In this document: positions 1-64,000 of the stretch, piece after piece
Layout: every line of letters starts with the position of its first letter
Numbering within the stretch: the stretch's first letter is position 1
Assembly: GCF_041886205.1 (NCBI RefSeq)
Contig: NZ_CP169029.1
Reading direction: 5' to 3' (one strand)
From: Escherichia coli
GTDB lineage: Bacteria; Pseudomonadota; Gammaproteobacteria; Enterobacterales; Enterobacteriaceae
Length of the DNA: 64,000 nucleotides
Notes under the pieces: model-generated
What the model was told of the DNA's origin: nothing
The model's database searches: none
Seen by the model: the letters and a program-made list of their open reading frames with translations, nothing else
Made by a program: the position numbers and the translations under genes

Positions 1-856
1 GCACCACGCTAACATTGTTCCCTGGCAGATGCTTTGCGCACGCGTTGGCGCAGAGCTGCGTGTGATCCCGCTCAATCCCGATGGTACGTTGCAACTGGAG
101 ACGCTGCCTACGCTGTTTGATGAGAAAACTCGCCTGCTGGCAATTACTCATGTCTCCAACGTGCTTGGCACAGAAAATCCACTGGCGGAAATGATCACGC
201 TTGCGCACCAGCATGGCGCAAAAGTGCTGGTGGATGGCGCTCAGGCGGTGATGCATCATCCGGTGGATGTTCAGGCGCTGGATTGCGACTTTTACGTGTT
301 CTCCGGGCATAAACTGTATGGCCCCACCGGAATTGGCATTCTTTATGTGAAAGAAGCCTTGTTGCAGGAGATGCCGCCGTGGGAAGGGGGCGGTTCTATG
401 ATCGCCACCGTCAGCCTGAGTGAAGGCACTACCTGGACCAAAGCACCATGGCGGTTTGAAGCCGGTACACCCAATACCGGGGGCATCATTGGTCTTGGCG
501 CGGCGCTGGAGTATGTTTCGGCGCTGGGGCTTAATAACATAGCCGAGTATGAACAGAATCTGATGCATTACGCGCTATCACAGCTGGAATCTGTACCGGA
601 TCTCACTCTCTATGGCCCACAAAACAGGCTTGGCGTTATTGCTTTTAATCTCGGTAAACACCACGCCTATGATGTTGGCAGTTTTCTCGATAATTACGGC
701 ATTGCTGTGCGTACCGGACATCACTGCGCTATGCCATTAATGGCCTATTACAACGTCCCTGCGATGTGTCGGGCGTCGCTGGCCATGTATAACACCCATG
801 AAGAAGTGGATCGTCTGGTGACCGGATTGCAACGTATTCACCGTCTGCTGGGATAA
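1..856 (+). CDS. sufS: Cysteine desulfurase SufS, C-terminal part (5' end lies upstream of the window; reading frame begins at position 2)
   Basis: ORF 29..856 translation matches the SufS C-terminus from memory (..[22 protein letters not shown].., ..[10 protein letters not shown]..); the frame is open back to the window edge; followed 12 bp later by sufE. Confidence 0.9.
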
Positions 857-868
857 CAGGGAGGCACT

Positions 869-1285
869 ATGGCTGTATTGCCGGATAAAGAAAAATTGCT
901 GCGTAATTTTTTACGCTGCGCCAACTGGGAAGAGAAATATCTCTACATTATTGAGCTGGGCCAGCGTCTGCCAGAATTACGCGACGAAGACCGAAGCCCA
1001 CAAAATAGCATTCAGGGCTGCCAGAGTCAGGTGTGGATTGTCATGCGCCAGAATGCGCAGGGAATTATTGAATTGCAGGGCGACAGCGATGCGGCGATTG
1101 TGAAAGGGCTTATTGCGGTCGTCTTTATTCTCTACGATCAGATGACGCCGCAGGATATTGTCAATTTCGATGTGCGTCCGTGGTTTGAAAAAATGGCGCT
1201 CACCCAACATCTCACCCCATCTCGTTCACAAGGTCTGGAAGCGATGATTCGCGCAATTCGCGCCAAAGCCGCTGCACTTAGCTAA
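869..1285 (+). CDS. sufE: Sulfur acceptor protein SufE
   Basis: 138-aa ORF matching SufE from memory, immediately downstream of sufS as in the suf operon. Confidence 0.9.
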
Positions 1286-1433
1286 ACTAAAGGGACAGCT
1301 TTCATCCGGTTGGCTCACATTGCCGGATGGTCAATGTTTACACTGACCTGCACAGGAGTGTTTTGGTTTCAGGTGAACATAAGCGCCATCCGACGTTTCA
1401 GCGTGAGTCTCCGGCAAATACAGGAGGTTTACA

Positions 1434-2438
1434 ATGAAACGCGCGTCTTTGCTTACACTCACGCTTATCGGCGCTTTTAGCGCCATCCAGGCTGCCTGGG
1501 CGGTTGATTATCCGCTACCACCAACCGGAAGCCGACTGGTTGGGCAAAATCAAACGTATACGGTGCAAGAAGGGGATAAAAACCTTCAGGCTATTGCCCG
1601 ACGTTTTGATACTGCGGCAATGTTGATCCTTGAAGCCAATAACACTATCGCCCCGGTGCCAAAGCCCGGTACGACGATAACTATTCCTTCGCAACTGTTA
1701 TTACCTGATGCGCCGCGTCAGGGGATTATCGTTAACCTTGCAGAGCTGCGCCTTTATTATTATCCGCCGGGAGAAAATATCGTGCAGGTTTATCCGATAG
1801 GTATTGGCTTGCAGGGGCTGGAAACGCCGGTGATGGAAACGCGTGTGGGGCAGAAAATCCCTAACCCAACCTGGACGCCTACGGCAGGCATTCGTCAACG
1901 TTCGCTGGAGCGTGGCATTAAATTACCGCCAGTCGTTCCTGCCGGACCAAATAACCCGCTAGGACGTTACGCACTGCGCCTCGCGCATGGTAATGGCGAA
2001 TACCTCATTCATGGCACCAGTGCGCCGGACAGCGTTGGTTTGCGCGTCAGTTCAGGGTGTATTCGCATGAATGCACCGGATATTAAAGCCTTGTTCTCCA
2101 GCGTGCGGACGGGAACGCCGGTGAAAGTGATCAACGAACCGGTGAAATATTCCGTGGAACCTAACGGGATGCGTTATGTTGAAGTACATCGACCACTATC
2201 AGCAGAAGAACAGCAAAACGTTCAGACAATGCCATACACACTGCCAGCAGGCTTTACGCAATTTAAAGACAATAAGGCTGTAGATCAGAAGTTAGTCGAT
2301 AAAGCGTTGTATCGTCGGGCAGGGTATCCGGTTTCGGTGAGCAGTGGAGCAACTCCCGCAGCCAGCAATGCGCCTTCAGTAGAGTCAGCGCAGAATGGTG
2401 AACCAGAGCAAGGGAATATGTTACGCGCGACGCAGTAG
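1434..2438 (+). CDS. ldtE: L,D-transpeptidase LdtE (YnhG), periplasmic
   Basis: 334-aa ORF with N-terminal signal peptide ([20 protein letters not shown]), LysM-like region and YkuD-type catalytic motif [20 protein letters not shown]; AGGAGG Shine-Dalgarno upstream. Confidence 0.88.
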
Positions 2439-2453
2439 CGGTAAACGGCAAAC

Positions 2454-2486
2454 AAAAAAAATGGCGCACAATGTGCGCCATTTTTC
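2454..2486. terminator. Bidirectional intrinsic terminator between convergent ldtE and lpp
   Basis: 9-bp perfect stem (atggcgcac / gtgcgccat) with 3-nt loop, flanked by an A7 run on one side and a T5 run on the other, so it reads as hairpin plus U-tract on both strands. Confidence 0.8.
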
Positions 2487-2501
2487 ACTTCACAGGTACT
2501 A

Positions 2502-2750
<249 letters not shown>

Positions 2751-2991
2751 CTAGATTGAGTTAATCTCCATGTAGCGTTACAAGTATTACACAAAGTTTT
2801 TTATGTTGAGAATATTTTTTTGATGGGAAGGCACTTATTTTTGATCGTTCGCTCAAAGAAGCATCGAACGCTGGGTTTTAGATAAAAAAATTGAGAGAAA
2901 ACAGGATGCTTCCATCGGATTCATCTTAGATAAAGTGAGATTATATAGTGAAATCCGATTTGATTTTTTATTGCTTCTGGTTATCGATTAA

Positions 2992-3018
2992 ATAAAAAAA
3001 GCGCCCATCAGGGCGCTT
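2992..3018 (-). terminator. Intrinsic terminator downstream of pykF
   Basis: Stem agcgccc/gggcgct with 4-nt loop, followed on the minus strand by a U7 tract (A7 at 2994..3000 on the plus strand), about 30 bp after the pykF stop. Confidence 0.75.
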
Positions 3019-3048
3019 CGATATACAAATTAATTCACAAAAGCAATA

Positions 3049-4461
3049 TTACAGGACGTGAACAGATGCGGTGTTAGTAGTGCCGCTCGGTACCAGTGCA
3101 CCAGAAACCATAACTACAACGTCACCTTTGTGTGCCAGACCGCTCTGCAGAGCCAGTTCTTTACCCAGACGGTAGAAATCATCAGTAGAAGTGATCTCTT
3201 TAACCAGCTGCGGCACAACGCCTTTGCTCAGTACCAACTGATGAGCCGTTTTTTCGTTGGTGGTCAGTGCCAGGATGGTGGCATCCGGGAAGTATTTACG
3301 TACTGCGCGAGCAGATTTACCGCCCTGAGTAGCAACCACGATCAGCGGAGCATCCAGTTTTTCAGCAGTTTCAACGGCACCACGGCATACCGCTTCGGTA
3401 ATGCGCAGTTTACGGTTGTCATTGTTGAACTCGAGACGGCTGTTCATCACGCGGTCGGTACGTTCGCAGATGGTCGCCATGATAGAAACCGCTTCCAGCG
3501 GGTATTTACCTTTTGCGGATTCACCAGACAGCATCACTGCGTCAGTACCGTCGAGGATGGCGTTTGCAACGTCACCGGCTTCTGCGCGAGTCGGGCGTGG
3601 GTTTTTGATCATGGAATCCAGCATCTGGGTCGCAGTGATAACGACTTTACGTGCACGGATACATTTTTCGATCATCATCTTCTGGGCGAAGATAACTTCT
3701 TCTACCGGGATTTCTACACCCAGGTCGCCACGCGCAACCATGATGCCGTCAGAGGCTTCGAGGATTTCGTCGAAGTTGTTGAGGCCTTCCTGGTTTTCGA
3801 TTTTGGAGATGATGTGGATGTTTTCGCCGCCGTGCGCTTTCAGGTGCTCACGGATTTCGATAACGTCAGAACGCTTACGAATAAAGGAAGCAGCAACAAA
3901 GTCTACGCCTTGTTCGCAACCAAAGATCAGGTCCTGTTTGTCTTTTTCAGCCAGTGCTGGCAGAGCAATGGAAACGCCAGGCAGGTTCACACCTTTGTTT
4001 TCGCCCAGGTCACCGTTGTTCAGCACTTTACAGATAACTTTGTTACCTTCAATGGCGGTAACTTCCATACCGATCAGACCATCGTCAACCAGTACGGTGT
4101 TGCCAACAGACAGGTCAGTAGTGAAACCTTCATACGTTACCGCAACCATTTCGCTGTTGCCGATAACAGATTTATCAGTGGTGAAAGTAAAGGTCTGACC
4201 AGCTTTCAGAGAAACGTCGTTACCGCCTTCCAGTTTCATGGTGCGGATTTCCGGACCTTTGGTATCAAGCAGGATAGCGGCGGTTTTACCAGTTTTGCTC
4301 ATCACGTTGCGCAGATTCTGAATGCGCTGACCGTGTTCTGCATAGTCACCATGAGAGAAGTTCAGACGCATAACGTTCATGCCAGCGTCCAGCATTTTAG
4401 CTAACATCTCTTCAGATTCGGTTTTCGGTCCGATGGTGCAAACAATTTTGGTCTTTTTCAT
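3049..4461 (-). CDS. pykF: Pyruvate kinase I (FBP-activated)
   Basis: ORF 3049..4677 trimmed to the internal start [19 protein letters not shown], giving the expected 470 aa; the 72 in-frame codons upstream are treated as leader. Confidence 0.95.
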
Positions 4462-5017
4462 GACAGTCTTAGTCTTTAAGTTGAGAAGGATGGGAGAAAC
4501 TTGCTTTCTGGGCGCACTGCCGGAAAGCGAATCCGGTATTACGAAAGTGGTGGTGCCTCGCTCTAAGGATAGGTGACATCGAAAAAGCGTGCAGAGGAAT
4601 GTGTGCTTGTGTCTCAGCCCAACGTGAGTGCCTGTTTTTGAGTCGTTGAGTTCTACAGTCCAAAGTGCTGAAACCATTCAAGAGTCAATTGGCGCGCATT
4701 ATACGCTGAAATTAATCCAAAAGGAAAACAAAAACAGCGTTTCAAAAAATATACAACTTGTTAGACAATAAATTGTTATCAAAGATTTAACGTTCCAGGG
4801 AAAAGGTTACGCAAAAACTTCACTGTTTGCGCAACGTCTGGTGCCGAAGTTGTCAGTGTGAGGATAAGTGAAAGTTCATCCGGTGTATAAATATATCATC
4901 GCTCAATTGCTACAGTTAAAATAATTTATCGCGTTATTTGTCTGATTTTGTTTGATTTTTGTTTAATTGGTTAGATTGATATATGCTGATAGTTGGCATG
5001 ATAAATAGGTATAAAGA

Positions 5018-5227
5018 ATGGGAAATCGGACAAAAGAGGATGAACTGTACCGAGAAATGTGCAGAGTTGTCGGTAAAGTTGTGCTGGAAATGCGCGATCT
5101 GGGGCAGGAACCAAAGCATATTGTTATCGCAGGCGTATTACGTACAGCATTAGCCAATAAACGCATTCAGCGCAGTGAGCTGGAAAAGCAGGCGATGGAA
5201 ACCGTCATTAACGCACTGGTAAAATGA
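5018..5227 (+). CDS. fumD: Small protein FumD (YdhZ), putative fumarase D
   Basis: 69-aa ORF MGNRTKEDELYREMCRVVGKVVLEMRDLGQEPKH.. at the position between pykF and ydhY expected from conserved synteny. Confidence 0.75.
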   Translation: MGNRTKEDELYREMCRVVGKVVLEMRDLGQEPKHIVIAGVLRTALANKRIQRSELEKQAMETVINALVK

Positions 5228-5230
5228 CCA

Positions 5231-5265
5231 TTCAGGATGAGGCGGTAAGCTTCATCCTGATATTC
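5231..5265 (+). terminator. Candidate terminator after fumD
   Basis: 9-bp stem tcaggatga/tcatcctga with 11-nt loop immediately after the fumD stop; only a weak T-rich tail. Confidence 0.35.
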
Positions 5266-5467
5266 TTGCTTCAGTTGCGGTCCAGTTAATCATTCTAAAT
5301 AACAACTGCTGAAATTATACGAATTGCGGTATGTATTTTAATTTATAACGATAATATTATTTTTATTTTCTGCAATGAACGTCACAAATAATTGTCGCTT
5401 AAGTTAAATTTATTTTAAATGATAATAAATATCAGTTCACTTATAATTTCTTGCTTTGTAATTTTAA

Positions 5468-5481
5468 TTGATAACGATCAA
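5468..5481 (+). promoter_or_regulatory. FNR-type binding site, perfect consensus TTGAT-N4-ATCAA, upstream of ydhY
   Basis: Sequence ttgataacgatcaa read directly; sits in the AT-rich fumD-ydhY intergenic region about 200 bp upstream of the ydhY start; the ydhY operon is reported to be FNR-activated. Confidence 0.6.
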
Positions 5482-5682
5482 TGTTAAGGGTTCAGAATAA
5501 TTACATTATTTTTTCTCCTAACCATAAAGGATTAGTTTATCGGCGTTAAATCTTTTCTCATACACTATCGGGTTAGGGAAAATATCTGGTGTTGGGGACA
5601 GAGTCAGCAGCGTATTAGTTGAATGCTTAATATCAGGCTGCTGAATTGTCAGCACTGTGTTTGCGAAGAGGATGCGAAATAA

Positions 5683-8432
<2,750 letters not shown>

Positions 8433-8435
8433 GGA

Positions 8436-9083
8436 ATGGGTAAGATGAACCATCAGGATGAATTGCCGTTAGCGAAAGTCAGCGAAGTTGACGAGGCGAA
8501 GCGGCAATGGTTGCAGGGGATGCGTCACCCCGTTGATACGGTAACCGAACCAGAACCTGCTGAAATCCTGGCTGAGTTCATTCGCCAGCATTCTGCGGCT
8601 GGGCAGCTGGTGGCGCGCGCCGTGTTTCTCTCGCCACCCTATTTGGTTGCAGAAGAGGAACTGTCAGTTTTGCTGGAAAGCATTAAGCAGAACGGAGACT
8701 ACGCGGATATCGCTTGTTTGACGGGAAGCAAGGATGATTACTATTACTCAACGCAGGCCATGAGTGAAAACTACGCGGCGATGTCTTTGCAAGTTGTGGA
8801 GCAGGACATTTGTCGCGCCATTGCACACGCCGTTCGTTTTGAGTGCCAGACGTATCCTCGTCCTTACAAAGTCGCCATGCTGATGCAAGCGCCATATTAC
8901 TTCCAGGAAGCGCAGATTGAAGCCGCGATCGCCGCGATGGATGTTGCACCTGAATATGCCGATATACGGCAGGTGGAGTCATCGACGGCGGTGTTGTACT
9001 TGTTTAGCGAGCGATTTATGACCTATGGCAAGGCTTATGGCTTATGCGAATGGTTCGAGGTAGAGCAGTTTCAGAACCCCTGA
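8436..9083 (+). CDS. ydhW: Uncharacterised protein YdhW
   Basis: 215-aa ORF starting 4 bp after the ydhV stop; no recognisable motif; assigned by position in the conserved ydhYVWXUT order. Confidence 0.75.
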   Translation: MGKMNHQDELPLAKVSEVDEAKRQWLQGMRHPVDTVTEPEPAEILAEFIRQHSAAGQLVARAVFLSPPYLVAEEELSVLLESIKQNGDYADIACLTGSKDDYYYSTQAMSENYAAMSLQVVEQDICRAIAHAVRFECQTYPRPYKVAMLMQAPYYFQEAQIEAAIAAMDVAPEYADIRQVESSTAVLYLFSERFMTYGKAYGLCEWFEVEQFQNP

Positions 9084-9146
9084 AATTTCAGGGAGATGTC
9101 ATGGATAGGGTGGACAGTTGCAGCCACTGCATTAGGGGATAATCAG

Positions 9147-9815
9147 ATGTCCTTCACTCGACGCAAATTTGTTCTGGGGATGGGAACAGTAATCTTTTTT
9201 ACTGGTTCTGCGTCTTCTCTGTTAGCGAACACGAGGCAAGAAAAGGAAGTTCGGTATGCCATGATTCATGACGAGTCACGGTGCAATGGCTGTAATATTT
9301 GCGCCCGCGCATGCCGTAAAACTAACCACGTCCCCGCTCAGGGAAGCCGTTTATCGATAGCACACATTCCAGTCACCGATAACGACAACGAAACGCAGTA
9401 TCACTTTTTTCGCCAGTCATGTCAGCACTGCGAAGATGCTCCGTGCATCGACGTTTGCCCGACGGGGGCATCGTGGCGTGATGAGCAGGGGATCGTGCGG
9501 GTAGAAAAATCGCAGTGCATCGGCTGCAGTTATTGCATTGGCGCTTGTCCGTACCAGGTTCGCTACCTTAACCCTGTCACTAAAGTGGCAGATAAATGTG
9601 ATTTCTGCGCTGAGTCCCGGCTGGCAAAAGGCTTTCCGCCCATTTGCGTCAGCGCTTGTCCGGAACACGCATTGATCTTTGGTCGCGAAGATAGCCCAGA
9701 AATTCAGGCGTGGTTGCAGGAAAATAAATACTATCAATATCAGCTACCTGGTGCCGGGAAACCGCATCTGTATCGCCGGTTCGGTCAACATTTGATTAAA
9801 AAGGAAAATGTATGA
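9147..9815 (+). CDS. ydhX: 4Fe-4S ferredoxin-type protein YdhX with twin-arginine (Tat) signal
   Basis: ORF 9096..9815 trimmed to MSFTRRKFVLGMGTV (222 aa); RRKFV Tat motif; several Cys clusters (CNGCNICARAC, CIGCSYCIGACP). Confidence 0.82.
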   Translation: MSFTRRKFVLGMGTVIFFTGSASSLLANTRQEKEVRYAMIHDESRCNGCNICARACRKTNHVPAQGSRLSIAHIPVTDNDNETQYHFFRQSCQHCEDAPCIDVCPTGASWRDEQGIVRVEKSQCIGCSYCIGACPYQVRYLNPVTKVADKCDFCAESRLAKGFPPICVSACPEHALIFGREDSPEIQAWLQENKYYQYQLPGAGKPHLYRRFGQHLIKKENV

Positions 9816-10597
9816 ACCCGTCGCAACATGCTGAACAGTTTCAGAGCCAGTTAGCGAACTATGTGCCACAGTTCACTCCCGAATTTTGGCCGGTGTGGTT
9901 GATCATTGCCGGAGTATTGCTGGTTGGGATGTGGTTGGTGCTGGGGCTGCACGCCTTGCTTCGTGCTCGTGGCGTGAAGAAATCAGCCACCGATCATGGT
10001 GAGAAGATTTATCTTTACAGCAAAGCGGTCAGATTATGGCACTGGTCGAATGCGTTACTCTTTGTATTGTTGCTGGCAAGTGGGCTGATAAATCACTTTG
10101 CGCTGGTGGGCGCAACTGCGGTCAAAAGTCTGGTTGCGTTGCATGAAGTTTGCGGATTTTTGTTACTCGCATGCTGGCTCGGCTTTGTGCTGATCAATGC
10201 TGTTGGGGGTAATGGTCACCACTATCGCATTCGTCGTCAGGGGTGGCTGGAACGAGCGGCAAAACAAACGCGATTTTATTTGTTTGGCATTATGCAGGGG
10301 GAAGAACATCCTTTCCCGGCAACAACCCAGTCTAAATTTAATCCCTTACAGCAGGTCGCCTATGTTGGTGTCATGTATGGATTGCTGCCGTTGTTACTAT
10401 TGACGGGGCTGCTGTGTCTCTATCCGCAAGCCGTGGGAGATGTGTTTCCTGGCGTAAGATACTGGTTATTGCAGGCGCATTTTGCTCTGGCATTTATAAG
10501 CCTCTTTTTTATCTTCGGTCATCTTTATCTTTGCACCACGGGGCGTACGCCACACGAAACCTTTAAAAGCATGGTCGATGGCTATCACCGGCACTAA
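9812..10597 (+). CDS. ydhU: Integral membrane protein YdhU (PhsC/NrfD-like quinol-interacting subunit)
   Basis: 261-aa hydrophobic ORF overlapping the ydhX stop by 4 bp. Confidence 0.8.
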   Translation: MNPSQHAEQFQSQLANYVPQFTPEFWPVWLIIAGVLLVGMWLVLGLHALLRARGVKKSATDHGEKIYLYSKAVRLWHWSNALLFVLLLASGLINHFALVGATAVKSLVALHEVCGFLLLACWLGFVLINAVGGNGHHYRIRRQGWLERAAKQTRFYLFGIMQGEEHPFPATTQSKFNPLQQVAYVGVMYGLLPLLLLTGLLCLYPQAVGDVFPGVRYWLLQAHFALAFISLFFIFGHLYLCTTGRTPHETFKSMVDGYHRH

Positions 10598-10600
10598 CGA

Positions 10601-11413
10601 ATGATCATTACACGAGCAGACCTGCGAGAATGGCGTATCGGAGCGGTGATGTATCGCTGGTTCCTGCGCCATTTCCCACGCGGCGGTAGTTATGCCGATA
10701 TTCATCATGCACTGATTGAGGAAGGATATACGGACTGGGCGGAGAGTCTGGTTGAGTATGCGTGGAAAAAATGGCTGGCGGATGAAAACTTCGCGCATCA
10801 GGAAGTTTCCTCTATGCAAAAACTGGCCACAGACCCCGGAGAGATACCATTTTGCAGTCAGTTTGCCCGCAGCGACGATCATGCTCGCATCGGCTGTTGT
10901 GAGGATAACGCCCGAATCGCAACCGCTGGGTATGCCGCGCAAATTGCCAGTATGGGTTATAGCGTGCGGATTGGAAGTGTCGGCTTTAACAGTCACATTG
11001 GCAGCTCCGGTGAACGCGCACGGGTTGCTGTAACCGGTAATTCTTCGCGGATAAGCAGCGCTGGAGATAGTAGTCGGATTGCGAACACCGGAATGCGAGT
11101 ACGCGTTTGTACATTGGGTGAACGGTGTCATGTCGCCAGTAATGGTGACCTGGCGCAAATCGCCAGCTTTGGCGCAAACGCCAGAATTGCCAACAGCGGC
11201 GACAATGTACACATCATTGCCAGCGGTGAAAATTCAACGGTTGTGAGCACGGGCGTGGTCGACTCAATTATTCTCGGGCCAGGGGGAAGCGCCGCACTGG
11301 CATATCATGACGGCGAAAGAGTTCGCTTCGCCGTCGCCATTGAAGGTGAAAACAATATTCGAGCCGGAGTCCGCTATCGTCTTAATGAACAGCATCAGTT
11401 TGTTGAGTGCTGA
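10601..11413 (+). CDS. ydhT: Uncharacterised protein YdhT, last gene of the ydhYVWXUT cluster
   Basis: 270-aa ORF; central portion is a run of about 14 nine-residue repeats (see repeat feature). Confidence 0.8.
   Translation: MIITRADLREWRIGAVMYRWFLRHFPRGGSYADIHHALIEEGYTDWAESLVEYAWKKWLADENFAHQEVSSMQKLATDPGEIPFCSQFARSDDHARIGCCEDNARIATAGYAAQIASMGYSVRIGSVGFNSHIGSSGERARVAVTGNSSRISSAGDSSRIANTGMRVRVCTLGERCHVASNGDLAQIASFGANARIANSGDNVHIIASGENSTVVSTGVVDSIILGPGGSAALAYHDGERVRFAVAIEGENNIRAGVRYRLNEQHQFVEC
10877..11281 (+). repeat. In-frame 27-bp (9-residue) tandem periodicity within ydhT
   Basis: Translation gives successive 9-mers DHARIGCCE/DNARIATAG/YAAQIASMG/YSVRIGSVG/FNSHIGSSG/ERARVAVTG/NSSRISSAG/DSSRIANTG/MRVRVCTLG/ERCHVASNG/DLAQIASFG/ANARIANSG/DNVHIIASG/ENSTVVSTG with conserved [RHQ]-[IV] at positions 4-5 and Gly at position 9. 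Confidence 0.8.
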
Positions 11414-11424
11414 TAGCTTTACCT

Positions 11425-13029
11425 TTAATCAAACGAAAGACGCCGACGTGCACGGGATGCAGGTTTTACGACCGCCCGAGCCATCGCCTCACCAATTTCT
11501 GCACATGCCGTAAGTCCCTGAACGAAAGGCTGGTCGTGCATCAACCAGGGCAACGCGCCGAACGCTACGCGTCCACGAATATCTTCGGGTTGCTGTAACG
11601 TATAATCTTCGCCAACATCAGGGATTTCATCCCCTGTTTTCTGTAATTGCTCGCGTAGCCCAGGGAAAGGAATATCTTTCACTTTAAGCGGACGCTGTCC
11701 GCGGGCATCAATAAAAACGTCAAACGAGTAGCTGTTGTCTTCCGTTTTCAGGACGGTGCGCGACTCATTAATTTCCATTTCGTAGTCTTCACCGAGGGCG
11801 AGAATATGAATGATCCCCGCTTCACGTAAGGCCAGCAGCCGACGAATAGACTCTGAAGGGATTGCCGCATAATTATCGATAAAAACCCGGGTAAGGCCTT
11901 TACTGAACCGTTTATGGTCGTGTTCATTCAGATGTGGAACAATTTCCTGTACGGCTTCATGCAGGCGCAGAATGACATAACGCCAGGGAACAGTATGTTT
12001 TTCTCGTTTATTGCGTTCGACTTCCTGGAGATTTTTTTCTGCCCAGTCAAATGGGTCGCGTTGTTTGCGCTCGGCAAACCAGGCTTGAGCAAAGGAATCG
12101 ACATTCAGGCTCTCTAAGGCTATGCGTTGGCTCCAGTCTGGATCAGCAAACTTGATTTCCTCTACTATCAATCTAAATACCCGATCCAAAAGGCCCTCTT
12201 CGCCTTTTTGAATCTCAGCATTTAATGCCTGATCGGTGACAATGTGTAAGGACTCGTAGGGAATAGGGCAATAGAAATCGGCTTCGGGTAAAATACCCGT
12301 GCGCGACATCAACGTGATATTTAGCTTTTCACTTGCGTTATCGCGGTGAAAAACGACGTGTTGTTTATCATCTTCAATGAACGAACCATGCTGAATAGCC
12401 ACTGCCATTGCCGCATCCAGTCCGCTCAAGGATGTTCCCATAATACCCACGTTACACGCATCGACCTTTGCTTCCATCAGGCCTGACCACGGGCTGGGAA
12501 AATACGTTCGGGTTGCTTCTTCTTCATCAGGCCAGACGTGACCCGTGGCAATCACCGCTAAATCAAACGTCTCGCTGGGTAAACCCTGATTTGTAGCGAG
12601 CATGACGCCAGCATTTGTAATTTGCAGATCGGTAACCTGGCATGATTCATAAACAGCCACTGCAAATTTTTGCTTTCGTGCCTGGTCTACTAATCGTAAA
12701 AATTGATCGCGGAAATATTCGCCCAGCAGAATTCGCGGTAAAAACTGACGATCGTGCAAGGTTTCTTTTTTAACGCCATAACGCTGGAGATGGCTGGCTT
12801 CTTGCTTTTGTAGCCATTCGAGATACGTACAATTAATCGGCGGTATTTCAATACTGGCAATATTTGCCAGCATCATTTTTGAGTTTTCCTCATCACTGTA
12901 TGGCATCCCGACACCGGCCTCGTCAGCCTGCTCGAAGATAGAAATAGAAAGTGGAGTTTGTTGCTGTAGAAGCGAGAATAAGGTGTAGATCCCCGTAGGC
13001 CCGGCACCCACAATAGCAATTTTTTTCAT
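11425..13029 (-). CDS. ydhS: FAD/NAD(P)-binding protein YdhS
   Basis: 534-aa ORF with N-terminal dinucleotide-binding motif MKKIAIVGAGPTGIYTLFSLL; convergent with ydhT with an 11-bp gap. Confidence 0.85.
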   Translation of the reverse strand: MKKIAIVGAGPTGIYTLFSLLQQQTPLSISIFEQADEAGVGMPYSDEENSKMMLANIASIEIPPINCTYLEWLQKQEASHLQRYGVKKETLHDRQFLPRILLGEYFRDQFLRLVDQARKQKFAVAVYESCQVTDLQITNAGVMLATNQGLPSETFDLAVIATGHVWPDEEEATRTYFPSPWSGLMEAKVDACNVGIMGTSLSGLDAAMAVAIQHGSFIEDDKQHVVFHRDNASEKLNITLMSRTGILPEADFYCPIPYESLHIVTDQALNAEIQKGEEGLLDRVFRLIVEEIKFADPDWSQRIALESLNVDSFAQAWFAERKQRDPFDWAEKNLQEVERNKREKHTVPWRYVILRLHEAVQEIVPHLNEHDHKRFSKGLTRVFIDNYAAIPSESIRRLLALREAGIIHILALGEDYEMEINESRTVLKTEDNSYSFDVFIDARGQRPLKVKDIPFPGLREQLQKTGDEIPDVGEDYTLQQPEDIRGRVAFGALPWLMHDQPFVQGLTACAEIGEAMARAVVKPASRARRRLSFD

Positions 13030-13154
13030 TGTTACTTACCTGTACGCATTCTTTCGAATTTAGTGTTATCAGATAAGTTTGGTTGAGATTTTTAGAATTT
13101 GAGAAATTTCAGACAGGGATGAAAAGGGCGCTAACCGCCCTTGATTAAATTCTG

Positions 13155-13373
13155 TCAGGCGAGTTTTGCCTGATTGATTTGACTCAGTGGCTCATTGACA
13201 TCGAAAACTTTGGCGACAACTTCCTCAACGCCGAGATTTTTAAGTCGGGCAGTATGTTTTTCCAGATAGGCAAGGGCGCTTTTTTCATCAGTAAAAAGAT
13301 AGATCCCACCGGCTTCGTGGTTCTTTTCACTTTCTGTCCATACCTTCCACAGAAAACCAGGTTCCTGATTAAT
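13155..13373 (-). pseudogene. ydhR: ydhR, 3' fragment (codons about 31-101) separated from its 5' end by the IS insertion
   Basis: Reverse-complement translation reads ..[71 protein letters not shown]-stop; the frame is broken at 13373/13374 by the IS terminal repeat. Confidence 0.85.
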
Positions 13374-13415
13374 TGAACCGCCCCGGGTTTCCTGGAGAGT
13401 GTTTTATCTGTGAAC

Positions 13416-14306
13416 TCAGGCTGCCAGATCATCGTTTCCGATGGAAGCATAATAAGCTTTTTCTGCTTCTGCCGGAGGAGTATGGCCCAGCCTTTCCAGC
13501 AATCGTCGATTGTTATACCAGTCCACCCACGTGAGTGTGGCCAGTTCCACTTCTGCACGGTTTTTCCAGCTCTTACGGTGTATTACCTCCGCTTTGTAAA
13601 GACCATTGATGCTCTCCGCCATCGCGTTGTCATACGAGTCGCCTGTACTTCCTGTTGATGCCAGTAATCCGGCTTCCTTAAGCCGCTGTGTGTAGGCCAG
13701 CGATACATACTGAGAACCTTTATCACTGTGATGGACCGTGCCGGACGGTCGACGGGCCCATAACGCCTGCTCCAGTGCATCCAGCACGAATGTCGTTTCC
13801 ATGGACGATGAGACCCGCCACCCCACGATGTATCCGGCAAACACATCAATGATGAACGCCACATAGACGAAGCCCCGCCATGTGCTGACGTAAGTAAAAT
13901 CAGCCACCCACAGCTGGTCAGGTCGTTCTGCCACGAACTGACGGTTTACGCGGTCGCCTGCGGCAACGGCTTTCCGGCTGATGGTCGTACGGACCTTTTT
14001 ACCCCGGAGAACACCGGCAAGTCCCATAACCGCCATGAGACGTGCCACAGTGCATCTGGCCACTCTGATACCTTCCCGTAACAACTGACGCCAGACTTTA
14101 CGCACACCGTATACCTTGTGATTTTCATCGTATACGCGCTGTATCTCTTTCTTCAGCCAGTCATCGCGCTGCGCACGGGCACTGCGTTTATCCGGATGAT
14201 GTCGCTGTTGCTGACAGTGGTAATACGTTGACGGGGCAATATGCAGTTCGCTGCATAGCGGTCCGACCCCGTACTGCTCACGCAGCTTATCCAGCAGTGG
14301 CATCAT
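13416..14306 (-). CDS. IS3-family transposase OrfB (DDE catalytic domain)
   Basis: 296-aa [33 protein letters not shown].. with an integrase/DDE-type core; overlaps orfA in the -1 frame. Confidence 0.9.
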
Positions 14307-14629
14307 TTTTTCCAGAGGCGGTCGAACTCCGCCTTCGCAAAATAAGCGGAAGCCTGGCGAAGGATATCGTTACTGCGGCGCAGTTCACGATTTTCACGTT
14401 CCAGCTCTTTCAGACGCTGACGTTCAGCGGTGGTGAGCCCTCCATCACCGCCCCCGGTATCCCGCTCATGCTGGCGAACCCAGACACGCAGAGTCTCCGG
14501 CGTACAGCCAATCTTTGGAGCAATGGAACAAATTGTCGCCCATTGTGAGTCATATTCGCTCTGACTTTCCAGAACCATACGGACTGCCCGTTGACGGACT
14601 TCGGGGGAAAAACGAGTATTTTTAGTCAT
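14303..14629 (-). CDS. IS3-family transposase OrfA (helix-turn-helix and leucine-zipper part)
   Basis: 108-aa [64 protein letters not shown]..., ending ..RLWKK at an A6 slippery run immediately before the orfB start. Confidence 0.9.
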
Positions 14630-14683
14630 CCTGTTTACCTCTTTCTCAGGAAGTTTAGTCTCCAGGATTCCCGGGGCGGTTCA

Positions 14684-14773
14684 AATCGACTCAGCAAGCG
14701 GTTTAAGCTGCTCAGCCATTGCGTCGCCAAATGGGCCATTAAAAGCAAAATGAAGTTGTAACAAAGTTGCCAT
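14684..14773 (-). pseudogene. ydhR: ydhR, 5' fragment (first 30 codons) upstream of the IS insertion
   Basis: Reverse complement encodes [30 protein letters not shown], then runs into the IS end. Confidence 0.85.
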
Positions 14774-14880
14774 AGCGATTCTCCTTCTGATAACGCATAC
14801 GAAGACAGTGTAAATCTTTTAACGTATTGGATACAGAGAAGAAACAGAGGGAAAAAGGAGAAGACCAGATTAAGAAAATC

Positions 14881-14957
14881 TGGTGCGTCCGAGTGGACTC
14901 GAACCACCGACCCCCACCATGTCAAGGTGGTGCTCTAACCAACTGAGCTACGGACGC
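14881..14957 (-). tRNA. tRNA-Val, first of a tandem pair (valV/valW locus; which copy is which not resolved)
   Basis: 77-nt reverse-complement sequence GCGTCCGTAGCTCAGTTGGTTAGAGCACCACCTTGACATGGTGGGGGTCGGTGGTTCGAGTCCACTCGGACGCACCA with encoded CCA end; anticodon read as GAC. Confidence 0.9.
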
Positions 14958-14961
14958 AGGA

Positions 14962-15038
14962 TGGTGCGTTCAATTGGACTCGAACCAACGACCCCCACCA
15001 TGTCAAGGTGGTGCTCTAACCAACTGAGCTATGAACGC
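14962..15038 (-). tRNA. tRNA-Val, second of the tandem pair
   Basis: 77-nt reverse-complement sequence GCGTTCATAGCTCAGTTGGTTAGAGCACCACCTTGACATGGTGGGGGTCGTTGGTTCGAGTCCAATTGAACGCACCA; differs from its neighbour only in the acceptor and T stems. Confidence 0.9.
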
Positions 15039-15345
15039 AACGTTGTAGGTGACAACGGGGACGAATATTAGCGGCAGAGTGGGAAGGTGGCAAGAGGCAA
15101 AACGTAATTTTCTGCGCTATTTCGACCGTTTGCAGAGCTTTTAAGCAAATTGGCTATATTTTGTTGATTTGCAAGGGCGATTTTTATTCAGGATCGCATT
15201 TACATCTGATACAACCCAATAATTCGTGTATCAGAGTTTAAACAGAGTTGTTTGCCACCATCTCAAATCTGTCGTGGATAAATCCTCCGTAGCCTTTACA
15301 CTTAGGTAGCAATAAAGGCACACAGATGCAGCAAAGGAATAAATC

Positions 15346-16602
15346 ATGGGATCTGATGCGAAAAACTTGATGAGCGACGGGAATGTGCAAATTGTTAAGA
15401 CCGGCGAGGTCATTGGCGCGACGCAACTTACTGAAGGCGAGTTGATTGTTGAAGCTGGCGGAAGAGCCGAAAATACCGTGGTCACGGGGGCTGGCTGGTT
15501 GAAAGTGGCAACCGGTGGGATCGCCAAATGTACACAGTACGGTAACAATGGCACGCTATCGGTCAGCGACGGTGCCATTGCCACAGATATTGTTCAGTCC
15601 GAGGGAGGCGCAATTAGTCTCTCTACGCTCGCTACGGTTAATGGCCGCCATCCCGAAGGTGAATTCAGCGTTGATCAGGGTTATGCCTGCGGTTTGTTGC
15701 TGGAAAATGGCGGTAACCTGCGTGTACTGGAAGGACATCGCGCGGAAAAAATCATTCTCGATCAAGAGGGCGGCCTGTTGGTTAATGGGACAACCTCAGC
15801 GGTCGTGGTAGATGAAGGTGGTGAATTGTTGGTGTATCCAAGTGGGGAAGCCAGCAATTGTGAGATTAATCAGGGCGGCGTTTTTATGCTGGCCGGGAAA
15901 GCCAGTGATACGTTGCTTGCTGGTGGCACCATGAATAATCTCGGTGGTGAAGACTCTGACACTATTGTTGAGAATGGATCCATTTATCGTCTGGGGACGG
16001 ATGGCCTTCAGCTCTACAGTTCCGGTAAGACGCAAAACCTGTCCGTGAATGTGGGTGGTCGGGCTGAAGTGCATGCCGGTACGCTGGAAAATGCGGTAAT
16101 ACAAGGTGGGACAGTGATCCTGTTGTCACCCACCAGCGCGGACGAAAATTTTGTCGTAGAGGAAGATCGCGCACCGGTTGAACTGACCGGGAGTGTTGCA
16201 TTACTGGACGGCGCTTCAATGATTATTGGCTATGGCGCAGATCTGCAACAATCAACGATTACTGTACAGCAGGGCGGTGTATTGATTCTCGACGGCAGTA
16301 CGGTAAAAGGTGACAGTGTCACTTTAAATGTTGGTAACATCAATCTAAATGGCGGAAAACTGTGGCTAATCACTGGTGCGGCAACGCATGTGCAACTGAA
16401 AGTGAAACGCCTGCGCGGAGAGGGAGCGATTTGCCTGCAAACCAGTGCGAAAGAAATTTCACCTGACTTCATCAATGTGAAAGGGGAAGTTACCGGTGAT
16501 ATACACGTTGAGATAACAGATGCCAGTCGGCAAACTCTGTGTAACGCACTGAAACTACAGCCAGACGAAGACGGGATTGGCGCAACGCTCCAGCCTGCGT
16601 AA
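15346..16602 (+). CDS. ydhQ: AIDA-like repeat protein YdhQ (autotransporter-passenger-like, no translocator domain)
   Basis: 418-aa ORF rich in Gly/Thr/Val imperfect repeats typical of a beta-helical adhesin passenger; no obvious signal peptide or C-terminal beta-barrel. Confidence 0.8.
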   Translation: MGSDAKNLMSDGNVQIVKTGEVIGATQLTEGELIVEAGGRAENTVVTGAGWLKVATGGIAKCTQYGNNGTLSVSDGAIATDIVQSEGGAISLSTLATVNGRHPEGEFSVDQGYACGLLLENGGNLRVLEGHRAEKIILDQEGGLLVNGTTSAVVVDEGGELLVYPSGEASNCEINQGGVFMLAGKASDTLLAGGTMNNLGGEDSDTIVENGSIYRLGTDGLQLYSSGKTQNLSVNVGGRAEVHAGTLENAVIQGGTVILLSPTSADENFVVEEDRAPVELTGSVALLDGASMIIGYGADLQQSTITVQQGGVLILDGSTVKGDSVTLNVGNINLNGGKLWLITGAATHVQLKVKRLRGEGAICLQTSAKEISPDFINVKGEVTGDIHVEITDASRQTLCNALKLQPDEDGIGATLQPA

Positions 16603-16640
16603 AAACACAGGCGCAACCCGTGAAGGTTGCGCCTTGTCTT
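16601..16640. terminator. Bidirectional intrinsic terminator between convergent ydhQ and mdtK
   Basis: 10-bp stem aggcgcaacc/ggttgcgcct with 6-nt loop, A5 upstream and a T-rich tail downstream. Confidence 0.7.
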
Positions 16641-16642
16641 TA

Positions 16643-18037
<1,395 letters not shown>

Positions 18038-18230
18038 TTATATGAGAGACTAAAAAGCCGCCTGAATGGGCAGCAAAAAGAAGAAGCAGGGGAAATTCAG
18101 TCTATTGTAGCGAGGATTTATTAATTCTCCAGTGAAAAAATAGTCATTCTTACCCCTTCACTGGTAAGGGCGTTTGCCACCTGCTATTGTGCTGAACAGA
18201 ATGTCTTAACTGATTTCAGGAGTTGTAAGT

Positions 18231-18872
18231 ATGTTTACGGGGATTGTACAGGGCACCGCAAAACTGGTGTCGATTGACGAGAAACCAAATTTTCGCACAC
18301 ATGTGGTGGAGTTACCCGACCACATGCTGGACGGTCTGGAAACCGGTGCTTCCGTGGCGCATAACGGTTGCTGCCTGACCGTGACGGAAATTAACGGCAA
18401 CCATGTCAGTTTTGACCTGATGAAAGAAACGTTGCGCATTACCAATCTTGGCGATTTAAAAGTGGGGGATTGGGTAAACGTTGAGCGTGCGGCGAAATTC
18501 AGTGATGAAATTGGCGGACACTTAATGTCAGGTCATATTATGACTACCGCTGAAGTAGCGAAAATATTAACCTCGGAAAATAATCGCCAGATCTGGTTTA
18601 AAGTCCAGGATAGTCAGTTGATGAAATATATTCTGTACAAAGGATTTATTGGCATCGACGGTATTAGCCTGACCGTCGGCGAAGTCACGCCAACGCGTTT
18701 TTGCGTCCATTTAATTCCGGAAACACTGGAACGCACGACTCTTGGGAAGAAAAAACTTGGCGCACGCGTCAACATTGAAATCGATCCACAAACTCAGGCA
18801 GTGGTAGATACGGTAGAACGTGTGCTGGCGGCACGAGAAAATGCCATGAATCAACCAGGTACAGAAGCCTGA
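18231..18872 (+). CDS. ribC: Riboflavin synthase (alpha subunit)
   Basis: 213-aa [34 protein letters not shown].. with the two-lumazine-binding-repeat architecture. Confidence 0.9.
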
Positions 18873-18911
18873 TCTGAAATCGCCCCCGGAGAGGGGGCGA
18901 TAGAATAGCCT

Positions 18912-20060
18912 TTAGCGAGCCACTCGAAGGCCGTTTTCAACACCGCGTGAGAACACGACCTGCCAGAGCTGAATATCACGGGCGCGGAAAGCACCTGCAC
19001 AGGCATTCAGATAATAGGTAAACATTCGTTTAAAGCGTTCACTGTAGTTATCCGCAATTTCTGGCCATGCGGCGAGGAATCGTTCATACCACGCCATCAA
19101 CGTAGTATCGTAATCAGCACCGAAGTTATGCCAGTCTTCCATCACAAAGTGGGGTTCGCTGGATTGAGCAATCTGGCGTACAGAGGGCAGGCAACCGTTC
19201 GGAAAAATATATTTATTAATCCAGGGATCAACATTCAGATCGGTTTTTTTCGAACCGATAGTATGGAGCAGGAATATACCTTCCGGTTTCAAATTACGAT
19301 CCACCACCGCAAAATAGGTATCGTAATTTTTCGGTCCGACGTGCTCGAACATCCCCACAGAAACAATACGATCAAACTGGTCGTTCAGGTCACGATAATC
19401 TTGCAGCAAAATGGTGACATCCAGGCCTTCACAGCGTTCCTGAGCCATTTTTTGCTGTTCGGCAGAAATGGTGACGCCGACCACGCTTACGTCATAGTTA
19501 GATGCCATGTAGTGCGCCAGTCCGCCCCAGCCGCAGCCAATATCCAGTACGCGCATCCCTGGTTTTAACTGCAATTTTTCACAAATCATTTTGAGCTTCG
19601 CCTGCTGGGCAGATTCCAGATTATCGGCATCTTTCCAGTAAGCGCAGGAATATTGCATGAAGGGATCAAGCATGCGGCTGAACAAGTCATTACCCAAATC
19701 GTAATGCTCCTTGCCGACTATCCAGGCACGTTTTTTACTCTGCAGATTGAAGAGACGAGCGCCGGCAATACGCAGCGTGTCTTTGAAATGATGGGGGAGT
19801 TGGTTCTCGAGACCTGCGCGTAAGACTTTGCTAAAAAACATATCCAGTCGGTCACATTCCCACCAGCCATCCATATAACTTTCGCCTAACCCCAAAGAGC
19901 CTTCTTGCAGAACGCGTTTAAAAAAATCGGGGTTTTTCACACGAATATCCGCCGGGGCAGAACCGTTAATGGCTATACCGGCACGGCTAAGTAATTCGTT
20001 GGCGATACGGTACCAGTTGTCATCCGGTACACTGACTTCTTCTATACACGATGAACTCAT
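18912..20060 (-). CDS. cfa: Cyclopropane-fatty-acyl-phospholipid synthase
   Basis: 382-aa ORF with SAM-methyltransferase motif VLDIGCGWGGLA. Confidence 0.92.
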   Translation of the reverse strand: MSSSCIEEVSVPDDNWYRIANELLSRAGIAINGSAPADIRVKNPDFFKRVLQEGSLGLGESYMDGWWECDRLDMFFSKVLRAGLENQLPHHFKDTLRIAGARLFNLQSKKRAWIVGKEHYDLGNDLFSRMLDPFMQYSCAYWKDADNLESAQQAKLKMICEKLQLKPGMRVLDIGCGWGGLAHYMASNYDVSVVGVTISAEQQKMAQERCEGLDVTILLQDYRDLNDQFDRIVSVGMFEHVGPKNYDTYFAVVDRNLKPEGIFLLHTIGSKKTDLNVDPWINKYIFPNGCLPSVRQIAQSSEPHFVMEDWHNFGADYDTTLMAWYERFLAAWPEIADNYSERFKRMFTYYLNACAGAFRARDIQLWQVVFSRGVENGLRVAR

Positions 20061-20350
20061 AGTTTCTCCATCACTGGTCGGTGATCAGAACCTTAAAACA
20101 GCGTAGACGCTTTTTGGGCTTTGTGAGAAATCTCGCAGAAAAAACCGCGAGTCTATAATCCGACGTAGAACAGAGGGAAAGGAGGAACCCTTGCCGAAAT
20201 GACCATCCATAGTGAGTCGGGAACGATCCTGTCCCCGTAAAAACATAATATTTATCGTAGCTTTAACAACTCGAAATTAGTATAGGCCGCTAATTTCAAT
20301 CATACAACAAAATTTTGTTAGCAGCCTAAGTATAAGTATATCGATATAGA

Positions 20351-21562
20351 TCAGTGTGATTCGCTATGAGCGACTTCGGCATTGCCATGATTCTGGCAGC
20401 CAACTTCTTCACAACGTTGCATCATGTAACCCAGCGCGACCAGCACTACTGTTGATAACATCACGCTGGTGGTGGTGAGCAATGGCGTGCTGATACTGAT
20501 CAGCCAGGAAACTACCAGACTTGCGAGGAAGCACAGACCCAGTTGTAGAGTGTTCTGCAACGCTGCGGCGCGACCAGTTGCGTGTGGGAAGGGACGCAGC
20601 GCCTGGGCGACAACAATAGGGTAGATCGCGCCATTGGCAATCGCCATCACACAGAATGGGATCAGAATTTCGACCAGCGACACATGGCTAATGAAGCCCG
20701 CAGCCCAGGTCGCAATGACGCTGACAGCAAACAGCACCAGCAACCACGGTAATAACTGCTTGCCTTGCCATTTCTGCAGCGCGGCGCGACAGCCATAACC
20801 ACCAATCAGAAACGCGATAGTTTGCGGGACATAACTTAAACCAATAACTGCCGGGCTGTAGCCCATTTCACTAAGGATGAACGGTGAACCGGTCAGCCAT
20901 GCAAAAAAACTGGCTGAACAGGCCGCGTATATCAGCACGTTGCCGCGATAGGTTTTAGAACGTAGCAGGTCGGTAAAGGTCAGACCATCCTGACTATTGT
21001 TACGGGCCTTCGTCGTGGGTTTGAGCCAGAAAATAGGCAGAATCAGCACCACGGTAATGGCAAACAGGGTGGCGAAAATCGCTTGCCAGGAAAAATGGAC
21101 CAGCAGCCAGCTTCCTAACAGAGGAGCCAGGGCCGGAGATAGACCCACCAGCGGCATGATGGTCGCAAAAATTCGGTTAACTTTCTGTGAAGGATAATAA
21201 TCCGTCACTAACGCTTGCCAGATAACCGCCGCGGCGCAGACACCCACAGCCTGTACAAAACGCAATACCAGCAGCGTAGCGGCGTTTTCTACCCACAGCA
21301 TCCCCAGACTACCTAACGCAAAAATTGTCAGGCCGATTAATAATACCGGTTTACGACCATAACGGTCGGAGAGCGGCCCCCACAGAAGCTGGGCTGCGGC
21401 AAAACCGGCAAGGAACAGACTAAGGCTGGCACTGACAGCAGACGCAGGCGTTTGCAGGTCGGCCTGTATGGCGGCGAAAGCAGGCAGATACATATCGGTT
21501 GCCAGAAAACCGAGTACGCTCAAACCCGCCAGCCAGACTAAAAATCTTTTCCCAGGTTGCAT
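20351..21562 (-). CDS. punC: MFS transporter PunC (YdhC), purine nucleoside transporter
   Basis: 403-aa 12-TM MFS ORF, divergent from a LysR-type regulator gene. Confidence 0.85.
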
Positions 21563-21674
21563 GTATATTCTCTAAATCTCTCAATTAAACACCGCCGCAA
21601 AGTGTAGGGAGTGAAATTAGTGTTGTGAAACGGTAATATTTGATGACTGGTTTCAAAAATTTTGCAGGCAGACT

Positions 21675-22607
21675 ATGTGGTCAGAATATTCACTCGAAGT
21701 TGTTGATGCGGTAGCGCGTAATGGTAGTTTTAGCGCTGCGGCACAGGAGCTGCATCGCGTTCCTTCTGCGGTCAGCTATACCGTGCGTCAGCTGGAAGAG
21801 TGGCTGGCGGTGCCGCTCTTTGAAAGACGGCACCGTGATGTGGAACTGACCGCTGCCGGGGCGTGGTTTCTCAAAGAAGGGCGCTCTGTTGTCAAAAAAA
21901 TGCAGATCACCCGCCAGCAATGTCAGCAGATAGCGAACGGCTGGCGCGGTCAGTTAGCTATCGCAGTGGATAATATTGTCAGGCCAGAACGTACACGGCA
22001 GATGATCGTTGATTTTTATCGCCATTTTGACGACGTCGAACTTCTGGTCTTTCAGGAAGTGTTTAACGGTGTCTGGGATGCGCTTTCCGATGGGCGCGTG
22101 GAACTGGCGATTGGCGCAACACGCGCGATTCCGGTAGGCGGTCGTTATGCCTTCCGGGATATGGGGATGCTAAGCTGGAGTTGCGTTGTTGCCAGCCACC
22201 ACCCGCTGGCGTTGATGGATGGCCCGTTCAGCGATGATACGTTGCGCAACTGGCCGTCGTTGGTGCGCGAAGACACCTCGCGAACGCTACCTAAACGTAT
22301 TACCTGGTTGCTGGATAACCAAAAAAGAGTTGTCGTGCCTGACTGGGAATCATCGGCAACCTGTATCTCGGCAGGATTATGCATAGGGATGGTGCCAACA
22401 CATTTCGCCAAACCGTGGCTTAATGAGGGGAAGTGGGTAGCACTTGAATTGGAGAACCCCTTCCCGGATTCGGCATGTTGTCTGACATGGCAGCAAAATG
22501 ATATGTCGCCTGCGTTAACCTGGCTGCTTGAGTATCTCGGCGATAGTGAGACGCTGAATAAGGAGTGGCTGCGGGAGCCGGAAGAGACTCCCGCAACGGG
22601 TGATTAA
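21675..22607 (+). CDS. punR: LysR-family transcriptional regulator PunR (YdhB)
   Basis: 310-aa ORF with N-terminal wHTH ([32 protein letters not shown]); divergent from punC. Confidence 0.85.
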
Positions 22608-23629
22608 CGACGATAGTCGCGGAACGGGCCGTCAGCCACGGAGCGGCGTTCAATCAAACGCGGATGCACTTCAATGGACTGCGGTTCTTCACGTTTGTTG
22701 ACGATACGATCCAACAGCATGTTGAACGCTGTTTCACCCAGCGAATCTTTTGGCTGATGGATCGTGGTCAGCGCCGGCGTAAAATAGCGCGCGTTGCGCA
22801 CGTTATCATAACCGATCAGCGAAACATCCTGCGGGACGCGCAGGCCCATTTCATCAGCAGCACAAAGTGCGCCCATTGCCATGATATCGCCACCACAGAA
22901 GACGGCAGTAGGGCGATGCGGCTGCGACAGGATTTGCTGCATGGCGCGATAACCAGATTCGGGTTCAAAGTCACCCTGCACAATCCAGCTTTCCGGCACC
23001 TTTATCATCGCTTCTTCCATCGCCTTCATAAAACCGGCAAGGCGGCCTGCGCCGGTGTTACGTTCCAGCGGGCCGGGGATGACGCCGATTTCGCGGTGGC
23101 CGCGTTCAATCAGATAACGCCCGGCCATGTAGCCGCCTTCGAACGCGTTATCAATGACCGCATCGGTGAAGTCAGCTTTTGCTTCACCCCAGTCCATGAC
23201 CACCATTGGGATATGGCGATACTCTTCCAGCATCGCCAGCAACGGCTCTGGGTACTCAGAACACATCACCAGCAGACCATCGACGCGTTTTTGCGCCATC
23301 ATCGACAGATAAGCCCGCTGTTTCTCAAGATTGTTCCACGCATTACCCAGAATCAGGGTGTAACCTTTCTGGAAGCAATTTTTTTCAACCGCTTCAATGA
23401 TCTCGGCAAAATAGGCCGCTTCGCTGCTGGTCGCCAGCAAACCGATAGACTTGGTGTGGTTAACCTTCAGGCTACGCGCCACCGCGCTAGGGGAGTAGTG
23501 TAATTCTTTAATCGCTGCCCACACGGCGTTGCGCGTTTCTTCAGCGACGAAACGTGTTTTGTTGATCACGTGTGACACAGTTGTAGTGGAAACGTTTGCT
23601 CGTTTCGCTACATCTTTTATTGTTGCCAT
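22604..23629 (-). CDS. purR: Purine repressor PurR (LacI family)
   Basis: 341-aa [60 protein letters not shown].. matching PurR. Confidence 0.95.
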
Positions 23630-23673
23630 TCCATTTCACTCCAGACCCTAACTTCAGCTCCTGCAAAATCGCA

Positions 23674-23689
23674 AGGTAAACGTTTGCCT
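23674..23689 (-). promoter_or_regulatory. PurR operator-like palindrome (candidate autoregulatory O1) in the purR leader
   Basis: AGGTAAACGTTTGCCT, a near-perfect 16-bp palindrome resembling the PUR box core AAACGTTT, 45 bp upstream of the purR start. Confidence 0.6.
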
Positions 23690-23927
23690 TTACACACCTT
23701 ACGCACAACAAAAGTGTTGCGGTACGCCGGAAAAACGACACGGAGCGTCAGGAAGGGGTCAATGGCCAGTACGCAAATAGTGTAAGCGTGGAATTTTGGC
23801 CGATCTTGACGAAAAGGGGAAGTGGTAAAAACACTTATCATTATAAATGACGGGAGATTTTTTCATCACAGTGTGTAAAAATGCGTAATATCACTTTTTG
23901 TGTGGTAATAAAAAAGGAGAAAACTTG

Positions 23928-24017
23928 ATGAGCACCGACCTTAAATTTTCACTGGTAACAACGATTATCGTCCTCGGTTTGATCGTGGCCGTGGGTTTGA
24001 CTGCCGCGCTGCACTGA
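23928..24017 (+). CDS. ynhF: Small membrane protein YnhF (29 aa)
   Basis: ATG preceded by AAGGAGA Shine-Dalgarno; encodes MSTDLKFSLVTTIIVLGLIVAVGLTAALH, a single predicted transmembrane helix; not in the supplied ORF track because it is under 60 aa. Confidence 0.7.
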   Translation: MSTDLKFSLVTTIIVLGLIVAVGLTAALH

Positions 24018-24182
24018 TTTCCTCTCGAGGGAGCGCGTTCTCCCTCGCATCTCCTTCCTGTTTGTTAGCAAAATGGCAAAAGTGTTTTCTCTTTTTGTTA
24101 TTTTCATTTTTTTGTGATTGCTGTCATGCTTTCGCCACTTTAATGAATATCGCGTAATGACGCGAAGAGGTGGAGATAAGGC

Positions 24183-25352
24183 ATGAAAATTAACTATCCG
24201 TTGCTGGCGCTGGCGATTGGCGCGTTTGGTATCGGGACAACGGAGTTCTCGCCAATGGGCTTATTGCCCGTCATTGCGCGCGGTGTGGATGTCTCGATTC
24301 CCGCTGCCGGAATGTTAATCAGTGCCTATGCAGTTGGCGTAATGGTGGGCGCGCCGCTGATGACGCTTCTACTTTCTCATCGTGCCCGCCGCAGTGCGTT
24401 GATTTTCCTGATGGCGATTTTCACGCTCGGCAACGTACTTTCCGCCATCGCGCCGGATTATATGACTCTCATGCTTTCACGCATTTTGACCAGCCTGAAT
24501 CACGGAGCATTTTTTGGTTTGGGTTCAGTTGTGGCCGCAAGCGTGGTGCCAAAACATAAACAGGCCAGCGCAGTTGCCACTATGTTTATGGGGTTAACCC
24601 TGGCAAATATCGGTGGCGTGCCGGCGGCGACCTGGTTGGGTGAAACCATCGGCTGGCGGATGTCATTTCTGGCAACGGCGGGGCTGGGCGTGATTTCAAT
24701 GGTAAGTCTGTTCTTCTCATTACCTAAAGGTGGTGCAGGGGCACGACCTGAAGTGAAAAAAGAGCTGGCGGTATTAATGCGTCCGCAGGTGCTGTCTGCA
24801 TTGCTGACGACGGTACTGGGAGCTGGTGCAATGTTTACCCTCTACACCTATATCTCTCCGGTACTGCAAAGTATTGCCCACGCAACACCGGTGTTCGTCA
24901 CGGCAATGCTGGTGCTGATTGGTGTCGGATTCTCTATCGGTAACTATCTCGGCGGCAAACTGGCAGATCGTTCAGTTAACGGCACGTTGAAAGGCTTTTT
25001 GTTGTTGTTGATGGTGATTATGCTGGCAATCCCGTTCCTGGCCCGCAATGAGTTCGGCGCAGCTATTAGCATGGTGGTGTGGGGCGCAGCAACCTTTGCG
25101 GTCGTACCGCCGTTACAGATGCGCGTGATGCGTGTCGCCAGTGAAGCGCCAGGTCTGTCTTCATCAGTCAATATTGGTGCCTTTAATCTTGGAAATGCGC
25201 TGGGAGCAGCGGCTGGTGGTGCGGTAATTTCCGCTGGGCTGGGATACAGCTTTGTGCCGGTGATGGGGGCGATTGTCGCGGGACTGGCATTATTGCTGGT
25301 GTTTATGTCAGCCAGAAAACAACCTGAAACAGTTTGCGTTGCTAACAGCTAA
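24183..25352 (+). CDS. ydhP: MFS transporter YdhP
   Basis: 389-aa 12-TM ORF matching YdhP. Confidence 0.85.
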   Translation: MKINYPLLALAIGAFGIGTTEFSPMGLLPVIARGVDVSIPAAGMLISAYAVGVMVGAPLMTLLLSHRARRSALIFLMAIFTLGNVLSAIAPDYMTLMLSRILTSLNHGAFFGLGSVVAASVVPKHKQASAVATMFMGLTLANIGGVPAATWLGETIGWRMSFLATAGLGVISMVSLFFSLPKGGAGARPEVKKELAVLMRPQVLSALLTTVLGAGAMFTLYTYISPVLQSIAHATPVFVTAMLVLIGVGFSIGNYLGGKLADRSVNGTLKGFLLLLMVIMLAIPFLARNEFGAAISMVVWGAATFAVVPPLQMRVMRVASEAPGLSSSVNIGAFNLGNALGAAAGGAVISAGLGYSFVPVMGAIVAGLALLLVFMSARKQPETVCVANS

Positions 25353-25388
25353 TTAAACAAAAACGCAGAAGGATAACCTTCTGCGTTA
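25352..25388 (-). terminator. Candidate intrinsic terminator for sodB (about 110 bp downstream of its stop)
   Basis: 10-bp stem acgcagaagg/ccttctgcgt with 4-nt loop, followed on the minus strand by a UUUUUGUUU tract. Confidence 0.5.
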
Positions 25389-25497
25389 CAGTTGCTGACA
25401 ACGTGCGATTTATCTTGCCGAATGCGCTGTTAACGCCTCATCCGCGTTGGCATGGTAAGCGAAGCGCATTAGGCAATACTGCATTTGCCATCAGTTA

Positions 25498-26079
25498 TTA
25501 TGCAGCGAGATTTTTCGCTACGAATTCCCAGTTCACCAGCGCCCAGAAGTGCTCCAGATAGCCAGGACGTGCATTGCGATAGTCGATGTAATAAGCGTGT
25601 TCCCAGACATCAACGGTCAGCAGCGGAGTCGCATCGGTGGTCAGCGGAGTACCCGCGTTAGAGGTTGAAACGATAGCCAGTTTGCCATCGCTGTTTTTCA
25701 CCAGCCAGGTCCAGCCAGAACCAAAGTTTTTGATCGCTGCATCAGTAAACTGCGCTTTGAAATCGGCAAAGCTGCCAAAAGATACGGCGATAGCTTCAGC
25801 GACTTTTCCAGTCGGTTCGCCACCGGCGTTCGGTGCCAGGCAGTTCCAGTAGAAAGTATGGTTCCAGACCTGAGCTGCGTTGTTGAATACGCCACCTTCA
25901 GAGCTGCGAATAATCTCTTCCAGTGATTTACCTTCAAACGCGGTACCTTTAATCAGGTTGTTCAGGTTAGTGACATAAGTCTGATGGTGCTTGCCGTAGT
26001 GATACTCGATGGTTTCCGCAGAAATGTGCGGTGCCAGAGCATCTTTAGCATATGGTAGTGCAGGTAATTCGAATGACAT
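25498..26079 (-). CDS. sodB: Superoxide dismutase [Fe]
   Basis: 193-aa [39 protein letters not shown].. matching SodB. Confidence 0.95.
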
Positions 26080-26206
26080 TGCTACTCTCCTTTATTATTA
26101 ATTTGCATACGTACAATAGCCTTATTGTGCGTATGGATAGGGTAGCAAATTAAAAGGTGAGACAAAAGATGAACTTACCCTGTTGCCGTAACAACAGGGT
26201 AAAGTT

Positions 26207-27022
26207 TTAGCGAAGTGTTTTTGGGGTCATTACCCGACGAGCGCCAACATAGTGGCGCTGCCAGTAGTCTTCACTGAGAGAAGTGATTTGAATTTCCTGA
26301 CCTGTGCGCGGTGACTGAATAAATTTGCCGTTGCCGACATACACGCCGACATGATCGGCTGTGCCGCGTCCCTGAGTACGGAAAAAGACCAGGTCGCCGT
26401 TTTTCAGTTCACTACGTTCGATTGGCGCTGCATCACGCAGGTGATACATTTCATTCGCCGTACGCGGAATACGAATTTTCACCAAATCTTTATAAGCGTA
26501 ATAAACCAGGCCGCTGCAATCAAAACCGGTACGCGGTGAGCTGCCACCCCAACGATATGGCTTACCAATTTGCTGCATCAGTTTATTCATTGCCACTTTC
26601 GTAGCTTTTTGCACCTTCGCTTTGTGCGCGTCGGCAAGAGTTCCTGACGCGGCATTTTTGACTTTCACACAATGCGATTTATAGCCCTTACGTTTGGTAC
26701 ACTTTTCGGTAAAGCTGGCTGAGGCCGTTTTATTGACGGCGTGTTTGCTGCGAGTTTTGGCGTTTTTAGAAGCGGTAATGGAAGATTTTTTAACGGAAGA
26801 AGCGGTTTTGCTTTTGGTCGTACTTTTACTGGCGGCTTTTTTCGCTGTTTTCTGGGTCTTTTTGGTGGTTGCCGTGCTTTTCTTTTTATCTGCTTTTTTG
26901 GTGATATGAGTGGTAGCAGAACTCTCCCTGGCTTGCTTTGAAGCATGGGCCATAGGCGTTAAAGGCAGGGTGGTAAAAAGTAAAGCACAGAGCGTGATCG
27001 AAATACGGTTTATCCGCGCCAC
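26207..27022 (-). CDS. mepH: Peptidoglycan DD-endopeptidase MepH (YdhO), NlpC/P60 family
   Basis: 271-aa ORF with signal peptide, Lys/Thr/Ser-rich linker and C-terminal NlpC/P60 domain (..GFDCSGLVYYAY..). Confidence 0.85.
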   Translation of the reverse strand: MARINRISITLCALLFTTLPLTPMAHASKQARESSATTHITKKADKKKSTATTKKTQKTAKKAASKSTTKSKTASSVKKSSITASKNAKTRSKHAVNKTASASFTEKCTKRKGYKSHCVKVKNAASGTLADAHKAKVQKATKVAMNKLMQQIGKPYRWGGSSPRTGFDCSGLVYYAYKDLVKIRIPRTANEMYHLRDAAPIERSELKNGDLVFFRTQGRGTADHVGVYVGNGKFIQSPRTGQEIQITSLSEDYWQRHYVGARRVMTPKTLR

Positions 27023-27355
27023 TGAGCGTCCCTCTGTTAAGGCAGGTCTATCATGCCTGCGTCTGATTTACAAAACTTGATGATTCTAATGCATAGAAGA
27101 AGAGAAAGTTAATAGCTTTTATTGTTAAAAAATACGTTTCGTTGGCGAGCGCAAAAAAATGCAGCAGTGAAAGCTAAAAATGGTTATAAATACGCCAGTT
27201 TGCCGGCATCAGAGAAGAAACGAATATTTGAAATGCAACAAATAGAGCAAAGGGATAAAATAGCAAAAGCGTGATGAAAATGTTATTTTCCGATGCCGCA
27301 CTGACCCGCTACAATGTCAGATTACTGCCGTAAAGAAGTTTGAGGAAGCAAGACA

Positions 27356-27703
27356 ATGAGCACCACTATCGAAAAAATCCAACGCCAGATTGCTGAAAAC
27401 CCGATCCTGCTGTACATGAAAGGTTCACCGAAACTGCCGAGCTGCGGTTTCTCTGCCCAGGCAGTCCAGGCGCTTGCCGCATGTGGCGAACGTTTTGCCT
27501 ATGTTGATATTCTGCAGAATCCGGACATTCGTGCGGAACTGCCGAAATATGCTAACTGGCCGACCTTCCCGCAACTGTGGGTTGACGGCGAGCTGGTAGG
27601 CGGTTGTGATATCGTGATCGAAATGTATCAGCGTGGCGAATTGCAGCAGCTGATCAAAGAAACTGCCGCTAAATACAAGTCTGAAGAGCCGGACGCGGAA
27701 TAA
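27356..27703 (+). CDS. grxD: Monothiol glutaredoxin Grx4
   Basis: 115-aa ORF with CGFS active site (..PKLPSCGFSAQ..). Confidence 0.92.
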   Translation: MSTTIEKIQRQIAENPILLYMKGSPKLPSCGFSAQAVQALAACGERFAYVDILQNPDIRAELPKYANWPTFPQLWVDGELVGGCDIVIEMYQRGELQQLIKETAAKYKSEEPDAE

Positions 27704-27717
27704 TCCGTCTCGCAATA

Positions 27718-27750
27718 CTGACGGATGCGAACGGGCATCCGTCAGTCCTT
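27718..27750 (+). terminator. Candidate intrinsic terminator after grxD
   Basis: 11-bp stem ctgacggatgc/gcatccgtcag with 6-nt loop followed by a pyrimidine-rich tail tcctttctct. Confidence 0.55.
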
Positions 27751-27753
27751 TCT

Positions 27754-30700
27754 CTATCCCCAATCTAGCCCTTGTGGCGAACTTGAAAATCCCGCCTCAC
27801 GCAGCAACGTAAACATCGGCGTTTGCCGGACCGGTAGATCATTCACTTCTGTTAGCGTAAAGCGCAGCCGTGGTTCGCGACGCAGTGCGGTAGTCAGCGC
27901 GTGGAAAATCTCTGGGGCGAGTAATTCCTCTTTTTCCTGCCAGACCAGCATTTTTTTGCCGCCTTGCGCCAGATAGAGTAACAATTTGCCGCCAGAAACG
28001 ACCACCAGCGCACCCGCCCGACGCGTTGGAACCAGCGTTGCCGGATGTGCAGGCCAGGGCAGAAGATTTCCCCACACATTAGCCGGATCGTTGGCGGAGA
28101 GCGCCACTGGTGTATAGTGGCGCGTTTGCGCGGTTTGTGTCGCCAGGTCACGCAATCGATCAATAGTCAGACGTTCAGCGAATTGCGCGCCACCCAGACC
28201 TTCTACAAAACGACCTCGCATAATTCGCCCGGAGTCTTCCATACTTCGACAAAGCGTTTGCATCGATGGAAACCCGCCAGGGATATTTTCGGCTATCACC
28301 GCCTGACGACTGATGATGCCGTAGCGGTCGAGCATATTTTCCGCCAGCGCCAGCATCCTTTCGGTATCGTTTAGTGGCTCCACCTGCAATAACGACCAGC
28401 GTCCAGCCAGATTTGGTGTGTTGTAAGATACCCGCGGCGAGACGGGTTGCGCATAGACAGGACGTCCACGACGAGCCCGGTGACTGCGGCGAGTTGAGGT
28501 GCGTGCGTTGGAACTGCTGCGGGTGAGGGCGCGTAACGGTGCCCAAATGTCGCTGGTGATGACGCCTTGCCAGACCAGCGCCCATAACGCCTCTTGCAGG
28601 GCAGAGAGATCAACCGATTCGCCGATTTTGTCGCGTATCCGTTGGCTGATTTGTTGTGCAAACCAGGCTCCTCCGTCAGCCAGAACAGCGACTATCGCTT
28701 GTTGCAGCGCCGAACGATTCGCCTGATCCGCTTCGGCGGGAGTGAACGATTCTGCAGCATATTCCTGTAGATGCAGTGCCACCAGGCCGTCATCTTCACC
28801 CAGTTTTTTTTGCCCCGACCAGATAACCGCACCGGTTGCCAGTAATTCATCGAGCATTTCTGACGAATAGTCGCGTACGCGGGCAGGCAGGATCTGGCTT
28901 TCCCAGAGTGAGGCGGGTAAACCGACTCCGGCAAGCTGTTCGATCACCCGCATCACGCCATCTACGCCCTCATAAACGCCTGGCGATGTTGAGGCAAAGA
29001 GCGCCGGGCTACCATCGGTGGCGGGTAATACGCCCTGACGTTCCAGCAGCAATCGCGCATAGGTCGTGGCTGCAACGGGACGCGTCGCTTCTCTGGCAGC
29101 TTGCAGCGAGCGCAAACGCAGACGACGAAATACTTCATCGCTCACCCAGATGTCTTGTTGCAGATTCATCACCAGACCCTGTTCACGCAGTTGCTGAAGC
29201 TGCTCTTCGACAATGGCAATACCGAGACTAAACTCATGAGCCAGTTGTTCAGCCGTGACCAGAGCATGAGCCCGGAGATAGCGCAGAAAGAGGTCGCGAA
29301 GCGGGTAACTGACTCTATGTAAATAAATCTCTGGCAATGACTCTGGTAGTCGTACGCCGAGGGCATCACGCAGCCTGGCGGCATCATCCATACAGGCAAG
29401 ACGCTCCTGTCCGCTAATCATCGCCGGGAAGATTCGTTTTACTGCAAGAAGATTTTCCAGATACGACGCAACCTCTTCACTGCTGCCTGTATGCCGTTGC
29501 GCCAGGTCTTCAACGGTCATTGGCCCCAGTTCGCGCAGCAGGTCGAACAATCCTTCTTCACCTTTCGCTCTTCTGCCAGGAGCCAGTCGTTGCAACTCTT
29601 CTTCCACCTGGCGAATGACCTGCGGGTCGAGTAATTCCCCCGGATCGACCTGTCCGAGTAGATTGCGCAGTAACTCGCTGTCCAGCGACAGTACGGATGC
29701 CCGGCGCTCTGCCAGCGGGGCGTCGCTCTGGTACATAAATTCCGCGACATAGCCGAACAATAAACTGGTGGCGAAAGGCGAGGGCGTAGTAGTCGTTACA
29801 TCGGATATTTGAATTTCGCCACCGTTCAGGCGAAGCATCAAACGTTCCAGTGCGGGAAGATCATAAACATCTTGCAGACATTCGCGTAGGGTTTCGAGAA
29901 TGACCGGAAAATCCGGATATCCCTGAGCGATTTCCAGCAACTGACTGGCGCGCAGCCGTTGTTGCCAAAGCGGGGTGCGATGGCCCGGCGTGCGGCCCGG
30001 CATTAATAATGCCCGCGCGGCGCATTCGCGAAAACGGGCGGCGAAAAGTGCCGAACTGCCTACCGCCTCGCGGACAATTTGCAGCAACTTTTCTGGTTCA
30101 AACAAAAAAATCGCGGCATCGGGCAATTTACCATCGGTGTCAGGAATACGTGCAACAATGCCGTCATCACTGGCGACCACCGACGCGTCAGCGCCCCATA
30201 GGGCATGTATTCGCCCGGCAATCGCCAGCGCCCAGGGTTCATGCACCCGTCTTCCATAGGGAGAGTGCAAAATAATACGCCAGTCACCAATTTCATCACG
30301 GCACCGTTCGAGGACCAGATGGCGACTCCCCGGAACGATGCCCGTCGCGTTGCGCTGCTCCTCAATCAACCCCTGAATATTGGCGATCGTATTTTCTTCT
30401 GCCAGCCACGGGGGAATAGTCCCGGAAAAGAACGCGCCATCCGCCAGCAAATGAAGAAAATCGCCGATCATCTCGCCTAATTCAGCCGGACGTCCGTTAC
30501 CTTCACCACGCCAGAAGGGGAGCCGGGCAGAACGACCCGGAGCAGGAGTCACAATCACCTGATCGCGGGTGATTTGCTGGATCCGCCATGAGGTAGCGCC
30601 GAGAGTGATAATGTCGTTCACCCGCGACTCATATACCATCTCCTCATCCAGTTCACCCACCCGCCGCGAACCGGCCTTTTCTTCACCTTCGGGTAATAAC

Positions 30701-32370
30701 ACGCTATACATGCCACGATCCGGAATGGTGCCGCCGCTGGTAACCGCCAACAATTGAGCGCCAGGTCGGGCGGTCAATATCCCGGTCTCCCTGTTCCAGA
30801 CCAGTTTGGGGCGAAAAGCAGAAAAATCGCCAGAGGGATAGCGCCCGGAAAGCATATCCAGCGTGGCGTCAAAAACACGTCTTGGCAGATCTTTCCACGG
30901 TGCGGCACGGCGTACGCGGGAGTACCATTCGTCTACCTGTAATGCATCCATCGCCGCGGCGGCAACGGTTTGCTGCGCAAGGACGTCGAGAGGATTATGC
31001 GGTGGTGTCAGGTTTTCCAGCCTGCCTGCGAACATACACTCTACAATGACTGTGGAATCGACTAAATCACGCCGGGTACGGGGGAAAAACAGCCCTTTAG
31101 ATACACCGCCAACCTGATGTCCGGCGCGACCAATGCGTTGTAACCCACTGGCAACAGAAAGCGGCGTTGCCACCTGAATCACCAGATCCACCGCGCCCAT
31201 ATCAATCCCCAGTTCAAGACTGGAGGTTGCGACCACGCAGCGTAATTCACCCGATTTCAGCGCCTGTTCGGTGATTGCTCGTTGTTCTTTAGAGACGGAG
31301 CCGTGGTGTGAGCGGGCAATAAAAACGTCGCTACTTTGTACACGGTTAGAGGTTGCGCCGGAGGTCGACTCGAAATGGGCCGCATCAACGGCGATAGACG
31401 GGGAACGCTGTAAGCGTGCGGCGTAAAGCTCATTTAATCGTGCCGTCAGTTTTTCCGCCAGCCCCCGCGAATTAGTAAAGACAATGGTCGAGCGATGGCG
31501 CAACACTTCATCAAGGATGCCCGTTTCAATATATGGCCAGATGGAGCCTTCCCGGCCGGCATGGCTGTCTTCGCCAGTGCCGCTGGCGACCGATGAGACA
31601 TCATCCATATTGGCGACCGGTACGACAATCCGTATCTGCGGATGACGCATTGCGGGCGGGTTGACTACCGTAACCGGGCGATCGCCACCAAGAAATGCTG
31701 CCACATCGCTGGCTGAGCGCACAGTGGCAGAAAGGCCAATTCGCTGTGCTGAGGTGTGGAGCAGCGCATCGAGCCGCTCCAGACTTAACGCCAGATGCGC
31801 ACCACGTTTACTGCCCGCTACCGCGTGGACTTCATCAATAATTACCGTTTCGACGCCGCGTAGCGTTTCGCGCGCGCGGGAGGTCAGCATCAGATAGAGT
31901 GATTCGGGTGTGGTGATCAGAATATCCGGCGGATTACGGGTGAGTTTGCTGCGTTCCTGTGCAGGCGTATCGCCAGTACGGATCCCTACGCGAAGATTGA
32001 CTTCCGTTTCGCCGCGCCGCCGCCGTTCATCGGCAATACCCTTCAACGGGATCTGCAAGTTGCGCTGAACGTCGGTGCCCAGGGCTTTTATCGGTGAAAT
32101 ATAGAGGATGCGTGAGGTTTTACGCTTATGCGCCTCGCGGGTATCTTCGCCGCCTTCGCGGAAGAGCCGATCGAGGGCGTAGAGAAATGCTGCCAGCGTT
32201 TTCCCGGAGCCAGTCGGTGCAATCACCAGCGCATGTTCGCCTCGCGCCGCCACATGCCAGGTTTGCGACTGGACAGCGGTCGGCTGTTTAAAGGCGCGAA
32301 GAAACCAGTCGCGGGTCGCCGGTGAAAACACGTCCGGCAGGAGCGATGAAGGGTCTGGATTATCTGCCAT
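27754..32370 (-). CDS. lhr: ATP-dependent helicase Lhr (large helicase-related protein)
   Basis: 1538-aa ORF with superfamily-2 helicase motifs (..APTGSGKT.., DEVH box). Confidence 0.92.
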   Translation of the reverse strand: MADNPDPSSLLPDVFSPATRDWFLRAFKQPTAVQSQTWHVAARGEHALVIAPTGSGKTLAAFLYALDRLFREGGEDTREAHKRKTSRILYISPIKALGTDVQRNLQIPLKGIADERRRRGETEVNLRVGIRTGDTPAQERSKLTRNPPDILITTPESLYLMLTSRARETLRGVETVIIDEVHAVAGSKRGAHLALSLERLDALLHTSAQRIGLSATVRSASDVAAFLGGDRPVTVVNPPAMRHPQIRIVVPVANMDDVSSVASGTGEDSHAGREGSIWPYIETGILDEVLRHRSTIVFTNSRGLAEKLTARLNELYAARLQRSPSIAVDAAHFESTSGATSNRVQSSDVFIARSHHGSVSKEQRAITEQALKSGELRCVVATSSLELGIDMGAVDLVIQVATPLSVASGLQRIGRAGHQVGGVSKGLFFPRTRRDLVDSTVIVECMFAGRLENLTPPHNPLDVLAQQTVAAAAMDALQVDEWYSRVRRAAPWKDLPRRVFDATLDMLSGRYPSGDFSAFRPKLVWNRETGILTARPGAQLLAVTSGGTIPDRGMYSVLLPEGEEKAGSRRVGELDEEMVYESRVNDIITLGATSWRIQQITRDQVIVTPAPGRSARLPFWRGEGNGRPAELGEMIGDFLHLLADGAFFSGTIPPWLAEENTIANIQGLIEEQRNATGIVPGSRHLVLERCRDEIGDWRIILHSPYGRRVHEPWALAIAGRIHALWGADASVVASDDGIVARIPDTDGKLPDAAIFLFEPEKLLQIVREAVGSSALFAARFRECAARALLMPGRTPGHRTPLWQQRLRASQLLEIAQGYPDFPVILETLRECLQDVYDLPALERLMLRLNGGEIQISDVTTTTPSPFATSLLFGYVAEFMYQSDAPLAERRASVLSLDSELLRNLLGQVDPGELLDPQVIRQVEEELQRLAPGRRAKGEEGLFDLLRELGPMTVEDLAQRHTGSSEEVASYLENLLAVKRIFPAMISGQERLACMDDAARLRDALGVRLPESLPEIYLHRVSYPLRDLFLRYLRAHALVTAEQLAHEFSLGIAIVEEQLQQLREQGLVMNLQQDIWVSDEVFRRLRLRSLQAAREATRPVAATTYARLLLERQGVLPATDGSPALFASTSPGVYEGVDGVMRVIEQLAGVGLPASLWESQILPARVRDYSSEMLDELLATGAVIWSGQKKLGEDDGLVALHLQEYAAESFTPAEADQANRSALQQAIVAVLADGGAWFAQQISQRIRDKIGESVDLSALQEALWALVWQGVITSDIWAPLRALTRSSSNARTSTRRSHRARRGRPVYAQPVSPRVSYNTPNLAGRWSLLQVEPLNDTERMLALAENMLDRYGIISRQAVIAENIPGGFPSMQTLCRSMEDSGRIMRGRFVEGLGGAQFAERLTIDRLRDLATQTAQTRHYTPVALSANDPANVWGNLLPWPAHPATLVPTRRAGALVVVSGGKLLLYLAQGGKKMLVWQEKEELLAPEIFHALTTALRREPRLRFTLTEVNDLPVRQTPMFTLLREAGFSSSPQGLDWG

Positions 32371-32462
32371 TAACGCTATTCCCCGTGAATATCATGCAGG
32401 ATGCGTGGAATAGCCTCACTATAGATGCCTGAATCATTATATGTCATCAGGCATCGACTCGA

Positions 32463-33110
32463 TTACACCTCTTCGGCGGTGGGTAGCGGCCAGCCTCCCA
32501 GACGTTTCCAGCGGTTGACGATTTCACAAAACAGCACAGCAGTGCGTTCGGTGTCGTACAGCGCGGAGTGCGCCTGGGTGCTGTCGAAGTCCATGCCAGC
32601 GGTCTGGCAAGCCTTTGACAATACGGTTTGTCCGAGTGCCAGCCCGGCCAGTGCAGCAGTGTCAAAAGTGGCGAAAGGGTGGAACGGGTTACGTTTCAGT
32701 GAGGCGCGTTCTGCGGCGGCCATCATAAAGCTGTGATCAAAATTGGCGTTGTGCGCCACCATAATGGCGCGGTTACAGCCGCTCGCTTTAATACCTTTAC
32801 GTACAACTTTAAAAATTTCGTGCAGCGCCTCGTATTCGCTGACCGCGCCGCGATCGGGATCGTTCGGGTCAATGCCGTTGAAGGCGAGGGCCTCTGGCTG
32901 CAAATTTGCGCCGACAAATGGTTCGACGTGGAAATGTAATGTGGTGTCCGGCATCAGCCAGCCTTGTTCATCCATTTTCAGGGTGATGGCGGCAATCTCA
33001 AGCAGCGCATCGGTTTTGGCATTAAATCCGGCTGTTTCAACATCGATCACAACAGGATAAAAACCACGAAAACGGTCGCACAGACCGGTAAGTTGAGCGT
33101 TATCGGACAT
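32463..33110 (-). CDS. rnt: Ribonuclease T
   Basis: 215-aa [32 protein letters not shown].. with DEDD exonuclease motifs. Confidence 0.93.
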
Positions 33111-33212
33111 CTGATTCTCTTAATACGGATAAATTGCAGCGCGCATTATGACAAATATTACTTGTCGATGCAGTAAAGATGCGGGCGCGATGAGTTCACG
33201 CCCGGCAGGAGA

Positions 33213-33620
33213 TTAGTTGCCCAGACCGCGACCGGCGTCTTTCTCTTCGATTAACTCAATTTTGTAACCGTCCGGATCTTCCACAAACGCGATAACCGTA
33301 GTACCGCCTTTTACCGGACCCGCTTCACGGGTCACGTTACCCCCGTTTTGACGGATTTTTTCGCACGCTTCAGCGGCGTTATCTACGCTAAGCGCGATGT
33401 GACCATAAGCAGTGCCGAGTTCGTATTTATCCACGCCCCAGTTGTAGGTCAGTTCAATCACCGCTTCTTCGGTTTCCGGGCCGTAGCCAACAAACGCCAG
33501 TGAGTATTTGTATTCCGGGTTTTCGCTGGTACGCAGCAGTTTCATGCCCAGTACTTTGGTATAAAAATCGATGGAGCGTTGCAGATCGCCAACGCGCAGC
33601 ATGGTATGAAGAAGACGCAT
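33213..33620 (-). CDS. gloA: Glyoxalase I (lactoylglutathione lyase)
   Basis: 135-aa [33 protein letters not shown].. matching GloA. Confidence 0.93.
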
Positions 33621-33700
33621 CTTTTTATCCTCAAAATGGCTAACAGATTCAAAATGTTGTTTTAGTATAGCGGCGGCTTTGCGCCGCTCGCAATGTTGGA

Positions 33701-34798
33701 TTACAGCGTCGGGTAATCCGTGTAGCCTTCCGCACCGCCGCCATAGAAACTTTCAGCACGCTGTGGGTTAAGCTCAGCTTTGCGCTGCAAGCGGGCGACC
33801 AGATCCGGGTTCGCAATCCAGTCACGACCAAATGCCACCGCATCAATTAAGCCTTTGCCGATCAGCGTTTCGGCTTTTTCTACCGTGTATGCACCTGCGC
33901 CGATAATCGGACCGTGGAAACGGGCGCGTACTTTTTCGCGGAACGCATCAGTATACGGTTCACCCCCCGCCCAATCTGGTTCTGACATATGCAGATAAGC
34001 AATGCCGCGTTTACCCAGTTGTTCAATCAGATACAGTGCATCGGCTTCTTCATTCGGGCCGTTATCTGTGTTCTGGAAAGTACCGATTGGCGAAACGCGA
34101 ATGCCAATGCGATCGGCACCCCATTCTTCAATCCCGGCATCGACCACTTCCAGTACCAAACGTGCGCGATTTTCCACGCTGCCGCCGTACTGATCGGTAC
34201 GATGGTTTGAAGAAGGGGAAAGGAACTGATGCAGCAAATAACCGTGAGCAGAGTGGAGCTCTACCAGATCAAAACCGGCTTCACGCGCGTTAGCAATGGC
34301 CTGACGGAAATCATTGACGATACCTGGAATCTCTTCCAGTTCAAGCGCACGCGGCATGGATGTTTCAACACGGATCGCCTGACCATTTTCATCGCGCAGA
34401 GAAGTACGTGTTCCCGCGCTAAGTGCTGAAGGCGCTACCGGTGCCTGACCGCCAGGTTGCAGGCTGGCGTGAGAAATGCGTCCAGTGTGCCACAGCTGTA
34501 CGGCCATATGACCATTTTCAGCATGAACGCCAGCGGTAATTTTTTTCCATGCGGCAATTTGTTCCGGACTATGGATGCCAGGTGCACCAGCATACCCTTT
34601 TGCCTGGGCAGAAATTTGCGTGGCTTCGCTAATAATCAAACCGGCACTGGCACGTTGGCGATAGTATTCCGCCATCAACGGGGTAGGAATGTCACCCGGT
34701 TCAATACTGCGCAGACGCGTCAGCGGTGCCATAAAAATACGGTTTGCCGCAGTTATTGCGCCCACTTTCAGTGGGGAATACAGTTTTTCAGATGACAT
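33701..34798 (-). CDS. nemA: N-ethylmaleimide reductase (Old Yellow Enzyme family, FMN-dependent)
   Basis: 365-aa ORF with OYE-family motifs. Confidence 0.92.
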
Positions 34799-34834
34799 AA
34801 AGGCTCCCGGTCGTCTGGTGATAAAAAATGCCTG

Positions 34835-35434
34835 CTAAACGGCAGGCGTCGCAATAATGGTTTTTACATGTGCCAGCGCGTTTTCCAGTGGCTCGGAATT
34901 GCGCGAAATTTTGGCCTGCAGATTCGCACCCAGCCATAGTGCGTAAAGCACTTGTGCCTGTTGCAGCGGTTCGCCACAAAAGGTTAAACAGTGGTTCTCA
35001 TGGCCATTTTCCAGCGCCTGAGAGAGCAGGGCAATCACGCCGCGAGCGCCTTTATCCATCGCGCTACGCATATCTTCTGACAGATCGCACACTTCGGCAG
35101 AGAGTTTTACTGTCAGGCAACCACTGATGGTTCCATGTTGGCAAAACTGGTTCAGTGTTTGCTGGTAATAAGCCAGTATGCGGTCGCGGTAGTTACCTTC
35201 GCCGGATTGCAGCAACTCAGTCAGTCGCTGGTGATATGTGGCGTAATGGTGCTCAAGCATAGCAACGCCAAACGCTTCTTTAGAGCGAAAGTAGTGATAG
35301 AAGGACCCTTTCGGCACTTCAGCGATTTTTAGTAATTCGCTTAACCCCATCCCGGTGAATCCACGTTGCAGGCAAAGTTGCTCGCCCGTCGCCAGGAGAT
35401 GTTCGCGAGTATCATGTTCGGTGTGTTTGTTCAT
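34835..35434 (-). CDS. nemR: TetR-family repressor NemR
   Basis: 199-aa ORF with N-terminal TetR HTH; first gene of nemR-nemA-gloA on the minus strand. Confidence 0.9.
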   Translation of the reverse strand: MNKHTEHDTREHLLATGEQLCLQRGFTGMGLSELLKIAEVPKGSFYHYFRSKEAFGVAMLEHHYATYHQRLTELLQSGEGNYRDRILAYYQQTLNQFCQHGTISGCLTVKLSAEVCDLSEDMRSAMDKGARGVIALLSQALENGHENHCLTFCGEPLQQAQVLYALWLGANLQAKISRNSEPLENALAHVKTIIATPAV

Positions 35435-35448
35435 GCGTTGGAGTGTAG

Positions 35449-35464
35449 TAGACCAGTCGGTCTA
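35449..35464. promoter_or_regulatory. NemR-box-like palindrome in the nemR promoter region
   Basis: TAGACCAGTCGGTCTA with inverted arms TAGACC/GGTCTA, 15 bp upstream of the nemR start codon. Confidence 0.55.
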
Positions 35465-35536
35465 GTGCAAGCAAAGTTGCTACTTTGGACATTAACAGCT
35501 TCAATAATGGTAATAATCTTATCTGAGGAGGGCGAA

Positions 35537-35776
35537 GTGGCGGAGCAATTAGAGTTCTTTCCCGTCCAGAGCCCGTGCCGGGGAATTTGCCAGTCTGACG
35601 AACGCGGGTTTTGTCGCGGCTGTTTTCGTAGTCGTGATGAGCGTTTTAACTGGAATAAAATGAGCGATGGCGAAAAACAAGAGGTGCTGCGCCTTTGTCG
35701 GCAGCGATTAATGCGCAAATTACGCGCAAATAAGCCAGCGTCATCAGACGAACCGGAGCAACCATCACTCTTTTGA
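35537..35776 (+). CDS. ydhL: DUF1289-family small protein YdhL (Cys-rich)
   Basis: GTG start after a GAGGAG Shine-Dalgarno; 79 aa VAEQLEFFPVQSPCRGICQSDERGFCRGCFRSRDE..; the longer upstream ORF 35366..35776 overlaps nemR and was trimmed. Confidence 0.7.
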   Translation: MAEQLEFFPVQSPCRGICQSDERGFCRGCFRSRDERFNWNKMSDGEKQEVLRLCRQRLMRKLRANKPASSDEPEQPSLF

Positions 35777-35824
35777 ACCTAATCTTGCGTATACTCCTCT
35801 CATATCTGATAAGAGGAAGTGATT

Positions 35825-36721
35825 ATGGTTCAGCGTATTACTATTGCGCCGCAAGGCCCGGAGTTTTCCCGTTTTGTGATGGGCTACTGGCGATTGATGG
35901 ACTGGAATATGTCCGCCCGCCAGCTGGTCAGTTTTATTGAAGAGCATCTGGATCTCGGCGTGACCACCGTGGACCATGCTGATATTTATGGTGGCTATCA
36001 GTGCGAAGCGGCGTTTGGCGAGGCACTGAAACTGGCACCTCACCTGCGTGAACGGATGGAAATCGTCAGTAAATGCGGTATCGCGACGACCGCGCGTGAA
36101 GAAAACGTCATTGGTCATTACATCACTGACCGCGATCACATCATTAAGAGCGCCGAACAGTCGCTAATTAATCTCGCGACCGATCATCTGGATCTGCTGT
36201 TAATCCACCGACCAGACCCGTTAATGGATGCCGATGAAGTGGCGGACGCGTTCAAACATCTGCATCAGAGCGGCAAAGTGCGTCATTTTGGCGTATCGAA
36301 CTTTACGCCTGCGCAATTTGCCCTGTTGCAATCACGTCTGCCGTTTACCCTTGCCACTAATCAGGTGGAAATATCCCCGGTGCATCAGCCGTTACTGCTG
36401 GATGGCACGCTCGACCAACTACAACAACTGCGTGTTCGTCCGATGGCGTGGTCCTGCCTTGGTGGTGGTCGTCTGTTTAATGATGATTATTTCCAGCCGC
36501 TGCGTGATGAACTGGCTGTGGTGGCAGAGGAGTTAAACGCGGGCTCGATTGAACAGGTGGTTTACGCCTGGGTATTACGTTTACCATCGCAGCCGCTGCC
36601 AATTATCGGTTCAGGTAAAATTGAGCGCGTACGGGCAGCTGTCGAAGCAGAAACACTGAAAATGACCCGTCAACAATGGTTTCGTATCCGTAAAGCGGCA
36701 CTGGGGTACGACGTACCGTAA
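35825..36721 (+). CDS. ydhF: Aldo/keto reductase-family oxidoreductase YdhF
   Basis: 298-aa ORF from the ATG after an AAGAGGAAG Shine-Dalgarno; MVQRITIAPQGPEFSRFVMGYWRL.. Confidence 0.85.
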   Translation: MVQRITIAPQGPEFSRFVMGYWRLMDWNMSARQLVSFIEEHLDLGVTTVDHADIYGGYQCEAAFGEALKLAPHLRERMEIVSKCGIATTAREENVIGHYITDRDHIIKSAEQSLINLATDHLDLLLIHRPDPLMDADEVADAFKHLHQSGKVRHFGVSNFTPAQFALLQSRLPFTLATNQVEISPVHQPLLLDGTLDQLQQLRVRPMAWSCLGGGRLFNDDYFQPLRDELAVVAEELNAGSIEQVVYAWVLRLPSQPLPIIGSGKIERVRAAVEAETLKMTRQQWFRIRKAALGYDVP

Positions 36722-36801
36722 GCACTTTTAGGAATAGCCGCCGTTCAAAAATGTGTCACTGGTTTACACTTATTCAGGAATGCACAATGAACGGAGGTCC
36801 T

Positions 36802-37323
36802 ATGAAACGTTTTAGTCTGGCTATTCTGGCGCTGGTTGTTGCAACCGGCGCACAAGCTGCCAGTGAAAAAGTCGAGATGAACCTCGTCACGTCGCAAGGG
36901 GTAGGGCAGTCAATTGGTAGCGTCACCATTACTGAAACCGATAAAGGTCTGGAGTTTTCGCCCGATCTGAAAGCATTACCCCCCGGTGAACATGGCTTCC
37001 ATATTCATGCCAAAGGAAGCTGCCAGCCAGCCACCAAAGATGGCAAAGCCAGCGCCGCGGAATCCGCAGGCGGGCATCTTGATCCACAAAATACCGGTAA
37101 ACATGAAGGGCCAGAAGGTGCCGGGCATTTAGGCGATCTGCCTGCACTGGTCGTCAATAATGACGGCAAAGCTACCGATGCCGTCATCGCGCCTCGTCTG
37201 AAATCACTGGATGAAATCAAAGACAAAGCGCTGATGGTCCACGTTGGCGGCGATAATATGTCCGATCAACCTAAACCGCTGGGCGGTGGCGGTGAACGCT
37301 ATGCCTGTGGTGTAATTAAGTAA
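36802..37323 (+). CDS. sodC: Periplasmic superoxide dismutase [Cu-Zn]
   Basis: ORF trimmed to MKRFSLAILALVVATGAQA (signal peptide) after a GGAGG Shine-Dalgarno; 173 aa with Cu/Zn-SOD His ligands (HGFHIH). Confidence 0.92.
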   Translation: MKRFSLAILALVVATGAQAASEKVEMNLVTSQGVGQSIGSVTITETDKGLEFSPDLKALPPGEHGFHIHAKGSCQPATKDGKASAAESAGGHLDPQNTGKHEGPEGAGHLGDLPALVVNNDGKATDAVIAPRLKSLDEIKDKALMVHVGGDNMSDQPKPLGGGGERYACGVIK

Positions 37324-39336
37324 TTAAGAGGCCAGCGTACCTTGCGGTGGTGCTTGCTCAAGTTGCGAAAGCGAGCAGTACAGCCGCCAGACAATTGCCG
37401 CCAGCTCACGGGCGGCAGGTTGATGATGACGGGCAAGGCTGTCGCAAATCCGCTGTAATTCTTCAAGTGTGGCCGCCAGTGATTTTTGCTGAACGCCACG
37501 CTCACTCATCACTCCCCGCAACAGTGAAATACAGTTATCCCGTACTCGCGATAACGGATCGGAACGCGATTCCCAGTCGCGCAATTGCCAGACAACATGA
37601 GAACAGTTCAGCAGCACTACACCCCAGCGTAATAACCAACGGCGAGCCAGCGCATCCTGGCTGTTACTCAACTGACTGACGTGATGATAAGTGAGCGATT
37701 CAAATTCGCTTTCACTCAGTGTTGGATGGCGGCTTAGCTGATCGACAAAATCCCGGCGCAGCGCGCGAATATGGCGGCGGCTTTTACGAGCATCCGATCC
37801 TGGACGCAGAATGGCGAACGCTAACCACGCCAACGCGACGCCAACGATTTTTGCCAGATTATCGTTAAGAAAATCAGCAAAATCATACATCGGGGGATTA
37901 GTGACAGCGATAAAAGAACCCATAAAAACAATCAGTTGCCCCCACAATGCGGCAAATTTTGGCATCTGCAATTTAAGAAGCTGCATTGTCGCCAGCAGTG
38001 GAAAGAGAAACAGTAAAAATTGCCACAGATCGCTAATCTGGACCATCAGACCAAATTTGACCACAAAGCTGAATAGCGAAAGTAACACCAGCGTGCGCAT
38101 CAGAAGTGACAACGACTTAAACGGTGCTGCGACGGCGGAGTAGAGTACGCAGCTAATTGCTGCCAGCGTTAATGCATTGGCACCGGCATCCCATTGCGAA
38201 GCAATACTCCATGCGCCAATCATCATCAACGTACAAAATGTACGCAGCCCGCTCCACATAGCTTCGGCGTTATCGGTATGACGAGCCAGGCCGGATGTCC
38301 GTGGGAGTCTGGTATGATCATCTACACCGCTTTGCAGACGATGTAATTCCTGACTACTTTGCAGATAAAGGCGGCAAAAATAACGTAGTCGCTGCCAGAA
38401 GGCGACGTGCCGATAGTCGGCGACGTTGGTCGGGCGTAGCGGGGCGATAATACGTGCGACGGTGTAAACATCTGTTTGCGAACTGGCGAGCGCCGTCAGC
38501 AACTGTTCGAGAATTTCTCGTGTGGCACCTGGCGGTGAGGGCCAGTTGAGCAACATACGTCGCAGGCTGGAGATGACACTGGTCATACGTAATTGCTGGT
38601 GGAGCAGCGCATTAAGGCGCGCGTTTTGCTGGCGAAAACGATAGTGGCTCCAGAAAGCCTGGATACGCAGCAAATTCATGGTCAGTATCTGCCCAATCAC
38701 CCCTTCATGTGCTGCACGAATGGCATCGGTTGTTTCAGGCTGCCAGAGTAAACTGGCATGTTCAAGTAGTCGGGCGTGCATGTTTTTCAATGCGGTTAAA
38801 AGGGCTGTAGCATCGGAACTGCTAGGCAGGATCATCATCATCATGCCGCCGCACAAAATGCCGACAATCACCTCGCAAACGCGCGCCTGAGCGATATCCC
38901 ACAGCTGGCTGGCCTCAGTAATATTAACCATCGGAAAGGCGATGATGGCAGCCGTGTAGCCCGCCAGTTGAAATGCATACGCGACGTTATTCGTGAAGTG
39001 CGCACAGGCCCAGGTACAAAAGCCAAGCCACGCCGACATGCTCAATAGAAAAAACCACGGCTCATTGAGCGTATGCCCGGCAAGAAGCAGTGCCGCAATG
39101 GCTCCGAGCAAACTGCCAGCGATGCGTCCGAGGCTTTTGCTGATAACACCGCCAACGGTGGGAAAGCTAACCACTGCAGCCGAGGTCATCGCCCAATAGG
39201 GTTCATCCAGATTTAAATAATAGGCAACCGTCAGCGCCAGACACATGGCAATGGTATTGCGTAACGCATAACGCCATTGCGCCAGCGTGGCCCTGAACCA
39301 GGGCAAATTGCGCAAGGACCATGACGATGCGTTCAT
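37324..39336 (-). CDS. ydhK: FUSC/AaeB-family inner-membrane efflux protein YdhK
   Basis: 670-aa ORF with two hydrophobic bundles; start overlaps the ydhJ stop. Confidence 0.85.
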
Positions 39337-40193
39337 TATTGACCTACGGCAATGCTACAGGTGGTGCCCGACACCAACGTGACATCGCCTGGGACTTTAT
39401 CCAGCGCAAAGCGGACGGGAACGCGTTGGGCGAGTCGAACCCAGGGGACATTAGGTTTAACATCCGGAATAAGGCTTGAGTCACTTTCAACGCTCTGATC
39501 ATAAATCGCCCGACCGATACTGGAAACGTGACCCTGTAACGTTTTGTTATCACTATAGAGGGTAATTTGTGCTGGTGCACCTTCGCGGATATGGCGCAAC
39601 TTGGTTTCTTCAAAATAACCAATGACGTAAAACGAGTGGCTGTCGACAAGGGCAAACAGCGGTTTCCCGGTATCAGCGTAATCGCCGATGCGGGTAGTAA
39701 GGTTAGTCACCCATCCACTCACCGGGGCGCGAATTTCCGTTTGCGCCAGTTGCCATTGTGCCTGTTTCAGCGTCGCCTGTGCGGCATCAACACTGGCCTG
39801 CATCGCTTTAACATTGAGGTTAGCGGTATCGAGTTCTTCGGCAGAAATAAAATTTTGTGAGAGATGACGACGACGATTCGCTTCGTTATTGGCTTTTGCG
39901 AGGTCAGATTGCGCTTTCGCCAGCTGAGCCTGTGCGTTCAGCTCGGCGATCTGAAAGGGCGTTTTATCGATCGTGAGCAGAAGATCCCCCGCGTTAACCA
40001 GCTGGTTGTCTTTTATATTCAGCTCAACAATACGTCCCGACACCTGTGGGGTGATAGAAACCTGTTCTGCGCGTATTTTCCCGTCGCGTGTCCACGGAGA
40101 TTGCATGTAATAATTCCACAGCCACCATCCGGCAAGAACCGCAACTACCGCTACAATGATTGTTGAGAAATACTTAATTGTTTTAATTGACAT
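39336..40193 (-). CDS. ydhJ: HlyD-family membrane fusion protein YdhJ
   Basis: ORF trimmed to [26 protein letters not shown].. (285 aa); coiled-coil-rich periplasmic adaptor. Confidence 0.85.
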
Positions 40194-40195
40194 AG

Positions 40196-40432
40196 TTACC
40201 ACGCAATCAGTATTGCCAGAGCAAGGCAAACGCAAATCGCAAACAGCGATAAATCCATTAACAAGGGATGCCAGATGTCACCGGCGTAGATCCAGCCACG
40301 AAGCAGGCGGTGTACGACAAGCCAGATGACGAATCCAAACGCGAAGGCTTTGAAAAACGGAGGAAAGTAGACGGACGCACCGAACACCAGATCTTGTAAG
40401 GGCAATCCTGTTGCATTGAGCATAAACTTCAC
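40196..40432 (-). CDS. ydhI: DUF1656 small inner-membrane protein YdhI
   Basis: 78-aa hydrophobic ORF immediately upstream of ydhJ. Confidence 0.8.
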
Positions 40433-40604
40433 AAAGTAGATTCCTTTACGACCGAATATATTGCGTTAGATTAATAAATATTCTTTAAGTGCGAAAAATT
40501 TACGCGCAATTTCTGAAAAATATGTCTGACGGTAACCAAATGCAGCAATACATTTGTTTTAGCAATACAATTGCTGCACACTATTCTAAAAGCCGCATAA
40601 TATC

Positions 40605-40616
40605 TTAGCAAGCTAA
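40605..40616. promoter_or_regulatory. SlyA consensus binding site TTAGCAAGCTAA in the slyA/ydhI divergent promoter region
   Basis: Exact 12-bp palindrome TTAGCAAGCTAA 11 bp upstream of the slyA start; this palindrome is the reported SlyA recognition sequence. Confidence 0.65.
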
Positions 40617-40626
40617 TTATAAGGAG

Positions 40627-41067
40627 ATGAAATTGGAATCGCCACTAGGTTCTGATCTGGCACGGTTGGTGCGCATATGGCGTGCTCTGATAGACCATCG
40701 CCTGAAACCGCTGGAGTTAACACAAACCCATTGGGTTACGTTACACAATATCCATCAGTTACCTCCAGACCAGTCGCAAATTCAACTGGCAAAAGCGATT
40801 GGCATCGAGCAGCCATCACTGGTCCGTACTCTGGACCAACTGGAAGAAAAAGGGTTAATTTCGCGTCAAACTTGTGCCAGCGATCGTCGGGCTAAACGTA
40901 TTAAACTGACGGAAAAGGCAGAGCCGCTGATCAGCGAAATGGAAGCTGTTATTAACAAAACCCGCGCGGAAATATTACATGGCATCTCCGCAGAGGAACT
41001 GGAGCAACTGATTACGCTCATCGCAAAACTTGAGCGTAATATCATTGAGTTACAGGCCAAAGGGTGA
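40627..41067 (+). CDS. slyA: MarR-family transcriptional regulator SlyA
   Basis: 146-aa [45 protein letters not shown].. matching SlyA (some annotations use a start 2 codons downstream). Confidence 0.93.
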
Positions 41068-41113
41068 AATGAAGGGGGCGTGTGGTCAGTAACCTGACCA
41101 CACGCAAACTTAT

Positions 41114-41581
41114 TTAGCGCGGAGAAACGGTCACCTGACTGCCATTGCTGGCCAGTACGACACGTTGGCCCGGAGAGAAACGAGTGTTGCCTTGTTTCTG
41201 TACCACCATGATGGTATTACCATCGTCTTTACGAATTTCCAGCTCGACACCCTGCGTTTTGTTCATTGCACTCTGTACGCCCTGACCAGCTACGCCACCT
41301 GCAACAGCGCCTGCTGCAGTAGCCAGAGAACGCCCGGTTCCGCCACCAACAGTATTCCCCAGGAAACCACCAAGAACAGCACCGCCAATTGCACCGATAA
41401 CGTTGGAATCATCACCGCCCTGAATCTGTACCGGACGTACGTTAACGATGGTGCCATAGCTGACATTCTGTACTTGTTTCGCTTCAGAAGCGGTATAAAC
41501 ATCCCCTGACAGGGTGTCGTTATTAACACAACCGACAAGAGACAGACCTACCATTGAAACAACCAATACGCGTTTAATCAT
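41114..41581 (-). CDS. slyB: Outer-membrane lipoprotein SlyB
   Basis: 155-aa ORF with lipobox (LVGC) and Gly-rich glycine-zipper region. Confidence 0.92.
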   Translation of the reverse strand: MIKRVLVVSMVGLSLVGCVNNDTLSGDVYTASEAKQVQNVSYGTIVNVRPVQIQGGDDSNVIGAIGGAVLGGFLGNTVGGGTGRSLATAAGAVAGGVAGQGVQSAMNKTQGVELEIRKDDGNTIMVVQKQGNTRFSPGQRVVLASNGSQVTVSPR

Positions 41582-41854
41582 TGAAAAATCTCCTGTTCAC
41601 CATGAAACGCCACGCAAGCATCCCTCATGGTCAAAGTATATGGCATATGTGAATCCATGGTTACATGTTCTACCAAATATGAGCAAATCATAATGAAAGT
41701 AGGATCAACCAATTATAAACAAAACATTCATGATGATTATTGATTTGAAGATAATGTTTTACTACCAACGGTAAAAATCGGTCATTCCGCATGGTATTCA
41801 CGAAAAGTTTATGTTTGAGTGGTGCGCAAACGTCAGATTGAAAAAGGATGAACT

Positions 41855-42964
41855 ATGAAATCGGGCCGCTTTATTGGCGTTATGTCAGGCACCAGCCTTG
41901 ATGGTGTTGATGTTGTGTTGGCGACAATTGATGAACACCGGGTCGCACAGCTGGCAAGTTTGAGTTGGCCGATCCCGGTATCTCTGAAACAGGCTGTACT
42001 GGATATTTGCCAGGGCCAGCAGCTTACACTTTCGCAGTTTGGACAGCTTGATACTCAACTCGGGCGACTTTTTGCTGATGCGGTCAATGCCTTGCTTAAG
42101 GAACAAAATCTGCAGGCAAGAGATATAGTTGCGATCGGTTGTCACGGTCAAACCGTCTGGCATGAACCGACGGGCGTGGCACCACACACTTTACAGATTG
42201 GCGATAACAATCAAATTGTGGCACGCACCGGAATTACGGTTGTCGGTGATTTTCGCCGTCGCGATATTGCCTTGGGAGGACAAGGCGCACCGCTGGTACC
42301 TGCGTTCCATCATGCGCTGCTGGCTCACCCAACCGAGCGACGAATGGTGCTCAATATTGGCGGCATCGCCAATCTGTCACTGCTCATTCCTGGGCAGCCG
42401 GTTGGGGGCTACGATACCGGTCCTGGTAACATGCTGATGGATGCCTGGATCTGGCGTCAGGCCGGTAAACCTTACGATAAAGATGCCGAGTGGGCACGGG
42501 CGGGTAAAGTTATTCTCCCACTGCTGCAAAATATGCTCAGCGACCCGTATTTCTCGCAACCTGCACCGAAAAGCACCGGACGCGAATACTTTAACTATGG
42601 TTGGCTGGAGCGCCATTTGCGCCATTTTCCGGGTGTTGATCCCCGAGATGTGCAGGCGACACTGGCAGAACTCACCGCCGTGACCATTTCTGAACAAGTT
42701 TTGTTGAGCGGTGGCTGCGAACGATTGATGGTATGTGGTGGAGGTAGTCGTAATCCGCTACTCATGGCGCGTCTGGCGGCATTACTGCCAGGCACAGAAG
42801 TCACCACCACCGATGCCGTTGGCATTAGTGGCGATGACATGGAAGCATTGGCTTTCGCCTGGCTTGCCTGGCGGACGCTGGCGGGATTACCAGGAAATCT
42901 GCCTTCCGTCACTGGCGCAAGCCAGGAGACGGTACTGGGGGCTATTTTCCCCGCTAACCCGTGA
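41855..42964 (+). CDS. anmK: Anhydro-N-acetylmuramic acid kinase
   Basis: 369-aa [31 protein letters not shown].. matching AnmK. Confidence 0.92.
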
Positions 42965-43061
42965 TATCAGAGTTAACTGAATTTTTCTTACCGCGTCTGC
43001 CGTTACACTTGGAACGTTAGGGAGGGCGTATTGCCCTCCAGACCAGGAAAGTCTTCGGGAT

Positions 43062-43391
43062 ATGACTATGAAAAAACTGTTAATTATCATTTTGCCGGTC
43101 CTTCTCTCCGGCTGTAGCGCCTTTAATCAGCTGGTTGAGCGCATGCAAACCGCTACGCTGGAATACCAGTGTGATGAAAAACCGTTGACGGTCAAACTGA
43201 ATAATCCGCGCCAGGAGGTCAGTTTTGTTTACGATAATCAACTACTGCATCTCAAACAGGGCATTTCAGCCTCTGGCGCGCGTTACACTGACGGAATCTA
43301 TGTTTTCTGGTCGAAAGGCGATGAAGCGACTGTCTATAAACGCGACCGCATCGTCTTGAATAACTGTCAGTTACAAAATCCACAGCGTTGA
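43062..43391 (+). CDS. mliC: Membrane-bound lysozyme inhibitor of C-type lysozyme (lipoprotein)
   Basis: 109-aa ORF with lipoprotein signal (LLSGC). Confidence 0.88.
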
Positions 43392-43449
43392 GATTTTTCC
43401 AGGGGCGGCGCACAATAGCGTCACCCACTGACAATCCGTAAAGAAAACC

Positions 43450-44106
43450 ATGTCTGATAACGACGAATTGCAGCAAATCGCGCATCTGCGCCGTGAATAC
43501 ACCAAAGGCGGGTTACGCCGCCGCGATCTTCCCGCCGATCCATTAACCCTTTTTGAACGTTGGCTCTCTCAGGCTTGTGAAGCCAAACTGGCGGACCCTA
43601 CCGCGATGGTGGTCGCTACCGTGGATGAACATGGTCAGCCTTATCAGCGCATCGTTTTACTCAAACATTACGACGAAAAAGGCATGGTGTTTTACACCAA
43701 CCTCGGCAGCCGTAAAGCACATCAAATCGAAAATAATCCGCGCGTTAGCCTGCTGTTCCCGTGGCATACCCTTGAGCGCCAGGTGATGGTGATCGGTAAA
43801 GCAGAACGACTTTCGACTCTCGAAGTGATGAAATATTTTCATAGCCGCCCGCGTGATAGCCAGATTGGTGCATGGGTTTCGAAGCAGTCCAGTCGCATTT
43901 CTGCCCGCGGTATCCTTGAAAGTAAATTCCTGGAGCTGAAGCAGAAGTTTCAACAGGGCGAAGTGCCATTGCCGAGCTTTTGGGGCGGTTTTCGCGTCAG
44001 CCTTGAACAGATTGAGTTCTGGCAGGGCGGTGAGCATCGCCTGCATGACCGCTTTTTGTACCAGCGAGAAAATGATGCGTGGAAGATTGATCGTCTTGCA
44101 CCCTGA
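43450..44106 (+). CDS. pdxH: Pyridoxine/pyridoxamine 5'-phosphate oxidase
   Basis: 218-aa [42 protein letters not shown].. matching PdxH. Confidence 0.93.
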
Positions 44107-44234
44107 AAAGATGCAAAAATCTTGCTTTAATCGCTGGTACTCCTGATTCTGGCACTTTATTCTATGTCTCTTTCGCATCTGGCGAAAAGTCGTGTACCGG
44201 CAAAGGTGCAGTCGTTATATACATGGAGATTTTG

Positions 44235-45509
44235 ATGGCAAGCAGTAACTTGATTAAACAATTGCAAGAGCGGGGGCTGGTAGCCCAGGTGACGGACGAG
44301 GAAGCGTTAGCAGAGCGACTGGCGCAAGGCCCGATCGCGCTCTATTGCGGCTTCGATCCTACCGCTGACAGCTTGCATTTGGGGCATCTTGTTCCATTGT
44401 TATGCCTGAAACGCTTCCAGCAGGCGGGCCACAAGCCGGTTGCGCTGGTAGGCGGCGCGACGGGTCTGATTGGCGACCCGAGCTTCAAAGCTGCCGAGCG
44501 TAAGCTGAACACCGAAGAAACTGTTCAGGAGTGGGTGGACAAAATCCGTAAGCAGGTTGCCCCGTTCCTCGATTTCGACTGTGGAGAAAACTCTGCTATC
44601 GCGGCGAACAACTATGACTGGTTCGGCAATATGAATGTGCTGACCTTCCTGCGCGATATTGGCAAACACTTCTCCGTTAACCAGATGATCAACAAAGAAG
44701 CGGTTAAGCAGCGTCTCAACCGTGAAGATCAGGGGATTTCGTTCACTGAGTTTTCCTACAACCTGTTGCAGGGTTATGACTTCGCCTGTCTGAACAAACA
44801 GTACGGTGTGGTGCTGCAAATTGGTGGTTCTGACCAGTGGGGTAACATCACTTCTGGTATCGACCTGACCCGTCGTCTGCATCAGAATCAGGTGTTTGGC
44901 CTGACCGTTCCGCTGATCACTAAAGCAGATGGCACCAAATTTGGTAAAACTGAAGGCGGCGCAGTCTGGTTGGATCCGAAGAAAACCAGCCCGTACAAAT
45001 TCTACCAGTTCTGGATCAACACTGCGGATGCCGACGTTTACCGCTTCCTGAAGTTCTTCACCTTTATGAGCATTGAAGAGATCAACGCCCTGGAAGAAGA
45101 AGATAAAAACAGCGGTAAAGCACCGCGCGCCCAGTATGTACTGGCGGAGCAGGTGACTCGTCTGGTTCACGGTGAAGAAGGTTTACAGGCGGCAAAACGT
45201 ATTACCGAATGCCTGTTCAGCGGTTCTTTGAGTGCGCTGAGTGAAGCGGACTTCGAACAGCTGGCGCAGGACGGCGTACCGATGGTTGAGATGGAAAAGG
45301 GCGCAGACCTGATGCAGGCGCTGGTCGATTCTGAACTGCAACCTTCCCGTGGTCAGGCGCGTAAAACTATCGCCTCCAATGCCATCACCATTAACGGTGA
45401 AAAACAGTCCGATCCTGAATACTTCTTTAAAGAAGAAGATCGTCTGTTTGGTCGTTTTACCTTACTGCGTCGCGGCAAAAAGAATTACTGTCTGATTTGC
45501 TGGAAATAA
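44235..45509 (+). CDS. tyrS: Tyrosine--tRNA ligase
   Basis: ORF trimmed to [18 protein letters not shown].. (424 aa); class I HIGH motif (SLHLGHL) and KMSKS-type motif (KFGKT). Confidence 0.95.
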
Positions 45510-45524
45510 TGCATTAAGTGGAAA

Positions 45525-45557
45525 GGGGGAGTGAGAAATCACTCCCCCTGGTTTTTA
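45525..45557 (+). terminator. Intrinsic terminator after tyrS
   Basis: 10-bp stem gggggagtga/tcactccccc with GAAA loop, followed by tggttttta. Confidence 0.8.
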
Positions 45558-45567
45558 TACAGGGAAC

Positions 45568-46431
45568 ATGATGAAAAATATTCTCGCTATCCAGTCTCAC
45601 GTTGTTTATGGTCATGCGGGTAACAGTGCGGCAGAGTTTCCTATGCGCCGCCTGGGCGCGAACGTCTGGCCGCTGAACACCGTTCAATTTTCTAATCACA
45701 CCCAATACGGCAAATGGACTGGCTGCGTGATGCCGCCCAGCCATTTAACCGAAATTGTGCAAGGCATTGCCGCCATTGATAAATTACACACCTGTGATGC
45801 CGTGTTAAGTGGCTATCTGGGATCGGCGGAGCAGGGTGAACATATCCTCGGTATCGTCCGTCAGGTGAAAGCCGCGAATCCGCAGGCGAAATATTTTTGC
45901 GATCCGGTAATGGGTCATCCGGAAAAAGGCTGTATCGTTGCACCGGGTGTCGCAGAGTTTCATGTGCGGCACGGTTTGCCTGCCAGCGATATCATTGCGC
46001 CGAATCTGGTTGAGCTGGAAATACTCTGTGAGCATGCGGTAAATAACGTCGAAGAAGCGGTTCTGGCAGCGCGCGAACTCATTGCGCAAGGGCCACAAAT
46101 TGTGTTGGTTAAACACCTGGCGCGAGCTGGCTACAGCCGTGACCGTTTTGAAATGCTGCTGGTCACCGCCGATGAAGCCTGGCATATCAGCCGTCCGCTG
46201 GTGGATTTTGGGATGCGCCAGCCGGTAGGTGTTGGTGATGTGACGAGCGGTTTACTGCTGGTGAAACTGCTTCAGGGGGCAACGCTGCAGGAGGCGCTGG
46301 AACATGTGACCGCTGCAGTCTACGAAATCATGGTGACCACCAAAGCAATGCAGGAATATGAGCTGCAAGTGGTGGCTGCTCAGGATCGTATTGCCAAACC
46401 AGAACATTACTTCAGCGCAACAAAGCTCTGA
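45568..46431 (+). CDS. pdxY: Pyridoxal kinase PdxY
   Basis: 287-aa [37 protein letters not shown].. matching PdxY. Confidence 0.93.
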
Positions 46432-46474
46432 AATATCTCATTTCGGCCCACAACGACCTGTGGGCCGATGGATA

Positions 46475-47080
46475 TTACTTTAAGCCTTCCGCTGACAGCG
46501 CGTCTTGTACTTCCGGACGTTCAGCCATACGTTGCATAAATGCTGCAATGTGCTCTAACCCTTCCAGATTCAGTTTCACCGCGTATGCCCAGCGCAGAAC
46601 CGTAAACAGATAGGCATCAGCAATTGTAAATCTTTGCCCGCAGATCCAGTGCTCATCCTTCAGTGCCTCGTTCACATATTGCAGCTTCTTCTCCAGCCGC
46701 GCGCGAACTGTCGGTTTGTACTCTTCCGGTGTATCAGGGCGAAACAGAGGTGTGAAACCTTTATGCAGCTCGGTGGCGATGTAATTCAGCCATTCGATGG
46801 TTTTATAGCGGGAAATACTGTTTACCGGTGCCAGCAACTGGCGGTCGGGGACGCTGTCGGCAAGATACTGCATAATCGCTACGCCTTCCGTCAGCAAAGT
46901 ACCGTCATCCAGCAGCAATGCAGGCACCTGCCCCTTAGGGTTAACGGCAAAGTAATCGTCACCGTTTTCGAGACGTTTTTTCATTAAATCCACACTGACG
47001 AGGGTAAAATCCTTTCCGCTCTCACGCAGGGTGATATGGGAAGCGAGAGAGCAGGCACCCGGTTTGTAGAACAATTTCAT
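46475..47080 (-). CDS. gstA: Glutathione S-transferase GstA
   Basis: 201-aa [35 protein letters not shown].. matching GstA. Confidence 0.93.
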
Positions 47081-47130
47081 CGGTAACTCCTTTTGTCTGT
47101 GGTTTAAAGTATGGTAGTGCGTTGCTGAAC

Positions 47131-47162
47131 AAAAAAAAGCCGCTAACGAAAAGTTAGCGGCT
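47131..47162 (-). terminator. Intrinsic terminator downstream of dtpA
   Basis: 9-bp stem gccgctaac/gttagcggc with GAAAA loop, followed on the minus strand by a U8 tract (A8 at 47131..47138 on the plus strand). Confidence 0.8.
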
Positions 47163-47184
47163 TGTAAAAGAGTTTCCCTGAATT

Positions 47185-48687
47185 TTACGCTACAGCAGCT
47201 TTCGCCGCTTTGTCTGCAGCGTCATCCTGCGTCATACGGTGCAGTTTAGGCGCGGTCAGCAGCATCAGTACTGCAATAATGGCAGTAGCGACACCAATCT
47301 GCAAGAATACGCGACCATAAACTTCCAGTGACATCAGCGGGTCGGTAACGTTATCCGGCACAGCCATCATACCCGCAACATAACCACCAATCAGGTTTGC
47401 ACCGGCAGTGGTCAGGAACCAGCTACCCATAATGAAGCCCATCAGACGCTGCGGAACGAGTTGTGCAACCATTGCCAGACCCAGACCAGAGATCATCAGT
47501 TCCCCGATGCTCTGCAGGCCATAGCTTGCGACCAGCCAGCTTACAGACACGATACCAGCGTCAGACGCGAATTTCGCACCCAGCGGCAGAATCAGGAACG
47601 CACCAGAACACATCACCATGCCGATTGCAAACTTGGTTGGCATCGGCAGGGTATCGCCCATCTTGTTATAGATAGCGGCCAGAATCGGACTACCGATGAT
47701 GATCCAGAACGGGTTCAGTGCCTGATACTGCTCAGGTTCTACGGCCAGACCCAGAATGGAGTGCTCAACGTTACGAATCGCAAAGAAGTTCAGTGACGTT
47801 GGCATCTGGCTGTACAGCACGAAGAAGATAATGGCTTCGAGCATCAGGATGAAGGCAACGATCATTTTACGACGCGCAGCACCTTTCATCGCGAAGGCTT
47901 CTTTACCGAAGATAACCACGATACCGAAGGCAACAACGCCCAGCGCCATACGCGCAACTTCCTGATTGTGCAGCAGCCAGGTGGCGATAGCGATCAGTGC
48001 CACAACACCAATAATGGTCAGCAGCAGGTTACGGTAGTTGATAGGCTCGAAGTCTGGTTTTGAACCGTACTGTTTAACCCAGCGTTGGCAGAAGGCGAAG
48101 TTAACGATAGTGATCAGCAGGCCTACAACGCTCAACGCAAACGCAACACTCCAGCCGTATTTCGCGGCCAGCCACGGCGTAGCAATCATAGAGAAGAAAG
48201 AGCCGATGTTGACGGACATGTAGTACATGGTGAATGCACCGTCCAGACGCGGGTCGTTTTTCTCATAGCATGTAGAAAGCAGAGAAGACGGGTTAGCTTT
48301 AAACAGGCCGTTACCGACCGCAATAGCCGCCATACCCATATAAACGATACCGGCGTCGTGACCAGACCAGGCAACCAGAGCATAACCAATCGCCAGCACA
48401 ATAGCGCCGAGCATAATTACGCGTTTAGTACCCAGTACCTTGTCACCTAACCAGCCGCCGATAGCGACCAGACCATAAACCAGGGCACTAAAGGAAGAGA
48501 AAAGGGTGATTGAATCCGCTTCAGACATACCCAGTTGTTTAACCAGGTAAACAGCCATAATTCCTTGTAGGCCGTAATAACCAAAACGTTCCCATAACTC
48601 AATCGAGAAGATGAGATAGAACGCCTTCGGTTGTTTGAAAGCGTTCAAACTGACGCTTTCAGTTGGTTTTTGGTTTGCAGTGGACAC
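47185..48687 (-). CDS. dtpA: Proton-dependent di/tripeptide permease DtpA (TppB/YdgR), POT family
   Basis: 500-aa polytopic [42 protein letters not shown].. matching DtpA. Confidence 0.92.
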
Positions 48688-49297
48688 TTTTACCTCTTTT
48701 TTTACATCCCATATTAACGGGGGTGCTTTCTCGCGTTATGTCTAAAAAACATACGCGCAATTGTTATAGTGGGAGGGGAAACGGCAGGTAATGTTCACTA
48801 TCTTGCACTTTCAGACAAGTCCTTTGTAATAATCTGTTACATATAACTGAGGCGGGGAATTCAACCATTCCGGGAAATGTTATCCAGCGTTAAATTTTTC
48901 AAAAAACGTAACGGCAGATTTTTTCACTGCACTGAGAGGGGGGTGATGGCTTAACGGCGATATGTTCTGCTATTTAGCGTTTTTACTAGTGAGATAGTCC
49001 AGTTTCTGAAAAATAGCCAGTGTAATGTTTTGTAGGTCAATATTTGTTGCGTGTGTAAATTTAAATGATTTTAACCTTATTCTTGCAATGTTTTTACATT
49101 GCGACAGCATCGTGATCTTGATCACGAATGAATAGAAAATTTCGCTATTAAAAAAACAATTAACCTGCATTTTTGGTTATCCGCAAACGGATTACCTGAT
49201 GATAACGCTAAGCAATGGCATCATTCACGTTAAAAAGATGTTTTAAAAGAGGATAAAGAAAGGTTATCAATGGGGTAATCGGTGTTACCCCTTTTCT

Positions 49298-49933
49298 TCA
49301 GATGTCAACTTTCTCTTTGTATTCACAAAGATCTTCAATAATACAAGAGCCACAGCGGGGCTTGCGGGCAATGCAGGTATAACGCCCGTGCAGGATCAAC
49401 CAATGGTGGCAGTCGACTTTAAACTCTGCCGGAACCACTTTCAGTAGCTTTTCTTCTACCTGTTCGACGTTTTTCCCCGGCGCAAATTGAGTACGATTAC
49501 AAACGCGGAAAATGTGCGTGTCGACAGCAATAGTCGGCCAGCCGAATGCAGTGTTTAATACGACGTTGGCTGTTTTACGACCTACGCCGGGCAGGGCTTC
49601 AAGCGCAGCACGATCTTCCGGAACCTCGCCATTATGCTGCTCCAGTAAGATACGGCAGGTTTTGATGATATTTTCTGCTTTGCTGTTATAAAGCCCAATC
49701 GTTTTGATATAGGTTTTAACCCCTTCAACGCCCAGTTCAAGCATCGCTGCAGGCGTATTCGCCACCGGGTAGAGTTTCGCCGTCGCCTTATTAACACTGA
49801 CATCGGTCGCCTGAGCGGAAAGCAGTACGGCAATCAGCAATTCAAAAGGCGAACTGAAATTAAGCTCGGTGGTGGGATGAGGATTGTTCTCACGCAGGCG
49901 AGTGAGGATCTCCAGGCGTTTTGCTTTGTTCAT
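49298..49933 (-). CDS. nth: Endonuclease III (DNA glycosylase/AP lyase, 4Fe-4S)
   Basis: 211-aa ORF with helix-hairpin-helix region and C-terminal Cys cluster (CIARKPRCGSCIIEDLC). Confidence 0.93.
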   Translation of the reverse strand: MNKAKRLEILTRLRENNPHPTTELNFSSPFELLIAVLLSAQATDVSVNKATAKLYPVANTPAAMLELGVEGVKTYIKTIGLYNSKAENIIKTCRILLEQHNGEVPEDRAALEALPGVGRKTANVVLNTAFGWPTIAVDTHIFRVCNRTQFAPGKNVEQVEEKLLKVVPAEFKVDCHHWLILHGRYTCIARKPRCGSCIIEDLCEYKEKVDI

Positions 49934-50628
49934 CAGACATTCCCTGTTTCACCGTTTGGCAATGCACGTTCGGCAGCTGCTTCAGCACGGCGCTTTTTCA
50001 TTCTTTCATCAATCAGGTATTTTCCTGCCAGCATCAGTCCCAGGCCAATAAATGCACCTGGAGGCAGCATCGCCAGCAGGAAAGGGGAGTCGGTGTGGAA
50101 AATTTCCACGCGTAATACTTTTGCCCAGCTACCTAACAGCGCATCTGCACCGTCAAACAATGTGCCATTGCCGATAATTTCGCGTAGTGAACCCAGCACG
50201 AACATGGCGCAGGTTGCGCCCATACCAATTGAAAAGCCGTCCAGTGCCGAAAGCGCCGGACCTTTTTTGGCGGCGAAGGCTTCAGCGCGGCCCACAACGA
50301 TACAGTTAGTGACAATCAGCGGAATAAAAATCCCTAATGATTGATACAGGCCAAAGGCGTAGGCGTTGATCAGCATCTGTACAGCGCTGACCACCGAGGC
50401 GATGATCATCACGTAAATGGGAATGCGGATCTCGGCTGGCGTCCAGTGACGCAGCGTCGAAATGGTCAGGTTGGTCAGCGTCAGTACCAGCGTAGTCGCA
50501 AGTCCTAAACCCAGAGCGTTAGTGGCAGTGGACGTGACCGCCAACAGAGGACAAAGGCCGAGCAACTGGACCAGCGCAGAGTTGTTTTTCCACAACCCCT
50601 GAACAATAACGTCTTTAATTTCGCTCAC
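49933..50628 (-). CDS. rsxE: Rsx/Rnf electron-transport complex subunit E
   Basis: 231-aa membrane ORF; stop overlaps the nth start; position in rsxABCDGE-nth. Confidence 0.9.
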
Positions 50629-50631
50629 GCT

Positions 50632-51252
50632 TTATTCTCCACAGGCAGGAAGTTGAGAAAGTTGTGCCGGTAACGTCTGAGCGTACAATCCGGCGCGTTT
50701 TACCGCATTAACCACCGCGCGGGGAGTAATCGTCGCGCCGGTGAACTGGTCGAAATCACCACCATCTTTCTTCACCGCCCAGTGCGCATCATCTGCACCA
50801 CTGATTTTTTTACCCGCAAAATGGGTGATCCAGTCAGAAAGGCGCAGTTCGATTTTATCGCCAAGCCCTGGCGTTTCGTGGTGCTCTGTCACGCGCGTGC
50901 CAAGTACCGTGCCGTTAAAATCGGCTCCTACCAGCAGCTGAATCGCACCGGAATAGCCATCTGGCGCGGTTGCTTCCAGAACGGCGGCTACCGGTTTGTC
51001 ATCCTGTTTGGCGATGTAAACCCGATGCTCACCTTTACCTAACTCTGGCGCAGTTACCAGATAGCAACTCTGTGCCAGCGCATTGTTATAGCGTTCGGCT
51101 GGCAGCACCTGATCAAATAACGCCTTTTGTTGCAGACTGGCCTGTTCAGCAATCGTCGTTTTGGTCATCTGGTTGATGGCCGCAGTTAACCCTGTTGAAC
51201 CCGCTGCAAATAGCGCCAACGTAATGCCGTGTTTTCGGATAGTTTTCAGCAT
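50632..51252 (-). CDS. rsxG: Rsx/Rnf electron-transport complex subunit G
   Basis: 206-aa ORF with N-terminal membrane anchor; operon position. Confidence 0.9.
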
Positions 51253-51255
51253 GGT

Positions 51256-52314
51256 TTACCCTTTGCGATGGCCGTAGACGCGCGGACGCGTGTAGTAATC
51301 GATCAGAGGAACCGTGATGTTCGCCAGCAGGACGGCAAAAGCCACGCCGTCAGGATAGCCGCCGAAACTGCGGATCAACCAGACTAATAAGCCCGCAAGC
51401 GCGCCGAAAATAAGACGACCACGATTGGTCGTAGAAGCGGTAACCGGGTCAGTCAAAATAAAGAATGCGCCGAGCATGGTCGCTCCAGACAGCAGATGAA
51501 TTTGCGGTGCTGCCAGTGTTTCTGGTGAGAACAACCAGCCCAACATTGCGCATAACGCCAGCGTTACTAAGAAGCTGAGGGGAATATGCCAGCGAATCGC
51601 TTTCTGCCATAGCAACCATACGCCGCCAGCCAGCCAGGCGAGATTTACCCATTGCCAACCAGCGCCCGCCAGAATACCGCTGTAGATCGGATATTGCATA
51701 ATCTGTTCAACCGAATGACCGGCACGGACAGAGGTTTTAAATGTATCCAGCGGTGTCGCCTGACTAATGCCATCAATACCTAAGCGTAGTGTGTTCATAT
51801 CACCACCACTGGCGGTATGACCGCTAAAAATAACCTGGATGGCGTCGATAAAACCAGGGATGTTGACCGCAATTTCATGTGGCGGTAACCAGCTGGTCAT
51901 CTGCACGGGGAAGGAGATCAGTAAGACCACATAACCAATCATTGCCGGATTAAACGGGTTTTGTCCCAGACCGCCATACAACTGTTTAGCGATGATCACC
52001 GCAAACACCGTACCGAGCACGACCATCCACCATGGCGCGAGGGGGGGAATACTTACCGCCAGCAATAAGCCTGTCAGCAATGCTGAGTTATCTTTCAACG
52101 TGGCGGCTACCGACTGTTTGCGTAGTTTGAGTACGAGAGCTTCGGCTAACAGAGCACTGACCGACGCCAACAGGATCTGAACGAGAGTACCCCAACCAAA
52201 AAACCACAGTTGCGCTGCGATTCCTGGCACGGCTGCGAGCAACACCAACAGCATAATGCGCGATGTCTGGCGCTGGTTATGGGTATAAGGGGAGCTAGCT
52301 ATTCTGAATACCAT
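51256..52314 (-). CDS. rsxD: Rsx/Rnf electron-transport complex subunit D
   Basis: 352-aa polytopic ORF; operon position. Confidence 0.9.
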
Positions 52315-55107
<2,793 letters not shown>

Positions 55108-55108
<1 letters not shown>

Positions 55109-55689
55109 TACAACTTCACCAAACCACTAAAGCCCATAAAGGCCAGAGACATAAGACCTGCGGTAATTAACGCAATGGCATTACCGCGAAAAGGTGCCGG
55201 GACATCAGCCACAGCAAGGCGTTCGCGGATGGCGGCGAAGAGCACCATCACCAGCGAGAAACCGACAGCGGCGGAAAAACCGTACAGCGCCGACTGCAAG
55301 AAATTGTGCCCGAGATTGATATTCAGCAACGCCACGCCGAGCACTGCACAGTTGGTGGTGATAAGCGGCAAAAAAATCCCCAGCAGACGGTAAAGCACCG
55401 GGCTGGTTTTGCGCACCACCATCTCGGTGAACTGCACGACCACAGCAATCACCAGAATAAATGCCAGGGTGCGCAGGTAAATCAGATTAAGTGGGATCAA
55501 AATCCACGTATCGATAAGCCAGGCGCAAATAGACGCCAGCGTCATCACAAACGTTGTTGCCAGCCCCATGCCCATCGCGGTTTCCAGTTTTTTGGAAACC
55601 CCCATAAACGGACAGAGACCGAGAAACTTGACCAGTACAAAGTTATTGACCAGTACAGTTCCGACAAACAGTAACAGGTAGTCAGTCAT
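55108..55689 (-). CDS. rsxA: Rsx/Rnf electron-transport complex subunit A
   Basis: 193-aa polytopic ORF; first gene of the operon on the minus strand. Confidence 0.9.
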
Positions 55690-55765
55690 TTTTCGGCCTG
55701 AAATAAAAAAGCCGCCTATTATCCGTTAATCCAGAGCAGGCGACAACAGGTTAACTGTAAGGTTA

Positions 55766-56206
55766 TTACGGATTCACAAACGTCGCTTTTACCCGCGACG
55801 AGCGTTTGAAATAGGGGACGATCAATGCGGTTGCCAACAAAGTAAACAGCAACTGGCGAACGGCTATGCCATCTTCCACGGGTGAAAAAGCGAATGCTTT
55901 TACTGCCAGCAATACGGAAATAAGCAGCCAGATAATATAGTGTTTAGGAACACAACGCCGACGTTTAAAGAAAGCGATGGTCAACCACAGTGTGTAATAC
56001 CACATGGCGATAGCGGTAATAAAAGAAACGCCCCATAAGATTTGTGTCGTCAGTGCTTGTCCGCCGAGCGTTTGAAATGTTTGCGGAGAAGATAACGCAG
56101 CGGTATACAGCAACAACGCCAGCGTCGTACTCAACAGAGCGACTAAAAGCCAGGCCAACGGGCCAAGCAACCAGCCTCCAATACGTTGTGGCGTTGTGGT
56201 GGTCAT
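55766..56206 (-). CDS. ydgK: DUF2569 inner-membrane protein YdgK
   Basis: ORF trimmed to MTTTTPQRIGGWLLGPLAWLLVALL.. (146 aa). Confidence 0.8.
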   Translation of the reverse strand: MTTTTPQRIGGWLLGPLAWLLVALLSTTLALLLYTAALSSPQTFQTLGGQALTTQILWGVSFITAIAMWYYTLWLTIAFFKRRRCVPKHYIIWLLISVLLAVKAFAFSPVEDGIAVRQLLFTLLATALIVPYFKRSSRVKATFVNP

Positions 56207-56291
56207 AGGTTCTCCAGAATAGCGACGCAAACAGGCAAATCTAATTTTAGGGGCGTTATTATAAGGCTTTTATAACCGATCGCTACTTTCT

Positions 56292-56507
56292 TTATTGGAC
56301 ATAGTGCCAGACGGACTTCGGTACCTGGCCGAGGTCAAACAAACGCCCGCCAGAAACCAGCTCTGCGCGACGGTGATCGGCAGCACGATACATATTGATC
56401 AGTTCCTGATCGTCCGTCAGGGTGTAATTAAGATGGTCGTAGAGTTTTTCCAGACTTTCGAGTGAACTGATTTTGCGAAATTTTAATAAGTAGTCCTGAA
56501 CAGTCAT
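56292..56507 (-). CDS. cnu: OriC-binding nucleoid-associated protein Cnu (YdgT), Hha family
   Basis: 71-aa [61 protein letters not shown].. matching Cnu. Confidence 0.92.
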
Positions 56508-56779
56508 AAAAGGTCCATAAAATAATTAATACCAAAGGGGTAGGTATTATTAGTGATGATAAAATTTCACCAAAAGTGAACGCTTGTGTTATTACAATAA
56601 TAAGAATGCGCTGATGGCAAATATTCAGGGATGAAAAACTGCTCTGAAAAGAGTAACGCGCTTTACTATCCCTGACAATCACCAACAACATCGAACAAGA
56701 TAATAAATTCCTGGTTTAATATCCGACAAGTGAAAACATGCACCCGGACGGGCAGCATGTCGCTCCACAAGTGCAGAGC

Positions 56780-56905
56780 TTACTTGTGTTGTACCGAAGC
56801 ACTCTGTTCAGGTGGCTGATAGTTGTCAATGTGACTCGCCACGCCAAGAAGAATGACTGAAACGACAAGAACGATCCAACCTGTTAATTCAATAAGACGA
56901 TTCAT
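56780..56905 (-). CDS. blr: Small membrane protein Blr (41 aa)
   Basis: Internal Met of ORF 56780..56980 gives MNRLIELTGWIVLVVSVILLGVASHIDNYQPPEQSASVQHK, matching Blr from memory. Confidence 0.7.
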   Translation of the reverse strand: MNRLIELTGWIVLVVSVILLGVASHIDNYQPPEQSASVQHK

Positions 56906-57147
56906 TACAGCCCACATCTCTCTTGATTGATCCATTAACTTCAGGGGGTAAATGTTACTTAGCAATAATAGCTCCAGCAAGATTTTTACTGAGGTTTTTG
57001 CGATATTTAGCTTTTGTCGTTGGAAAATTCGCTATTTTTTTGACTTAAGTTAAACAACATCCCTTATTGCTGGCAGGTTATTAAACTGTTGAGCGTGGGT
57101 AAAGGATAGTGTCAAATAGCCATCATACTTCAATGAGAGGCAATGAC

Positions 57148-58188
57148 ATGAGCGACAACATCCGTGTTGGGTTGATTGGGTATGGTTATGCGAGCAAAAC
57201 CTTCCATGCGCCCCTGATTGCGGGCACGCCCGGGCTGGAACTGGCGGTAATCTCCAGCAGTGATGAAACAAAAGTAAAAGCCGACTGGCCAACGGTTACG
57301 GTTGTCTCTGAGCCGAAGCATCTGTTTAACGATCCCAACATAGACCTGATTGTCATTCCTACACCCAACGATACCCATTTCCCGTTAGCCAAAGCGGCGC
57401 TTGAGGCGGGTAAACATGTGGTCGTTGATAAACCCTTTACCGTGACACTGTCACAAGCGCGAGAGCTGGATGCGCTGGCAAAAAGCCTGGGGCGTGTGCT
57501 GTCTGTATTCCATAACCGTCGCTGGGATAGCGATTTCTTGACGCTAAAAGGTTTACTCGCGGAAGGCGTGCTGGGTGAAGTTGCTTACTTTGAGTCTCAT
57601 TTTGACCGCTTCCGTCCGCAGGTGCGCGATCGTTGGCGTGAACAGGGCGGCCCAGGCAGCGGTATCTGGTACGATTTAGCACCACATCTTCTTGATCAGG
57701 CCATTACGCTTTTTGGTTTACCGGTCAGCATGACGGTAGATTTGGCACAGTTACGGCCCGGAGCGCAGTCGACCGATTATTTCCACGCCATCTTGTCCTA
57801 TCCACAGCGGCGAGTCATTTTACACGGTACCATGCTGGCAGCCGCTGAGTCAGCACGGTATATCGTGCATGGATCCCGAGGCAGTTATGTGAAATATGGC
57901 CTCGATCCACAGGAAGAACGTCTGAAAAATGGCGAGCGTCTACCGCAGGAAGACTGGGGCTACGATATGCGTGATGGCGTACTTACCCGCGTGGAAGGTG
58001 AGGAACGTGTCGAAGAAACGCTGTTGACGGTGCCTGGGAATTATCCGGCTTACTATGCGGCTATTCGTGATGCGTTAAATGGCGATGGTGAAAATCCGGT
58101 TCCGGCAAGCCAGGCAATCCAGGTAATGGAGTTGATTGAGCTGGGTATCGAATCCGCCAAACATCGCGCGACTTTGTGCCTTGCATGA
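57148..58188 (+). CDS. ydgJ: Gfo/Idh/MocA-family NAD(P)-dependent oxidoreductase YdgJ
   Basis: ORF trimmed to MSDNIRVGLIGYGYASKTFHAPLIAG.. (346 aa) after a GAGAGG Shine-Dalgarno; Rossmann motif GLIGYG. Confidence 0.88.
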   Translation: MSDNIRVGLIGYGYASKTFHAPLIAGTPGLELAVISSSDETKVKADWPTVTVVSEPKHLFNDPNIDLIVIPTPNDTHFPLAKAALEAGKHVVVDKPFTVTLSQARELDALAKSLGRVLSVFHNRRWDSDFLTLKGLLAEGVLGEVAYFESHFDRFRPQVRDRWREQGGPGSGIWYDLAPHLLDQAITLFGLPVSMTVDLAQLRPGAQSTDYFHAILSYPQRRVILHGTMLAAAESARYIVHGSRGSYVKYGLDPQEERLKNGERLPQEDWGYDMRDGVLTRVEGEERVEETLLTVPGNYPAYYAAIRDALNGDGENPVPASQAIQVMELIELGIESAKHRATLCLA

Positions 58189-58221
58189 AAAATGGATGGT
58201 GCATTTGCACCATCCATTTTG

Positions 58222-59223
58222 TTACTTCGCGGCGACTTTTTCTCGCAGTGCGCGTTTTTCCTCAGCGCTGAGGAAAGCCATTTCCAGACCATTAATCTGT
58301 GCCTGGCGGATTTGCTCGCGGGATAACCCAGCAGCTGGCGCGGCAACGGTATATTCGTGAATGATATCCACTCCCTGTACGCCGGGATCGTCAGTGTTAA
58401 TGCTGGCACGAATGCCATGCTCAAGGAACGTTTTCAGCGGATGTGCAGCCAGCTCTGCTACGGTGCTGGTCTGAATATTGGAGGTCAGACAGGATTCAAT
58501 ACCAATTTGTTGCTCGGCGAGAAAATCCATCAGCGCCCGATCTTCAATGGCTTTTACGCCATGTCCAATACGCTCCGCACCCAGTTCACGAATCGCCTGC
58601 CAGATGCTTTCCGGCCCGGCAGCTTCGCCTGCATGGACGGTAATATGCCAGCCCGCATCACGCGCGCGGTTGAAGTGAGAAAGGAACAGACTTCCCGGGA
58701 AACCAAGTTCATCACCGGCTAAATCAAGTGCGGTAATCTGGTCACGGTGGGCTAAAAAGGCCTCCAGCTCTTGCTGACAGGCGGCTTCGCCGAAGGTCCG
58801 GCTCATAATGCCGATAAGCTTCGCCTGCACACCAAAGGTGCGGCAACCTTCACGTACGCCATCGATCACCGCTTCGACAACACCCGCTACAGGCAGCTGA
58901 TGTGCCATTGCCATGTAGCCTGGTGAAAAACGCAGCTCGACATAGTGCAGGCCGTGACGGGCTGCATCTTCAATGTTTTCAAATGCCACGCGGCGACAGG
59001 CATCAAGAGAGGCGAGAACTTTAACGCCCCAGTCAAGTTTGGTCAGAAAGCTCACCAGATCGGGTTCGTTGGCAATGACCTGAACGTGGGGAATCAGTGT
59101 TTCCAGGGATTGTGCAGGAAGCGAGATATTATACTGGCGGCCAAGTTCAAGAATGGTCTGGGGACGAATGTTGCCATCAAGGTGGCGATGGATATCAGTT
59201 AATGGCAGGGTGGTATCAATCAT
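58222..59223 (-). CDS. add: Adenosine deaminase
   Basis: 333-aa [31 protein letters not shown].. with the metal-binding HxH motif. Confidence 0.93.
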
Positions 59224-59280
59224 GGTCGCACTCTTTTTCTGGATATAAAAGTGCGCACCATTATAAAAACAAAGCAGGGT

Positions 59281-59320
59281 AAAAATCCACGATTGCGCAA
59301 CGATTTTTTACGTTGCGCAA
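59281..59320 (-). terminator. Candidate intrinsic terminator downstream of malY (end of malXY)
   Basis: 10-bp stem ttgcgcaacg/cgttgcgcaa with 8-nt AT-rich loop, a U-run a few nt downstream on the minus strand. Confidence 0.5.
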
Positions 59321-59326
59321 TTGGGG

Positions 59327-60499
59327 TTAACGAACAGCGCGGATGGCGTTAATTAATCCAGCCACACCTTTTTCCAGTTTCGAACGTGGGCAGCCGGCAT
59401 TGAGACGGACAAAACCACGACCTTCTTCACCGTAGGTATACCCCGGCATGATCGCGACTTTTTCTTGTTCGATAAGTGCTTTTTGCAACGCGTTGTCGTC
59501 AATATTCAACGGACGTAAATCAAGCCATGCCAGATAAGTGGATTGTGGGATCTGCCAGTTGAGTTCAGGAAACGCGGCGTTCATTTTATCTGCGATATAC
59601 GTCAGGTTATCTTTCAGATAGACGCGTAAGGCATCCAGCCACGGTGCACCTTGCTGATAGGCGGCGATATGGGCAGTTAACGCCAGTACCGAAGGGGAAG
59701 AAAGCCCATCACGTCCTTTCAGTGCCGATAAATAGGCATCACGGCTGCTGCTATTTTCTATAATCCCGTAAGCACCGGTCAGCGCGGGCATATTGAAACT
59801 TTTCGAGCCCGACGTCAGCAACGCCCAGTCTCCCCGCGCCACATTACTCCAGGGAATATGCGGCTGCTCGCCCCAGACCATATCCATATGGATTTCATCG
59901 GAAATAACCCGCACACCATGACGCTCGCACAGGTCAGCCATGATCTCCAGCTCATCGCACGTCCACACTTTCCCGGTAGGATTCTGTGGGCTACACAGGA
60001 GCATAATTTTACATTCTGGTTTCGCCAACACGGCTTCCAACTTGCCCATATCGCAAAACCAACCATCAGCCTGCTTCTCTAAAGCAACGGGCATTACTGT
60101 GCGCTGGTTACCTTCAATGGCCTTGTAAAATGCGTCATAGGCGGGTGTGTGGATCACCACGCCTTCACCTGTTTCAGACCACTGACGAATCAGTTCTGAA
60201 ACCATATAGATGACAGAAGGGCCATACACCACCGTCTGAGAATCGATGGCGGTGTAATGCTGGGTGGAAAACCAGTGGGCAATAGCCGCGAGAAACTCAT
60301 CGTTTTTCCAGCGGCTGTAGCCAAATACGCCGTGCATCAGGCGCTGATTCAGCGCCTCGATAATGCAGGGGGCAGTGGCAAAATCCATGTCTGAAATCGT
60401 GAACGGTAACAGGTCAGCAGTGCCGAAACGGTCAGCGACATAATCCCACTGTGTACACCATGTGCCATGACGATCCACGACCTTTGAAAAATCGAACAT
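59327..60499 (-). CDS. malY: PLP-dependent cystathionine beta-lyase / MalT-interacting protein MalY
   Basis: 390-aa ORF MFDFSKVVDRHGTWCTQWDYVADRFGTADLLPFTISDMDF.. matching MalY. Confidence 0.92.
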   Translation of the reverse strand: MFDFSKVVDRHGTWCTQWDYVADRFGTADLLPFTISDMDFATAPCIIEALNQRLMHGVFGYSRWKNDEFLAAIAHWFSTQHYTAIDSQTVVYGPSVIYMVSELIRQWSETGEGVVIHTPAYDAFYKAIEGNQRTVMPVALEKQADGWFCDMGKLEAVLAKPECKIMLLCSPQNPTGKVWTCDELEIMADLCERHGVRVISDEIHMDMVWGEQPHIPWSNVARGDWALLTSGSKSFNMPALTGAYGIIENSSSRDAYLSALKGRDGLSSPSVLALTAHIAAYQQGAPWLDALRVYLKDNLTYIADKMNAAFPELNWQIPQSTYLAWLDLRPLNIDDNALQKALIEQEKVAIMPGYTYGEEGRGFVRLNAGCPRSKLEKGVAGLINAIRAVR

Positions 60500-60508
60500 A
60501 TCTTATCC

Positions 60509-63304
<2,796 letters not shown>

Positions 63305-63415
63305 TCCTCTCTTTATCTGCTATACCTGGTAGTGTCCTTTCCTCAAGGTTAATGATAAAAAATGTGGCACACAGGCGGTGCCTTTTATTTTTACTGAAGT
63401 TCACAGGAGGTTTAT

Positions 63416-64000
63416 GTGTTTAATTCTGACAACCTGAGACTCGACGGAAAATGCGCCATCATCACAGGTGCGGGTGCAGGTATTGGTAAAGAAATCGCCA
63501 TTACATTCGCGACAGCTGGCGCATCTGTGGTGGTCAGTGATATTAACGCCGACGCAGCTAACCATGTTGTAGACGAAATTCAACAACTGGGTGGTCAGGC
63601 ATTTGCCTGGCGTTGTGATATTACTTCCGAACAGGAACTCTCTGCACTGGCAGACTTTGCTATCAGTAAGCTGGGTAAAGTTGATATTCTGGTTAACAAC
63701 GCCGGTGGCGGTGGTCCTAAACCGTTTGATATGCCAATGGCAGATTTTCGCCGTGCTTATGAACTGAATGTGTTTTCTTTTTTCCATCTGTCACAACTTG
63801 TTGCGCCAGAAATGGAAAAAAATGGCGGTGGCGTTATTCTGACCATCACTTCTATGGCGGCAGAAAATAAAAATATAAACATGACTTCCTATGCATCATC
63901 TAAAGCTGCGGCCAGTCATCTGGTCAGAAATATGGCGTTTGACCTGGGTGAAAAAAATATTCGGGTGAATGGCATTGCGCCGGGGGCAATATTAACCGAT
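63416..64000 (+). CDS. hdhA: 7-alpha-hydroxysteroid dehydrogenase (SDR family), N-terminal part; 3' end beyond the window
   Basis: GTG start after an AGGAGG Shine-Dalgarno; encodes (M)FNSDNLRLDGKCAIITGAGAGIGKEIA.. with the SDR glycine motif; missed by the ORF track because of the GTG start; the minus-strand ORF 63401..63787 is antisense to it. Confidence 0.85.
   Translation, partial: MFNSDNLRLDGKCAIITGAGAGIGKEIAITFATAGASVVVSDINADAANHVVDEIQQLGGQAFAWRCDITSEQELSALADFAISKLGKVDILVNNAGGGGPKPFDMPMADFRRAYELNVFSFFHLSQLVAPEMEKNGGGVILTITSMAAENKNINMTSYASSKAAASHLVRNMAFDLGEKNIRVNGIAPGAILTD

Follow-up and report, generated by a model that had tools for sequence, protein, structure and literature searches.

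The 92-nt intercistronic spacer between rnt and lhr in Escherichia coli contains a hairpin whose stem has been kept by selection across Escherichia and Citrobacter while its loop has drifted. Judged by its sequence, this hairpin, referred to below as hairpin 1, is most readily understood as an old Z1-type palindromic unit of the rnt–lhr junction, the centre of which has decayed in Escherichia. Tentatively, and by analogy with REP elements that lie between tandem genes, we favour a role for this conserved, Z1-REP-related hairpin as a modest barrier that would favour the rnt message over that of lhr. Positions given below are those of the 64,000-nt stretch of contig NZ_CP169029.1 that was analysed, which we call the window.

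The spacer (32371..32462, minus strand) separates the coding sequence for RNase T, rnt (32463..33110, minus strand, 215 aa, with its TAA at 32465..32463), from that of lhr (27754..32370, minus strand, 1538 aa, with its ATG at 32370..32368). Both were taken from the list of open reading frames, lhr being identified in addition by its homologues and by Pfam Lhr domains. The two genes are annotated at this locus in 5,425 E. coli genomes, the spacer is of equal length in K-12 (rnt end 1728994, lhr start 1729087), and the segment 32300..32560, which is 100% identical to that of strain 504239, has a single occurrence in 5,425 of 5,426 complete E. coli genomes. Co-transcription of rnt and lhr is reported in a passage of PMC8301817 that cites Reuven 1995, and a literature search on rnt–lhr gave no match. 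After gloA there is a terminator-like hairpin (33182..33204, minus strand; CGGGCGTGAACTCATCGCGCCCG then CATCTTTACT) with a mapped 3' end at 1728279–1728281, and just downstream of it the sequence TGTCATAAT is extended −10-like and could be a candidate rnt promoter. Between the lhr stop codon and the convergent grxD gene lies a 12-bp perfect hairpin (27717..27746; ACTGACGGATGC-N6-GCATCCGTCAGT), which coincides with a very strong grxD 3' end seen by Term-seq (1733703–1733707). On the lhr strand this hairpin is not followed by a U-tract, so that no terminator proper to lhr is evident.

Hairpin 1 was described in an initial annotation of this DNA as a stable, perfect 9-bp inverted repeat with a 14-nt spacer at 32424..32455, inside the 92-bp rnt–lhr gap, and both the pairing and the stability are borne out. 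The repeat is GATGCCTGA-N14-TCAGGCATC, and on the mRNA strand the order from the rnt stop codon onwards is UAA-UCGAGUC-GAUGCCUGA-(14 nt)-UCAGGCAUC-UAUAGUGAGG, with the stem starting 7 nt past the rnt TAA and ending 53 nt before the lhr ATG. On the minus strand the 5' arm, GAUGCCUGA (32447..32455), is the same in all E. coli alleles sampled; the loop (32433..32446), which is UGACAUAUAAUGAU in this strain and UGACAUGCAAUGAU in K-12, holds all of the within-species variation; and the 3' arm, UCAGGCAUC (32424..32432), covaries with the 5' arm across genera. The corresponding position in MG1655 is 1,729,002–1,729,033. Five of the nine pairs of the stem are G-C, and the predicted RNA free energy is −13.2 kcal/mol as against −4.5 ± 2.0 kcal/mol in shuffled sequences (z −4.26; 0 of 200 shuffles as good); folded as DNA the value is −8.3 kcal/mol (z −4.1). 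The exact pattern has 0.00 expected occurrences in shuffles of the window. Perfect inverted repeats of at least 9 bp with a 3–20 nt spacer give 54 k-mer hits over the whole window (about 26 distinct hairpins) compared with 5.3 ± 2.8 in shuffles, an approximately tenfold excess; the perfect inverted repeats of the window are thus mostly non-random, and the chance of such a repeat landing in the rnt–lhr gap is less than about 1%.

Variation within Escherichia is confined to the loop. A 52-nt region containing hairpin 1 is found by blastn at one place per genome in 5,425 of 5,426 E. coli genomes, where it is identical to the window in 356, differs at two positions in 4,712 and at three or more in 357; identity among E. 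coli alleles is 94–100%. We fetched alleles from each identity class, together with those of E. albertii and two Escherichia clades, and in this sample drawn from the larger set all substitutions lie in the loop, with 5 variable loop positions as against 0 of 18 stem positions. Two adjacent loop positions vary between AU and GC; the other loop variants are A>C, A>G and U>A, the last of which, at the final loop base, results in a 10-bp stem. The loop allele of the window (32433..32446) reads TATAAT on the gene strand, as it does in 356 of the 5,425 genomes, with K-12 and most strains having TGCAAT; the TATAAT allele has no usable −35 sequence upstream and the promoter scan makes no call there. 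Strain ECAMP047 (L100) carries a 10-bp tandem duplication of the hairpin 1 3' arm.

A search with Lhr, followed by retrieval of the genomic contexts, extended the rnt–lhr–grxD order beyond E. coli and E. albertii to E. fergusonii, to a relative designated L089, and to four Citrobacter amalonaticus/farmeri-type loci (L087, L090, L095 and L096). Lhr identity to E. coli is 73% for E. fergusonii, 77% for L089 and 72–75% for the Citrobacter-type loci, and the values for RNase T are 88%, 94% and 90–91% respectively. The four Citrobacter-type loci and L089 each have a hairpin 4–7 nt past the rnt stop codon, with a common core GCCTG/CAGGC: AAUGCCUG-N16-CAGGCAUU in L089, UGCCUGAUAA-N7-UUAUCAGGCA in L087, GGCCUGGUAA-N6-UUAUCAGGCC in L090, GCCUGAUA-N8-UAUCAGGC in L095 and AUGGUCUGAUAA-N6-UUAUCAGGCCAU in L096. 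All of the stems are perfect, being 9–10 bp long in E. coli and 10–12 bp in Citrobacter, and the predicted stabilities of all versions lie between −12.1 and −15.6 kcal/mol despite loops of 6 to 16 nt. Outside hairpin 1 the spacers of Escherichia and Citrobacter are unalignable, and the hairpins at the lhr–grxD junction, unlike hairpin 1, are different in every lineage.

In an alignment of only 10 distinct sequences, trimmed around the hairpin by the analyst, 91.9% of cells are paired as compared with 18–42% in slid-partner controls, and the covariation score is 0.202 as compared with 0.087 in shuffles (0 of 500 as high). Three outer pairs change on both sides (G-C/A-U, A-U/U-A and U-A/G-C). 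Two stem changes are one-sided, A>G in L090 and C>U in L096; both yield G.U pairs in the mRNA but would yield A.C on the opposite strand, and selection on the sense RNA is therefore pointed to, albeit weakly. As the GCCTG/CAGGC core is invariant, the conservation could in part reflect shared ancestry or sequence-specific recognition rather than structure. In E. fergusonii (L086 1266–6623) lhr follows rnt, yet hairpin 1 is absent and a different, weaker hairpin (−7 kcal/mol) is found. The RNase T of this species is farther from that of E. coli than are those of Citrobacter, and the whole rnt–lhr segment may have been replaced.

The relationship to REP elements emerges most clearly from the Citrobacter homologues. 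We scored REP likeness by local alignment to the Z1 consensus, which we take to be TGCCTGATGCGCTACGCTTATCAGGCCTACA, in comparison with shuffles; a search with this sequence returns matches of 100% identity at 40 or more places per genome, as a genuine dispersed repeat should. The C. amalonaticus hairpin scores 35 (shuffles 10.9 ± 2.1, maximum 19), and those of L095, L089, L096 and L090 score 29, 27, 22 and 21 respectively, each with a shuffle maximum of 20; the Citrobacter homologues resemble Z1 REPs in matching the consensus over almost its entire length. The match of the E. coli hairpin is weak, at a score of 18 with a nine-match run (z about 3.5; shuffles 10.7 ± 2.0, maximum 22) that occasional shuffles also reach, and 20 other hairpins of the window score 8–16. 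The REP link of the E. coli version would accordingly lie in its homology to those of Citrobacter. E. coli and C. amalonaticus have a common foot, UCAGGCAUC, unlike the UCAGGCCUAC of REP, which argues that the versions are homologous and not independent REP insertions.

Like Z1 REPs such as REP325 in yjdMN and the malE–malF REP, hairpin 1 is an extragenic palindrome of about 30 nt between co-oriented genes and without a U-tract, the foot of its stem, TGCCTGAT...ATCAGGC, is the same as that of the consensus, and its position fits the documented roles of REPs as stabilisers of upstream mRNA and partial attenuators. Nevertheless, we regard it as REP-related rather than as a canonical REP, because it lacks the GTAG/CTAC tetranucleotide at its foot (GGCAUCUAUAG, compared with GGCCUACA in the consensus), because neither it nor its Citrobacter homologues have the mismatch bulge in the stem, and because it is single-copy. 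The GTAG tag and the stem bulge are both needed for binding of TnpA-REP (PMC3479197). No additional copy turns up in 352 kb of window and loci when these are searched with a covariance model of the ten homologues, and fragments of the REP consensus have no match in the window better than chance. The E. coli version differs further from Z1 REPs in that an AU-rich 14-nt loop replaces the GC-rich centre, in having no 3' ends in published maps, and in not being annotated as a repeat in K-12, where the curated record has no repeat feature in the spacer; as this record has no REP feature anywhere in the 49 kb inspected, it provides no positive control. Some species that lack lhr also have REP-like fragments, located ahead of the terminator within the first 40 nt after rnt (L013, L025 and L030; examples are TTTATCAGGC in L013 and GCCGGGTAAGCGCAGCGCCACCCGGC in L030), and it seems that REP-type palindromes are drawn to this location or kept there.

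What might such an element do at this junction? Newbury et al. in 1987 reportedly found that REPs between tandem genes stabilise the upstream message and partly attenuate read-through. More recently, upstream-mRNA stabilisation and partial Rho-dependent attenuation have been described for REPs in this position, with a strong dependence on context (bioRxiv 10.64898/2026.03.23.713779). By analogy with these tandem-gene REPs, hairpin 1 would present a modest barrier to 3'-to-5' exonucleases on the rnt–lhr transcript, and perhaps act as a weak pause or attenuator, with the result that the rnt portion of the transcript would be longer-lived or more abundant than the long (4.6-kb) lhr portion. In terms of ancestry, hairpin 1 would descend from a Z1-class REP palindromic unit, or be close kin of one, and would since have lost the REP hallmarks of tag, bulge and multiple copies. 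A somewhat different precedent comes from Liang, Rudd and Deutscher (Mol Cell 2015), who are said to have found that stop-codon-proximal REPs, within a window of about 15 nt, lower expression of the upstream gene. Hairpin 1 is similar in that its stem begins 4–7 nt past the rnt stop codon in every lineage having the hairpin, and dissimilar in being weaker than typical REPs.

Published maps of RNA 3' ends count against such a barrier being strong. A strong exonuclease barrier should give a 3' end at the foot of the hairpin, and two maps show none. Among the Term-seq 3' ends curated by Adams et al. 2021 for three growth conditions (LB at two densities and minimal medium), none is assigned to rnt or to the lhr 5' UTR, although low expression could hide a weak signal; in these tables the 3' end of gloA, at 1728279 (+), is followed directly by that of grxD, at 1733707 (−), and the rnt–lhr strand is without a Rho-termination region. 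The independent TRS 3'-terminus tables have nothing at 17289xx–17290xx. The initial annotation had held hairpin 1 unlikely to be a simple terminator, which agrees with its 14-nt loop, the lack of a U-tract and a terminator scan that leaves it unflagged, and had suggested instead an RNase-processing or attenuation site, a suggestion that it proposed to abandon if transcript coverage were uniform across the junction and no 3' ends were enriched there. With the published tables empty across the junction that suggestion is weakened, and because both maps are empty at this place and co-transcription is reported, a terminator or strong processing role is unsupported. As hairpin 1 belongs to a REP-like class with documented stabilisation and attenuation, a weak effect on the rnt:lhr ratio is still plausible.

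A second hairpin in the spacer, which the initial annotation had overlooked, may also contribute. Hairpin 2, in the lhr 5' UTR (32371..32418, minus strand), has arms GCUAUUCC (32414..32407) and GGAAUAGC (32382..32375) with three outer pairs, and its pairing takes in the 3' half of GGGGAA (32384..32379), the probable Shine-Dalgarno sequence and the only one of its kind just upstream of the lhr ATG. The fold has a predicted free energy of −14.4 (z −1.7). All Escherichia retain hairpin 2, even E. fergusonii, in which the rest of the spacer cannot be aligned; one pair of the hairpin goes from A-U in E. coli to G.U in L089 and to G-C in E. fergusonii, and a C>U change in strains FP4 and N53 retains a U.G pair. 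By occluding the lhr ribosome-binding site, hairpin 2 would add to the effect of hairpin 1, with Lhr being kept low, and on the predicted fold it is the more plausible brake on Lhr of the two. In strain CFSAN004176 (L002) a 15-bp deletion takes out the hairpin 2 5' arm, and lhr is a pseudogene in the same strain.

A doubtful but serious alternative is that hairpin 1 is a functionless relic, a decaying REP or palindrome that persists through the close kinship of the lineages and has no effect on expression. It would account for the lack of any 3' end, Rho region or other transcript feature mapping to hairpin 1, and for the missing REP centre and tag in the E. coli version; moreover, E. fergusonii manages without the hairpin, and the E. 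coli alleles, at 94–100% identity, are too alike for strong inference. What a relic does not readily explain is the manner in which the hairpin has changed. Compensatory changes have occurred at three pairs and both single-sided changes preserve a wobble pair, stability has remained constant while loops and stems were re-modelled, the Escherichia substitutions fall on 5 loop positions and on 0 of 18 stem positions, and the hairpin is conserved where the remaining spacer and the lhr–grxD junction hairpins have been wholly replaced.

It is unlikely, in our estimation, that the palindrome functions at the level of DNA, as an element overlapping an internal lhr promoter and possibly as an operator for a dimeric regulator. 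There is a sigma-70-like match (10/12) at 32418..32447 on the minus strand, with −35 ATGACA (32447..32442), an 18-bp spacer and −10 TATAGT (32423..32418), arranged such that the −35-like hexamer is in the hairpin 1 loop, the 3' arm is inside the spacer and the −10-like hexamer directly follows the stem. Both hexamers are invariant in the alleles of E. coli, E. albertii and the Escherichia clades, whereas the part of the loop that falls in the spacer varies, and L089 retains a −10-like TATCAT at the same spacing. Such matches are, however, no denser than chance would give (2 found and 1.2 expected in 1.4 kb), this one has an 18-bp spacer and no TG extension, and there is no promoter-like counterpart at the hairpin of the C. 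amalonaticus homologue, nor a promoter-like site at the Citrobacter hairpins. The distance between half sites varies from 12 to 16 bp with unrelated loop sequences, which argues against a fixed dimeric operator, and the wobble-type changes that preserve the RNA stem would be mismatches in a DNA palindrome. No match to the LexA box CTGT-N8-ACAG with one mismatch or fewer is present in 32371..32462, the hairpin 1 palindrome being CTG-N16-CAG. A 23-codon uORF that starts at an ATG in the hairpin 1 loop and ends with a TAG 8 nt short of the lhr start codon was also considered and rejected: it has no Shine-Dalgarno sequence, all E. coli/E. albertii differences in it are nonsynonymous, and neither L089 nor E. 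fergusonii has it.

Among species-representative genomes with RNase T, a scan of 80 Enterobacterales loci finds lhr after rnt only in E. coli and E. albertii. In about 75 other Enterobacterales (loci L006–L085) rnt is followed within a few nt by a bidirectional terminator (AAAAAAAGCGACC-loop-GGTCGCTTTTTT) and the convergent grxD gene, a terminator that is absent wherever lhr is present; a hairpin after rnt is therefore the ancestral habit. With the wider loci included, the lineages that have lhr at the rnt–grxD site are limited to Escherichia, that of L089 and the C. amalonaticus/farmeri group, and Phytobacter has it at another site. As Lhr relatives of about 60% identity are scattered over Proteobacteria, lhr looks to have been horizontally acquired or repeatedly lost. 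It is dispensable in nature; in strain 439 (L003) it is almost wholly deleted, and in Shigella dysenteriae and S. boydii it is truncated.

All four Citrobacter-type loci have an identical 16-mer, CTGTATATTTGACCAG, in otherwise variable surroundings between the hairpin and lhr (L087 1909–1924, L090 1907–1922, L095 619–634 and L096 668–683). This sequence, CTG-N10-CAG, is LexA-box-like and suggests that lhr may be under SOS control in these Citrobacter amalonaticus/farmeri-type loci. A more elaborate and improbable proposal would bring these observations together: that the invariant core and constant stability of hairpin 1 reflect a specific ligand (an RNA- or DNA-hairpin-binding protein, or the ribosome terminating at the rnt stop codon), that hairpins 1 and 2 form a dedicated two-part throttle setting the RNase T:Lhr ratio, and that the Citrobacter spacer adds SOS (LexA) control of lhr. 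Lhr is damage-inducible in mycobacteria, and were this proposal true it would be so in enterobacteria as well.

We consider it very improbable that hairpin 1 is an endonuclease processing site for RNase III or RNase E that separates the rnt and lhr messages. A stable stem between AU-rich single-stranded flanks (the loop UGACAUAUAAUGAU and the downstream UAUAGU) might suit such an enzyme, but RNase III needs roughly 20 bp of stem, far above the 9–10 bp available, and no processed 3' end appears in the two maps. An Rfam covariance-model scan of 31800..33300 also finds nothing at hairpin 1, with three chance-level hits elsewhere (E above 2). That it is a weak intrinsic terminator for rnt can be dismissed: rnt is directly followed by a classic terminator in the approximately 75 other Enterobacterales, but the hallmarks of intrinsic termination are a GC-rich stem, a short loop of 3–8 nt and a U-tract immediately 3', and here the loop is 14 nt, neither strand has a U-tract (the 8 nt past the stem are UAUAGUGA, and GACUCGAU on the other strand), the scan is negative, no 3' end is mapped and co-transcription with lhr is reported. 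The rnt/grxD terminator resembles hairpin 1 in occupying the first nucleotides past the rnt stop codon, and is unlike it in having A-/T-tracts on both sides and a short loop, and in being bidirectional and ending both convergent transcripts. Descent of hairpin 1 from this ancestral terminator as a remnant was considered and rejected, there being no sequence similarity between them and the lhr–grxD junction hairpins differing in every lineage.

Returning to the modest, REP-related barrier that we favour, hairpin 1 adds to the known REP-like hairpins between cistrons and is of little consequence for the field. It does show a REP-like element persisting as a single-copy, structure-conserved relic after loss of the features of REP mobility. 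In practical terms, those who build lhr deletion or replacement constructs or rnt fusions should take account of a hairpin 7 nt past the rnt stop codon and of hairpin 2. The comparative picture is more informative than hairpin 1 itself, with lhr present in some lineages only and a LexA-like box standing before it in Citrobacter.

Follow-up and report, generated by a model that had tools for sequence, protein, structure and literature searches.

The window, a stretch of 64,000 nucleotides of Escherichia coli DNA, matches an E. coli chromosome at 100% and carries the core-genome locus in which slyB-slyA and ydhIJK lie divergently. Nearly every complete genome has this locus (5425 of 5426). The 200-bp region between slyA and ydhI, with a GC content of 32 to 36%, is identical to that of K-12 MG1655, and 5405 of 5423 genomes have it at an identity of 99% or more. 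Gene coordinates come from the sequence itself, the list of open reading frames and RefSeq's annotation of a genome identical to it, and by annotation the operon has sodC and slyA as its neighbors. A first-pass annotation of this DNA had placed ydhIJK at 39334..40616; ydhK lies outside that span, which takes in the other two genes together with most of the intergenic region. The gene identities given there proved right by Pfam, which finds a DUF1656 protein, an HlyD-type adaptor and a FUSC protein.

The three ydh genes lie on the minus strand. ydhK (37324..39336) encodes a 670-aa inner-membrane protein, the AaeB paralogue of the set, whose full-length match to the Pfam FUSC profile PF04632 (E = 1.9e-139; 466.7 bits against a cut-off of 30.9; residues 20-661 aligned to profile positions 1-658 of 660) places it in the FUSC/aromatic acid exporter (ArAE) family (PF04632; TC 2.A.85); the TC number quoted in the literature is 2.A.85.1.6 (PMC10971958). 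For the AF2 model of YdhK (pLDDT 82), plant ALMT1 and ALMT9 were the only PDB folds found at high Foldseek probability (0.99-1.00), and the fold match was weak (E of 7e-3 to 0.3, TM-score of 0.26-0.51). ydhJ (39336..40193) encodes a membrane-anchored periplasmic adaptor (membrane fusion protein) of 285 aa, the AaeA paralogue, with Pfam matches to HlyD_3, HlyD_D23 and Biotin_lipoyl_2. Its AF2 model (pLDDT 84) has an N-terminal transmembrane helix (3-31), two hairpin helices (78-109 and 118-150, approximately 32 residues each) and a β-barrel, and the best folds by Foldseek were EmrA, AcrA and MacA (E of 1e-17 to 1e-21). Pfam and the model together thus give YdhJ the lipoyl domain, α-hairpin, β-barrel and N-terminal anchor of an HlyD-family adaptor. 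ydhI (40196..40432) starts with GTG and encodes a small two-transmembrane protein of 78 aa, the AaeX paralogue; its match to Pfam DUF1656 (PF07869; E = 1.8e-14; 53.9 bits against a cut-off of 26.5) and its hydrophobic segments at 21-44 and 53-78 make it a DUF1656 protein of the AaeX/YdhI/FusD kind. A PDB sequence search returned nothing for YdhK and nothing for YdhI. YdhI, YdhJ and YdhK are homologous to AaeX, AaeA and AaeB with 33% (E = 1e-5), 41% (E = 5e-68) and 24% (E = 1e-27) identity, respectively. The scores against the AaeXAB equivalogs NF008615, NF007850 and NF007916 were far below the cut-offs (21.4 against 82, 243.4 against 400, and 120.7 against 870 bits), although each was the best NCBIfam model for its protein, and we therefore regard ydhIJK as paralogous to AaeXAB, not as AaeXAB itself.

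On the plus strand, slyA (40633..41067) encodes a MarR-family regulator of 144 aa, for which RefSeq gives the TTG at 40633, and not the ATG at 40627, as the start. The protein carries H135R relative to K-12, scores 278 bits against the NCBIfam SlyA equivalog NF002926 (cut-off 120) and matches PDB entries 3q5f/3deu with an E value of 2e-78. With an equivalog protein and an exact consensus upstream of its own gene, regulator and operator are those of a SlyA system.

The gene junctions of the operon are tight, as had been claimed before. At the ydhI-ydhJ junction (40191..40198, minus strand), direct reading gives the stop codon TAA (40198..40196), 2 nt, and the ATG of ydhJ (40193..40191); at the ydhJ-ydhK junction (39334..39338, minus strand), TAA (39338..39336) and ATG (39336..39334) share one base in TAATG. 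This geometry is conserved across 80 species loci: in 55 of them, ydhI and ydhJ are 2-4 nt apart, and in 48, ydhJ and ydhK overlap by 1 or 4 nt, the distance between the latter two staying within 9 nt almost everywhere. The Shine-Dalgarno pairing of ydhI (AAGGA) is moderate, at -5.6 kcal/mol; the values for ydhJ (-2.9 kcal/mol) and ydhK (-3.8 kcal/mol), set beside a random mean of -3.0 kcal/mol, do not rise above background. The operon thus combines abutting or overlapping stop and start codons with downstream genes that lack ribosome-binding sites of their own, which makes translational coupling of ydhI, ydhJ and ydhK a reasonable inference. The three genes would share one mRNA and, since the ydhJ and ydhK starts abut or overlap the preceding stop without Shine-Dalgarno pairing of their own, would probably be translated by termination-reinitiation.

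The exact SlyA consensus box that the first-pass annotation had reported in the region shared with the divergent slyA is real. It lies at 40605..40616 (TTAGCAAGCTAA, plus strand), ends 16 nt before the slyA TTG, and is listed as a candidate SlyA site in PslyA (PMC5797941). Shuffles expect 0.01 exact copies per window, and TTAGCAAGCTAA occurs once; with two mismatches allowed, 4 matches were found in the window against 5.0 expected, and since these are not enriched, only the exact copy is meaningful. In the window and 77 species loci, the box is exact in 58 of the 78 sequences and stands at the same offset, the other sequences having 1-2 mismatches. Promoters in the intergenic region were assigned by motif. 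Direct reading gives a putative slyA promoter at 40573..40601 (plus strand), with the -10 element CATAAT at 40596..40601 and a weak -35 element, GCTGCA, at 40573..40578; the -10 is TATAAT in most species, and either TATAAT or CATAAT is found in 45 of 70 sequences. The box, just downstream of this -10 element, would occupy approximately +1 to +12 and, because of this location at the start of a conserved promoter, would by its position foremost be slyA's own operator. In the species alignment, the 95 bp next to slyA are conserved, and the 100 bp next to ydhI vary.

The box also overlaps a minus-strand -35-like TTGCTA (40611..40606) which, with a 17-nt spacer and the -10 element TAGAAT (40588..40583), forms a sigma-70-like promoter toward ydhI (40583..40611, minus strand). 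As a hypothesis, this distal promoter would start transcription near 40576. It is the sole such match near the 5′ end of the operon and is non-significant alone; scans with the sigma-70 consensus gave 1 match against 1.5 expected and 3 against 5.4 expected, with no enrichment over shuffles. The promoter falls in the conserved block of 95 bp, and ATTCTA, the complement of its -10 element, recurs in 43 of 70 species sequences. Beside ydhI, a sigma-E-like promoter at 40459..40493 (minus strand) consists of cGCACTT (40493..40487), 16 nt, TCTAA (40470..40466), 6 nt, and an A at 40459, the predicted start, which is K-12 coordinate 1720998. Judged against GGAACTT, 16 nt, TCAAA, 5-6 nt and a purine start (consensus from PMC1312014), it agrees with GGAACTT-N16-TCAAA at 9 of 12 positions, as no other stretch of the intergenic region does, and it is conserved within Escherichia only. 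Dependence of ydhIJK on sigma-E has been published (PMC7075262, PMC2685091), with an approximately 20-fold rise of ydhIJK RNA upon sigma-E induction (PMC7075262); ydhI is not named in the main text of the Rhodius paper. The Escherichia-specific promoter would add an envelope-stress input in E. coli.

Between these elements lies the second palindrome of the first-pass annotation, GCAATACAATTGC, which is present at 40562..40574, one base off the position given there, and extends to AGCAAT-aca-ATTGCT at 40561..40575. It is enclosed by a longer inverted repeat spanning 40541..40578 (TGCAGCAAT/ATTGCTGCA, 40541..40549 and 40570..40578, 9-bp arms and a 20-nt spacer), within which a direct repeat, AGCAATACA, is nested. 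A SlyA-like site matching at 9 of 12 positions, TTAGCAATACAA (40559..40570, plus strand), overlaps this palindrome, and another, TTATTAATCTAA (40466..40477, minus strand; TTAGATTAATAA on the plus strand), overlaps the -10 element of the sigma-E-like promoter; PMC5797941 lists the latter, 161 bp upstream of slyA, as its second candidate site for SlyA. A conserved CATTTGTTTT motif was also noted, which might be read as a PhoP box, but this reading found no backing in the literature searched and was dropped.

The ydhIJK/slyA system is already characterized: the locus, the operator, the link between regulator and pump, a xenobiotic substrate and the evolutionary pattern were all in print before, and the sequence was read correctly with nothing new. 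The three tests that the first-pass annotation had proposed are also all in print in some form, namely, gel shift in K-12, expression in slyA mutants in K-12 (no change), Salmonella and Klebsiella, and sensitivity for Salmonella alone, where a ydhIJK deletion was tested against fusaric acid (PMC6401476). In E. coli K-12, SlyA shifts exactly the 40433..40632 fragment, with an apparent Kd of 50-100 nM across the promoter fragments tested, whereas the transcriptome of a slyA mutant was unchanged and SlyA overproduction raised ydhIJK 2.2-fold (PMC5797941); of the two observations that had been named as speaking against SlyA control, unchanged transcription was thus found in K-12 and failure to bind was not. 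In Salmonella, SlyA represses ydhI approximately 19-fold in vitro and salicylate relieves this, the salicylate-sensitive site being a separate 9-of-12 site near the ydhI -35 (PMC6401476); ydhIJK is repressed in Salmonella RNA-seq, and 4-hydroxybenzoate (4-HB) and 2,3-dihydroxybenzoate (2,3-DHB) inhibit SlyA (PMC12506092). In Klebsiella kvrA mutants, which have lost the SlyA orthologue KvrA, YdhJ rises 45- to >100-fold (bioRxiv 10.1101/845925). The published sign of the SlyA effect in K-12 is opposite to that in Salmonella and Klebsiella. Neither slyA nor ydhI appears in the PPTP-seq paper, and an untargeted-metabolomics paper has ydhK as still uncharacterized.

Taken together, it is very probable that ydhIJK is an AaeXAB-type exporter with coupled genes under the control of SlyA and sigma-E. 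As an AaeXAB-type module, it would export aromatic or organic carboxylates, with YdhK as the inner-membrane FUSC/ArAE transporter (its predicted fold resembling ALMT organic-anion channels), YdhJ as the membrane-anchored periplasmic adaptor with a two-helix hairpin and YdhI as a two-helix DUF1656 accessory subunit. For E. coli YdhIJK, export of such compounds is suggested by the Salmonella orthologue, whose deletion confers sensitivity to fusaric acid (PMC6401476); this result qualifies the earlier statement that the substrate is unknown, which still holds for the physiological substrate (PMC12506092). SlyA, bound to the 200-bp intergenic region, would control ydhIJK through the weaker 9-of-12 sites nearer ydhI and possibly also through the box itself, as the -35 of the conserved distal minus-strand promoter. 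Salicylate, 4-HB and 2,3-DHB would free SlyA from the DNA and derepress the pump in E. coli, as has been shown for aromatic carboxylates in Salmonella and Klebsiella.

Parts of this picture can be read differently. The junctions might reflect ordinary operon compaction, with ydhJ and ydhK initiating independently and no functional coupling. Overlaps of 1 and 4 nt are frequent in bacterial operons, the exact geometry drifts among species (gaps from -4 to +10), and the paralogous aaeXAB genes are separated by 7 and 5 nt. However, the junctions stay within approximately 10 nt in nearly all of the 80 species despite sequence turnover, and both downstream starts have Shine-Dalgarno pairing at the random background, so we hold independent initiation to be rather unlikely. 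Still less probable, in our view, is that the palindrome and inverted repeat at 40541..40578 are the operator of another regulator or an RNA hairpin in the ydhI leader, and not a SlyA site. The 9-bp inverted repeat is perfect, would stand right at the transcript's 5′ terminus provided that the distal promoter is real, and adjoins a CATTTGT that 55 of 70 species sequences share, those of Serratia and Yersinia among them; covariation counts across the 70 species were above those of shuffles, for a structure derived from the window and with changes clustering in Serratia. On the other hand, pairing of the arms holds in 65.6% of cells, just 7 of the 70 distinct species sequences have an exact palindrome, and the segment itself holds a 9-of-12 SlyA-like site. 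Folding of a putative long ydhI leader (40577..40425, minus strand) was no more stable than that of shuffles (z = +0.84), with no structured leader evident, and an Rfam scan of 37000..42000 (E up to 1) gave two chance-level matches and no known RNA element.

To our knowledge, no class of adaptor-dependent exporter is less well understood than the FUSC-type pumps. YdhIJK had been called tripartite; the operon encodes no outer-membrane component, and the term is therefore unproven. The pump could span the envelope by docking on TolC (tripartite or tetrapartite), as opposed to an inner-membrane exporter that releases its substrate into the periplasm, and we give docking a real chance, though somewhat short of even. 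It would fit the predicted YdhJ hairpin, the match of the YdhJ fold to EmrA, AcrA and MacA (some of the matched chains being part of solved pump assemblies that contain TolC), the outer-membrane factor encoded with related FusC-DUF-FusE systems (PMC7682875), and the change in much of the Salmonella SlyA regulon upon loss of tolC (PMC12506092). Against it, no outer-membrane factor gene was found in the operon or adjacent to it (sodC and slyA being the neighbors), and a review enters the paralogue as "AaeAB-?", with a question mark for its partner (PMC8277102). As for regulation, E. coli SlyA could be a weak activator or counter-silencer that displaces H-NS from the AT-rich ydhI-proximal half, with sigma-E as the main driver. 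This is in line with the response of ydhIJK to SlyA overproduction, the unchanged slyA mutant and the flagging of ydhIJK as H-NS associated (PMC5797941), with the low GC content of the intergenic region, with the Escherichia-specific ydhI-proximal half that holds the sigma-E-like promoter and the 40466..40477 site, and with the strong sigma-E induction (PMC7075262). Nevertheless, the 95-bp block and the exact box are arranged as in Salmonella and Klebsiella, where repression is strong (PMC6401476; bioRxiv 10.1101/845925), poor laboratory expression of E. coli slyA would account for the silent mutant (PMC6401476), and a 2.2-fold change, seen on an array upon overexpression, is weak; we therefore consider such a role possible but unlikely.

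Returning to SlyA as a ligand-released repressor of ydhIJK, a more specific and quite doubtful proposal is that YdhIJK acts, through the shared 95-bp block, as a relief valve for the aromatic carboxylates that inactivate SlyA, to which E. coli has added its sigma-E promoter. If so, the ligands would be endogenous 4-HB, 2,3-DHB or a relative, closing a homeostatic loop, and the exact box would be both the slyA +1 operator and the -35 of a back-to-back distal ydhI promoter, at which one SlyA dimer or RNA polymerase would exclude transcription both ways. The private sigma-E promoter would then explain why E. coli behaves differently from Salmonella.

Among known systems, ydhIJK resembles AaeXAB, the E. 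coli p-hydroxybenzoic acid efflux system with its regulator AaeR, in having a small DUF1656 protein, an anchored adaptor, a FUSC/ArAE transporter and a divergent regulator. The regulators differ, SlyA being a MarR-type, ligand-released repressor and AaeR a LysR-type activator, and the ydhIJK junctions (2 nt and a 1-nt overlap) are tighter. AaeAB exports 4-HB, 2-hydroxycinnamate and 6-hydroxy-2-naphthoate, whereas for YdhIJK fusaric acid alone is documented, in Salmonella only (PMC12506092, PMC6401476). Of the solved folds, those of the plant organic-anion channels AtALMT1 and AtALMT9 come nearest to the YdhK model, at 14-16% identity; approximately 370-420 columns of the 670-residue YdhK align with their chains of 384-400 residues, and, unlike the YdhK module, ALMTs function without an adaptor or a DUF1656 subunit. 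Burkholderia FusC-FusD(DUF)-FusE and Stenotrophomonas FuaABC share with ydhIJK the FUSC transporter, the small DUF protein, the HlyD-type adaptor and fusaric acid resistance (PMC7682875), but these operons encode an outer-membrane factor (Bucl8/FusA) and a LysR regulator, and ydhIJK has neither. On the regulatory side, the EmrR/MprA-emrAB type has in common with SlyA a MarR winged-helix dimer, a pseudo-palindromic operator, a shared intergenic region and release by aromatic carboxylates (PMC6401476). Unlike that type, SlyA has been recruited as a global counter-silencer of H-NS, and its linkage to ydhIJK has repeatedly been lost outside the enteric cluster (PMC6401476).

Also among the closest systems are the orthologous slyA-ydhIJK of Salmonella Typhimurium and kvrA-ydhIJK of Klebsiella, which have the same synteny, box, offset and 95-bp block. 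The ydhI-proximal 100 bp differ between genera (also PMC6401476), the Salmonella 9-of-12 site at the ydhI -35 is not conserved in E. coli, E. coli has a sigma-E-like promoter of its own, and the published direction of the SlyA effect in E. coli (PMC5797941) differs from that in Salmonella (PMC6401476). With a fixed 95 bp, 100 bp free to vary, an E. coli-specific sigma-E-like promoter and the 9-of-12 sites, this comparative map narrows the question of repression in E. coli versus Salmonella and Klebsiella to a handful of point mutations.

The window is E. coli chromosome, with 37000..41700 matching strain VE-T9 at 100% and found in 5425 of 5426 complete E. coli genomes. Using the RefSeq annotation of the identical record together with the ORF list and direct reading, we placed ydhK (37324..39336, 670 aa), ydhJ (39336..40193, 285 aa) and ydhI (40196..40432, 78 aa, GTG start) on the minus strand, the 200-bp slyA-ydhI intergenic region at 40433..40632, slyA on the plus strand (40633..41067, TTG start) and slyB on the minus strand (41114..41581). 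The first-pass annotation had assigned ydhIJK to 39334-40616; reading confirmed what had been observed there but not the extent, as ydhK lies outside that span. The plus-strand gene sodC ends at 37323 and is convergent with ydhK, their stop codons adjoining as TAA/TTA with 0 nt between them (37321..37326), so that a terminator of either can only sit within the other; RNA-seq has placed ydhK-sodC among the "excludon" overlaps (PMC12288877). The genes slyA and slyB are also convergent, and the 46 nt between them include a perfect 12-bp hairpin, GCGTGTGGTCAG-taac-CTGACCACACGC, at 41078..41105, whose T-rich tail, on the plus side only, suggests a shared terminator.

Direct reading bore out the claim that ydhIJK are packed with 2-bp and overlapping junctions: 2 nt separate the stop codon of ydhI from the ATG of ydhJ, and the ydhJ stop and ydhK start overlap as TAATG. 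When 80 species loci encoding YdhJ relatives were compared, the order slyB-slyA, then divergent ydhI-ydhJ-ydhK, was kept in 77; of the remaining three, two were truncated at contig edges and one, from Aeromonas, was without slyA. The ydhI-ydhJ gap was 2 to 4 nt in 55 of the 80 loci, and in 48 loci ydhJ and ydhK shared 1 or 4 nt; in nearly all, these two genes lay no more than 9 nt apart. Tight stop/start junctions are common in operons encoding complexes. Anti-Shine-Dalgarno pairing in the window was -9.8 kcal/mol at the slyA start and -5.6 kcal/mol at the ydhI start, and -2.9 and -3.8 kcal/mol at the ydhJ and ydhK starts, against a random background mean of -3.0 kcal/mol. From the conserved tight junctions, together with the ydhJ and ydhK energies relative to background, we can soundly infer that translation of ydhIJK is probably coupled. 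In Edaphovirga cremea (locus L080, 3501-6398), ydhJ continues into ydhK in the same reading frame, lacking a stop codon, and its C-terminal residues are altered; this would be a genuine fusion of adaptor and transporter or else an indel introduced in assembly.

Pfam assigned YdhI to DUF1656, YdhJ to HlyD-type adaptor domains, YdhK to a full-length FUSC domain and SlyA to MarR. The same gene order (small protein, adaptor, FUSC) is found in E. coli aaeXAB, with identities of 33% for YdhI/AaeX (E 1e-5), 41% for YdhJ/AaeA (E 5e-68) and 24% for YdhK/AaeB (E 1e-27), in agreement with the earlier description of AaeAB-like exporter genes. The best NCBIfam matches were the AaeX/A/B equivalog models, with scores far under the cut-offs; together with the homology of all three pairs, this identifies ydhIJK as a paralogue of aaeXAB and not a further copy.

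When solved structures were searched by sequence, no match was found for YdhK or for YdhI, a protein with two hydrophobic segments. An AlphaFold model of YdhK with 47 orthologues as input (pLDDT 82, pTM 0.74) was compared with the PDB using Foldseek, and the only high-probability matches (0.99-1.00) were the plant organic-anion channels ALMT1 and ALMT9, a weak fold match with E values of 7e-3 to 0.3 over about 370-420 aligned columns. The predicted YdhJ fold (pLDDT 84) comprised an N-terminal membrane helix, a lipoyl domain, a two-helix hairpin (~32 residues per helix) and a beta-barrel, and was nearest to EmrA, AcrA and MacA in solved structures of pumps that include TolC. Across SlyA, YdhI and YdhJ, the sole amino-acid difference from K-12 was at SlyA residue 135 (Arg in the window strain, His in K-12; position 41036, slyA nt 404), in the C-terminal oligomerisation region.

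The exact SlyA consensus reported in the region shared with divergent slyA, TTAGCAAGCTAA, was indeed found at 40605..40616, the sole exact copy in 64 kb compared with 0.01 in shuffles. The intergenic region does not differ from that of MG1655, and 5405 of 5423 E. coli genomes match it at 99% identity or more. When genera were compared, the ~95 bp next to slyA (40538..40632) proved strongly conserved and the ~100 bp next to ydhI did not, a pattern also seen by Will et al. 2019, who described the evolution of this region and repeated loss of ydhIJK (PMC6401476). Among 78 sequences (the window and 77 species loci), the box was exact in 58 and in 77 of the 78 it ended 16 nt upstream of the slyA start, the distance being 15 nt in the other; in Serratia it is the perfectly palindromic TTAGCATGCTAA. 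A conserved TATAAT lies directly upstream (CATAAT in E. coli, 40596..40601), which would put the box at roughly +1 to +12 relative to a putative slyA promoter. The annotated slyA start is the TTG at 40633, whereas the ATG at 40627 lies immediately next to the Shine-Dalgarno sequence AAGGAG. Among loci L057-L082, those of Serratia and Yersinia have no equivalent of this ATG, and Serratia has a TAA in frame just ahead of the TTG (GGAGGGGTAATTG), supporting the unusual TTG start. In E. coli SC516 (NZ_CP025048.1, hit H37), the 200-bp region matches two separate places, one of them covering query 81-200, which suggests an insertion or rearrangement within the control region.

On the minus strand, the SlyA box gives a -35-like TTGCTA, separated by 17 nt from a conserved TAGAAT (40588..40583), the complement of which, ATTCTA, occurs in 43 of 70 distinct species sequences; judged by motif and conservation, the two may form a distal ydhI promoter placed back-to-back with that of slyA. 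SlyA-like sites matching at 9 of 12 positions were found at 40559..40570, overlapping the second palindrome, and at 40466..40477, the latter being TTAGATTAATAA, which with TTAGCAAGCTAA makes up the candidate sites of Curran et al. 2017 (PMC5797941). A single sigma-E-like match (cGCACTT, 16 nt, TCTAA, 6 nt, A; 40493..40459), scanned for with the consensus from PMC1312014 and conserved within Escherichia only, overlaps the 40466..40477 site. All these promoter positions are predictions from sequence. The second palindrome is present, one base away from where the first-pass annotation had put it, at 40562..40574; it extends to AGCAAT-aca-ATTGCT and lies inside a 9-bp inverted repeat (40541..40549 and 40570..40578). 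It was exact in only 7 of the 70 species sequences, and its weight had been overrated. The longer inverted repeat (40541..40578) was paired in 65.6% of cells, the putative ydhI leader folded no better than shuffles, and an Rfam search found no RNA element. The sequence CATTTGT(T/G)TT at 40551..40560 was kept in 55 of 70 species sequences, including those of Serratia and Yersinia despite their largely different flanking sequence; a PhoP-box-like reading (TGTTTT) is conceivable but found no confirmation in the literature searched.

The link between SlyA and ydhIJK is already known. The 200-bp fragment amplified by Curran et al., with primers at exactly 40433..40453 and 40610..40632, was bound by SlyA in EMSA (apparent Kd ~50-100 nM across the promoter fragments tested), and in E. 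coli K-12 SlyA overproduction raised ydhIJK 2.2-fold, whereas mutation of slyA left the transcriptome unaltered (PMC5797941). Thus, for K-12, the proposed SlyA binding stood, and the expected change in a slyA mutant did not. In Salmonella, SlyA repressed ydhI ~19-fold and slyA ~5-fold in vitro, repression was relieved by salicylate, and the salicylate-sensitive contact was a site close to the ydhI -35 that matches at 9 of 12 positions; in fusaric acid, the ydhIJK deletion grew more slowly and the slyA mutant better (PMC6401476). Loss of KvrA, the Klebsiella SlyA orthologue, raised YdhJ 45- to >100-fold (bioRxiv 10.1101/845925). RNA-seq by Will and Fang 2025 also placed ydhIJK among SlyA-repressed genes, and SlyA was inhibited by 4-hydroxybenzoate and 2,3-dihydroxybenzoate (PMC12506092). 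In addition, sigma-E induction increased ydhIJK RNA ~20-fold (PMC7075262), and the operon is counted in the sigma-E regulon (PMC2685091). Several experiments treated as open by the first-pass annotation (SlyA EMSA, ydhIJK expression in a slyA mutant and an acid-sensitivity test, the last with fusaric acid and a ydhIJK deletion in Salmonella) had been published; its sequence reading was correct and its interpretation largely textbook.

Together, these data are compatible with a model in which YdhK most likely exports aromatic or organic carboxylates across the inner membrane, YdhJ would form a periplasmic conduit anchored by one helix, which may or may not dock on TolC, and YdhI would be an accessory membrane subunit. 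One mRNA with coupled translation would yield the three proteins in fixed proportion. SlyA on the intergenic region would limit transcription of both slyA and ydhIJK until released by aromatic carboxylates, and E. coli would have an extra sigma-E promoter responding to envelope stress.

The pump module also exists beyond the SlyA-linked context, as Aeromonas rivuli (L081) has a ydhIJK-like operon (60-63% identity) without adjoining slyA or slyB. In three loci, from Leclercia adecarboxylata NCTC13032 (L050), Citrobacter amalonaticus (L013) and a Leclercia MAG (L036), ydhK is disrupted, either through frameshifts or through a stop codon within the gene, consistent with the repeated pump loss reported previously (PMC6401476), although assembly error could also account for this. 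No outer-membrane gene is present at the ydhIJK locus, and the term "tripartite" was thus overstated; related FusC-DUF-FusE pumps, in contrast, have their own outer-membrane factor and are termed tetrapartite (PMC7682875), while a review marks the outer-membrane partner of the paralogue with a question mark, "AaeAB-?" (PMC8277102). Finally, SlyA control of ydhIJK differs in sign and strength between E. coli and Salmonella, a difference that the map of conserved and variable intergenic sequence helps to frame.
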